From Squalus acanthias (Eukaryota): a DNA stretch of 64,000 bases. This document shows, in pieces, positions 1-64,000 of the stretch. A program made the translations under genes and the position numbers. The DNA is taken from contig JASTWF010001160.1 of assembly GCA_030390025.1 (NCBI GenBank), positions 1 through 64,000 of the forward strand. The letters are read 5' to 3'. The notes under the pieces were generated by a model, which was given only the letters and a program-made list of their open reading frames with translations, was not told the origin of the DNA and searched no databases. Numbering within the stretch: the stretch's first letter is position 1; each line of letters begins with the position of its first letter.

Positions 1-54
1 GTGTGACTTCTCACTTTTGTCCACCCCAGTCCAACACCGGCATCTCCGCATCAT
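1..54 (+). mobile_element. Penelope-like element family A, 3' tail (truncated by window start)
   Basis: gacttctcacttttgtccaccccagtccaacaccggcatctccgcatca is the reverse complement of the arm at ~48811-48856 of the hammerhead-bearing element. Confidence 0.7.
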
Positions 55-520
55 GGAATATATTCAAGACAGAGGTCGATAGATTTTTGAATATTAAGGG
101 ATTCAAGGGATATGGGGATAGTGCGGGAAAGTGGAGATGAGGTAGAAGATCAGCCATGATCTTATTGAATGGCGGAGCAGGCTCGAGGGCCAAATGGCCG
201 ACTCCTGCTCCTATTTCTTATGTAACCAGAGGACACAGATTTAAGATAATTGGCAAAGGAATCAGAGGAGAGGTGAGGAGAAATTTTGTTACACAGTGAG
301 TTGTTGTGATCTGGAATGCACTGCCTGAAAGGGTGGGGGAAACCGATTTAATAGTAACTTTCAAAAGGGGATTGGATATATACTTGAAAAGGAAAATATT
401 GCAGGGCTATGGGGAAAGCATGAACGTGGAATTAATTAGATAGCTCTTTCAAAGAGCCGGCACAGGCATGATGGGCTGAATGGCCGCCTTCTGTGCTGTA
501 AAATTCTATGATTCTATAAT
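55..520 (+). mobile_element. Two tandem CR1 LINE 3'-end fragments
   Basis: ORF2 C-terminal remnants (IFKTEVDRFL..KGI.GYG), 3' UTR stem-loop (ggagcaggctcg...actcctgctcc) and attctatg tail. Confidence 0.8.
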
Positions 521-1412
521 GTTTTTAGTTTGTGAAAATTTAATCAGAGAAGGAAACTGAGCAGTAAAGAAGCCGAGTGTGCTATGAATAAAAGATATCA
601 TCACAGTTACTGAAAGATTGAAGGGTGTTGTCACTGCTTCACAGAGAGAAGGTGAACAGACAGCTAAAACAAATATGATGGATGATGATGGAAGCTAAAG
701 TGGTTCAATGCTGTTTTTGCTCACAACAATATTTGTTGACACAAAAAATGCATCACAAAAAAGTATGATCAGCAAACTGAACTTTAAGGGTGATGATGCT
801 CCTTTAATACATATTATATCAAATGGACTATCATTTGCACAGGTTTGGAAAGCAATTTGGAAAGGTGAAGAGGAGCATTGCCTCCACCGATTACAAGGCG
901 TTCTCTTTGTAAACTGTAGGAGCTTCTGCAATAATATGAAAATAACAAAACCTTCCCACCGCACACAATACCACGTGTCATTTAAAATGAATCCAACTGT
1001 ACTTTAAAAAAAAAAAATTCATAGACTTTAAGTCTCAGCACGCTACCACTCAAGTGCACTGTGTGAAAACTATAGGCCTCAAAGACCCCCAATGATTCAT
1101 ATTAAATATATAACTTTAATAGAAGCCAGAAGCAGTCTTTGTGAGACTGTCTTGCACGCGATTCACTTTCAATAGCATAGAAACAACTGTTGTCGATGTT
1201 AGCAGATGAATGTTTAATGTGTTCATACGACATTCCTTTGTCTGTTATTTTAATGCAGGCATTAACCAATTTATTAACAGAGAGGAGACAGCAGCAGCCA
1301 AAGGAATGGCCTTGATTTTGGAGACAAAAAAGGCGCAATCTCCGAGTATTTAACGTCAGAAAAGAAGATGCAGAGGAGGGAGCTCAGAGCAGCTGGCTGG
1401 TGGTGGAGATAA

Positions 1413-1776
1413 GGGGGGGAAAACTGGCTTGCGCCACCTTTGTGGCGCTAACTTCACCAGGGCGCTACTTTTAGCGCCCCAAAAAAGTTAGTGCCCCCGC
1501 ACCCAAAATTGAATGGTAGCGCCCCAAGCAGGAGGCGGGGCGCTACTGGAAGCGCTCCCCCTCCTTCTTGGGGCGCTCCCTTTGAATATTCCAGCGCTAC
1601 GTGCAGCAGCGCCACGCACGCCACGGTACTGCAGGCCTCCCTCCCCTGATTAAAGGGGAGGGGCCTAGCGTAGCGTGCACCGGGGCCCTGCTGGACCACT
1701 GGGGAGTGAGGTGCCGGCAAAAGAGTCCGGCACTCGGGGTGCTAACGGGAGGCGCAAAGCTACCGAATTTTTCCCC
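1413..1776. mobile_element. Harbinger/PIF-type MITE
   Basis: TIR GGGG..AAAA / AATTTTTCCCC, TAA on both flanks, many GGCGCTA motifs; similar to 3180-3843 and 20120-20728. Confidence 0.8.
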
Positions 1777-2270
1777 TAAGAAGTTTGGGGTCATTCTTGC
1801 CTACTAGAGTACTCCTGGAGCAGCAGGAGGATTTGGCCGTACAGTCAGAGTGTTACTATTGTTTGTGGTGATTGAGTCGATCTAGAAGTGGATAGCCAGA
1901 ACTACCGAGCTCCATGTGTGCTCTAGTCTGCACCTGACAGAATTGAGTTCTCAGAGGTGACTAGTGTATGGGGAATGGTGAGGTGAGAGACATCCTTGAT
2001 CGGGTAGGGCCAAGGATGTTGAAGGTATGGGCAAGGCTATTGTGGACAGCACAATATTATGGCAAATGGCAGTCCAGAGGAGTAGAAGTCAAGAACTGGA
2101 GGTCGCATTTATGAGGGAATTAGTGGATTGGTTTTTCCAAGGGTAGACAGAGAAGATGGAGGAGGGCAGGAGGCGTAAATGAGGAAGCAGATAAGGAAAT
2201 GTTTGGATAGCCTTGTCAGTGATTGAGATCTCAAATCTCATTCTATGTCTGTATCCCTCTCTCTTTCTTA

Positions 2271-2885
2271 TAAGAACATAAGAACATAAGAAATAGGAGC
2301 AGGAGTAGGCCATTCGGCCCTTCGAGCCTGCTACGCCATTCAATGAGATCATGGCTGATCTTCTGCCTCAACTCCATTCACCGGCCCGATCACCATATCC
2401 CTTGATGCCCTTACTAGTCAGAAATCTATCGACTTCTGTTTTGAATATACCCAATGAATGAGCCTCCACAGCCCTCTGGGGTAGAGAATTCCAAAGATTC
2501 ACCACCCTCTGTGTGAAGAAATTTCTTCTCATCTCAGTCCTGAATGGCCTACCCTTTATCCTGAGGCTGTGGCCCCTGGTTCTAGACTCTCCAGCCAAGG
2601 GAAACATTCTCCCAGCATCCACCCTATCAAACCCTGTAATAATTTTGTATGCTTCAATGAGATCCCCTCTCATTCTTCTGAATTCAAGAGAATACAGGCC
2701 TAGTTTACTCAATCTCTTCTCATACGACAGTCCCGCCATCCCAGGAATCAATCTCGTGAACCTTCGTTGCACTCCCTCTATGGCAAGTATATCCTTCCTT
2801 AGGTAAGGAGACCAAAATTGTACACAGTACTCCAGGTGTGGTCTCACCAAGGCCCTATATAATTGGAGTAAGACTCCTTTACTCC
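2271..2885 (-). mobile_element. CR1 LINE, 5'-truncated (ORF2 C-terminus + 3' UTR)
   Basis: ORF 2368-2850 LVRPHLEYCVQFWSPYLRKD...; (taagaaca)n tail. Confidence 0.92.
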
Positions 2886-3179
2886 TTCTCTTCCTTCTCT
2901 CATTTCTTCATTTGCCTCTTTCTGTTTCACGCTCTGTCTTGTTGGTCCTCTAAAGCTGGAGTCTTATGGTTTCAGACAACAAATAGTCAAGCTCACAATA
3001 ACAATTTAGTTTAATAACTTCATTGCTCATCACTCATCATTTCATCTATTATATTCTATTCTAAACAGTTAACGACTCTGCTCCCTATATTTGTACCTAA
3101 TTAGCCTAAATTTAACCAAAACCACAGAGACATCTGGTTATCAACAGTAGTACTCTCTCACTCGGCATACAAAGATTAT

Positions 3180-3843
3180 GGCCGAAAAATTCGGTTGCTT
3201 TGCACCTCCCGTTAGCGCCGCCAACGCCTCCCACGAAATTCAGCGGGAGGTTAGCGACGGCAGTAACCATTAGCGCCCTGCGGCACTGCGCCGCCGGCGA
3301 TGACGTCATCGCCGTGCGCAACGCACTGCTCGCGCCCTGGCTGTGATCTTCGGTAGCGCCCCTGACTTACCGCCGGACGCTATGTCCGACGGGGTCAGGG
3401 GGGCCTACCTGCGGCAGGGGTGGCACTAATTAAAGGGAAGGTGCCGGGCAGCCATTTTTGTTGCTGGCCGCCTGCCAGCACCTGCCCCCGTTGCTGTCTG
3501 AAGCCGCCCCGCAGAGTGCTGGCTGCGCTCCGTGAGCCCGGCACTTCTCTTGAGTGCCAGGCTCTTTTACCGGCACGCCAATCCCTGGTGGCCCAGCTGG
3601 GCCCTGGGTTGCGCTGCGCAAAGCCCCTCCCCTTTAAGAAGGGGAGGAAGGCCTGCAGTACCGCGGCACGTAGCGCCGAAATATTCACTCGCAGCGCCCA
3701 AGAGGGAGGCGGGCGTTTCCAGTAGCACCCCGCTTCCCTCAGGGGGCGCTACCGATGAATTTCGGCCACAGGGGCGCTAATTTTTTTGGGGCGCTAAAGG
3801 CGAAGTTAGCGCCCCAAAGGGGGCGCGATTCAATTTTTCCCCC
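3180..3843. mobile_element. Harbinger/PIF-type MITE
   Basis: TIRs ggccgaaaaatt / aatttttccccc, flanks tat/tac, CpG-rich. Confidence 0.8.
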
Positions 3844-4084
3844 TACCTGTTTATCCATCCTGTTTCTACGCAACTGAAACAGAGAATTGTAGGCATATTA
3901 GAAGCGGAACATTGAACTTCGATGGGAGTGTAAAACAGGAGGTCGTGAATCGGCCACCCGCTATACACCCCGCCCAATTTTTATTTTTCCGTTGACATTA
4001 CCCTGATAACAGTCATGGTTTTACTAGTACAAGCATCCCAGTAATGTTTTCCATTCCAGGAAAAGTGCACAGCAAAAAAGAAAA

Positions 4085-4496
4085 GAAAATCTTGCATTTC
4101 ATGACTGCAGGACGCCTCAAAGCACTTTACAGCCAATGAAGTAATTATTGAAGTGTAGTCACTGTTGTAATGCAGGAAATGCCGCAGCCAATTTGCACAG
4201 AGGAAGATCCCACCAACAGCAATGTGATAATGATCACATAATCTGTTTTTAGGTGTTGGTAGAGGGTTAATATTGGCCACGACACCGGGGATAACTCCCC
4301 TGTTCTTCAAAATAGTGCCATGGGATCTCTTACGTCCACCTGAGAGAGCAGACGGGTCCTCGGTTTAACATCTCACCTGAAAGACAGTACCTGCACTGGA
4401 GTGTCAGCCTAGATTTTGTGCGCAAGTCCCTGGAGTGGGACTATGAACCCACAACCTTCTGACTCAGAGGCGAGAGTGCTACCACGGAGCCATGGC
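4085..4496 (-). mobile_element. SacSINE1-like (Deu-domain) tRNA-derived SINE
   Basis: Reverse complement of the full copy at 62742-63193. Confidence 0.85.
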
Positions 4497-5067
4497 AGGA
4501 CAACATATTCCCAAGTAAAAACAGAAAATGCTGGAAATACTCAGCAGGTCAGGCAGAATCTGTGAAGAGAGAAACAGAGTTAACGTATCAAGTCGATGAC
4601 CTTTCCTCAGAACTTATGAAAGTTCTGATGAAAGGTCATCGACCAGAAATTTTGTCCGGAATTTTCTTTACCTTGGTGGGTCCGGTGCGGCTGGTGTCCG
4701 TGGCGGGCCCCGACCCCGCTGCTGGCTCCATCCCGCTGTACAAAATGAACTTACTTTAATGGGGCCTATTATCCCGCCCAGCGCGTTACCCGGCCCAATG
4801 AGATGGAGCGGGTCTGGTGACGTCATTCATGATGCATTTTAAGCCGGGATCCTCAAAGGGACCCTGGCCACATTAAATTTTAAGTTTAATCTTACATACT
4901 GGGTGCTGAATCTTTACTGTACAATAATATAATAAAAGTTATATATGAGTGACAAAGAAATATTTAAATAAAATGATCATTAAGTAATGTGACTCCATCT
5001 GCAAACACAATCAAGAACATAATTACATTAGTTGTGAAGTTATTGGTGCTTTAGTCACAAATCTATA

Positions 5068-7242
5068 GGGGGAAAAATTCGGTTGGTTTGCACCTCCCGT
5101 TAGCGCCTTAAGAGGGCGCTAATGGGGTGCAAAGCAACTAGCGCCTGGGCGCTGCGATGTTTGCGCCGCTCGCGAAATTGACCAGGCATTTTGCGGCGGC
5201 GCTAAACACTACCGCCACGATCTCCTGCGCCCGCAGATCATGACGTCAGTCGAGTGTGCACCTCCCCGGTAGTGCCCCGGACCGGATATTGAGTGGCGCC
5301 CCCTGCCTTACCACCTGCCGCTAGCAACGACAGGTTGAGGGGAGCGTTTTGTAGTCGGGAAGGGACTGGGGGAGCGCTATTTAAAGGCGACCGCTTCCTG
5401 CCTTTTTTTGTCTGCGATATTTTTGCACCACGCATTCTGAGTGAGAGAGAGAGAGAGACTTCTGGAGATATTCAATGCTGTGTTGAGGAGTTTTGGGTAC
5501 TGAGCAGCACTTTGCAGGTTCATTTTGATTTCATCTTCCTTGCATCGATTTAGAAAGACTGTGGGGGCTGCACTCTGAGTTCTTTCCCTGGGGCTCTCCA
5601 TTGTTCTTTCCAGCAGATTTGATGTACAGGTCTCTCCAGGCCAAGATTCAAGGCTGCAATGAGCAGGGTGTGGATGGAGAGCAAGATCAACCATCCCCTT
5701 TAAGAACTGGCCGACGCCAGTGTGTCTGTGTTCCATTGCTGACTGACATCACATGAGCTTCGCCAGCGCTCTGAGGTAGAAACATAGAAACATAGAAGAT
5801 AGGAGCAGGAGTAGGCCATTTGGCCCCTCGAGCCTATTCCGCCATTTAATGAGATCAGTACCCTGTCCCTGCTTTCTCCCCATATCCCTTGATCCCTTTA
5901 GCCTTAAGAAATATATCTATCTCCTTCTTGAATATATTTAATGAATTGGCCTCAACTGCCTTGTGTGGTAGAGAATTCCACAGGTTCACCACTCTCTGGG
6001 TGAAGAAATTCCTCCTCATCTCAGTCCTAAATGGCTTACCCCTTATCCTTAGACTGTGACCCCTGGTTCTGGAATCCCCCGCCATCGGGAACATCCTTCC
6101 TGCATCTAATCTGTCTAGTCCTGTTAGAATTTTATAAGTTTCAATGAGATCCCCTCTCATTCTTCTAAACTCTAGCGAATATAAGCCTAATCGACCCAAT
6201 CTCTCCTCATACGTCATTCCTGCCATCTCAGGTATCAGTCTGGTGAATCTTCACTGCACTCTCTCCATGGCAAGAACATCCTTCCTCAGATAAGGTGACC
6301 AAAGCTGCACACAATACTCAAGGTGTGGTCTCACCAAGGCCATGTACAACTGCAACAAGACATCCTTGCTCCTGTACTCGAATCCTCTCGCTATGAAGGC
6401 CAACATAACATTTGCCTTCTTAACCGTCTGCTGCACCTGCATGCTTACCTTCAGCGACTGGTGCACAAGGACACCCAGGTCTCGTTGCACTTCCCCTTTT
6501 CCCAATCTATTGCCGTTCAGATAATAATCTGTCTTCCTGTTTTTGCCACCGAAGTGGATAACCTCGCATTTATCCACATTATACTGCATTTGCCATGCAT
6601 CAGCCCAATCACCCAACCTATCCAAATCATACTGGAGTTTCTCTGCATCCTCCTCACAGCACACACGCACACCCAGCTTTGTGTCATCTGCAAACTTGGA
6701 GATATTACATCTAGTTCCCACGTCTAGATCATTTATATATATTGTGAATAGCTGGGGTCCTAGCACCGATCCCTGTGGTACCCCACTAGTCACTGCCTGC
6801 CACTTGGAAAAAGACCTGTTTATTCCAACTCTTTGCTTCCTGTCTGCCAACCAGTTCTCTATCCAAGACAGTACCTTACCCCCAATCCCGTGTGCTTTAA
6901 CTTTGCATGCTAATCTCTTATGCGGGACCTAATCGAAAGCCTTCTGAAAGTCCAAATACACTACATCCACTAGTTCTCCCTTATCTATTCTACCAGTTAC
7001 ATCCTCAAAAAATTCCAGTAGATTAGTCAAGCATGATTTACCTTTTGTAAATCCATGTTGACCTCGCTCCTCGGCGTTAGTGCCTTAAGAGAGGTGTGTC
7101 GCACCTGATTTAGCGCTCCAATCACCTCCAGAGGCGATAGAAGCCAAGTTTGCAGTCAGAGGCGATAATTAGTGTTAGGCGCTAAACTTTGCGCCCGGCC
7201 GTTAATTGCGCCCCAAACGGGGCGATATCGAATTTCTCCCAA
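5068..7242. mobile_element. Harbinger-derived MITE (~0.9 kb) interrupted by CR1
   Basis: TIR gggggaaaaatt / aatttctcccaa, TSD ATA; colinear with the uninterrupted copy at 38795-39688. Confidence 0.85.
5777..7061 (-). mobile_element. CR1 LINE, 5'-truncated, disrupted reverse transcriptase
   Basis: ORFs 6251-6850 (GVPQGSVLGP, FADDTK) and 5855-6226; (tagaaaca)n tail. Confidence 0.95.
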
Positions 7243-7321
7243 ATAGACTTTTGTACCAGTAACTGGTACAAATAAAAGATGTGTGTGTATAGGTAATACA
7301 TAAAATTAAGCAGATTTTAAA

Positions 7322-7478
7322 GGGGTGGGTTTACAATCTTATGCAAGTTCAGCGGAAGAACTGTGGAATCCCTGACAAACAGTGTAAGTGGTGCCTACAA
7401 TGTGTTTCTGGGATTTCTGCAGCTCTTCCATTGAAGTTAACAATGGACAAGTGAGAGAATCTCCGCAGAAATTCACCC
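7322..7478. mobile_element. Small degraded Harbinger-type MITE
   Basis: ggggtgggttt ... aaattcaccc ends flanked by taa. Confidence 0.4.
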
Positions 7479-8639
7479 TAAAGTCTCGGACTGAAAAATT
7501 AAATTAGTCATATTCAGGGACTGAAAGCAAATTGAACCAGTGGAATGAGTGATGTGAATGAACTTGTTATGGTTGATGACTTGATTTAATGTGTAACTGG
7601 ACAATCAGAGTTTACTGTGAGAAAAACCTGACCAGAAACAACACAAACATTTATTTAAATGGTATATGTAATTTTTTATAGTGCAGATCAATTCACTGTT
7701 GGAAGGCAACAGCCGAAAATGGTCAGTGAAAAATTAACATTTACCAGTAGCTTTTTAAGTAGAACAGAATCTCCATCAATCTGTTAGCTGATGTAATCAA
7801 CATGTTTTTATTTTGGTTTGTTTTCCATGCTGTCAAGTAATCAGCTGGAGCAATGGCCACAGAACTCACGCCTCAGGTTGACAGACGTGGTTCCCGAGCT
7901 GCGTGAATCCCGTGGCCATGCAGGGAAATTTAAAAAGTAGGAGGAAAAAGGCTCTTAGTGCCTGTAAAGTACCTCATAATGATTTCAATTGGGTCCCCTG
8001 CCGCTGCAGGTTGGGTCAGCTCCACGCTGACAGATGTGCCTGTGGGAAAGATGCATGGGGGCAAATTGACAGTGGGTTCCCGACCCGCTGTCAAAAAAAA
8101 CCAACTTTCCCACCTGACCTGCCACCGATCGCGCCTGCTACCACCACGGAAAATTCAGCCCCTTAACTCTGTTTCTCTCTCTCCACAAATGCTGCCTGAC
8201 CTGCTGAGTATTGCCAGCATTTTCTGTTTTTATTTCAGAGTTCCAGATTCCGCAGTATTTTGCTTTGGTGCTAACATATCCCCAAGACCAATTTCACCCC
8301 CCATTACTTCTTGTAAGGGAAAATTGGATAAATGTTTGAAGCAGAGAAATATACAAGGCTGTGGGGAGAGGGCCTGGAGTTAGGATTAATTTTGTATTGC
8401 TCCATCAAAGAGCAGGCACAGACATGATGAGCCAAATGTCCTTCATCTGTACTGTACTAAGGTTCTATGGGTGGGCTTTGTGGGTTGAATGGACTTTTCT
8501 TATTCTGCACTTTTGTATGTTAGGTATGATGCACTAATAACAAGCTCTGCCTGGAAAAAAAATAGCCAATAATCTGCACTGGGACCTTGCTGGTTACAGG
8601 ATATCTGTAGCAATATTATTAAATTTAACGATGACACTG

Positions 8640-9842
8640 AGCTATGTTGCATTACCTCCCAAGGAGCATAATCAGACAAAAATTGACACTGAGCCAAAGA
8701 AGGAGACATTAATGGGGCAGAAATTCCGATCCCTACGGGTGTGTACGCGCTGTGTACTCACCCGTAGGGCCAACGGAAATGCCGGTTTTAGGCATGCACA
8801 GCGCATGCGCTGGAAACCGGCATTCCGATCTGTCAAGAAAGCTCTTGACAGATCCTCCGCCTGCCCGGGAGAAGGGCCTCTGCGGGTGGAGAGTTCCGTT
8901 TTTTGGAGACCCTCTGCCCGCAGAAAACACTTACAATTCTTGCGCCTGCTTTTACCAGGATAAGAGTTGAAAAAAGTAAAAAAAAATGTTTCCACTGATT
9001 TATCATTTAAAAATACTTTAAAGAAAGGTAAGTTTATTTTTAGCCCCGTTAAAAACTTTAATTATTTTTTTCAAAAAATAAAATTTTTGTTTAAAATACT
9101 TATTGTAATTTAAAGTCATTTTAAAAATGTGATTTAAAAAAAAAATTTATTTAAGTTTTACTATGTTTTGGGGGTGATCTCTATTCATATATTTGACAGG
9201 TCTTCCTGTCAAATGTATGAAGGGAGATTCCCTTCTGTGATTGGCTCCCCATGGCTCACGTGATCCCAGGGACGCTGCGAACCGCCTGCGCCTCTGGGAT
9301 ACGTGGGCCCTGCGCACCGGCAGTTTGGAGAGGCCCAGCAATGGAACTCTGCACCTCCCGGGAGCCCTCCGGTCCAGGCGCAGATTTTCCAGATCGCAGC
9401 CCTCTGCCCGCGGGAGGCCTGCAAACGGAATTTCTGGGCCAAAAGGACAGGTGACGAATTGCTTGGTCAAAGAGGGAGTTTTAAGCAGCGTCTTAAAGAA
9501 GGAGAGAGAGGTGGAGAGGCGAAGAGATTTGGGGAGGAAATTCCAGAGCCTCGGGCCTCGACGGCTGACGGCACGACCACCAATGGTGGAGGGAAGAAAG
9601 TTGGGGATGTACAGAGTTTGAGCGATGCAGAGTTCTCGCAGGGCTGTAAGGCTGGAGGAGGTTACAGAGATAGGGAGGGGTGAGGTCATGCAGGGATTTG
9701 AACATGAGGATGAGAATTTTAAAATTGAGGCATAGGTGGACCTGATGCCAATGTAGGTCAGCAAGCACAGGGGTGATGGGTGAATGGGACTTGATGCGAG
9801 TTAGGATACGGCCAGCAGAGTTTTGAACGAGCTCAAGTTTTT
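8640..9842 (-). mobile_element. L2 LINE 3' region (split by MITE)
   Basis: Minus-strand FKILILMFKSLHDLTPPYL and GPRLWNFLPKSLRLSTSLSFFKTLLKT L2 C-terminal motifs. Confidence 0.8.
8714..9440. mobile_element. Harbinger-type MITE inserted in L2
   Basis: TIR ggggcagaaatt / aatttctgggcc; L2 sequence resumes on both sides; internal hairpins at ~8827-8854 and ~9184-9221. Confidence 0.75.
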
Positions 9843-11014
9843 GTCAGTGTGATGCAGTTACTACTACGGTAAATTAGGTACTGGGGTGCACCTCAAGGGT
9901 TTGGATTAAAGTCAGAACAAGTTATACTGACATTTATGGATCAGTGGTGAGGCTAACTCTGGGCTCTGGCATGCAATTCTGATCACGCTACCTCATAAAG
10001 GATATAGATGTATTGGGAAGGGTTTAGAGAAGAGTGACCAGGATGATTCAAGCTTTAGGGGTCTAAGTTTTGAAGAAAGCCTCAAGTTTTTCTTGGTGCG
10101 GTATACAGAATAAAGCAACGCAGTCAGCCTATCAGGTATACCATATTTGGCAGGTAGAAGCCAAAGGAAGACTCTGGTATTTAGTGCCAGTATTTGATGT
10201 GGGGGAAAACTGCTTTCTAATAACCTATTTGATGAAATTTATTGCACAACTCAACTAAGTCCATTTTGTATATAAATATTCTTAAAAAATGACAATGCTA
10301 TAAAGATACTTCTTTTCAAGATGGCACGGGATTATTGATAGGGCTGTATGTTTGTCATGAATCAAACCACTCACAGTGTCTGAGAAGATAGGGTAACCCT
10401 GCAAAACCTATCATTGGATTTTAGGTTGATTTAAAGAGGCACTGATACTTTAATGGGGTCCCCTGATCCTGCAGAACCCCATAGATTCTGCACAACCCAT
10501 AAAAACTGTCCAGCCACAATTTTTTATTCTTGCAGGATGTACTTACTTATTTAAAGTTTTGGTAGAAACAGAACTCAAAAACCGTACAAATATCAAGTTG
10601 GTCTTAAAACTATCAGACCATCAGGTGGATTACATAACAATATCAACCAGCATAGTTAAACAGGATTACAGAACAAACATTTTTAATGACTTGGCTACCA
10701 ACCCATCCATCCACTGTCAAAGTGCAGCCATGTAGAGGACTAATACAAACAAAAAGAGGTGAAGTAAAAGGAATTTTTTTTGTTCCTCTACCTTAGACTC
10801 TGAGAGACCATTGCAACTTTGTGTTAGGATTTCCTAGCTGGAGTGAATGGCACTGAATGGAATTGTGTGACAAAATTGCTTCAATTGGCTCACCCCCATA
10901 AAGTTAACAAATTGAGTATAAATCTAATATTACATTGTAAAGTGTCGTAAAAATGGACTTTTTAAGACAATTTTCTCTTTTGTGTTTTTAAAGGGAGCCA
11001 GGTTTGGACACTGA

Positions 11015-12528
11015 GGGGGAAAAATTCGATACCTTAGCGCCTCCCGTTAGCGCCAGCAGAAGGTGGTAACGGGGCATTGATGCAGTAACACTGAGGCGAG
11101 CACCCCCACCCCCCCCACCCCTGTTGCGCCACTGGTATAAGGTACCGCTGGGGACTTCAACACCAGGCAGATCATGGCGCCAGTGAGCATGCAACGCTCA
11201 CTGGCCACCTGATCTGGAAAATTGATTGTCGCCACTTACCTTAGGGCCTCGACCAGACAGCGACAGGGAGAGCTGGCGTGCAACTCCAGGAAGCTGACTC
11301 CAGCGATGTTATTTAAAGGCATCAGCATTAATCACTCCCAGCTGTTAGGGCAGGTTAGTTTCAGTGGTTTATTGTCTGTTTCACCCACTCCAACAGTTTC
11401 TATAAGTAGTTTCAAGCTTCTTATGTATCAGCAGTCTTCTGGAAACTACAAAGTAGCTACATTTATTGTTCAAAGATTCAAACTGCTACACTTGGCAACA
11501 TTAATGAGGACTGTACTAGCATGTCACCTCGCCCTCCAGGATCTACGGCGGAGGGAGTGTAGGCAGCGAGAAATATGGGAACATGTGCGCAGAGGGTTGA
11601 GGAGGGACATCAGGGCTCTCACCAGGAGCCCTTACCCTCCAAGGGTATTCTGACAGCCCCTCTCCTGCCTTCAATTAAGCGAGGAGCTGTGTATTAGATG
11701 GTTCCGCATCACCAAGGTGGTGGTCACAGAACTCTGCCACCTCCTCCAAACAGACCTCCAGCCTCACACCAGGATAACTTAAACCCCAGATCCTTTTTGC
11801 TCACCACATCCCCATCATACCATCCCTGTGTCATTCCATATCACAGTGTCCTCCTGGGTGCAAAGGTGAAATGAGAAAGACCACAAAATATTGCAAACTC
11901 CATTAATAAATTTATGCATAAACATATCACGCATATCACATTCATTCTAATAACTAATGACCCTTGTGCCTTCCATAGTTGAATAGCTGTCATTGTGTGC
12001 AAGGTGTGAGATGTGGGTGTGAGTGTTGGTAGGTAGAGATTGTTGGTGGGTGAGTGCTGGGGGTCTGGTGCTTTGGGCAGTGTGTGAAGCTTGTGGTACA
12101 GATGCTGGTATGTAGCATTTGTTGAAGCATTCAATCACCCTGACCACCCAACTGAGGTGGATCTGCCATGAGCACACCTGCTTCAGTCCTCCGGCTCCAT
12201 CTCCTTGTTGTGCTTCTCCTTGCTGAGGCAGTTGCACAACCAGCAATGCTGATAATGAGGCGCTGTAGTATCAATGAACCTCCCCTTTAAGTACTGGGAA
12301 AAGCCTGTGGCAATGATGAGTTGTGATTAGACTGTACCCGATATTGATTCACCCTTTAAGTGTAACGCCAATGAGCTAGGCCTTTAAGACTTGAATTAGC
12401 GCCCCAATCATTTCTTTGAGCAGTGAAAATGAATTTTGCGTGCAGTCTAAAGCATTAGTGCCTGGCGCTAATTCTCAAACTTTTGAAATGATATTGCCCA
12501 TTCCTGGGCTATAATGAATTTCTAGCCC
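11015..12528 (+). mobile_element. Internally deleted Harbinger transposon
   Basis: TIR gggggaaaaatt / aatttctagccc, TSD TGA; transposase N-terminal remnant (RSPYPPRVF..ELCHLLQ) ~11503-11775 and Myb-gene remnant on the minus strand ~11950-12250. Confidence 0.85.
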
Positions 12529-12699
12529 TGAGAGTTCCACATTGATGGAATTGGCACTAGACCTATCGCTTGAGATTCCATACAAGGATGGTCTTCTGAT
12601 TTAGCTGGCGTTGTCTGGAGTTCATGTAGCTCCCAAAATGGAGGGAGGGAAAACCAGGAGCACTCCAGCTTCTGAGTCCAAAAATTTAGATTCAAGCTC

Positions 12700-12992
12700 A
12701 CTCTAGGATTTGAGTGCATAATCTAGACAGTGGAGTACTAAAGTGCTGCACTGTTGGAGGTTCTGTCCTTTTGATAAGACATTAAACTGAGGCCTCTGTC
12801 CTGGTGGACATTGGATGATCTTATGAAGAGCAGGGAGTTCTCCTCGTGTCATCCTTCAACCAACACCACCAAAAACAGAGTAACTGGTCATTCATTTCTC
12901 AGCTATTTGTGGGATTTTGCTGTGTGTAAGATGCTGCATTTGGCTATAAGTTGTGTGTAATGCATTTTAAGATTTGATGAGATGCTATATAA
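12700..12992 (+). mobile_element. Degraded SacSINE1-like SINE
   Basis: gtgctgcactgttggagg...gagcagggagttctcc...gctatataaat. Confidence 0.65.
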
Positions 12993-14519
12993 ATAGCATA
13001 TTTGAGTACTTATTGGTTACAGAGAAGCACTGACCAGATTGTGATGTACATTACTGTCGTCCTTCTTGGTTGGAGGTGGGTGCTTGGCGCGTGAGGGGCC
13101 ATACGTGGAAAGGGTGCCATTTTATAAACAGGTCAACTTTTTAAAATTAAAATATTCTGGCAGTATAATGTCCAAGCAGCACAGTGACAGAGCACATCGC
13201 TATACCAGCACAGTATGCCACAGAGTGGTAGAATGTAGGTTTATTCCTGCAATTCCCTAGATGCCCACATGGTAAGGTCCAATCTCAGTGAGGAGGTCCC
13301 ACTTGGAGGGAAGTGGGTAAAGGTTAAAGTTATCATCCCACTTGGAGGGAAAATCCAAAAGGAGATATAGAAGGTTGCAATAATCCTTTCTTGGGGGTGT
13401 ACGATACTTATTTGTATGGTTCTTTAGTCATTCCATGCCATGTACCATCTGCTGGTATGCCAGAGAAAGAATGGGTGGTGCTTTCAGATTTTAGCCAATG
13501 TTACTGTGAACTGACCGCTACGAGTTGTACTACAGTGCACTGAAGTGCTGAGTGGGATAACTCTATCTTTGATTTCCCCCTCATGCGACCTCTAACTGCT
13601 ACTTCCCCAAGGTGGTGCGGCTCAGATCAGCTGCACAGCTGCAGAGACTTGTGGCCATGCAAACCTCTGTCCTACCGCTCTGTGCCATAGAGCATTGATT
13701 CTCTATTGTGTTATGCTGCTGAGTCACTATGATAAAAGCCTCAGCCATGTTAGAGATTGAAAGTAAGTGAATTATTCTAATGCGGCATTGCATTCTATTA
13801 CATGGAATGATTCCCTTTTAAAAGCAAGGTTACTGATATCTTTATGCACCTTGATGTCTTCTAGTTAAACTAGTGCCTGCTCCCAGTTGGCCAATAATGA
13901 AATAATAATTTATTGTATTAATGTTCTACAGTGTTTGAGGCAAAAACACTAAAATAAAGTCAGTAAGATCCTCTTCAAAGCTGTCATTTATTCTTTTGCA
14001 GCCCTAGATCTATAGATGGTAGGTGTAGGACTGCAGTTACAGTCTTTGAGTACACTTACTTACAATTTTAAATATCACAAAGTATGATTGAAGCGACTCA
14101 AAATTTTATGATTGGCCTTTGAGAACCACAAGTTGCAGACTTTAATTTTCCTGTCAGTATCGGCCATTTTTGTGGAGCGTAATCAGTTTTCATTTGAATC
14201 CATTAAATTTTTTTCCAACATATTTATATTAATTTTGCTATTCAACACACCAACCCCAGCTAAAAGGCTAGGCCAATGCTGCTTTATTGCTGGAGGTCAG
14301 GTGGTGCTTGAGAGCACTGAAGGCGGACGTGACTCTTCTCCAGGCTTTCCTTCTCTCCCTTTGAGGAAGTGCTTGGTCGGTGCTTGCTGTTTTCCCAACA
14401 CTCCACTGACAACAGTGTGCCTGAGACTGCGAGCTCCAAGGCAATCTACCACAGGACTACCACTGTTTGTTTCATTACATTTCTCTTAAAAAGGAAATCA
14501 ACATGTGGGTACCCCTTAG

Positions 14520-14850
14520 GGCTCAGTGAGTAATTGGACTGACGAGGACCAACAATGTCCTAGTTTGTATTGAGTTAGTTGGTCTGGTCTGAGCCAAGGC
14601 AGCATTAAGGATGCAGCAGTTGTCCTGGGTTGGGGAAGGAGGCATCAATTAGTTTCCACTCCCGATACATCTCCAGTGACCCTTGCTGGGAAGAGTAGGT
14701 GAGGTGAGCATTGGGCCCAACTGTGATGACTCTGTGGTTGAATACCCACCAACATGCAACATTCATTGTTTAGGCTCATACATGAAGAATAGCTACTTAC
14801 TGAATGGCTCCCAGCACCCGTGAAACTGAACCCGAACATGATCAACACAT
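14520..14850 (+). mobile_element. Old SINE family B copy
   Basis: tgagttag...ccagtgacccttgctggg...aggctcatacatgaagaat shared with 20915-21215, 34605-34985, 56535-56890. Confidence 0.55.
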
Positions 14851-15169
14851 TCAAAAGAGAAGTGGAGAAACATGGAGGGGGAAGGGGAGGAAGAAAGAGA
14901 AAACTAATTCAAAGCACATGCCCAGCGGTGGGCTGACAATGGTCGGCGTGTGATGAACATTGTTATTGAGGTCATGTAATTCAGAGAGTATCAAAAAGAT
15001 TATAGCATCATTATTATTGACAATACAAGCATGTTGCTGCAGCTACATTGAGAGTCACATACCCATGAGCTAACTTTTGACCTTTGGGCATCAGCAGAAT
15101 TTTTAAATCGACCTTAAATTATTTTTCAATCTTGCTTAAATATGCAAATTATGCCATTGAACTTGAGCG

Positions 15170-16495
15170 CAGCCAATGTGACACCTTGTTCAAGAAGGGA
15201 GAGAAGGATAAACAGGCTAACATCAGTTGTAGGCAACTCTTAGAATCCATAATTTGAAATAAAATTAATGTGCATTTGGAAATGCACAGGTTAAATCAAG
15301 GACAACCAGGCAAGGATTTGTTAAAGGCAAGTCATGTTTGACAAATTTAATAAGAGTTTTTTTTTTAAGAAGTAACTGTTTGGATAGATAAGGGAACACA
15401 GCAGATGTAGTGTATATGGATTTTCAGGATGTGTTCGATAAGGCGTCTCACAAGAAAAAAATCAGGTGTATAGTATAGGAGAAAATAAAGTACCATGGAT
15501 AGAAGGTTGGTTGCTAGACAAGAGACAAACGGTAAATGGGTGTTGCTTGTATTGTAGAAAGGTTGGAAGTGGTATACCTTTGGATCACTTTTGTTCTTAA
15601 TATAAAAATAATTTATATAGCGCCTTTAATGTAGTAAAATGTCACGAGGCGCTTCACAGAAACATAATCAGACAAAAATTGACACCGAGCCAAAGCAGGA
15701 AAGATTACAACAGGTGACCAAAAGCTGGTCAAAGAGGTAGGCTTTAACGAGCATCATAAAGGAGGGACAGGGATTATGCAATCGATGAAGAGTTGCTGAA
15801 GAGTTTAGATGAACAGAGAAACCTTGGGGTTCAAATAATTCAGTCGCTGAAAGTTGAAATGCAGGTAGATAAAGCTGTTAATAAAAAGTCCAATGCATTT
15901 TGGTCTTTATAAATAGGGGTATAGAGCATTGGAGTAAAGCAGCAATAACTTTGTACAACGGATTGGTTAGGCCACAGTTAGAGTATTTCATGGAGTTTTG
16001 GCAACCTATTATAGAAAGGAAATGAAAGCCATAAAGAGTGCACAGTGTAGATTCACCAGGATGCCGCCACAGATGGAAAACTGCAGTTATGAGGAGAGAT
16101 GTGAGATGCTGGGACTATTGCCACTGAAGCAGAAAATGCTAAGGGAGATTTAAAAGAGATTTTTGTATCATGAAGAATTTTGGAAGAGTAAATAAGGAAA
16201 GACTATTTCCTTTGGTTGAGGTGATAGTGAAGAGGGGTCATCTAATACAAACTGTCTCTAAGAGCATGAGAGGAGAGGTGCGGAGAGGCAGCATGGAATG
16301 CTTTGCCAGAGGGAGTGGTTGAGGCAAAGATATTTGCTTTTTAAGGGAAAATTGGATAAATATTTGAAACAAAGGAAGAGACAGGGATATGGAGAGACAG
16401 CAGGGCAGTGGTATTAGTTTTACATTGCTCCAGTAAAGAGGCATCACAGACATGATGGGCCAAATGTGCTGTAAACTTCGTTGGTTCTATATACT
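15170..16495 (+). mobile_element. Old degraded CR1 LINE with an L2 3' fragment inserted (~15600-15770)
   Basis: gatgtagtgtatatggattttcag (DVVYMDF), aggccacagttagagtat, agattcaccaggatg motifs, CR1 3' UTR. Confidence 0.75.
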
Positions 16496-17299
16496 TTCGT
16501 AAAGCCAGCCAGGAGTGCATATCGAGAAATTGTGGGCATGCTCCGCCACAATTATTCATCCTAATGGATGGAAAATCGTGGGGTACCCCTTCACAATTTT
16601 TGGATATGCACTCGTGGTGGGTGAGGCTCCATGTGGGAGTGTGCATCGGTTTATTTATGGAGTAAGTTAGCAGTGAAGGTCATTGAAGTGAACAGCATAA
16701 ATGTGTTCAAGAGGCAACTAGAGGGGTAATTTTATTAATTTGTGTGGCCCATAATTTTCCGGCCATCAAAATAAATAGAGAGAATATAATGGGACTCGGT
16801 ACCCAAATACTCAATATGCACTCCTAGTAGGCGAAAGTAGTAAAATGACCCTTTAGGTATGCCTCTGGAGAGAGAAGGGATTGCGGGATATCCTGAGGAG
16901 GACGGTAAATTAAATTGATCTATCAAAAAGTTATGGAATTGTTGTGGAAAAGTTATGGAATTGTTGAGTTATCATTTACATTTACAATGTAAATGACAAC
17001 TCAATAATAAGTCTGTACAATTTCCTTCTAAGTCGCTATTTTTTTCAAACTGCTCATATATTTATATGGAGAGTCATGGCTTCTTAGAATTTTCTCCTGC
17101 TGAAAAATGTCTCACAACAAATAAAAATAATGGTAGATTTGAATCATGCCTAAGGATTCAGAAGCCTCCTGCACATCACAGAAAGTTGGTTGTTCTGCCG
17201 CAATGTAGGAATGTGCCGTCTTGAATTTTAACTGCACATTAGCATTTCAATGAACAGGAAACGATCATTAGGTTCAAAAGCTTGTTTCTTTTTGAAAAA

Positions 17300-17880
17300 G
17301 TTCAACCCCGTCTACCAGAATTTTCACTACACCACTTAATTCCTTCTCGCTCCAGAAAGGTATCTAATAGCCTCTTAATCCCTTTTATACTGTCTGCTCC
17401 GATAACCTTTCCCTGTAATTTATGTCACAACACTATTACTTTGGATAAAAAAGTTTCACCTGACTTCCCTAACTTACTAAATTCTATTTTATGTATCCTG
17501 GTATTTGAGCCTTTATGAACACTTGAAAACTTTCATAAGGTTACCTCAATGTTGCCTCTTATTGGTAGTAGCCAAAGCCAATTTGCTTAATCTTCTCCCA
17601 TAAATTAAATTTCTGACACCAACATTGTCATTGCTTTTTCCTGTAACTTGTCAAAGGTAGTAATATCGTTCCTATGACAAGGTGACCAGAACCACACGCA
17701 ATACTATAGATGATGCCTGACTAGCATTTTATACAGCAACAGTAAAGCCTCTTTTGATTTGTACTCCATCTCTCTGCTCATGCATCCAAGTAACTCAATT
17801 GCCTTTTTTAAGCTATGTTATTTGCCTTTGTTAAGAGGTTTAAATGTTTTTATATCCCTCATCATCTTCCTCTCCTACTT
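17300..17880 (-). mobile_element. Ancient CR1-like LINE remnant
   Basis: ggtgaccagaaccacacgcaatact = degraded EYCVxFWSP on the minus strand. Confidence 0.5.
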
Positions 17881-17897
17881 TGTTTTTAGAGAAATTA

Positions 17898-18910
17898 GGG
17901 GGGAATTTTAACCCCCAAAACGGGTGGGTTGGGGTCGAGTGGGAGGTTAAAGAGTTAAGTAACTGAATCCCAACTCTAACCCGCCCACTTCCGGTTTTAG
18001 CGGAGGCGGGACGGGGAGGGGTGGGCAGCAGCCAACCCGCACCCAGCAGGCGGGTCGTCTATTTAAATATTATAATGAGGCCAGTGTGTCTCATGGTGAT
18101 CCACCGTTTCAAATTTAACTCTGGCTGGCCGAGTTTCCCAGGCCTTGGAGAACCCGCCAGCTAAAGGGAGGCGAGGACTGCTGGATCCAGGAGATAAGTG
18201 CTTCTCCACTTACCTGCTGGATCCAGCGTTCCTGCCTCACCCACCCAAATGTTCCCTTTAAGCTGCGCGACCAGCTCCCCAGAGGTCCCGCGCAGCCAGT
18301 GATCCAGCTTTTAAATTGAAAAAAAACGCGCAGGCGGACTTTTGAATGGGCCACGCAGCTCCTTAAAGGGTCTGCGCGGCCCCCAAAAAATTACGGGGAA
18401 CATTGACCCACCCCCTCGCGATCGGACACCCCCCCCCCCGACCCTTCTGATCTCCCCTGACCTCCCTCCTGAGGCCTCCGACCCCCACCCCCATGAGGCC
18501 TCCAATCTCTCCCCGACATCCCCCCACAAGGCCTCCAATTCCCCCCCCCCACCCCAACTTCCCCCACCGAGCCCTCTGGCCCCGATTCCCCCTCTGCCCC
18601 CGATTCCCCCTCTGCCCCCACCCCCCGATCCTCCTCCAGCCCTGATTCACCCTCACCTCCCCCCACCCCCAATCCCTCCCTCCCTTCTCTTAGCGACCTA
18701 GTGCCGCAGGCCTACCCGCCCGACAGCCAGCCAGTCTCTCCATCTGGCTGGTTGTGGGCGGAAAACAGAGCTTTGAAATGTTAATCAGATCCTGCCGTTA
18801 AATTCGGCATGGTCTGCGGGAAACCCGTTCTCCTGGGTTTGCCCGATCATTTTCTAACCACACCCCCCCCTCCCCCGCTCCCTACCCACCTCCACATTCA
18901 AATTCCGGCC
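17898..18910. mobile_element. Harbinger-type MITE with C-rich low-complexity core
   Basis: TIR ggggggaattt / aaattccggcc; paralogous to 58007-58836. Confidence 0.75.
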
Positions 18911-18912
18911 TA

Positions 18913-19536
18913 GGTCTCAGCCATGGACCAGTGGTAGCACTCTCGCCTCTGAGTCAGAAGCTTGTGGGCTCACTCCAGAGACTTGAGCACAAAGTCTAGG
19001 CTGACACTCCAGTGCAGTGCTGAGGGAGCGCTGCACTGTCGAAGGTGCCGGCTTTCGGATGAGACGTTAAACCGAGGGCCCGTCTGCCCTCTCAGGTGGA
19101 CGTAAAAAAATCCCATGGCACCATTTCGAAGAGGAGCAGAGGATGCCTCGCCAATATTTATCCCTCAACCAACACCTGAAACGGATGATCTGGTCATTTA
19201 TTTCATGGCTGTTTGTGGGACCTTGCTGTGCGCAAATTAGCTGCCACGTTTCCTTCATTACAACCAGTGTTCCCTGTAAGCTGCACTTTGTTCTGCCTGG
19301 CCTGTTTCTTTCGGTGCTCAGTCCCTTTAAATTTCTGTGCGGTAATTCCAATGTAAAAGCCTGTGAGCGGCCTGCGCGGGACCTTGCAGAGTACTGCGCG
19401 GCTGCGCAAGCACGCAGCGTAGAGAGAACATTGATTACAACCGTGACTACATTTCAACAAAAAGTACTTGATTGGCTGTAAAGCGCTTTGGGACGTCTTG
19501 AGGTCGTGAAAGGCGCTATATAAATGCAAGCCTTTC
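18913..19536 (+). mobile_element. SacSINE1-like SINE with hAT MITE insertion
   Basis: tRNA-like head, Deu-domain body, ggcgctatataaatgcaag tail. Confidence 0.88.
19265..19433. mobile_element. hAT-type MITE (169 bp)
   Basis: 8-bp TSD attacaac (19257-19264, 19434-19441); TIR cagtgttccctgtaagctgc / gcagcgtagagagaacattg. Confidence 0.85.
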
Positions 19537-19964
19537 TATTTTTTCTGAAGGAAGGTCAATATTTTTTTTTAAATGAGCTACTTTCAAACAAATGCCAAAC
19601 AGTAATATCAGCAGAAAGGCTGCAAATCTGTCAGCTCTTTCCGGTGCTGCGATACATATCTTATTTGCACACACTGACTGGAGTTAATTCTGCACCAACT
19701 CCGCATTTTGTCTTCTGTCGCAATTAAAATGTAAATTTCAGTAGCCTGTCTTTGTAATTCAAAAAAAAAGCTTGAGGCAGAAGAATTTAAACTGCCGGTA
19801 ATAAAACCAGCTACAGATGTTGCTGGGAGTTATGGCTGTGACTCTCTGATATTCCACATTTCATTTTTTTAATGCAATGATTAGATTACACATGCTCGCA
19901 CTATGATGGTGAATGTTACTTCAGTCACGGTTTGTAGGAGCCGGTATATGATTATATACACAAT

Positions 19965-20119
19965 GTTTTCAAGGGGAGACTGGATAGGCACTTGAGGGAA
20001 ATAAACTTGCAGGGCTATGGGGATAGAGCGGGGGAATGGGACTGACTGGATTGCTGTACAGAGAGCCGGCACGGACTCAATGGGCCGAATGGCCTCCTTC
20101 TGTGCCGTTATGACTCTAT
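19965..20119 (+). mobile_element. CR1 3' end (tail continues at ~20729-20742 after the MITE)
   Basis: cagggctatggggatagagcgggg...gggccgaatggcctccttctgtgc, (actctatg)n tail. Confidence 0.8.
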
Positions 20120-20728
20120 GGGGGCTAAATTCGGTTGATTTGTGCCTCCCGTTAGCGCCCTAACAGGGCGCAAATCAACTAGCGCCTGGGCGCGGTGCCG
20201 TTAACACCTCCCGCGAAATTCAGCAGCATCGCCGTGCGCAGCGCCCCGCTCGCGCCCCGCTCGCGCCCCGGCTGTATTATTGGGTGGCGCCCCCCCCGAC
20301 TTACCGCTAGACGCTATGTCTGCCGGGGTCAGGGGGGCCTACCTGCAGCCGGGGTGGCGGGCGGCCATTTTTGTTGCTGGCCGCCTGCCAGCATCTGCCC
20401 CCGTTGCTGTCCCCGGCCCCCGTGAAGCCCCACCGCAGGGTGTCGGCTGCTCTCCGTGAGCCCGGCTCTCCTCTTAAGAGGAGTGCCAGGGTCGTTTGCC
20501 GGCGCTCCTGATCCCTGGTGGCCCAGCTGGGCGCCAGAACGTGCTGTGCCAGGCCCCTCCCCTTTAATAAGGGGAGGAAGGCCTGCAGTACCGCGGCACG
20601 TAGTGCCGTGATATTGGCTCGCAGCGCCCCAAGAGGGACTGGGGCACTTCCAGTAGCGCCCCTCCTCCCCTGGGAAAATCGGCCACGGGGACACTAACTT
20701 TTTCGGGGCACCACCCAATTTTTACCCC
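20120..20728. mobile_element. Harbinger/PIF-type MITE
   Basis: TIR gggggctaaatt / aatttttacccc, TSD TAT; same family as 3180-3843. Confidence 0.85.
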
Positions 20729-20914
20729 TATGACTCTATGACATGAAAACACAGTAATGAAATTGGTGGGTGGTTTGAGCGGGGGCGGTCAATGAATCAA
20801 CAAACTATTGCTGCTATGCAGTACTAACAAAACCTTTTAGTACATTTAGACCGTAGTCAACTCTTTTACCTATAGGGAAAATATAGCAGCTTGGGTCCCC
20901 TGAAGTCTCTACAC

Positions 20915-21215
20915 CACAAACAGACTAGGAAAGTCCGAGGGTTTGATTCCTGGCACTGTGCTGAATTAGCAGTTCTCATTCTCGGGTACCAGAATTGACA
21001 CCCAGCATCTGCAGGCTAGGGGGAGGTGAAAGAAATCATCCCGAGTTCCTGCTCCCGATCGCTAGCCAGTGCCTTCTGCTGGAAAGTGGATAAGGGCAGG
21101 CTCAACTGTATTGGCTCACCTTCGGAATCACGGCCTTCAGGAAGGATGAGAATTTGAGGGAGAAACCCACCATAACTATTTACTTCAAAGATGAAGCAAT
21201 AACCCATAGCAGCAA
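20915..21215 (+). mobile_element. Old SINE family B copy
   Basis: B-box-like ggtttgattcc, tgtgctgaattagc, ccagtgccttctgctggaaagtg. Confidence 0.55.
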
Positions 21216-21864
21216 GTCAGGTCTGGTTAGATTTTGGTTTTCACTTCTTGTGCCAGAATATCTTGTTCAACCAAAAAAAATCAATACTTTTACAATTTGT
21301 TCCCCTCATTTTTTATCTTTAAGAACATGTTGAGGTGAGAGATGTTATTGCTGGGAAATTGAATATTTTCCTTTTTTTTGGACTGAATATTAACATCATA
21401 TGCAATAAAAACAACTTGCACGTTACAGAATCTTTAAAGCTTCACAGGGGCATAACTGGATGCCAAGCAGTTAAAGGAGAACATTAGGATGTGGACTGAA
21501 GGCATGGGCAAAGAGGCAGATTTTGAGGGGGGCTTTTTAAGGTGTGGTAAGGCAACTACCAACGTGTTGGAGCTCAGGGAGAAACTTCCAAGTTAGAAAC
21601 AGTGTAAAGCTTCCTTTCTCTACCCCAGCAATGTAATTCAGCTTCTGTTGCATATGTGTAACATTGCCATTGCGCTATACCAGCCATCTTCTCTGAGTGA
21701 GGTTGTCACTAGATTATGTTCTGTGGGCTCACAGCCATTAGGAACTGTGTTGTCCTAAGGTCATTTAATTTCAAATCCTTACAGCTCATTTAATTTCACT
21801 ATAGTAGTCTGTGGTGGAATCAAACCCAGGACCCAGTGTTGAAAGAACAGTGCTCTGAATCATA

Positions 21865-22240
21865 CTTCTTCTTTCGTATGGTAGTAGCAAAGCCAATCAA
21901 ATGTCAATATCTAAGTCAGATATCCAGGCCAAAGCTTCCTGTGTAACAGTGTGGATATCTTGTAGGCTGCCTGTGAATTTCCTCTGAGGGCAGTGCTCAA
22001 TGATGTGCTCCAGGGTCTGATTAGGAGCTCCACAGTCGTATGATGGGGATGCTTTAATCTTCCATCTATGGAGAAGGTGGCAGCATCTACCATGACCGGT
22101 TCTGAGGCGGTTGATGGTTGTATTCTCTGGAGACTGCACATTCGCGGCGTAGATGTGGTGGTGCGATGTTTGCAAGCACGGGCAGCCGAGGTGTTGATGT
22201 CGATAAAAGCGTATTGTTGATAATTCTCTGAGCCATAGCA
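21865..22240 (-). mobile_element. Vingi/Ingi-clade LINE 3' fragment with internal deletion
   Basis: Minus-strand LPVLANIAPPHLRR and INRLRTGHGRC..L.RW..SP.DCG..QT.EHI..HCP zinc knuckle; 3' end CCATACGAAAGAAGAAG. Confidence 0.7.
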
Positions 22241-22430
22241 ATAATCAATCACCTCAATAGTGTCCTTTGAGAATGATAATAAAATATCCTTCCTGTCAAT
22301 GGCACCCTGCCTAGTGCAGTTGGGTGCAAAAAACATATACAAATAAATATGTTTTGCTTTTTCTTATTTTGTTTGTGGTACAATGTGTGGTGAGTCAGAA
22401 ATGGAAATCTATTTTTCTGACTTCACTTTG

Positions 22431-22432
<2 letters not shown>

Positions 22433-22467
<35 letters not shown>
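22433..22467 (+). repeat. (CA)n microsatellite
   Basis: Direct reading. Confidence 0.95.
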
Positions 22468-22469
<2 letters not shown>

Positions 22470-23140
22470 TAAAAAAAAAAAGCAGAATGAGAAAATTACA
22501 ACTGGCTGGGATATTACTGCCAGGAGCCTTTTCATTGTTCCTTAGTTGATTGATTGATCCAAAAAGGTTATACTGTTAAAAAAAGCCTCATATTTATTTT
22601 CAGTCTCTTCACTTTTCTCTCTGCCTCTTCCGAAGGTGCTAACTTGTGCAATGTTTTTTAAATAGTTTCCATTTGGGGTTAACACAAAGGCCTAGAAATT
22701 CGAGGGTTTAGCGTTGGCCGTTAAGGCCCGTTTTGAAGGAAACATTTTGGACAGGTCGGCTGCGCTGCCGATGCCTGCGCTGCGCTGCCGATATTTAGAT
22801 TAGGCAGGTTGTGATGTCAATGAGTGTGCAATGCTCACTTGATGCCGGTTCTGCCATTTTCGCCGTCACCGCTCCACTTCCCGCCCTCTCTTAATCACGA
22901 CCAGCTGACCAAGTGTTCAGTAGCAGGAAGGAGCCTCCAGCGGCGATATTTAAAGGGATCATCATTAACAACTTGCAGCTGACATGGTTTTCAGTTTGAC
23001 TGGCTCTGTATAACTTTCTGCAACTCTTGCAGCTTTCTAAACTTGTTTCAAGTTCCTAAGGTGACAGGGAGTGTTGGTGCAAGTGGAGAATGCCTTGATT
23101 CTCATTTAAAGGCTTCTGCTCACACCACTTGCTCACAGTC

Positions 23141-24291
23141 ATGGGGGCTCTACTTGCAGTCCCCCTCGTGTATTTTTGGGAGACAGAGTGGAGACAGCGA
23201 AGATGCGCGCAGAGGGGGGAAGAGAAGGCCAGGAGGGCTATCAACAGGAGGCCTTACCCACCTAGGGTCTTCCAAGAGCGCTTCTCCTCCCTCCACTTAA
23301 GCAATGAGCAGTGTATTTGGAGGCTCCGCTTCACCAAGGAGGTGGGCGCAGAACTCTGCCACCTCCTGCAACCAGACCTGCAGCCTCAGACCAGGGCGAC
23401 CACGGCTCTCCCAGTGGCCCTCAAGGTCACCGTGGCCCTCAATTTCTTCGCCAGTGGATCCTTCCAGTCTGGAGCAGGAGGCATATCTAACATGTCCTAG
23501 TTTGCCATCCATCGCTGCATCTGGGAGAATACAGAGGCTCTCTACACCAGGAGAAGGGACTATGTTGTCTTCTCTCAGACCAGAGAGAAGCAGGAGGAGT
23601 GGGCATGTGGCTTTGCCAGGATAGCGGGCTTCCCCGTGGTGCAGGGCGTCATCGACTGCACACACGTAGCTTTGCGTCACTGCGCACCAATCCCAAGATG
23701 TTCCATAACCGCAAAGGCTACCACTCATTTAATGAGCAGTTGTTGTGCGACCACACCCAGCACATCATGATGGTGAATGCCCACTATCCTGGCAACAGTC
23801 ATGATGCCTTCATCCTGCGCCAGTCCGGTGTGCCAGCAATCTTACAGCCACCACATCAAACCCGATGGTGGCTGCTCGGAGACAAGGGCTATCCGCTCTG
23901 CACCTGGCTGCTGGATCTCCTCTGCAACCCCAGCACTCCTGCCCAGCACTCATATAATGACAGCCATGCTGCTACCAGGAACGTCATCGAGCAAACCATC
24001 GGGGTGCTCAAGCAACGGTTCTGCTGCCTTGACCGCTCGAGAGGAGCCCTCCAGTACTCACCGGAGCGGGTGTCCCATTCCATGGTGGTCTGCTGCATGT
24101 TCCACAACTTGGTCATCATGAGGACGCAGCCCTTTCCACCAGGGATTGCGGGACCACCTCAGGAGGGGGAGAGGGAGGAGAAGGAGGAGGAAGAGGAAGA
24201 GAACAAGGGTGAGGACGAGGAGGAAGGGAGGAGGCAGGCAGCAGATCACCGTTCCGGACAGACTGTCCATGAAGGCCTCATCAGACTCTGA
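23141..24291 (+). pseudogene. Harbinger DDE transposase (HARBI1-like), disrupted
   Basis: NFFASGSFQ, GVIDCTHV, GNSHDAFIL, LLGDKGYP, RNVIEQTIGVLKQRF; stop at 23498-23500 and frameshifts. Confidence 0.9.
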
Positions 24292-24458
24292 TTCCAGTGA
24301 ATGAGACCCCAGATCCCTGTTGCTCACCACTTCCCCATCATACCATCCCTCTGTCGCGGAACATCACAGCGTCCTCCTGGGCACAAAGCTGAAATGAGAG
24401 CCAACACAAAACAAACATTCCAAACAAAATTAATAAATTTATCAGAATCCAATCAACA

Positions 24459-26364
24459 TTACAAGATCAGCTTATCACCCTTGTGCAATCCCTTAGTGCC
24501 TGTCGTTCGTCTGCCTTTTCCTATTCTGGTGCTCTTCAGCAGTGCTCCCCCAGTGGCTGCAGCATGGCTGGTGGAAGGCTGCTGACTCTCAGTTGGGGAT
24601 ACTATAGATGGCCTTGCAGGACGACCTCGAGCAGCTGTGGGCTTCGAAGGCCCGGCTGTAGACACCTCGGCATGGGCGGGAGTAGTCTGGGCTGGCTGGC
24701 TGATAGGCAGCAGCAAGGGCAATGGCAGAGTGGCAGTGGTGGGAGTAGGAATGCTGTTATCCTGAGAAAGAACAGCAGGTTCTTGCTCCACGGAGCCACT
24801 GTCACTTCCCCCAGGGCAGAGCCTCAGCATTACTAGTAATTTGTTGGAGGACAGATTGCTGGACGGCTACGACGCCCTGCCAGCCCCTTTCGACACTCGT
24901 AAACCCAGCGACGATGGCAGCAGTCTGAGCCTACAGAAGAGCAGTCTGCGCTTCCACTGCAGCACTGAGATGTTGGGTCGCTTCCGCCTGTGCTGCAATG
25001 GAAGCCGCGACATCATCCATCACACCCAGCATCATGGCTGGGTCGGCAGGGTCTCTCCTGGAGTTGCCCATCATTTCCATCCTGGAAATCATGGGCCCCA
25101 ATCTCTGCACAAAGCCCCGTCCATTGTTAGAGCTGGACTCCTCCATGCTCCTTGGCATTAACATGATGCTCTCTGGCAGGCTTGGCATTACACCTAGCAT
25201 TTCCGTGTGCATGAGCATCACCCTTCTTCTGAAGGCTGCCCCATCGAGGTCATCATCTGAATCATGTGCAGCAGAACATGTGCGCAAACAAGCCCTCTGG
25301 GAGCTGGCCCAGAGCTACCCTTTCCCTCTGCCCTTGCTGCAGCCCACTCGTGCCTGGTGCCTCACCATGTGCAGAGCCCACCTCTCGACTACCCTCTACA
25401 TTGCCATTTTCTGAGCTGGTGTCTGCGAGTGTCAGATGCAGTGACGGTGTGTCTTCTTCTTTTCCTCCTTCACTCTCCTCCACAACATGAGGGTCAGGCT
25501 GGCCTGCTGGCAGTTCTTGGGTATCTGAAAGCAGAAAGGCACAAGGGTCGGGTTGTGGTGAAGGGAGGGGGTGAAGCAAGATATCCATGCATACACCATC
25601 AGCAGCTTGTAAGTGAGAAGAGATTGTGGGATGAGGGGGAAGTGGGATGTGAGAAGAAGGATTAGGAATGACCATACAGTCATTATCAGCAAGGGCTTCA
25701 ATTTCTCCTGTTGCCATGGCCTCAGTCACTGCCCCTCCAATGCTGTCGAGCACGGCTTCCTCCAGGTGGCTGAGGTTCTGTACAGCGGCTTGTCTGCCTC
25801 ATGTCTGCTGCTGCTCTCTCTGGTTGTGTGCTGCCTTGGTCTGCAAGAGAAAGGGAAGTGTGTCAGTGAGTGTAGCGCAATGTGTTTGGGCGATGTGCCT
25901 GCCATAGTTGAATAGCTGTCAGTGTGTGCAAGGTGTGAGATGTGGGTGTGAGTGTTACAACAGTGGTAAGGTTGTGAGAGTGAAGTGAATCCATGATTGT
26001 GAGGTATGAGTGGTGATAGGTAGAGATTGTTGGTAGGCGAGTGCTGGGGGTGGGGTGCATTGAGCAGTGTGTGAGGCTTGTGGTGCAGATGGTGGGATAT
26101 GGCATTTGCTGAAGCCTTCACTCACCATGGCCTGCCATGTGAGGTCATTAAACTACTTTCGGCATTGGATCCAGGTCCTTGGAACCACACTGGTGGCCGT
26201 GAAGGAGTTAGCTATCGCCTCTCAGAACCTTCTGCAAGTAGCTTGGATGGCTTCCTGCCACCCTACGGAAACAGTACAGCCCACCGTCTTTGAATGGCCA
26301 CGACCAAGGCCTCGGGTGCAGCATGCGAGAACCTTCGGGCTCTCTCTCTAGGTTGCTGAGCCAT
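24459..26364 (-). pseudogene. Harbinger Myb/SANT-like DNA-binding protein gene, three exons, disrupted
   Basis: ATG 26364 MAQQPRERARRFS; donor GTGAG after 26126, acceptor TTGCAG before 25840, donor GTATG after 25678, acceptor TTTCAG before 25524; ends ...HKGD. Confidence 0.7.
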
Positions 26365-26789
26365 GTCTTCAGCCTGACTGACATTGAGGTGCTGCTGCAA
26401 CAAAGCACCTCTCCTTTAAGTGGTGCAGAGAGCCTGGGCCAAACATTACTGGCCGTTAGACTGCACCCGATATTGGCTCCCCTGTTCAGCGCTAAGTCAA
26501 TCAGCAGCGCGTTTAGCGCTAAGATCAGCGCTGCAGTCACTATAATAAGCAGGCAGCACAAATTTTACATGCTGTCTGGACCTCTTCCATCGGGCGCAGG
26601 CAAATAGCCCTGGCCCTTGACACCGCCCGTTTTCAGGCCTAATCCAATTTCTAGGCGAATGAGTGACTTCTGCACTTGAATCAACGCTCCTTGTCACCAA
26701 AAAACCATGAAATAACTAAAGGAACCTGTTTCAGTTGCAGGAAGTAGCAAACAGCCACTGAAACTGCAGAACTATGTTAGGTGCAGCTG

Positions 26790-27112
26790 ATTGGGGATGG
26801 TGCCTTTAAATATCGCTGCTGCAGCCTGCTTCCTGCTGGTAGACGCCAGCTCTCCCTATCATTGTCCTGCGCTGCCGTTGAGGTAAGTGGCTATAACGAA
26901 GTTGGGAGATCGGATGTCCAGTGAGCGTTGCACACTCACTGATGTCATGACCTCCGTGCTGGCGTGGTCCCTGGTGATCGAGTTTAGTGGCAGCGATACC
27001 GGCAACACCGATATGGCATTCGACGCTGGAACCGGCATCAGCTGTTGTTAGCGCCATCTCGTGGTGCTAACGTGTGGCGCAAAGCACACAAATTTCTCCC
27101 CCCCCCCCCCCA
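26790..27112 (-). mobile_element. Harbinger left-end fragment
   Basis: Resembles the reverse complement of 11015-11320; ends aaatttctcccc. Confidence 0.6.
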
Positions 27113-27113
27113 A

Positions 27114-27330
27114 GTGTCAGCCTTGACTCAGCGGTAGCACACTCCCCTCTGAGTCAGAAGGTTATGGCTTGAGCACAAACAGATTGTCGCTAAAACAGAT
27201 TATTTGTGGGATCTTGCTGTGTATAAAATTGGCTGTTGCATTTGGCTACACTTCAAAGGTACTTCATTGGCTGTGAAATACTTTGGGAGTCCTGAGGCCA
27301 TGGCAGATACTACATAAATGCAAGTTTTTT
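27114..27330 (+). mobile_element. Internally deleted SacSINE1-like SINE
   Basis: Head and tail match the family; middle is missing. Confidence 0.7.
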
Positions 27331-27559
27331 CTTTCTTAAAAAAAATAGTGGATAAAATTGCTCAGTGTACTGAGATTAGCACCAAAGGTGAGGTGAGAGT
27401 GAAGTGGTCTTTCCTGTTGTATGCTAAAAATGCAGGGAGCAGTTTACCCTTTTTGAGATCCAATCTTTGGGGGCAGGGTTGGAGTATCTATCATCCCAAA
27501 GCAAAGCACATAGTTAGGAGGAGGAAAAGACACCAGAACCAGCAAATGTCCCTTTTCAT

Positions 27560-27975
27560 CAACATGCCCATCTTCTCATTGAACCCATCAAACACATTTT
27601 TTCCCAGAAAAGCATTGAATTGTCTTCTGAACCCATTTATGCTCTCCACATTAATGGCCTTCTCTGGTAACATATTCCACAGGTCTATTCCCTTATGTGC
27701 ATAAAAATAACATTCTGCCTGACTTCCCTTCTTTAATTCCAATGTTCTCATTTTTAATCTGTGTCTCTGGTATTTGAGCTATTTTGCTATTGTGACCAAT
27801 TTGCCTCGATCGGCTCTGTTAATTCCTTTCATAATGTTGAAAACTTCAGCAAGGCTATCTCAAAGTCTCCTCTGCTTTAAAGAAAACAAGCCCCCACTTC
27901 CTTAACCTTTCCTCATAACTCACCTTCCATGATACCTGGAGTAATCTTTGTTGCTCACCTCTGTACCCTCTTAGT
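27560..27975 (-). mobile_element. Ancient CR1-like remnant
   Basis: Minus-strand SYEERLRK.GL, LWNMLPEKAINVESINGFRRQFNAFL. Confidence 0.6.
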
Positions 27976-29082
27976 GGCAATAAATATTGTTCCGATGATT
28001 TGGTGACCAGAATTGCGTCTGTATTGATGGGGTCTGGGCAAAGGTTGTTTTTAAAAAAATCAATTTGTACCGAACAAAATTTTCCATTTCCAATGTAGTC
28101 AATGGCAAGCGTTATTGACAGCCTACATGTCTCTTCTGTAAACCTCAATTATATTTGGGCCTGTAAGGAATCACTGCTGACTCATGGGCTTCCCACTGCA
28201 ATGACAAAGTGGTCGAATGCAGGACTGCTGAGCTGCTAATAATGGGTTCAGTTGCAAAAAAGAACATCAAAAGAACTGAAGCCTTGAAGTTAGCAAACTT
28301 AATTAACTCTGGGCATTAAGAGAGCTAAAAAAAAAATAACTCGCTCTATAACTAAAGCCTTTGATTTTGGAGTACCATTTTCTTAACAAAAAATTATCTA
28401 AGATAATTGCTTAAAGCAACAGCGCAGACAGTGAAACATTTTTAAATTAAGTATGTCTTCAGAGGAGCCATGCAAGGTTGAAAACAGTCAAGCAGAAAGG
28501 ATAACAACATCGCCCACAGTGGAAATTACAAATTGAATTTCCTGCGGTTGAAGTTGCTTTGTATCTGTTTCCTACCCGGCATCGATCGATACACGAGTGT
28601 CTTGGTAACTGGTTAAATCCTGGAGCTTGTTCTGTATTGTCAGGACTCTTGTATCTGTCCAAGTCTTTTCTCCTCTGCTGGATGATTCAGTCATTTTCAG
28701 TCAGTCGGACAGCACTCAGCAGATGAAACTGTAACGAATTTAGTGCTTTATTCATCATTTACAATAAGCACAAGGTACGTGTAGACTGAAGTTAATTTCA
28801 AATATCAAGAGAAGAGTTGAGCCTCTTATTACTCCTTCCACAATGTGCTTGACAGGAAAAGACTTCAACAGTTCTGGCAAAGAGTTACCACTGTCAGCAA
28901 ATTAGTTAATCCACTGCTCTCTGGGCTGAAACAGGGCACCTACATTGGATAAATCCAGCTCCAGATACGCTGTCCTGAATGCTTCCTCCTTGTGTTGAAT
29001 TCTTACTGGCATCCATGTTAAGCACAACAGACTTGTGATGTGGATTCATTAATGATGTGATTGTTAAATATATTGGCTAGTA

Positions 29083-29696
29083 TAGAAACATAGAACTTAG
29101 AAAAATAGGAGCAGGAGTAGGCCATTCGGTCCTTCGAGCCTGCTCTGTCATTCAATATGACCATGGCTGATCCTCTATCTCAATACCATATTCCCGCTTT
29201 CTCCCCATACCCCTTGATGCCTTTTGTGTCTAGAAATCTATCTATCTCCTTCTTAAATATATTCAGTGACTTGGCCTCCACAGCCTTCTGTGGTAGAGAA
29301 TTCCACAGGTTCACCACCCTCTGAGTGAAGAAATTTCTCCTCATCTCAGTCCTAAATGTCCTACCCCGTATCCTGAGACTGTGACCCCTCGTTCTAGACC
29401 CCCCAGCCAGGGGAAACATCCTCCCTGCATCCAATCTGTCTAGCCCTGTCAGAATTTTATACGTTTCAATGAGATCCCCTCTCATTCTTCTAAACTCTAG
29501 TGAATACAGGCCTAGTCGACCCAATCTCTCCTCATATGACAGTCCTGCCATCCCAGGAATCAGTCTGGTGAACCTTCACTGCACTCCCTCTATGGCAAGT
29601 CTATCCCTTCTTAGGTAAGGAGACCAAAACTGCACACAATACTCCAGGTGTGGTCTCACCAAGGCCCTGTATAACTGTAGTAACACATCCTTGCTC
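29083..29696 (-). mobile_element. CR1 LINE 3' part
   Basis: ORF 29180-29551 typical CR1 ORF2 C-terminus; 3' UTR stem-loop; tagaaaca tail. Confidence 0.92.
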
Positions 29697-29880
29697 AGCA
29701 GATCCAAAGTGCCATTTCTGGAAGGTGTTGTTTGCTGACCTCAGCTGGGCAGCAGCAGGATCAGTCCTCGGAAGTGAAAAAGGCACCCAAGGTTTCCCCC
29801 TTCTAAATGTTGTCCGGTGACTTCTGCTGGAAAGTGTTAGTCTATGGATAACCGGTGACCACAGGATGTCCATACAACCA

Positions 29881-31089
29881 GATGTGCAGTTGATGTAGTC
29901 TACATGGACTTCAGTAAGGCTTTTGACAAAGTCCCGCATGGGAGACTGGTCAAGAAGGTAAGGGCCCATGGGATCCAGGGCAATTTGGCACATTGGATCC
30001 AAAATTGGCTTAGTGGCAGGAGGCAGAGGGTGATGGTTGAAGGTTGTTTTTGTGACTGGAAGCCTGTGTCCAGTGGTGTACCGCAGGGATCGGTACTGGG
30101 TCCTTTGCTGTTTGTAGTGTACATTAATGATTTAGATATGAATGTAGAAGGTATGATCAGTAAGTTTGCAGATGACACAAAAATTGGTGGAGTGGTAAAT
30201 AGCGAGGAGGGAAGCCTTAGGCTACAGGACTATATAGACGGGTTGGTCAGATGGGCAGAACAGTGGCAAATGGAATTTAACCCTGAAAAGTGTGTGGTGA
30301 TGCATTTTGGGAGGACTAACAAGGCAAGGGAATACACAATGAATGGTAGGGCCCTAGGAAGGACAGAGGATCAGAGGGACCTTGGTGTGCATGTACATAG
30401 ATCCCTGAAGGCAGCAGGACAGGTAGATAAGGTGGTTAAAAAGGCATATGGGATACTTGCCTTCATTAGCCGAGGCATAGAATATAAGAGCAGGGAGGTT
30501 ATGATGGAGCTGTACAAAACGCTAGTTAGGCCACAGCTGGAATACAGTGTGCAGTTCTGGTCGCCACACTATAGGAAGGATGTGATTGCATTGGAGAGGG
30601 TGCAGAGGAGATTCACCAGGATGTTACCTGGTCTGGAGTGCTTCAGCTATGAAGAGAGACTGGACAGGCTGGGGTTGTTTTCCTTAGAGCAGAGAAGGCT
30701 GAGGGGGGACCTGATTGAGGTGTACAAAATTATGAGGGGCATAGATAGGGTAGATAGAAAGGAACTTTTCCCCTTAGTAGAGGGGTCAATAACCAGGGGG
30801 CATAGTTTCAAGGTAAGGGGCAGGAGGTTTAGAGGGGATTTGAGGAAAAAAATTTCACCCAGAGGGTGGTTGGAATCTGGAACTCATTGCCTGAAAGGGT
30901 GGTAGAGGCAGGAACCCTCACAACATTCAAGAAGCATTTAGATGAGCACTTGAAACGCCATAGCATACAAGGCTACGGACCAAGTGCTGGAAAATGGGAT
31001 TAGAATAGATAGGGCTTGATGGCCGGCGCGGACACGATGGGCTGAAGGGCCTCTTTCTGTGCTGTATAACTCTATGACATGACTCTATG
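29881..31089 (+). mobile_element. CR1 LINE, 5'-truncated
   Basis: RT ORF, 3' UTR and (actctatg)n tail. Confidence 0.95.
29904..30905 (+). pseudogene. CR1 ORF2 reverse transcriptase fragment (333 aa open, frameshifted near the end)
   Basis: DFSKAFDKVPH, GVPQGSVLGP, FADDTK, VRPQLEY. Confidence 0.9.
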
Positions 31090-31124
31090 TCCTGCTGATA
31101 CTATGCTCAGACTTGAAGAACAGC

Positions 31125-31245
31125 TGAAATACAGAAAATGCAAAAAAAAAACCACAGCAGGTCAGTCAGCATCTGCAAAGAAAAAAGACAGGTTACAACA
31201 CTTTTGATGTGTATCCTTCATCAAGGTTTTGATAAAGGGGTCATT
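31125..31245. mobile_element. Degraded Penelope-like family B palindromic remnant
   Basis: cagcaggtcagtcagcatctg...ccttcatcaa|ttttgataaagg inverted hammerhead-like remnants. Confidence 0.5.
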
Positions 31246-31289
31246 CTCCTTAGAGCAGAAAGGGTTGAGGGGAACTTTAATAGAGGCTT

Positions 31290-34200
31290 TTTTTTATTCA
31301 TTCCTGGGATGTGGGCATCACTGGCAAGGCCAGCATTTATTGCCCATCCTTAATTGCCCTTGAGAAGGTGGTGGTGAGCCGCCTTCTTGAACCGCTGCAG
31401 TCCGTGTGGTGAAGGTACTCCCATCATACTGTTAGGGAAGGAGTTCCAGGATTTTGACCCAGCGACGACGAAGGAACGGCGATATATTTCCAAGTCAGGA
31501 TGGAGGGGAACTTGCAGGTGATGGTGTTCCCGTGCGCCTGCTGCCCTTGTCCTTCTAGGTGGTAGAGGTCGCGAGTTTGGGCGGTGCTGTCGAAGAAGCC
31601 TTGGCGAGTTGCTGCACTGCATCTTGTAGATGGTACACACAGCAGCCACGGTGCACTGGTGGTGGAGGGAGTGAATGTTTAAGGTGGTGGGGATGGGGGT
31701 GCCAATCAAGCAGGTTGCTTTCTCCTGGATGGTGTCGAGCTTCTTGAGTGCTGTTGGAGCTGCACTTGTCCAGGCAAGTGGAGAGTATTCCATCACACTC
31801 CTGACTTGTGCCTTGCAGATGGTGGAAATACTTTGGGGAGTCAGGAGGTGAGACACTCACCACAGAATACCCAGCCTCTGACCTGCTCTTGTAGCCACAG
31901 TATTTATGTGGCTGGTCCAGTTAAGTTTCTGGTCAATGGTGACCCCCAGAATGTTGATGGTGAGGGATTTGACAATGATAATGCCATTGAATGTCAAGGG
32001 GCGGTGGTTAGACTCTCGTTTGTTGGAGATAGTCATTGCCTGACATTTGTGTGGCGCGAATGTTACTTGCCACGTATCAGCACAAACGTGAATGTTGTCC
32101 AGGTCTTGCTGCATGCGGGCACAGATGACTTCATTATCTGAGGAGTTGCAAATGGAACTGAACACTGTGCAACCATCAGCGAACATCCCCACTTCTGACC
32201 TTATGATGGATGGAAGGTCATTGATGAAGCAGTTGAAGATGGTTGGGCCTAGGACACTGCCCTGAGGAACTCCTACAGCGATGTCCTGGGGCTGAGATGA
32301 TTGGCCTCTAACAACCACAATCATCTTCCTTTGTGCCAGGTATGACTCCAGCCAGTGGAGAGTTTTCCCCTGATTCCAATTGACTTTAATTTTACTAGGG
32401 TTCCTTGATGCCACACTTGGACATATGCTGCCTTGATGTCAAGGGCAGTCACACTCACCTCACCTCTGGAATTCAGCTCTTTTGTCCATGTTTGGACCAA
32501 TGCTGTAATGAGGTCTGGAGCCGAGTGGTCATGGCAGAACGCAAACTGAGCATCGGTGAGCAGATTATTGGTAAGTAACTGGTGCTTGACAGCACTGTCG
32601 ATGACACCTTCCATCACTTTGCTGATGATTGAGTGCAGACTGAAGGGGCAGTCAAAAATAGGGATGTTCGCTGAGGACTGCACAGTGTTCAGTGCCATTT
32701 GCAACTCCTCAGATAATGAAGCAGTGTATGCCCGCATGCAACAAGACCTGGACAACATTCAGGCTTGGGATGATAAGTGCCAGGCAATGACTATCTCCAA
32801 CAAGCGAGAGTCTAACCACCACCCTTTGACATTCAATAGCATTACCATCGCTGAATCCCCCACCATCAACATCCTGGGGGTCACCATTGACCAGAAACTT
32901 AACTGGACCAGCCACATAAATAATGTGGCAACAAGAGCAGGTCAGGTAGGTATTCTGCAGCGAGTGCCTTTCCACCATCTGCAAGGCACAAGTAAGGAGT
33001 GTGTTGGAATACTCTGCACTTGCCTGGATGAGTGCAGCTCCAACAACACTCAAGAAGCTCAACACCATCCAGGACAAAGCAGCCCGCTTGATTGGCGCCC
33101 CATCCACCACCTTAAACATTCACTCCCTCCACCACCAGTGTACCGTGGCTGCAATGTGTATCATCTACAAGATGCACTGCAGCAACTCGCCAAGGCTCCT
33201 TCGGCAGCACCTCCTAAATCCGCGACCTCTAACACCTAGAAGGACAAGGTCAGCAGGCGCATGGGAACACCACCACCTCCAAGTTCCCCTCCAAGTCACA
33301 CACCATCCTGACTTGGAAGTATATCGCTGTTCCTTCATCATCACTGGGTCAAAATCCTGGAACTCCCTCCCTAACAGCATTGTGGGAGTTCCTGCACCAC
33401 AAGGACTGCAGCGGTTCAAGAAGGCTGCTCACCACCAACTTCTCAAGGGCAATTAGGGATGGGCAATAAATGCTGCCGTTACCAGCGACGCCGAGATCCC
33501 ATGAATGAATTTTTAAAAATTGGCCGGATTGGATTTGTCCTGCTTTTTGAAGACAGGACATATCTGGGCAGTTTTCCACATTGTCTGGTAGATTCCAGTG
33601 TTGTATCTGTACTGGAACAGCTTGGCTAGAGGTTGTAGCTAGTTTTGGAGCACAAGTCTTCAGCACGACAGCCGAGATGTTGTCCGGGCCCACAGCCTTT
33701 GCTATATCCAGTGAGTTCAGCCTTTCCTTGATATCGCGTGGAGTGAATAATTTGGCTGAAGACTGGCTTCTGTGATGGTGGGGACCTCAGGAGGGGGCCG
33801 ATATGGATCATCCACTTGGCATTTCTGGCTGAAGATGGTTGCAAACGCTTCAGCCTTGTCTTTTGCAGTCATGTGCTGGGCTCCTCCATCATTGAGGATG
33901 GGGATGTTCATGGAGCCTCCTCCTCATCTTTCCATTAGTTGTTTAATTGTCCACCACCATTCACGACTGGATGTGGCAGGACTGCAAAGCTTTGATCTAA
34001 TCCATTTGCTGTGGGATCGCTGAGCTCTGTCTATAGCATGCTGCTTCTGCTGTTTAGCATGTATGTAGTCCTGTGTTGCAGCTTCCTCAGGTTGGCACCT
34101 CATTTTTAGGTACACCTGGTGCTGCTCCTGGCATGCTCTTCTACACTCCTCATTGAACCAGGGTTGGTCCCCTGGCTTGATGGTAATGGTAGAGTGAGGG

Positions 34201-34590
34201 ATATGCCGGGCCATGAGGTTATAGATTGCGGTGGAATACAATTCTGCTGCTGTTGATGGCCCACAGCACCTCATGGATACCCAGTTTTGAGCTGCTAGAT
34301 CTGTTCTGAATCTATCCCATTTAGCACAGTGGTAGTGCCACACAACACGATGGAGGGTGTCCTCAGTGTGAAGATGGGACTTCGTCTCCACAATGACTGT
34401 ACGGTGGTCACTGCTGCCAATGCTGTCATGGACAGATGCATCTGCGACAGGTAGATTGTTGAGGATGAGCTCAAGTAGGTTTTTCCCCCGTGTTGGTTCT
34501 CTCACCACCTGTTTCAGGTCCAGTCTGGCAGTTATGTCCTTCAGGACTCGGCCAGCTCGGTCAGAAGCGGTGCTATGAGCCGCTCTTGGT
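31290..34590 (-). mobile_element. Second CR1-group LINE family (endonuclease end + RT), split by an antisense copy
   Basis: Minus-strand EPTRGKNLLELIL..GSSDH, ALDIKAA, GVPQGSVLGP, KAQVRSVMEYSPLAW; (tgaa)n tail. Confidence 0.9.
32660..33515 (+). mobile_element. 5'-truncated copy of the same LINE family in opposite orientation
   Basis: GMFAEDCTVF...KKAAHHQLLKGN*, 3' UTR and catgaatgaa tail; host LINE resumes at ~33520. Confidence 0.9.
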
Positions 34591-34604
34591 GAGTGAGCTA
34601 GAAA

Positions 34605-34985
34605 GATCACAGGCTTGATCCCTGACCTGTGTTGAGTTCACTGATATCAGCCAGGATGGTTAAAAAAGATGATACAACTGATATTAAAAATCTTGAGCGA
34701 GGGAGGCAAAGAAATTAGACAAGGTTTCCATTTCCTGATGGCCATCCAGTGACCCCTCTTGGAAGGTGCATATGGTGGACCTCAGGTGAGGATAGGTTCC
34801 AGCTCAGTTGTGATCGGTGGTCAAAGAGTCAACAAAAACTCACTGTCCACGCTCAGGCATGAAGAGTAGTCATGTGGTTAAGGTACTGGAGGGTGTCGAG
34901 CCATTCCCCAGCACAGCAGGCAAGCAGGAGCCTCATGAATAGCATGCCAGTCGGGGTCCTCAGTCAGTGACTTCAGGAAATGAGA
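34605..34985 (+). mobile_element. Old SINE family B copy
   Basis: ggcttgatccctgacctgtgttgagtt..ccagtgacccct..aggtgaggataggtt..cttcaggaaa. Confidence 0.6.
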
Positions 34986-36264
34986 AGATTAAAATAAGAA
35001 GAATTTACAGAACTTATCCTGGATTTCAGCTGGAGCATTTAAGTGCAAGTGAATTTAGACAGTAAATGTACTACATGAAAAATGATCATCTGTGCAGCTG
35101 TCGTCTCGTACCACACAAGACTAAATATTCCGATTCAGCCGGGTTGTCAATTATAATTACAAATTTTTCCTCACCTCCAGGAAAAAAAAGTTCTGGGCAC
35201 TTTTCCAATCAGACTACCAAGAGATCTCATTTTCTAAATAAGTTATAAATAATGAGCCTTATTAAAAAAATATCCCCAGCTGTATTGAAATCTAAATTGA
35301 ATGACATGGTGGCCTCCTTGTCCCAAGGTATAAGCATTTTCCATTAATAAGATAACTGGGGGTGGTGGGGGGGGGGGGTGGTGGAGGGGGGTGGGGGGAG
35401 ATTTTCTCAATTTGCTATTAGTAGTGAAATGGTACACTCATCTCCTCAAATGCATGTCTAGTTTCACTATAAACGGTGAACGGAGGATGTTGTCCCCCAA
35501 ATGTATTTTAAGGAAAGAAAGTGCGGCGGGGGTCAACCAAAAGCCCTCCCCCACCAACCAACTGTAAAGCAACCACAGCAGAGCGATGTTCCAGACAGTT
35601 TTAGATTCTCAAACTGAAATGATAGGAGCAAATGGAGAAACTGCTGAGTTGGCTCCCAGCCAGTGAAACAGAGTCCCTGGACTTAAGTCCAGTCAGTGGA
35701 TTTGTGCTGATCTTCCTAATACTTCTGCTCTTCCTTGAGAGTCGAACATGAGTGAACCCTGAGACCTGTAGTACAAATAACTAACTATGTATTCCATTGA
35801 GCTATCAATCAAATTCTTAGCTCCAAGCACTGCAAATAAAAAAGTGTTACAAAATACCACAGAGCCAGACAATAAATCTACATGGCTCTACATCGACTGT
35901 ATGGAACCAAAGTTGATACCTGTTTGGTCTATGTAGTAGCTTTTAAAAAAATCCATCTAGTGATTTTCCATTATAGCCTCTCTGGCCACCAGCGTATAGA
36001 GTGACCACACTAGAGCTCCAACGTCAACTATATTATAATTAAATAAATGAAAACTCAATTGAATTTTTAAAAGGAAATTATCAGCACTTGTCACTCTTAA
36101 TTACTCTTCTTACCTCTTTTTTTTGGCAATTTTCTTACTTTTTGTTCACCGAGCACACTCCGCATTTTCCAAGTGGCTATTCTTCATGCATAAAACAAGA
36201 CAGTGAGTAAGCATTTACACATTGGGGAGCATTACATCTAAGCTTGATCTTGTCTTCAACAAGG

Positions 36265-36655
36265 TTTAAACCCCAACTGAGCACATTATCCAGGCTGACA
36301 CTTCAGTGCAGTCCTGAGGGAGTGCTACACTATTGGAGGTGCCGTCTTTCGGATGTGATGTTAAACCGAGGCTCTGTCTGACCTCTCACGTGGATGCAAA
36401 AGATCCCATGGAACTATTTCAAAGAAGAGCAAGGGAGTTCTCCTGGCAAATATCTCTCAACCGACACCTAAAACAGATTTATCTGGTCATTTATTTCATT
36501 GTTGTTTGTGCGACCTTGCTGTGTGCAAATTGGCTGCCGCATTTCCTATATTACAACAGTGACTACACTTCAAAAGTACTTCACTGGTTGTGAAGCACTT
36601 TGGGAGGCCATTAGGTCGTGAAAGGCGTTATATAAATACAAGTCTCTCTTTCTTT
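36265..36655 (+). mobile_element. SacSINE1-like SINE (inserted in a minus-strand SINE B)
   Basis: Family body and tail. Confidence 0.85.
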
Positions 36656-38484
36656 AACTGATATGCACAACACATACCCGCACTTTCCAACATGGAGGAC
36701 TGATTTTACTTCCCTGCCTCAGGAACAGTGAAGCCAGTTAAAGCATCCCTCATGCCACTCTGGCTAAAATAAGCACAGACCAGAAATTAAGCCTGCCACC
36801 TTCTCAGCACAGTTATGTGCTGCTTTTCCCAACTGAGTCAATGGAGAATCTTTCAAATTTTATCTGGTGAATTTAGTCGTCACAATTCCAGGGTATCATG
36901 GTCTGTGGAATTCTGGGAAGCTGATCTCAACAATGGCAGCAGACATATTTGCTACAAGTAGCCCTTATTCCCCAAGGTGCCGGGGAAGAAATTTAGCCAG
37001 GCTTTCCACTCCTGGGAAGTGTATGTGGGTAATAATAAGATTGGGCTTGGGTGTGATGCCCTTCACCATCAAACCGTCTGCCAGCACTCACTGTTTAGAT
37101 TCACATGCGAAGAAAGCCCACTTGGGTAAATACCTTAAGCATCTGTGGATTGATATCCTAGTCACGACCTTCAGGAGAGAAATGGGAGAATTAAGGCTGT
37201 GCACTCAAGCTGTCAATCACAAAAAGTGACGACATGCTTTCAATGTGGTCCAGAGTAATCTCCTACTTTATGCTCTCTAACACCAGTAGCAATCCCTGCA
37301 ATACTATACTGTACATAATAGTAGATCTCAAATTATATTACATTGATATGATACATTGCAGATGAATTAGAAAGCAGACAAAGACAAAGTAAAAGCTCTG
37401 AACTGTTTCCCTTCAATATGACTGTATTTTAATTTTCTAAATTAGTTTTTATATATGTTTGACTGGTAATAAAATGGCTCATTTAAATGACTATATTACA
37501 ATTTTAATATTAAATCCTGTAGTATACCAAAAAGCCATTTCTGCTGCTGTGCTAAAATATCATTCACATCATTGCCTCTGGAATTTATTTTGTATTCTCT
37601 CAGTCTTGATGCCTGAGGCATTTTTTATTCACTTCACAAATAGAAACATGCTTGGGTAATTAGAATCTTCCAATCCGGGGAAAACAATCTGTCCAATCTC
37701 ACTCCTGCCAGTAATTTCTAACTGGCTCAAATAGATATGTCTTCAACTCATCTGCAGCATTTGCAATTACATCGCTTCCTCATTAATTTCAACACTATCT
37801 GCTCACTTTCGTGTCTATAAACCATCTTTGGACAGGAGTAGATTGAGAGGGAGGGTTTCAAGAACACCAGTGAAATTCCTCGATTCATACGCATTCATAT
37901 GTCAGTGGTGTTAGACAGCACAAAAGAAGTGATTACGCTGGACCGTGCAGATAGCACATTAAAAGCATGGCGTGACTTTTTGTGATTGATGGTTTAAGAG
38001 TGCAGAGCCTTCATTCCAAACAAAGATGTTGTAGTCGTTTTTATTTCCCCTGTTTCTCTCTCTTCTTCTCCTGAAAATAGTGACCCATGCTGGGAGGTTG
38101 TTTCAGGGGTGCTTCAGATACTTAATCCCAAGTCGGTGTTCTTCACCGGTGAACCTACACGTGAGTGTCAGCAGGCTGTTATGTTATATGCTGCAAAATA
38201 ACAATTCAGACCATCAGTGTTTCTGAATGTAGCCTCTTACTGAGACCTGCACTCTTTTTCACACTCTGATTTATTTGTTTTTGATCTGTTTTGCGCTCAT
38301 TCAAGGTGCAAGACGTGGACATTGTGGCGAGTGGAACATGTTTTCCATTTCTTGCACCCAGCTAGTGGAAGCATCGAGCATTCTGAGATCAGGTACAGCA
38401 AGGCCAGATGGAGGAAATTTTCCTCTACTCTGTCCCAACAATGTAACGTCACCACAACCACAGAAGAGCACTGCCACAAACAAA

Positions 38485-38735
38485 GGCTTGCATTTCTATA
38501 GCGTCTTTCATAACCTCAGGATGACCCAAAGCCCTTTACAGCCAATTAAGTACTTTTGAAGTGTAGTCACTGGTGTAATGTAGGGAAACGTGGCAGCCAA
38601 TTTGCACACAGCAAGCTCCCGCACACAGCAATGTGATAATGACCAGATAATCTGTTTTAATGATGTTGATTGAGGGATAAATATTGGCTAGGAGACCAGG
38701 AGAACTCTCCCACTCTTCTTCAAATAATGCCGTGG
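38485..38735 (-). mobile_element. SacSINE1-like SINE 3' half
   Basis: Family tail and Deu-domain portion. Confidence 0.85.
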
Positions 38736-38794
38736 AAGGAAGTCAAATGAGGTGAGAAAACTACTGAAGTTAAACTGTTGGCGTAGGATTCTTT

Positions 38795-39688
38795 GGGGTA
38801 AAAATTCAGTTGGTTGCGCCTCCCGTTAGCGCCTTAAGAGGGCGCTAATGGGGCGCAAAGCCGCTAACGCCCGGGCGCAGCGATGTTTGCGCCGCTCGGG
38901 AACTTAACTAGAGATTGTGCGGCGGCGCTAAACTTTACCGCTGCGACCACCTGCGCGCGCAGATTGTGACGTCATTCCATGGTGCAACGCCCTTGTGGCG
39001 CCCCGGAGCGGAAATTGAGTGGCGCCCCCTGCCTTACCGCCTGGCGCATCCAACGACCAGAAGACTGGAACGCTATCAATCGCTGTGGGGCTGGGGGGGG
39101 GCGCTATTTAAAGGGGGCCTCTTCCTGCCTTTTATTGTTGGTGGCATTTTTGAACTACGCATTCTGAGAGCGAGAGGGAGAGACTTCTGGAGAGATTCAA
39201 CGTTGTGTGAAGGAGTTTTGGGTACTGAGCAGCACTTTGCAGGTTCATTTTGATTTGCCATTCCTTGTATCGATTTAGCAGAGACTGTGGGAGCTGCACT
39301 CTGAGCTCTTTGCCTGATACTCTCCATTGTTCGTTCCAGCACATTTGATGTGCAAGTCTCTCCAGGCCGAGATTCAAGGCTGCAATGAACAGGATGTGGA
39401 TGGAAAGCAAGATTAACCATCCCCTTTAAGAACTGGCCCGTGCCATTGTGTGTGTGTTCCATTGCTGACTGACATTACATGAGCTTCGCCAGCGCTCTGA
39501 GTTAGCGCCTCACTCCTTGGCCTTTGCGCCTTAAGACAGGTGTGCAGCGCCTGATTTAGCGCTCCACTCACCTCCCGGGGCGGTAAAAGTGAAGTTTCCA
39601 GTCAGTGCTGATAATTAGCGCCAGGCGCTAATATTTGCGTCCAGACGATATTTGCGCCCCAAATGGGGCGCGACCTAATTTTTACCCC
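38795..39688. mobile_element. Harbinger-derived MITE (894 bp)
   Basis: Perfect TIR ggggtaaaaatt / aatttttacccc, TSD TTT. Confidence 0.9.
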
Positions 39689-39709
39689 TTTAACTTTAAA
39701 AAAAAATTT

Positions 39710-40050
39710 CCCTTTTTTGCTGAAGGTGCTGACTAATGCAGGGATACAGTCCTGTGGATGCCAGACACTCTCTGCTGCCTCACCCACCTTGCCGCTCCTC
39801 GGGTGTGAGGCTAGAAAGTGAGTGTTTACAGGCTATTGGGGCATGGAGGGACATCAGTGCTGAACTAGATCTGGTCTTTATCAACATTCACACTTGTGGA
39901 TTTTCCAGCAAGGATCAGTGGATAACAATGGCCTTTTTCTTTCTTTTGGTGGCCAAAGGGTACTGAGGTCAATTGCGGTGTCTCTTCTGCTGCCCTGGCT
40001 GACATCAGTAAATTGAACTCAGACCAGGATTCGGACCTGGGACTGTCCTA
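39710..40050 (-). mobile_element. Old SINE family B copy
   Basis: ctgaaggtgctgact..tttccagcaaggatcagtggata..actcagaccaggattcggacctgggac. Confidence 0.55.
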
Positions 40051-40914
40051 GAGTAGATAGGTCCAACTGAAGAGCTAGCATGGCACAGGTACAACGGGCC
40101 ACATGGCCTCCTTATGTGGTATAATTTATGATTCTGCGGTCAGCGTAACTCAGTGCTACAGCAGGCAGTTCATTTGCCCATTGAGGTAGTAAGGGAACTG
40201 TAGTTTGGAGGTTTGAACAACCTTTACTTTGGGTCCAAAGGCAAAACTGACACTTATCATAGATAATGTATATATAAAATATTTTAAACTTCCAAAAATA
40301 TTCAAGAAATAATTGTACATGACATTTACTTTCGGTGAATTTTTAAGATTCGAGTTTACTGCTGGGAAGGAGTATGCATTCCAAGTAGTGGCAATACACA
40401 GGCTGGGTGAGTGTTCATACAATCCCTGATTTTCTAATGAGAGGCGGGGGAATCCAGTCTCTGGTATTCAGGTGAATGGTGTTTGAATCCAAACAGTACA
40501 CATTGCCTTATCTGTGACCTATACATCTATGAACAGTATGCTTCAGGAATACCTGTAACAGGCAGTATCTATTTGGCTGTATTTCTATGAGTCCGTGTGT
40601 GCCTTTGTTTGCTTGTAGGAGTGTCAGGTGTGCATCTAACACGTGCCTGTGTGTTAGGTGTCTATGTTATTCTTGTATGGGTGTTTATCTGATAACAGGA
40701 TAAATTTATTGAAGCCCTGGAAAAATAAGACCCAAAATACTTTCTAAAATATATACAACTAAATTCAACAATTTATCAAGTATATATATTTTTAAACAGA
40801 GGAAATTAAATTTTAAAATGTCCTGTTATAAGTTCAAAATGGCACATGGGGGTCATGTGGCATTGGGTGTCCAAGGGAGAAGGATTACTCTGTTCATTAC
40901 ACATCAGCAACTTG

Positions 40915-41155
40915 CACTTCTGGAATTCCCTGCCTAAACCTGTCCACCTCGCTACCTCTCTTTCCTCCTTTAAGACGCTCCTTAAAACCTACCTCTTTGA
41001 CCAAGGTTTTGGTCACCTGCCCTAATTTATCCTTATGTGGATCGGTGTCAAATTTTTTGTCTTAAAATACTCCTGTGCAGCGCCTTAGGACGTTTTACTA
41101 TGTTAAAGGCGCTATATAAATACAAGTTGTTGTTGTTATTGTTGTTGTTGTTGTA
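40915..41155 (+). mobile_element. L2 LINE 3' end with (TTG)n tail
   Basis: LWNSLPKP...SFKTLLKTYLFDQ; ggcgctatataaatacaag(ttg)n. Confidence 0.85.
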
Positions 41156-41159
41156 TAGG

Positions 41160-41336
41160 TGCCTGGAATTTTCATGGGGGCTCGACTGATCTCCCGCTCT
41201 AATTTCAGTGGAAGACAGGCGGAAACCCTGGAGAATCGACGTAAATAGCTGTTTCTGCCGTTTCTCCAGGGTGTCCACTGACCTTCTGCCAAAATCAAAG
41301 TGAGGGATCGGGAGAACACTGCAGAAATTCTCCCCC
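41160..41336. mobile_element. Small Harbinger-type MITE
   Basis: TIR tgcctggaattt / aaattctccccc, TSD AGG. Confidence 0.65.
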
Positions 41337-41624
41337 AGGGTCTTTAACATAGCCCAGCATTCCCAAAAGGCTTCACAAAAGGTGAGGTTGAGGATCAGAC
41401 ACTGAGCTGGTTTTGGAGGAGAGTTAGGGGTAGTGACGAAAGGTGTGATGGAAGAGAACGGTTTTGAAGTGACTTTTGAAAGGAACAGCAACATAGGAAC
41501 AGGAGTAGGCCATTAATCTCCTCGAGCCTGTTCCACCATTCAGTTAGATCATGGCTAGTCTGTACCTCAACTCCAATTACCCGCCTTTGCTCTATATCCT
41601 TACATACCCTTACCTAACAATAAT

Positions 41625-41717
41625 CAAAAGTGAGAAGTCGCACAACACCAGGTTATAGTCCAACAGCTTTATTTGAAATCACAAGCTTTCGGAGCGCTGC
41701 TCCTTCGTCAGGTGAAT
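41625..41717 (-). mobile_element. Penelope-like family A fragment
   Basis: Near-identical to the arms of 48813-49024. Confidence 0.8.
41679..41715 (-). ncRNA. Minimal hammerhead ribozyme motif (family A)
   Basis: Minus strand UCAC-CUGACGA-A-GGAGC-agc-GCUCC-GAAA-GC-UU-GUGA. Confidence 0.7.
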
Positions 41718-43719
41718 CACCACACTTTGTGCGAAAAAAAGCTTCCAAATTTCACTCCTAAATAGTCTAGCTCTAATGTTAAGATGCCCCCTTGTTCTGG
41801 ATTCGCCCACCAGAGGAAATAGTTTCTCTGAATCTACCCTATTGAATCCCTTTATCATTTTAAACACTTCAGTTAGATCACCCTCAACTTTCTAAACTCA
41901 AGAGAATACAGGCCAAGTTTATGCAAACTGTCTTCATAATTTAACCCTTTAAGCCCCTGTATCATTCTGGTGATATATTCCAAGGCCAATATATCTTTCC
42001 TGAGATGCGGTGCCGGAGTGAACGCAGTAATCCTGATGGGGGTCTGACCAAGACTGTGCAACTGAAGTGTCACTTCCTCACTTTTGAATTCTACCTCCCT
42101 TGAGCTAAAGGTTAACATTCCATTCAGCTTTTTTGATTACTTTTTGTACCTGTGCACTCGCACAAGAGGAGGGATGGAGAACAGCAAAGAGGCTTAGGGA
42201 GAAAGTACCAGAGAGCGGGGCTATGATAGTTGAAGCTGGGCCACTGACAGCAGGGCGGAGGGAGAGGGAGGGATGCCCTGTAGTTGGAAAAGCAGAGCGT
42301 GCGAGCTGGGACCTAGAGTTGGGGCAGATGGTAGCAGTATGGTGGGTGGAGAGAGGCTGTGAAGAGATTTGTACGGATTTTGAAATAGTGAATAGAGCAA
42401 GTCTAGCCCCAAGTGTTAAAGTGTTAGAAATGTGCGCTCCATACAGTATAAAAATCCGAACAGAAAGCAAATTCTCCATTCAAGGGATTAGAAAAAGATG
42501 TTGATTAAAAAGGAAATGAACAGAGACTTTTAAAATTTTTGTTCTGGCATGGTGTTGTGGGGATTAGCAGAATAATGCGAGTATTAATGGACAGCATATG
42601 CGTGAGGAAAATGGAGAGATTTACAGTGCAAAATAAATCCAACTGTTTTCACAAGGCTGAGTTGCTTTGTGACCTTTAATCTGATGCTTTCAATTTCTAA
42701 CGCACTCAGGAAATCCTCTCACAAAGCTGCTCGAGTACTACCCTCCTCACGCTGAGAAGGAGCCAGAGCTCCTTTTCTTTAAAGGGATGGCTATTTCAAG
42801 GCCTGATAGCTACACCATTCCTGCCTTTGTATGCTTGATATTACCAGGGCTGATTGAGACAAATCTAAAAGCGCAACAACAATTACAGAGGCAACATCTC
42901 TGCCCTAGATGCCGTGTATGATTGGGTCTAAACATAAGCGCTCTCCTTAAAGGCCTATGTCACCCAGCAATTCCAATTTATAAAATTCCATTGTGTGATG
43001 ATAGCCGTACTGAGAAAGCAGCCAGTCGCTATCAAAGAAGGTGCAGGTGGATCAAGTGCAAAGGGATTTATATATTCTACCAAGCATCCCCTAATTTACG
43101 ATGAGAATTATTTGAGGATGATTGCCTCTATCAGGCACAAGTCATTTGGGTCACAGGAGGTCACGATGATGGGCGCGACAAGCACAAGTGTGTTTTTTTC
43201 TAAGTATCACCCAGAGATGTGCTTTGAACCAGATAAACTACTTTTGAATGGAAGGTTAGTTTATAGAAAAATTTGGTCTCCCACAAAACATCAGCTCTCG
43301 ACACCTCTGCACTGAAGAAGTTTTAATGGTCAGAAAGACATTTATGTTTGGGTGACACCACAGTCAGTGTTATTGATATTCTATTTGGAACCATACTATG
43401 CCACCCACAATTGCCATTAAATTGGCACAAAGGACATAAAGATGGCTGGTGTGGGAGATGGAAATGTCACACTGGTGCAGTGGGAGATGCTATTCAAATG
43501 TTGGGTTAATGCAGATTGTTAGGCAGTCTTTGGAAACCTGACCAGAAAAGACCTTATCAGATGACATATCCAGCTTGACCTCTGTTTGACTACCAGCTGA
43601 CTGAGACAGCATGCAAAGCCAATCCCCAAGCTCAAACTTAAACCAAAGGTCTGATATCTGTCTCAGTAGTGGTATTAATTTTTAACTGATAATTGTGATT
43701 TGTTTTTAAGTACCTCTTA

Positions 43720-43960
43720 CCCAGCTCCTTGAATAGTTCAATGGGTAAAGGCGCTGCCCAATGTTTCACTGAGCAATACAAACCAAAGAAGGTGCAAGGT
43801 TCTTCTGTGCTGAGGTGCCTGATCTTAACCGGGGTTACTGTTGAGGCGTTACAAGTGGTCTGAGTGCCCTGGGAAAGCATGCAGAGTTTCTGCTCCTAAT
43901 AGCTGTCCACTGACTCCTGCTGAAAAGTGACTGTCTGTTGGTGTAGACTAATAACAGGCA
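43720..43960 (+). mobile_element. Old SINE family B copy including head
   Basis: tagttcaatgggtaaag..ggttc..tgtgctgaggtgcctgatct..ctgactcctgctgaaaagtg. Confidence 0.5.
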
Positions 43961-43984
43961 ATCTTCTGAGCAGGCAAGATGAAC

Positions 43985-44475
43985 AGTCGCCGGAAACTGG
44001 CGGGGTCCTTCTTTAAATATACAGATTGGGCTCTGATGATGTTATTGGGGCCCGACTGCTATTTTAACCAGAGGCCTCTGAGGGGAAGCCATTGTGACTT
44101 TCCAGCTGGGCCAACTTAGCAGGAAGTGTTTTTCCTTTTTTTGACATCCCTTGTGGGGCCAGGAAGAACAGGAGTGCTCCTCTGGGCCTACAGTAAGAGT
44201 CCCTGCCCCGGGCATCCTTCCAGCCCCCAGCTGCGAGGCCCTGACGAATCCCCTCGCAGCCACTTACCTGAGTGCCGGGGACTGTTCCTTCGGCCCAGGC
44301 GGTAGCTTCCTGCTGCCCGACATACAGCCAGCTGGTTTTGGGCAGGAGTATGACGGGCCCTATGCAGATGAGTTCAAATCTCCCGGGCCTCATGCTGCTG
44401 AGGTCAGGACAGTTTGTTGCCAGCCTTGGTCCCCCGCCACCACTCTGCGTGACTGCCCCCCCTGAGTTAAGAACT
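43985..44475. mobile_element. GC-rich MITE remnant
   Basis: Composition and motifs like the Harbinger MITEs; termini not resolved. Confidence 0.4.
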
Positions 44476-44949
44476 CTTTAGACTCTTGCATGTAGAATGG
44501 TCACGTTAGCAAGTCATTGAAGGGCAGCTGGTGTCCTTGGAACTTTACCTCAGCATGTCTCTGTTTCTTTAGTGGTGGTGTGAGCAGAATTTGAAGCAGA
44601 AATTTACAAAAAGAATGAGGTTATTATCTGCTAACATTTCAAATGAAATTTCTGTTAACCTCTTTCACCTTCATACAAATCCAAAATAATGCCTTCTAGA
44701 TTGTTTACTTAAGCCTTCTTAGTGAGCTTCTAATGCATTTTTCAATTACATACTCCCAACCTTCATCAATAGCTACAAACGTCCATTATTTTATTGAGTT
44801 TTGTGAAAATTTATTGTAAAATTGAGCTATCAATTAAATGACAGCCAAACGAGGATATTCTTCTGAAATCAGCTATTCTATAGATTGGAATTTCTGAGTT
44901 TTAGATACTTGATTGATCCAATGAATTGTTAAAGAACAATTGAAATGGA

Positions 44950-45892
44950 AAGAAAGGACTTGCATTTCTATAGCGCTTTTCATGACCTCAGGATGTCCCA
45001 AAGTGCTTTGGAGCCAATGAAATACTTTTTGAAGTATTGTCACTGTTGTAATGTAGGAAACGCAGCAGCCAATATTTTTTTTTATTTGTTCACGGGATGT
45101 GGGCATCGCTGGCAAGGCCAGCATTTATTGCCCATCCCTAATTGCCCTTGAGAAGGTGGTGGTGAGCTGCCTTTTTGAACCGCTGCAGTCCGTGTGGTGA
45201 TACTTCTTTGTAGCAGTTTGGTACAACTGAATGGCTTGCTAGGCCATTTCAGAGGGCAGTTAAGAGGCAACCACATTGCTGTGGGTCTGGAGTCACATCT
45301 AGGCCAGACCGGGTAAGGATGGCAGATTTGCTTCCCTAAAGGAGATTAGTGAACCAGATGGGTTTTTATGACAATCCAATAGTTTCATGGTTACCATTAC
45401 TGACACTAGCTTTTTATTCCAGATTTATCTAATTAACTGAATTTAAATTCCCCAGCTGCCATGGTGGGATTTGAACTCACGTCTCTGGATCATTAGTCCA
45501 GGCCTCTGGTTTTTTAGTCCAGTAACATAACCACTATGCTACCGTACCTCTGAATATGTGCACAGCAAGGTCTCTCAAACAGCAATTGATACTGATGATG
45601 ACCAGATCATTTGTTTTGGTTAAGGGAGAAGTATTGGCCAGGACATCGAGGGAACTCTCCTGCTTTTATTTTTGAAATAGTGCAATGGGATCTTTTATGT
45701 TAACCTGAGAAGGCAGACAGGCTTTCGGTTTAACATATCATCTGAAAGACGTCGCCTCTGACAGTGCAGCACTCCCTCAGTACTGCACTGGAGTATCAGC
45801 CTAGATTTTGTGCTCAAGTCTCCGGAGTGCGGCTTGAACCCATGACCTTCTGACTCAGAGGCGAGAGAGCTACCACTGAGCCATGGCTAACA
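44950..45892 (-). mobile_element. SacSINE1-like SINE split by SINE family C
   Basis: gcagcagcc|...|gtgcacagcaagg continuity across the insertion. Confidence 0.85.
45076..45548 (-). mobile_element. tRNA-derived SINE family C with 3' tail of the second LINE family
   Basis: Minus-strand head ggtacggtagcatagtgg (A box), gagttcaaatccc (B box); 45080-45200 matches LINE 3' end at 31290-31410; possible TSD aatat. Confidence 0.8.
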
Positions 45893-45949
45893 CATGTGAA
45901 GATCAAGCCATTAAATTCTTAAAGAACAATTAAAATAGAAGGAAAGAGC

Positions 45950-46390
45950 AAACTTGCATTTTTATAGCACCTTTCATGACCTCAGGACATTCCAAAGCGC
46001 TTTACAGCCAATGAAGTACTTTTGAAGTGTAACCATTGTTGTAATGTAGGAAACGCAGCAGCCAATTTGCGCACAGCAAGGTCCCACACACAGCAATGAA
46101 GTAATGGCCAGATAATCTGTTTTAGTGATTTGGGTTGAGGGATAAATATTGGCCAGGACACCGGGGATAACTCCCCTGCTCTTCTTCGAAAGATTGCCAT
46201 GGGATCTTTTACGTCCATCAGAGAGGGTAAATGTGGCCTCGGTTTAACGTCTCATCCAAAAGATGACATCTCTGACAGTGCAGCACTGTCTCAGCATTGC
46301 ACCGGAGCGTCAAGTCTCTGGAGTGGGACTTGAACCCACAACCTTCTGACTCAGAGGTGAGAGTGTTACCACTAAGCCATGACTGACACC
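45950..46390 (-). mobile_element. SacSINE1-like SINE
   Basis: Near full-length family match. Confidence 0.88.
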
Positions 46391-46859
46391 TAAATGAGTT
46401 TTAAAACTGGGAACTGCTTGAAAGTAAGACTTGCATTTATATTGCATTTTATCTCATCTCTCAAACAGCTCAAATTGTTTTACATACTATACAACGAATT
46501 GTTTTATTGCAATGTCTCACAAACAGCAGTGATATGAATGGCCAGTTAGTCTGTTGTTGTTTTTGTATTAGTTGAGGGAAGAATACTGGCCAGGACATCA
46601 GGAGAGCTGCCTACACTTCTTCAAACATTGCCATAGGATCTTTAACGGCCAACTGGCAGAGTTTCAGTCAAATGTCTTAACTCTCTGCATCTGTCATCAG
46701 TCCGTGCATCCCATCTTCACTCTTTGCTTTTATACTTACTCTCTGCATTTATCTTTATCTGAGCATCTGTCACCACTCTTTGCATCCATACTCGTTCTCG
46801 GCATTTATCTTCATTTTGAACACTATTTCCACTGGTTGTTTCATACCTAAGGCCAAAAG

Positions 46860-47125
46860 TTTGATATTCACCAAACGAACGAAGGGAGTGGTTAAGAGAT
46901 TTTTTCTGATGCAGAAGGTATTTAGAACATGGAATTGCCTAACAGAAACAGTGGTAGAAGCTGGATCTATAATAGCTTATCTATAAGGGAAGTGAATAAA
47001 TTGTTAAAAAATAAAATTTCAAAGGGGAAAAAGGAGAAAGGGCAGGTGAATTCTGACTAAGCTCTTTCAGAGAGTCGGCACGGGTATGATGGGCCGAATG
47101 ACCTCCTTCAGCGCTGTAACATTTT
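46860..47125 (+). mobile_element. CR1 3' fragment
   Basis: RTWNCLTETVVEA; gatgggccgaatgacctcctt 3' UTR. Confidence 0.7.
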
Positions 47126-48139
47126 GCGATAACACACTTCCAATTCCCGCTTTTACCTTTCCATTCTAAAAAAATTGATTAAAATACTTCCTTAATTTCT
47201 TCATTTTATTTCTATAGCCAACCTTACTTCCGGCTCCCATGCACACTACGCTCTTATTCTGAAAATTGAACTAAAAGAATTGTAAAAGTCAGATCTGCAA
47301 TGCAGCACCAATTCATATTTGCAACCCAATGCAGATCAAGATAAAGCTGTGTTAAAAAAAATGTTAAATTATTATCCAGCTTTGATAATCAGGCAAATCA
47401 GTCAGTGACACAGTTGTGACTGAATGTTATAAAATTTCATGACACAAAGCCAATTTTCTGGATTAGACATGTGCAGCCTTGCAATGTAGCAGAAATAGAC
47501 ACTGGAAGCTTTGATGTTGTGTTTAATGTGCTTCTGAATTGTCACTTGTCCAATGAAGTTTCTCATCAAGCCCTACAGTAAGAGTCTGTTTCTTTCATCT
47601 GAGGACATTGTGAATCCAACTAGTAACATTACCATCAGCTACAGGTGATGAAGGAGCTACAGTACATTTCTGAATACCCTAAAGAAGTCAGTCACTGCAT
47701 ATACGCCTTCGAAGTTTGCCCTGTCTTTGATGTTATGGTAGCTGGATTATTTTAGGATATTGAGATATGAAGTCTTTAGTAGAGCTGTAGCAAACTTCAA
47801 AATGCCACCTCTGGGAGGATCTTTTTCATGATTGCCATTGTGTAACCGTAATCCTGTGTGTTTTGAATAAATCCTTCTACTGGCAAGTGAAGATCTTACT
47901 GCCTGTCACTGGCTTACCTTTGCCATGGGGAGTGTTTGACTTCCTCTTCATTGCCATGGCTATGACCTTTTCAGTTTTTCTTTTCAGTTCGTTTTTTAGG
48001 GATACACTGGCTGGTGTTTGGCCTAGAGCTGTTTCCTTTGCTATGGCATTTCTCAATTATTAGCATCTTTGTTTTGGTTTGTTGCTCTTGTTGTTGCTGG
48101 GATTTCAAAGTTTTGCTCTAATATTACAGATGTGCTTCC

Positions 48140-48484
48140 ATTTTTTAATTCATTCTAGGGATGTGGGCATCACTGGCAAAGCCAGCATTCATTGCCCATC
48201 CCTAATTGTCCTTGCGAAGGTGGTGGTGAGCCGCCTTCTTGAACCGCTGCAGTCCGTGTGGAGGTACTCCCGCAGTGCTATTAGGGAGGGAGTCCCAGGA
48301 TTTTGACCCAGCGACGATGAAGAAATGGCGATATACTTCCAAGTCAGGATGGTGTGTGAGTTGGAAGGGAACTTTGAGATGATGGTGTTGCCACGCGCCT
48401 GCAGCCCTTGTCCTTCTAGGTGATAGAGGTCGCGAGTTTGAAGGATGCTGTTGAAGAAGCCTTGGCGAGTTGCTGCAGCCATCT
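48140..48484 (-). mobile_element. Second LINE family 3' fragment
   Basis: Matches 31290-31625. Confidence 0.85.
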
Positions 48485-48812
48485 TAGTTCTGGATCTCTT
48501 GGTGCTGTGGATTCAATACAGTTGTTTGGAAGTCATTCATGGAGATGTTAAAGTAACATTCTTCCTGTATGTACCCTAGACAGTGCGTATTGGTATTCAA
48601 CCATGGTGTGAACATCACAGCCAAACCCAATGCTCTATGTGGAGTCACTGGATGGCCATCAGGAGCAGCTTACTGGATGTTTATTCCCCTGTCTAGCACT
48701 GAGGTTAATAATAGTATCCAGCCACTCCCTTGGCTGAGATCAGTTAAACCAGCACAGGCCAGAGATTGAACCCGGGACATTCTTAGTCTATACCTCTTCA
48801 TTCACCCATTGA

Positions 48813-49024
48813 TGCGGAGATGCCGGTGTTGGACTGGGGTGGACAAAAGTGAGAAGTCGCACAACACCAGGTTATAGTCCAACAGCTTTATTTGAAATCA
48901 CAAGCTTTCGGAGCTGCTGCCCCTTCGTCACTTCACCTGACGAAGGAGCAGCCGCTCCGAAAGCTTGTGATTTCAAATAAAACTGTTGGACTATAACCTG
49001 GTGTTGTGCGACTTCTCACTTTTG
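48813..49024. mobile_element. Penelope-like family A palindromic mini-element
   Basis: ~88-bp inverted arms (48843-48930 / 48938-49024); flanking repeat ttcacccattga at 48801-48812 and 49025-49036. Confidence 0.8.
48933..48970 (+). ncRNA. Minimal hammerhead ribozyme motif (family A)
   Basis: UCAC-CUGACGA-A-GGAGC-agcc-GCUCC-GAAA-GC-UU^GUGA; stem I UCAC/GUGA; predicted cleavage after 48966. Confidence 0.72.
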
Positions 49025-49599
49025 TTCACCCATTGAGTCACTGGAGCAGTGTTTTAAAAACGTTCAGAGAAATGAACTAGCTCTGTTAAAGCGTATGTTA
49101 ACAGTGTTCGAGGGAAAGAGGTAGTTGCTGATTTGTAGGACTTAGGGGCTAATAGGAAAGTATGCTTACACGTATGAAGTACGGAAACTATTTTTTTCTG
49201 GTTAATTCCCATACCCTTGGTATAATTTGTTGTGGAGGGCACTGAAATAGGATTTATGTTCCCATTTGTGAGACGGTCATAAATGTCAGGTCTGCTTTCT
49301 ATGTGGAGGCTCAAACCGTATTTCACTGTTCTCTGTGGCATATCCCTCATTCAGTTGTTATTTTTGTTTGTTTAGTGTATTTTGTGCTTGTCAAGGTGAA
49401 TGATGACCATGCAGGGAGAGGAACATACTCCAAATTTGCATGTTTTCTACATCTTATCATCTTACACTCTCATTGTGGTTGATTAATGTGCTGGAGTTTT
49501 CTCTCGATTGCTTTTGGAGGTCAGGGAGGAATTATACAGAGTTGTTTGCTTTCTTTGTGGGTGGGGCATCTTTCGCTCTGTTCGTTCTCCCACTCAGGA

Positions 49600-49720
49600 T
49601 TACAAAGTATTACAAAATATTTACAGCACAGAAACAGGCCACTCAGCCCAACAGGTCCATGCCGGAGTTTATGCTCCACGTGAGCCTCCTCCCACCCCTC
49701 TTCATCTAACCCCATCAACA
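49600..49720 (-). mobile_element. CR1-type 3' UTR fragment
   Basis: acagcacagaaacaggccactcagccc stem-loop and short tandem tail. Confidence 0.6.
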
Positions 49721-50537
49721 CATCAAGATATTATGTAAATCAGTGTAAGAGAGTCCGTAATTAGACCAAACGGTGCACAGCATATTGGAAAAATTGGCTT
49801 GCTAGCGAGAACAGCCTTTTATTGTTCTGTGACTTCTATGTGTATTATGGAGGTTGTAAGTATGCTTGTAGGCACTTGTGCACGGCTCGCTTCATTGGAT
49901 GCAGTGCATTATGGGATATACATAGGTGTGTGAAATTTCCTGCTTGGACTCTAATCCTACAAATCTGTGGAATTTCCTAAGGCAAAGCTTGAAAATAATT
50001 TTTAAAAATGATTAAAAAAATAAAAGATATGGGCTGCAAAATTCATCTCCGTAGCACCCGTTTTCTTGGCGCTATGACTGCCGTTTTGGATCCAAAATGG
50101 CGTCCGTGGCACACGCGCACACTTCTGGTGTGAGTCGCGCTGGACGCCATCTTGGTCAGAGCGTTAGCACGAGCGCAGTGAGCATCTGACAGAAGTATGC
50201 AGAGTCGGCAGATCGTAACGTCAGTCAGCGTGGAAAGCTGATTTGACACCAGCGCTGCCATTTTGGAACTCAATGCTCCAGCTAACGCCCTCTCTTAAAC
50301 ACACACTGCTGAACATGCATTCAGCAGCAGGAAGGACCCCCCACCAGTGCTATTTAAAGGGATCATCAACTACTTAGTTGCTGATTGATTTCTGCTGGCT
50401 GTTGCTGCATTTGTAGACGTGTTTGGTGGTTTCTAGAGTTCTTTAATGTTGCTAAAGTCTACAGGGAGTGGTGTGGCAGGAGCTGAAGGACTTTGTCCTG
50501 ACTTCAAGAATTCCGCACAGGCCACTTGTTCCCAAGC

Positions 50538-51632
50538 ATGGGTGTGATAGTAGGCATTCCACTTGGCCTGCAGCATGACAGGGAGAATGAGCAGAGGCGA
50601 CACAGAGCAGGACAAGCTGCTGGAAGAGGGAGGTGGAGGAGGGGGAGAAGGGCACTCAGCCGGCGGCCATATCTGCCATGGGTATTCCAGGAGCAATACT
50701 CCTACCTGAACCTCAGCGAGGAACAGTGTGTCAGACGTCTCCTCTTCACTGAGGAGGTCCTCACTGAAATCTGCCACCTGTTGCAGGGAGAACAGCAGCC
50801 TCAGAGCAGGGCAAGGACCACATTGCCAGTGGCTGCCAAGGTGAACGTGGCCATGAGCTTATATGCATCGAGCTCCTTCCAGGCTGGAACAGACGATATT
50901 TGCAACAGCTCCCAGTTCGCCGTCCACTGCTGTATAAGGGAGGTCACTGAGGCACTGTATGCAAAGAGAGCTGAATACATTTCATTCTCTCTTGCTAAGG
51001 AGAAGCCGACAGAGCGCGCACATGGCTTTGCCACGATTGCAGGTTTCCCCATGGTGCAGGGTGCCATTGACTGCACTCACGCCGCATGTCAATTCAATGA
51101 TGTACTGCAACCGGGAAGGATTCCACTGCCTCAAATGACCATACTCAGCGCATCATGCAGGTCAGTGCTCAGTATCCTGGCAGCAGTCAAGATGCCTTCA
51201 TTCTGCGGCAGTCCACTGTACCATCTGCATTTGAGCCACCACTACAAACCAGAGGGTGGCTACTGGGCGACAAGAGCTTTCCGCCGAGCACCTGGTTCAT
51301 GACTCTGGTGCGCAACTCAAGCACACATGGCCAGCATGCATATAATGAAAGCCATGCTGCCACACGGAATATGATTGAACAGGCCATTGGTGTGCTTAAA
51401 CAACGCTTCCGCTGCTTGGACCTCTCTGGAGGAGCCCTGCAGTACTCGCTCTGCTGCATGCTCCACAACCTTGCCATCATGAGGGCACAGCCCTTGCTAC
51501 CAGGAATATGGTGACCATCTGAGGAAGAAGAGGAGGAGGAGGAGGAGGAGGAGGAGGAAGGGAGGAGGCAACCAACACAACCCCTTTCTGGCCGGGCTGT
51601 CCATCATTGATTCATCCGACTGCGGTACCAGT
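50538..51632 (+). pseudogene. Harbinger DDE transposase (HARBI1-like), disrupted
   Basis: RRPYLPWVFQEQ, GFPMVQGAIDCTH, SSQDAFIL, LLGDK, RNMIEQAIGVLKQRF; frameshifts and deletions. Confidence 0.9.
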
Positions 51633-51804
51633 GAACGCAACCCCAATTCCCCACTCACCGATAGTCCCACATCTCACCTTCCCTCTCTTACTGACAATCA
51701 CAGCATCCTCTTGGCCACAATGCTACAATAAAAGCCACCACAAAATAAACATTCCAAATGAAATTTATAAATCAAACCATTCCAATATTTCATTCAAAAC
51801 TCAG

Positions 51805-52752
51805 CTAATCCCCCTTGTGCATTCCTTTAGTGCCTGTCTTCCATGTGCCTTTGCCTGTCCTAGTGCTCCTATGAAGTGTTACCCCAGTGGCTGCAGCATG
51901 GCTGGTGGAAGGCTGCTGACTTTCTGTGGAGGAGACTGCAGATGGCCTTGCAGGACGACCTTGAGTAGCTCTTTGCCTAGTCGGCCCGGCTGCGGACTGC
52001 ACCGTCTCGGCATGGACGGCAGCAGTCTGGGCTGGCTGACAGCCAACAGCAAGGGCAATGGCAGAGTGGCAGTGGTGGGAGGACGAATGCTGTCATCCTG
52101 AGAGAGGACAGCAGATTCATGCACCACGGAGCCACTGTCACTCCCCCGGGGCGGCGCCTCAGCAATCCTAATCATCTGTTGGAGGACAGATTGTTGGACT
52201 GCTGTGACAGCCTGCAAGCCCCTTTCAACACTGGTAACCCCAGCCATGATGGCAGCAGTCTGAGCTTGCGTCAAAACAAGCTGAGCTTCCACTGCAGCAC
52301 CCAGTTGAGTGGTTTCTGCTTGTGCTGTAATAGAAGCTGAGACATTGGCCATCAGACGCTGCATGAGGGTTGGGTCCACAGGTGCGCTAATGGATCTGCC
52401 TACCCCTTCCACACTGAAAGGCTGGGCTCCAAGCTCTGCGCAAAGCCCTGTGCAAGGTTGGTGCTGGACTCCTCCATGCTCCTTGACATTGCACTCAGAC
52501 TTTCTGGCAGGCCTGCCAATGTACCAAGCATTTCATTGTGCACACCCATCAGCCTTCTTCTGTAGGCCACCCCATTGAAGTGCTCATCTGAGTCCTGAGC
52601 AGCAGAACTAATGTGCGACCTTAACCTCTGGGGAGATAGCACCTGCACTACCCTTTCCCCCTGCCCTGGCTGCAGCCACTTGTGACTCACCATGTGCAGA
52701 TCCTGCATTTATGCTACCCTCCAGTGCTGCCTTGGAGCCCGCTTTCTGGCAT
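51805..52752 (-). pseudogene. Harbinger Myb-like gene remnant (mainly last exon)
   Basis: Homologous to 24459-25400 (ESQQPSTSHAAATG...HKGD). Confidence 0.7.
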
Positions 52753-53033
52753 GTTGTGCCATTCCTGTGTATTTCACAGGTGAAACTCACTTCTGCAAAA
52801 ACTTCCAGCGCCTGCTCTCATCAAACTGCACCTCCCCTTTAAGAGGTGCAGGCTGGCTTTAAGAAGTGCTGGCTAGCTTTAATTGGTGCTAGCCTCGCAC
52901 GAACTTGGGCCCCCTGCTGAGTGTGCAGCCACTCTGCAGCATGCAGCCCAGTGCTAAATGCGCTGCTATCATGTTAAATACCAGGCAAAACAAAGTTTGG
53001 AAAGGGCATGGGTTGATCGCGCATCATGATCCC

Positions 53034-53252
53034 TGACATGAATCTGTCATTCATGACTTATGAAATAATACTGAGTGGCCTGCGGGTGGCGCTGTCCAGG
53101 GAGAGTATAAATACTCGGGCACGGGCCCAGCTTGCGCAGGACATTCTTAACCGGAACTAGTCAAGGACACAACTAGATCTCCATGTTGTAAAACAGTTGA
53201 TTAAAGCTTTGTTTAACGCTTAGACCAAGTGCCTAGTAGTTTTCTTACGTCA
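53034..53252 (+). mobile_element. Solo LTR (219 bp)
   Basis: TGAC...GTCA termini, 5-bp TSD atccc (53029-53033, 53253-53257), TATAAATA at ~53107, ATTAAA at ~53200. Confidence 0.8.
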
Positions 53253-53589
53253 ATCCCCGTGCCCGTTTTCGGGCCTTATCCAATTTCTAAGCCATGATCT
53301 CTCCACAGCATTCAAAGCCTGCTCTCAATAAGTGGAAAGCATTCAATTCCAAACTTGTTATTCATGAGTGTTTGGAGCCAGATATATTGGATGATCACTC
53401 TATGTATTAATTATGAGGTGTCTGGAACCTACTATTCTCTTTAATTATGTTGCTATGCTGCTGCTTTATTGTCGGAAGCAGTTTGAGATTAATACCTGGT
53501 GAGAGCAAGTTAGAGCTGGAAGCACTGAGCTATACTGCCAACTCTGCCTCACTCACTGGCCAGGCAAAGCAGAGCTGCATGTACATACA

Positions 53590-55778
53590 GGTCTAGAAAT
53601 CCGATAACGTGAGAAAACAGGCGGTGCCACCATAGGGCAAGGTTAACTCGCGCCCGTAAAAAGTGCACAGGCAGGACCGTTATTTTCGTGCTGCCTGCTG
53701 ATTTAAATGATTGGAGCGCCGAGCCTATTGTGCAATGTGCTGTTTCAGGTGGTGCGTTCAGCAGGAGGCCCAATGTAGCGTGTCCATAGCATCCCTGGAG
53801 CGAGGCAGCATTTTCTTAAAGCTAGCCTGTCATTTTAGAAAGCAGTCTCGAGCCCTTAAAGGGGAACTGCCTTCTAAAATAAAAAAAAATAAAAATTACT
53901 TAAAAATAGGCAGCCTTTAGCCCTTAGTGCTCAACTCCCTTCTGAAAAAAAAAATTTGAAAATGGCAGTCTTCAACTCTTAAAGCTGAACTGACTTCTGC
54001 ACGTAACAAAATGGTAAAAGTTCCTCAGCACTAACGCAAATGGCTCAACACTGGAAGAGAGGTCCTTTACCGACAGGGGGCCAGGAGGCCCTCCAGAAAG
54101 AAGGATGTGGGACCAGATCACCAAGTCCGTCACTGCCAGCAGTGTCGGGCCCAGGACCTGGCTCCAGTGCCCAATAAAGTTTCATGACCTCACACGAGTG
54201 GTCAAGGTCAGTGAATACATCTTCAAAAGCTGTCTCCTACCAACTGCACTACTAGCCTCACACGCTGCTCAATGCACGACCGCCCCGCCACCCCCTCACC
54301 ATCACGCACCTACCAACAATCTCTACCAAACACAAGGCACACCTCACCCCCTTGAGGAGTCGGTGCTGGCCATTCTTGGCAGGAGCATGGTTGAGCCCTT
54401 GGCCAGCGGTGGGGTTGAAAGAATACAAGATGCTGGTACCCTTATAAGTTATCCTCCTTCTGACATCCCACTTCCCCCTCATCCCACAATACCTTCTGAT
54501 GTACAAGCTGCACATGGTGTAAGCATGCACCTCTTGTTTTCCCGCCCTTCCCTCACCACAACCCTACCCTTGTGCCTTCCTCATTTCAGACACCCAAGAA
54601 ATCCAGCCTGCCCAGCCAGTGGTTGACCAAGAAGAAGAAGAAGAAGAAACACCGTCACTCGATTTCACACTCCCAGCCACCAGCTCCTCGAGGTCATCCT
54701 GCAAGGCCATTTGCAGTGTCCCCCATCGAAAGTCAGCAGCCATGCTGCAGCCACTGGGGTAGCACTGCGTGACATCGGTAGGATAGACAAAGGCACACAC
54801 AAGACAGTCACTAAGGGAATGCACAAGGGAGATTAGTTGATTTCTTGATGTCATATTGGATGCATATATGGATAAAGTTGGATTGGAAAGTTTGCTTTGT
54901 GGTGGCTTTTATTTCAGCATTGTGACCAAGAGGACACTGTGATGGTCAGTAACAGAGGGAAGGTAAGGTGTGGGACAGATATTGAAAGGGGAATTGGGGT
55001 TGTGTTCACTGGTACCACAGGTGGATGATTCCATCCTGGATATCCCGGCCAGAAAGAGGCTGTCTGGGTTGCATCTTTCCTTCCGCTTCCTCCTCTTCTG
55101 CTTCTTCCTCTTCCCTCTGCGAGCAGCTTGTTCCCTTTACTGCCTCTGCTTCATCTCCATGCGCCCCCCACCCCAGGACTGTGAGCAAGTGGTCTTCTCA
55201 GAGGCAAAATACTGCGGATGCTGGAAATCGGAAATAAAAACAGAAAATGCTGGAAATACTCAGCAGGTCAGGCAGCATCTCAACCTGAAACGTTAACTCT
55301 GTTTCTCTCTCCGCAGATGCCATCCAAAGGCATGCAAGCATCCAGCAGCACGCCCTGCACACTTCAACAACTTCTTCAATGTATTGCACCAAGTCACTGC
55401 TTCAATAAAATATTTAAAAAAACAGTCCAAAAGCTGAAATCCAAACTAACCTGAAAGATGTGTGTGTCCCTTTAAGAAGCGCTGACAGAGTCTCTGCAGG
55501 GCTGCTTCATGCACGTTTTTCTGTGCGTATTTAGGACAGGGCGCTATGGCGTGTGAGAACGTCCAAAATAGCAGTCGTGGCGTCAAATCAGGCGTTGCAT
55601 GCCGATTGACGTCACGATCTGCTCATTTAAATTTGAGAGGCCAGCGCTGGCAATGGCAGCGTTACGGCCCTCACCAAAATGGCGGCCGCCGCGTGTCCCT
55701 CGCCGGAAGCAGGGCGGCTGCCATTTTTTTCAACAAACTGATCTTAACAACTGGCGCTACAATGGGGAATTCTTGGCC
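53590..55778 (-). mobile_element. Internally deleted Harbinger transposon, reverse orientation
   Basis: TIR ggtctagaaatc / gaattcttggcc, TSD ACA; Myb remnant on plus strand (MWDQITKSV..RTWLQC..KFHDLTRVVK) ~54040-54835; transposase remnants on minus strand. Confidence 0.85.
55203..55321. mobile_element. Penelope-like family B inverted remnant inside Harbinger
   Basis: Minus arm ...cagcaggtcaggcagcatct joined to plus arm acctgaaacgttaactctgtttctc; apex deleted. Confidence 0.7.
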
Positions 55779-55949
55779 ACAGAGTCTTCTCATCAGCACC
55801 TGAATGCCAGTCGAATGTTTAATCACAGCAAGGTGGCAATACGGCAGTTGGCTCTCTGCAAACAATGAAAAAGTCAGTCTGTTGGTTGGCTTTGCTGATA
55901 CACCAGGTGCAAAGCCAAACAGTGTGAAACTACCTCCTTAAAATAAAAC

Positions 55950-56175
55950 TCTGAAGTAAAAACAGAGAATGCTGGAAACACTCAGCAGGCCAGGCAGCAT
56001 CTGTGGAGAGAGAAACAGAGTTAACATTTCAGGTCGATGACCTTTCGTCAGAACTGGAAGAAGTTAGAGATTTAACAGTTTTGAGCAAGTACAGAGCCAG
56101 GGAAAAGGGGGAGGGGAGAAAAGAACAAAAGGGAAGGTCTGCGATAGGGTGGCGAGCAGGAGAGATTAAATGACA
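55950..56175 (-). mobile_element. Penelope-like family B 3' fragment
   Basis: Same arm as 4516-4614 plus upstream sequence. Confidence 0.75.
56019..56055 (-). ncRNA. Minimal hammerhead ribozyme motif (family B)
   Basis: Minus strand AGUU-CUGACGA-A-AGGUC-auc-GACCU-GAAA-UG-UU-AACU. Confidence 0.68.
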
Positions 56176-56534
56176 TTTGGATCTGTGCCACGGGGCATCT
56201 TCAAAGCTATACAGATGAGAATGTTCAACGTGAAGTCAAGTCCTTTGATGACTGGACTGTTCCGTGTTCTCGGAATAACACTGGTCGACAAACTGACTTT
56301 CCCAGTGTTCTCTAAAATATTCCTGTTTCCCATTCAAATGCTGCGGGCAATTTTCTGTAAAAACACCCCTGCAGGCAGTTTTAAACTATTTAAACCACTG
56401 CTGGAAGCGAAACCCATAAATAAATAAATAAAATGGAAAGAAAACACAAGATCAATAATAACAGCTGGTTGGTTTTTTGCTTTTGTTGCAACTCACGCTA
56501 TTTCAAAATGGCTCGTCATCGCAAACTTATACAG

Positions 56535-56890
56535 AACCTGGAGTTGTTCGATCCTCGGCCTGTGCTGAGTCAGCCAATCTCAGCCGGGGGGTGGGGGGGC
56601 GGGGGGGGGGGCAGTAGTGGGGGGGGCAACTGCAATTGGCCTCAGCGCTCATGGCTCGGGATGTGGACCGAACATCAGCCAGGTTCCCTGCTCTCTCAGT
56701 TGCTATCCAGTGGTAGCTGCTGGAAACTGTGCAGGTGTGTGCGTGTCAGGGGAAAACAAGATCGAACTTGACCGTGAAGAATGAAAAAAAAGCCCCCCCC
56801 CCCCCCCCCCGCCTCCCGGGCAAAGCACTGGACCGTCATTGTTCCTTGTGAAACTGTATCTCAGTCAGTGCCTTCAGGACAGGAGAGGGA
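56535..56890 (+). mobile_element. Old SINE family B copy
   Basis: gttcgatcc B box, tgtgctgagtcagccaatctcagccgggg, gtgccttcagga end. Confidence 0.6.
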
Positions 56891-58006
56891 AATATTTGGT
56901 GGGAACAAACAATAAGAAATGTCAGTGTCTCCGTCTGTGTGGTGTTATCGCTACCGGGCCTTGGGGACATTTTCCGAAGGGAGCCATAATTAACACCGTG
57001 GAGATGCACTTTTAAATACGCTGACAGATGTTTATTTAAATCAAATACAGCGAGCATTAACATTTTAATAATCAGAAAACTGATTAGGCAGGTCCCTGTT
57101 ATATTACCCCATATAGATTTTCTTTTTTTTTTGTCATGTTAATGTAATTAATCTTAAAGATAGGTGGTGCCTGTGTTTGTGAACATTTCTGATGATAATC
57201 CACTTTGCTTCATTTAATATTCAGGTGGACTCAAATTATTCAGTGGAAGACTCATTCCATACTTATTCTCATTTTATAAACACATATTCCTTTATTATTG
57301 TGTGTTTGAAAACTTCATTAGACGATGATATGGCTGCTCAATGAATGCTATCTGACAGGAATAAGCTAAACGTCTCTGGGAGTTCCTGGTCACATAGTTA
57401 AATAAACATTTTGAGAATTATATTATAGCTCCACTCACAAGTGATAGGAAATTAGTTTATTTGTTATCCCAGTACTCCTGGCCAATAAGCATTACATATT
57501 TACAAAGTCTGAGCAGGCTGCTGGATCCTGGATTATTTATGCTGTCAACCAAGATCTATTTTCATGTTAACTTTTAATCCAAAGCATTTTCTTAACTATC
57601 TTTTGCCGTATCGTTTGGGTAACTTTTCCCCATTTCTGCACAGTCATACCACCTTCTTTTGTTTGTTGACCCGTGCAGCCTGGAAGGTGTTTTACCTTTA
57701 CCCTCCCACCAGTGCTACCAGCGGTTGGCAGCGATTGCCCATAGGCGATTGACTACTCCAGTTTTCCCGTTTTCCTACCTCCTTGAAGGGGAAGGAAGCA
57801 GAGCAGCACTTAAATCAGCTTCTGTTTTTGCTATGAGTGTTAGTGGAAGGACATGCCAGCACTCGTCAGCAGCTTCAGGGAAGGATAGGAGAAAATTGGG
57901 ACGATAAAGCTGACTGTGGAACTATAGCCCAGTTCGAGTCAAACTCAACACCTTCAGGGAACAGGGAGAGATGATTTTGTGTTTGTACCCTCAACACAGA
58001 TATAAA

Positions 58007-58836
58007 GGGGGGGGATTTTAACCCCCAAAAACGGGTGGGTTGGGGTTGGGTGGGAGGTTAAAGTGTTAAAAATCCCGACTCCAGCCCTCCCACTTCCGGT
58101 TTTAATGGAGGTGGGACGGTGGGGGGAGGGGTGCAGGAGGCAAGTTGACAATTTAAATTTTGAAGCTCCATTTTAAATTTAACTCTGGCTGGTCAGGTTT
58201 CCTGGGCCTCGGGGAACCCGCCAGCTAAAGGAAGGTGAGGATTGCTGGATCCAGGAGGTAAGTGCCTTTCCACTTACCTGCTGGATCCAGCGTTCCTGCC
58301 TCGCCAACCTCCCTGCGATCGGACCCCCTTTGACCTTTCCAATTTCCCCCGACTTCCCCTCCCCCCGCCCCCCCACCCTACAAGGCCTCCGATCTCCGAT
58401 CCCCAGCCTCCGACCCCTCCGGCGATCTGCAGCCCCCAACCCCCCCCTCCAACCTCCAGCCCCCGACCCCTCCGATGATCTGCAGCCCCCGACCGCTCCC
58501 CCCCCTTTGCCGATCCCTCCCCCCCCCCCTCTCCTCTCTGTGGCCTGGTACCGCAGGCCTACCTGCCAGCCAGCCAGCCTCTCCATCTGGCTGGTGGCGG
58601 GCAGGAAACAGAGAATCTAGGGGAATCAAGAGATATGGAGATCGGGCGGGAAAGTGGAGTTGAGGTCAATGATCAGCCATGATCTTATTGAATGGCGGAG
58701 CAGGCTCGAGGGGCCGTATGGCCTACTCCTGCTCTTATTTCTTATGATCTTACATTCTTAATCAAAATGTTAACCCGTTCTCCCCAGTTTCCCGACCGCA
58801 TTCCAGTCCCCCCACCTCCAAATTAAAATTCCGGCC
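58007..58836. mobile_element. Harbinger-type MITE with CR1 3' fragment inserted (~58612-58752)
   Basis: Paralog of 17898-18910; flanked by aaa. Confidence 0.78.
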
Positions 58837-58909
58837 AAAATGTTTGAAGTCCCTCTCCCTAACTCTATTAAAGTTATTTCAGTAGCATAACCCATGTTTT
58901 CTGCATAGG

Positions 58910-59560
58910 TTGCCAGCCTAGGCTCAATGGTAGCACTGTCTCTGAATCAGAAAGTTGCGGGTTCAATTACATAACCTAGGCTTATACCCTCAGGGCAGTA
59001 GCAGCGAGTGCTGCACTTCGGAGGTGCCGTCTTTCAGATGAGATGTGAAACCGAGGCGCCATCTGTTCTCTCGGGTGATGAAGTAGCTGAAGGTAGTTGG
59101 GCCTAGAACATTGCTCTGAAGAACTCCTGCAGTGATATCCTGGGGCTGAAATGATTGGCCTCTAACAACCTTTGTTCAAGGTATGTCTCCAGCCAATGGA
59201 GAGATTTCCCCCCTCCCCATTGACATCAGTTTTACTAGGGCTCCTTGTTGCCACGCTAAATTGAATGCTGCCTTAATGCCGAGAGCAGTCACTCTCACTT
59301 CTTGATGTTAAGGCGTTAGTTATTAACCTCGGCACTGAATTTTCATCAACATAGGCCAGGAGTTTCCTTGGAGCCTCTCCTGCTCCACTGCCAGAAAACG
59401 CATTTACGTGCGTAAACAAAGTTACGGTGATGGAGTGGGAGCAGCTCCAACAAAATTCCCAGCCATAATATTTTTTCCTGTATAACAACAGTGATTGGAC
59501 TTCAAAGTAATCCATTTGGGTGTATTGAGACATTCTGAGGGTGTAATAAGGTCTTATATC
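58910..59560 (+). mobile_element. Fragmented SacSINE1-like SINE with nested LINE piece (~59076-59310) and MITE (59331-59464)
   Basis: Head 58910-59078, tail ~59480-59560. Confidence 0.6.
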
Positions 59561-59889
59561 AACGTTAGCTTGTTCTTTCTTCAGAAGCCAAGCCGTGATG
59601 CTACCTGTGACCCTTATCAGGAACCTGAATATAATCTTCAACATCACTTTGATAAGCCTAAAAAAAGAGCATTCGTCAAAATAATTCAGCACACAACTTG
59701 CATACCCAAGGAACTGGTGACTTATGCTGTTGTTTGTGTTATCGGTCAGGCTCCCACGGTGTGCTGATCCAAAGTGCGGCCGAACACTGCCTTGCTGCGC
59801 GGAGCTTGCGAGGAGCAGGTCTCAGGAAACTGAACAGGGGTGAGCCCGGGCCTTAGCAACAAGACACTGAGTGCGTGTCTCAGAAAAAG

Positions 59890-60243
59890 AAAGAAAGACT
59901 TGCATTTATATAGCGCCTTTCACGACCACTGGACGTCTCAAAGCGCTTTACAGCCAATGAAGTACTTTTGGAGTGTAGTCACTGTTGTAATGTGGGAAAC
60001 GCGGCAGCCAATTTGCACACAGCAAGCTCCCACAAACAGCAATGTGATAATGACCAAATAATCTGTTTTTGTTATGTTGGTTGAGGGATAAATATTGGCC
60101 AGGACACCGGGGATAACTCCCCTGCTCTTCTTCGAAATAGTGCCATGGGATGTTTTACATCCACCTGAGAGAACAGACAGGGCCTCGGTTTAACGTCTCA
60201 CCCAAAAGATGGCACCTCCGACAGTGCAGCACCCCCTCAGCAC
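59890..60243 (-). mobile_element. SacSINE1-like SINE, 5'-truncated
   Basis: Family match. Confidence 0.88.
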
Positions 60244-60244
60244 A

Positions 60245-60735
60245 GGCCCCAAATTAGAGCCGCCGGGCCCAGCACCATTTAATCGCAGCTCCAGCTCCAG
60301 CGCCTCCCAGTTGCTTCACCCATTTCCACTGAGTCTGATATTATTTCCCTCTTTTGAATGCACCGCGACCCTGGGGAGCACGCGCACTCTCAGCGGGGAA
60401 ATCAGCGGGGCAGATAGAGCGGTTGCTGGGGCGCAGAGAATTGTGGGTCCTTCGGCCGCCATTAGTCAACGGCCATCCGAGACAACGCTTGCCAGGTTCC
60501 AGGGCTCTTGCCAAACGCCGTTCCAATTCGGATCAGCTCCGTGAGCTTCCTGGGCCATTCTCTCAGCGCTGTGACTTTTTCCCGCCATGTTTAGTATTGG
60601 GCCCCTCTCCTCCCCTCCCATCCTGCTCCCGCTGTCCTGCTCCTGCTGTCCAGCGCGCAGCCTGTGAATTTAAGCGCACGGGAGCTTACAGATCCGTGCG
60701 TGGCCGTGCACCCGCGCACCTTAGAGGGAACATAG
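60245..60735. mobile_element. MITE (60245-60603) followed by the right end of a hAT MITE
   Basis: ggccccaaatt...tattgggccc; ttagagggaacatag at ~60721-60735 matches the TIR of 19265-19433. Confidence 0.55.
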
Positions 60736-61159
60736 GATGCTACCCCTCTTCCCCAGCATACCACACAACTTGTTTCTATTCTTTCATTTGACTGGAGTTT
60801 TGAATTTTGCCTTTGAAAAGGTCGCCTATTTTGAACCATCACAGTCTTGAAAACAAATCAGAACACCTACTTTTCAGGTTGAGTGTGAGGCTGCAATTTA
60901 TGGCCACTCATTTTACGGCAAATAGAGTAAATGTTACGAATCAGTGCTTCCCACGAAGAGTTTAGCGGGAATCTGGCAGTTGAGGTCAGTGTGTCTTGCA
61001 CAGTTTTCCAATCTATTAATTTAATGGTTAAAACCCGTGCAGAGACCACTGTTCCCAGTGCCCCAAAACCTTGATATGCACTCCAGTTGTGAAAAGCTAT
61101 GTGCTGGGAATGCTATTTCGTAAATCTACTTGTAATAGTTATTTTGGCACATATGATTT

Positions 61160-61190
61160 TATATATAGATATATATATATATATATATAT
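61160..61190 (+). repeat. (AT)n microsatellite
   Basis: Direct reading. Confidence 0.9.
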
Positions 61191-61540
61191 GTTTGGCGAA
61201 GCTAGCAGGGCTGCATTTGTTGCCCATCCCTAGTTGCCCTGAGGGCATTAAGGGTCAACTCCAATAGCCCAGTGTTAGATATTAATGGAGATCAGGGTGT
61301 CTAGGCCTGTGACATCCCCCACAGAATACAATCTGTGCAGCCTCACTGATGATGACTGCTTGCTGCCACCACCAACTCTATTATTCAGTTGGGTGCACTC
61401 CTCTCTGAAACTGTAGGACAGTGAAATGAGTTAACAGCAACGTGGCTCTGCAGGGTTCAAACTTTCTAATAGATTCTTCTCTTTGCCTCCAGCGTGATCT
61501 ATTCCAGAGAAACCATGAAACAAAGCCTTCCAAAAATATA

Positions 61541-61770
61541 CGGGTGGTAAATTGCTCATCAACAACCCATTTTACACCGCGCTCGATTTTCTTTCCCATT
61601 GAAGATAATGGGCGCAGTGTAAATCGACCCAGTGTAAATCGACCCAGTGTAAATCGGACTGAAAATTTGATATGAGCACATTTCGTGCTACTGCTGAAGA
61701 CCAATTCCACCTTCATAGGGTAGAACTGTCCCCCATTGATGTTAAAGCGGGGAGGGGAAATTTCAACCCG
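61541..61770. mobile_element. Small Harbinger-type MITE with internal 15-bp tandem repeat
   Basis: cgggtggtaaatt / aatttcaacccg; (agtgtaaatcgaccc) x~2.7 at 61616-61657. Confidence 0.6.
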
Positions 61771-62430
61771 TACACTTTGAAAAATTCTGTTCTCTCAGAT
61801 CACTCTTCCATGACCTAGAGTTCGCCTGTGTAGAATGTTAAAAACAAAACACAGACAGAGAAAAGCCCAATCAGCCTATCAAGTCCATTACTTCCAAAGA
61901 AGCATCCACCCATCTTGGCTATTTAATGTCCCGAGGGAATGTTATATATATATAGTCCTGATTCCCAAAGTTAATCAAATAAAATTCCAAGATATTTATC
62001 CATGCCTACTATTCAACTCTAGACGGCTGTCCTGCACAGGTGACATTGGCCTTACTGGCCCAGGAATTATCATGCCCCCTGGAGTATGTGATGGTGTCAG
62101 TCCGTACCTGTCCTCTAACTTTCAGTCACGTTCCTAACCAGACATTCATCTTGGTGGAGCTAATTAGCACAACAATAATTGCTTTCTCTGTGGGTTTGTT
62201 CCCCATATCCACTACTTTGTGGGGAAAGGAATCTTCTAATGTCTCAACCCACTAGAAACTTATTATTTTTCAAGTTGCGTCCTTTTACACTGTCATTTTA
62301 CACTTACAGTCCACGTTACAATTCAAGGTAATGTATCTTGGTTCATACACTTTCATCATGTAATGCACTGTTCTGTCGCCAGAGATTTCCTGTGTAATGC
62401 ATTGCCCAAGTATCCCTTCCCAGAGCGCGA

Positions 62431-62431
<1 letters not shown>

Positions 62432-62468
<37 letters not shown>
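62432..62468 (+). repeat. (CA)n microsatellite
   Basis: Direct reading. Confidence 0.95.
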
Positions 62469-62471
<3 letters not shown>

Positions 62472-62741
62472 TATGTTTAATGCACTCTTAGCATAAAGCT
62501 TTCTTCTATAATAAACTGCTTCCAGCTATAGAATTCCACTTACTGTAGTAACATCACTCTCAGATCATGGGTTTCATTGTTTGACAGGTTCCCCTACAAT
62601 AAGCTATCCTATCTTCTTCATACTGCAGCTCACAGTGCAGAGGAGATATCAGAAGCTATTTACAGTACAGGACAAAAAGCAAGAACTTTCTTTTCTTTGA
62701 TATTTCTCATCTAATGTCTGTCTTTGTTACCAACTGAGCCA

Positions 62742-63193
62742 TGTCAGCTGTGGCTCTGTTGATAGCACTCTCGCCGCGAGTCAGAAGGTTGTGGGTTCAA
62801 AGTCCCACTCCAGAGGCCTGAGCACAAAACTCTAGGCTGACACTCCAGTGTAGTACTGAGGGAGTGCTGCACTGTCGGAGGTGCCGTCTTTCGGATGAGC
62901 CGTTAAACTGAGGCCCCGTCTGCCCTCTCAGGTGGACATAAAAGATCCCATGGCACTATTTGGAAGAAGAACAGGGGAGTTCTCCCCGGTGTCCTGGCCA
63001 ATATTTATCACTCAATCAACATCACTAAAACAGATTATTGGTCATTATCACATTGCTGTTTGTGGGCGCTTGCTGTGTGCAAATTGGCTGCCGTGTTTCC
63101 TACATTACAACAGTGACTACACTTCAAAAACTAAATTGGCTGTAAAGCGCTTTGGGACGTCCTAAGGTTGTGAAAAGCGCTATACAAATGCAA
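62742..63193 (+). mobile_element. Full-length SacSINE1-like (Deu-domain) SINE
   Basis: tRNA head with A/B boxes (tggctc..g, ggttcaaagtccc), Deu-domain body, L2-like tail gcgctatacaaatgcaa. Confidence 0.9.
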
Positions 63194-63714
63194 TTTTTTT
63201 TATACAGACTCGCCTGTGGTGGAAACAGTTAAAAAGAACTGAAAACATGGTCCGTTCTATTTGCTACTAACTTCCCTTCATCACTCAAAAATATGTTGAC
63301 ACTGAAAAATCTTCCCAGATGGAGCAAAAGCGTGAGCATTGTTGGAAATTGTGTTTCTGTCTCGGCTTATTGCCTGATATTTCTCCCACAATATTGAGCT
63401 TCTTCACAGATTGGGATCAAATGTTTGTCATTCTTGTGAAATTTTGAACTTCACAGAATAACCAGCTTTCGATACCCTTTGCCTCTCTCTAATGGAGACT
63501 CATAGCATTGTCGGAAAAATGTCAGACAAAATGAATACAAATGTCATTTTGCTTTATTATGTTGCCATCTCTCCAAACTTCCTGCCTCTGTACTGAACTT
63601 CTTTCAGGGTTGCTGAGGAGAGATGATACTGAGTGAAGGACTTGAGACCTCGGACACAAGTTCCTAGCTGGTATTGTCATTTAAGTGACTGATAGCTTTG
63701 GATTGGCATCTAAA

Positions 63715-63847
63715 AAGAAAGACCTGCATTTATATATCACCTTTCACGACCTCAGGATGTCCCAAAGCTCTTTACAGCCAATTAAGTACTTTTTGAGGTG
63801 TAATCACAGATGTAGGAAACGTGGCAGCCAATTTGCACACAGCAAGG
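63715..63847 (-). mobile_element. SacSINE1-like SINE 3' fragment
   Basis: Family tail. Confidence 0.8.
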
Positions 63848-64000
63848 TAAGGAATGCCAAAGGATGCCACTGAGATATTGGAAGCATTCACAGATGGAGT
63901 CCATGGGTGACAGCTGCTGAGCATGTGTCCTGGTCACCACCAAACTAAATGACAGGACTCCTTGGGGTGCAAAGCAATGCTAGTAATGATGAATTTCCAA

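Follow-up and report, generated by a model that had tools for sequence, protein, structure and literature searches.

A 212-bp palindromic insert in the window (the whole stretch of 64,000 nucleotides analysed here) consists of two head-to-head copies of the 5' leader, or pLTR end, of a Penelope-like element (PLE) that is Neptune-type by its linker. Across the genome, the 5' ends of such arms piled up at a single base 30 nt downstream of a TATA box, and many carried an additional G; each stub is therefore likely two joined cDNAs. We therefore propose, with a probability of roughly 70%, that both nicked target strands prime cDNA, that the cDNAs run off at a likely capped RNA 5' end, and that they are then end-joined. 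The insert belongs to a known class, whose layout has been published (PMC8557442, PMC3846280, PMC4209133; these and all other sources are cited from portions of their text).

Layout of the insert and its hammerhead motif

The insert was bounded by a 12-bp direct repeat, TTCACCCATTGA, which forms the target site duplication (TSD) and encloses 212 bp, in agreement with the original prediction of a 12-bp repeat around a palindrome of ~210 bp (Table 1). The inverted arms (48837-48930 and 48938-49031) were 94 nt long with 96% complementarity, and the earlier figure of ~88 bp was a fair one, because the arms measure 87 nt without the part that overlaps the right TSD. The palindrome folded at -174.5 kcal/mol (z -24), and 0 of 200 shuffles were equally stable. 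A tail of ~33 nt, which the first reading had overlooked, was found on the minus arm and none on the plus arm. Template coordinates follow the sense strand of the element, with 0 as the first base after the hammerhead cut.

Table 1. Features of the palindromic insert, in window positions
Feature	Position	Strand	Remarks
Left TSD	48801..48812	.	last 3 bases also match the element end
One-sided Penelope tail	48810..48842	-	template +59..+91; ends at the A of the parent ATG
Tailed arm	48810..48930	-	template -29..+91; core of the hammerhead lacks C3 and the 5' strand of stem I
Apex junction	48928..48930	.	TCA common to both arms (3-nt overlap)
Tail-less arm	48930..49024	+	template -37 (or -39)..+57
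Complete minimal type I hammerhead motif	48933..48970	+	by sequence, fold and descriptor (PMC4209133, in part); predicted cut 48966/48967
Right TSD	49025..49036	.	6/7 first bases match the template continuation

A complete minimal hammerhead had been proposed for the plus arm, and both the sequence and the predicted fold of the monomer arm, which reproduced the hammerhead helices, confirmed it. The motif comprised UCAC (48933-48936), CUGACGA (48937-48943), an extra A, a 5-bp stem II (48945-48958) and GAAA, followed on the 3' side by CUU, the cut and GUGA (48967-48970); the predicted cleavage point of the arm motif lies at GUGAUUUC. The core CUGANGA/GAAA/NUH with helices I and II was present in the plus arm only. 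On the minus arm the core begins at U4, so that C3 and the 5' strand of stem I are missing, as had been noted. The assignment of AAGCUU to stem III needed correction: only AGCU can pair, because A14 and U17 are core positions. A search of the isolated arm motif against Rfam returned no hammerhead match and 2 unrelated weak matches up to E 10; the hammerhead assignment is therefore based on the motif together with the minimal descriptor of PMC4209133. The metazoan PLE hammerheads described in that source share with the shark motif a short helix I, an extra base between 9 and 10.1, the G10.1-C11.1 pair, a palindromic 15.2-16.2 and no helix III of their own; cleavage of the shark motif itself is a prediction.

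Among 75 short inserts, intact motifs numbered 0 in 23, 1 in 43 and 2 in 9, so the combination of one intact and one clipped motif is not a design. The earlier idea of a built-in off switch stood in part: the ribozyme is predicted to be locked in the duplex of any read-through RNA that this copy might give, and the switch would be a predicted by-product. The insert has neither a TATA box nor an ORF and is a predicted dead end, its ribozyme being a passenger that the hairpin is predicted to bury; the window copy is probably ordinary and inert. Intermolecular pairing of hammerheads was predicted at -32.3 kcal/mol versus 2 x -12.9 kcal/mol, on which the suggestion that the motif may hold two RNAs together is speculation. 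A miRNA precursor was considered and rejected, the best Rfam score being 103 bits against a gathering threshold of 249, with generic long-hairpin matches only.

No long host-gene ORF and no piece of a Penelope ORF was recognised among the 15 window frames of at least 170 aa. A second tail-less arm of the same family lies at 41625-41716 (minus strand); it starts at -35 and is followed by a 5-base inverted piece, and no partner arm or TSD was found for it. The tailed end of a third copy, clipped by the contig start, occupies positions 1-53 (plus strand). Dense LINE-type RT fragments and other repeats occur throughout the window, including a 2.6-kb repeat pair (22797-25396 and 50201-52721) of 71% identity.

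The parent element and the population of inserts

A 32-mer of the arm occurred 31,854 times in its own 3.7-Gb genome, and long copies carried an RT-endonuclease ORF upstream of the arm. The proposed link to a full-length GIY-YIG/RT Penelope was established with a parent copy, L303, whose positions 1565-4255 (minus strand) hold an intact 896-aa Penelope-like ORF with RT and GIY-YIG. Its profile match to RVT_1 (E 9e-8) was above the cut-off, and that to GIY-YIG (E 4.5e-4, 20.9 bits) was under the Pfam cut-off of 22.6. The translation contained ADKGG, a DKG motif, and a CCHH zinc finger, YLIRCRKGCPGAWYIGET...H...H; the DKG motif and a CCHH with two cysteines between GIY and YIG are features of EN+ PLEs (PMC8557442). 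Between RT and EN, the linker CHGNLCKTC has the form CX4CxxC. Linkers of the type CX2-5CxxC mark Neptune and Nematis and are absent from Penelope and Poseidon in the cited portion of PMC8557442, which argues for a Neptune-type parent by a linker common to Nematis. The nearest named relatives of the L303 protein were shark proteins, up to 91% identical, and a search of PDB by sequence found no relative of the parent protein.

Arm sequence was found on both sides of the L303 ORF as direct pLTRs with a hammerhead, the upstream copy 5'-clipped and the downstream copy full. Arms matched both copies at 96-99%; the two copies differed in alleles, and the element sits in GC-rich flanks. The tail adjoined the L303 ATG and ended at its A. 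The arms are identified as the 5' leader, that is, the pLTR end, by their presence to either side of the ORF and by the tail ending at the ATG. Two loci considered as ORF starts, L038 and L042, were rejected, being one segmental duplication without a Penelope ORF. ORF pieces were also present in annotated isoforms of shark host genes (P0007, P0008, P0011, P0014, P0016, P0024 and P0025), either exonised or mis-annotated.

To describe the population, loci were chosen by the distal 32-mer only, together with ten random 10-kb stretches, and the top 30 matches of the window-based search were omitted from all counts because they had been selected for the window's apex. This sample contained 164 distinct insertions; 106 of them were inverted, and for 58 no partner was identified, in some cases through pairing failure. 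One tailed arm (+91) and one tail-less arm (+50..58) were present in 102/106 inverted inserts. An exact flanking repeat of at least 9 bp was found in 75/103 (65 of these 12-14 bp; 69% AT) and none in 26. Both arms started downstream of -45 in 75/103 inserts, with a median length of 206 bp. The inserts thus carry the inverted truncated pLTR, one-sided tail and TSD that form the EN+ PLE insertion signature. By a rough scaling in which two-armed inserts are over-sampled, short palindromes number around ten thousand genome-wide. Near-identical duplicated blocks on C1 (L101/L102, L061/L062 and L048/L050) carried the same insertion.

Ends of the arms and origin of the palindromes

We then assessed where the arms end. 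The results showed that 40/270 arms had their 5' end at -37, the A of ACTTCACC, corresponding to 40/145 of the arms reaching that base, versus 9 ends over the 25 positions -45..-69; 88/270 ended at -36..-20 and 70 past -70. Arms reading through -37 numbered 8,371, and other templates were therefore used too. The base at -37 lies 30 nt behind TATATAT and 3 nt upstream of stem I, and the distance from TATATA to this purine was 30 nt in 85/97 read-through matches, which have the context TCACTT and are not independent copies. Under a microhomology-weighted null the share at -37 would be at most 1.3%, compared with the 20.5% seen.

The base before -37, which is C or T in the parent, was G in 30/40 arms (null 0.31-0.36, p 6e-7), although 17 of the 30 can also be read as the last base of the partner arm. 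G was found at 9/9 blunt joints, at 8/14 joints with inserted bases and in 5/6 arms without a partner. By eye, the first 100 of 3,177 genome matches had G in 81 and A in 19. Inserts with both arms reaching -37 and 1-8 bases between them numbered 718, and the first 50 of these were also read by eye. The 27 multi-base middles included 8 that read C...G, which places a G on both arms, and 9 that read A...T, for the most part through repetition of ACT, and that a cap leaves unexplained; the 23 single-base middles were all C or G and fit either a cap or the parent's own -38 base. Of 20 arms at -37 with host-like flanks, a few only had a clear TSD beside the start. Contigs of four runs on the parent stretch had the same outer ends, and contigs cannot reveal start, strand or level. 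Of the listed records that contain the sequence, none was registered as RNA.

These end positions suggest that the A of ACUUCACC at -37 is a Pol II start and that the extra G is a copied cap, in which case A 48930 would be the start base of the plus arm in the window. In the window, the apex junction falls on A 48930 without an extra G, as would result from a start at -37 or from a read-through RNA of greater length. Full-length L1 and SVA copies are known to carry a 5' G copied from the cap (PMC2912911). A splice acceptor at -37 was rejected, there being no preceding AG and no fixed upstream exon. Short direct duplications also occurred at joints (ACT twice, TCAGGTG twice), as if the RT had re-copied its last template bases. 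They are reminiscent of telomerase-like repeat addition, and PLEs are the closest mobile relatives of telomerase.

A smaller peak was found at the ribozyme cut, where 355 arms started at 0, versus 66 at -4 and 94 at +7, positions with like patterns. Inspection by eye of the first 100 arms at 0 gave ~34 with the 4-nt stem I complement as microhomology and ~9 allele variants, and both arms started at 0 in five inserts (by eye). Microhomology weighting predicts ratios of up to 3.8 over -4 and 1.5 over +7, and therefore only part of the cut-site excess is explained. The comparison with these two control positions is suggestive of a minor class of cleaved template. In the cited part of the anole study, by contrast, no RNA ends were reported at the hammerhead cut, and cleavage was dispensable in vitro (PMC11167929).

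The original prediction had offered two readings, a stereotyped abortive Penelope insertion and a non-autonomous, ribozyme-defined hairpin element. Tabulated apex positions were far from random along the parent, and the abortive insertion holds. We consider it very improbable that the insert is a hairpin retroelement which is transcribed and propagated whole, its palindrome switching off the ribozyme, and this reading is already largely refuted. It would account for the tight size of the inserts, for the 248 copies of the window's exact apex and for four inserts that share an unusual apex and lie within 2.4 Mb on C1, but the 79 short palindromes had 59 distinct apex junctions. Of the 248 copies with this apex, 30 were examined: 17 had the intact ribozyme on the tailed arm and 11 on the tail-less arm, 2 could not be assigned, and 20 allele combinations occurred among them. 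Nine inserts carried a rare 3-nt deletion allele on both arms, with apex spacings that ranged from 18 to 1,566 bp (by eye). The insert also has no TATA box, nor does it contain the ORF bases required by the anole protein downstream of the start sites (PMC11167929). The varied apices, both polarities and one allele at many spacings indicate that each palindrome was made anew, usually from one source allele. Nor does the ribozyme define the apex, since the main stop lies 37 nt upstream of its cut, at the TATA/initiator position. A self-propagating SINE- or MITE-like element was rejected as well, no junction and polarity being shared as from a master.

Two further explanations concern how the arms were made. 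In one, insertion is two-ended, and the apex pile-up arises because the RT stalls where the hammerhead is folded, or from hot spots of microhomology along long RNAs. Ends were raised over the whole stretch -29..-41 beside the ribozyme, the region is rich in short self-complementary words and many arms read through, as this explanation would have it. We nevertheless regard it as unlikely, since the peak occupies a single base that lies 3 nt upstream of stem I, at initiator spacing from the TATA box; an RT moving 3' to 5' should halt at the 3' side of the fold, before passing it; microhomology weighting reduces the share at -37; and the extra G is left unexplained. In the other, the second arm arises by fold-back, with a single cDNA (or, as proposed in PMC3846280, an antisense RNA template) priming its own copying. 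Same-source alleles were indeed found on both arms in most inserts: concordance was 75/84, 13/13 and 35/52, versus 39, 6.5 and 27 by shuffling, and the rare deletion allele behaves likewise. Arm lengths were also correlated, with 18 inserts both long, 75 both short and 10 mixed (36 expected). Fold-back is improbable all the same. Apex loops of 1-2 nt in 18/75 short inserts are too tight for it, some inserts have -37 plus G on both arms, and either arm can be the longer (tailed 42, tail-less 29, equal 4, among the 75). The window arms differ at three sites with both states common alleles there, discordance at one site was 9/84 against a background of 1.7-6.2% per site, and target overlap at both outer ends exceeded the two-sided microhomology null (1.93 vs 0.96 and 1.17 vs 0.67). 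An antisense template, moreover, predicts no stop with G at the sense initiator.

These observations argue for two separately primed cDNAs, joined by short microhomology with trimming. The insert would be made at the target in one event, beginning with a staggered cut of ~12 bp. Both cut strands would prime cDNA synthesis within the leader, near +91 and +55, the cDNAs would run off the likely capped RNA 5' end 90-130 nt later, and the two ends would be trimmed and then repair-joined. The template may be either one RNA with two pLTRs or two RNAs; ends at -36..-20 would need trimming or stalling, and long insertions would need read-through RNA or a template jump. At L160:4008-4088, L243 and L252, the ORF start (first 27-61 codons) ran directly into a new piece of leader or pLTR, an arrangement suggestive of template jumping.

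Relation to known systems

Inverted-pLTR EN+ PLEs such as Pen2a_Av (PMC3846280, PMC8557442, PMC2377424) likewise have head-to-head 5'-truncated pLTRs, a one-sided tail of 30-40 bp, a TSD and junction microhomology. The shark arms differ in being mostly leader-long only and present in ~ten thousand copies. In the rotifer element, an Inr-like TCACT follows 20 bp after TATATATA, a spacing equal to that in the shark (PMC3846280). That source proposes self-priming on an antisense template, whereas the shark ends point to a sense, likely capped template. Opposite-strand hammerhead pairs 100-700 bp apart have already been mentioned (PMC4209133).

The Poseidon element PAc of Anolis carolinensis (PMC11167929) resembles the shark element in its AT-rich targets, in the hammerhead in its pLTR and in two internal RT starts bounding the tail, with both strands cut and extended in vitro. 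One of its start regions lies 85-92 nt past the hammerhead cut, and the shark tail ends at +91. Unlike PAc, the shark parent has a CX4CxxC linker and an ATG after the tail rather than in stem II, and its insertions show a small peak at the cut. L1 twin priming (PMC2912911) is similar in that both target ends prime, joining is by microhomology and a copied cap gives a 5' G; its two halves derive from separate regions of one RNA, whereas both shark arms copy a single stretch and poly(A) is lacking. Non-LTR retrozymes (10.64898/2026.07.22.740005) are also non-coding, hammerhead-bearing and PLE-derived. They form head-to-tail tandems with at least 2 intact ribozymes, unlike the head-to-head shark insert with one intact motif, and a retrozyme identity was rejected. 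The formation of inverted ends and the role of the hammerhead in PLEs are stated as open questions in PMC3846280, PMC8557442 and PMC11167929. Our search of the PLE literature found no account of start-site run-off, a cap G or a cut-site peak; subscription papers, Repbase and Dfam notes and supplements may contain one.

From the stub end statistics follow base-level predictions: the RNA should have its capped start at a single A, each insertion should involve two primed cDNAs, and the ribozyme should cut a minor class of templates. The shark stubs resemble retroviral strong-stop DNA, a short run-off product whose synthesis begins at an internal primer site. A broader reading, which we offer tentatively and think somewhat more likely wrong than right, is that the stubs are strong-stop cDNA pairs: a ten-thousand-fold fossil record that would map the capped start and two priming sites to the base, exclude antisense self-priming and record minimal-hammerhead cleavage in vivo. 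The dimer fold might then act as a retroviral dimerization signal does, keeping two RNAs from the same locus together for a dimeric RT. Double-stranded RNA in shark transcripts might also come from the many perfect hairpins.

The four C1 inserts of unusual apex, at 12.2-14.6 Mb (L220, L221, L225 and L227), had this apex in common including two extra bases, with different flanks and both polarities.
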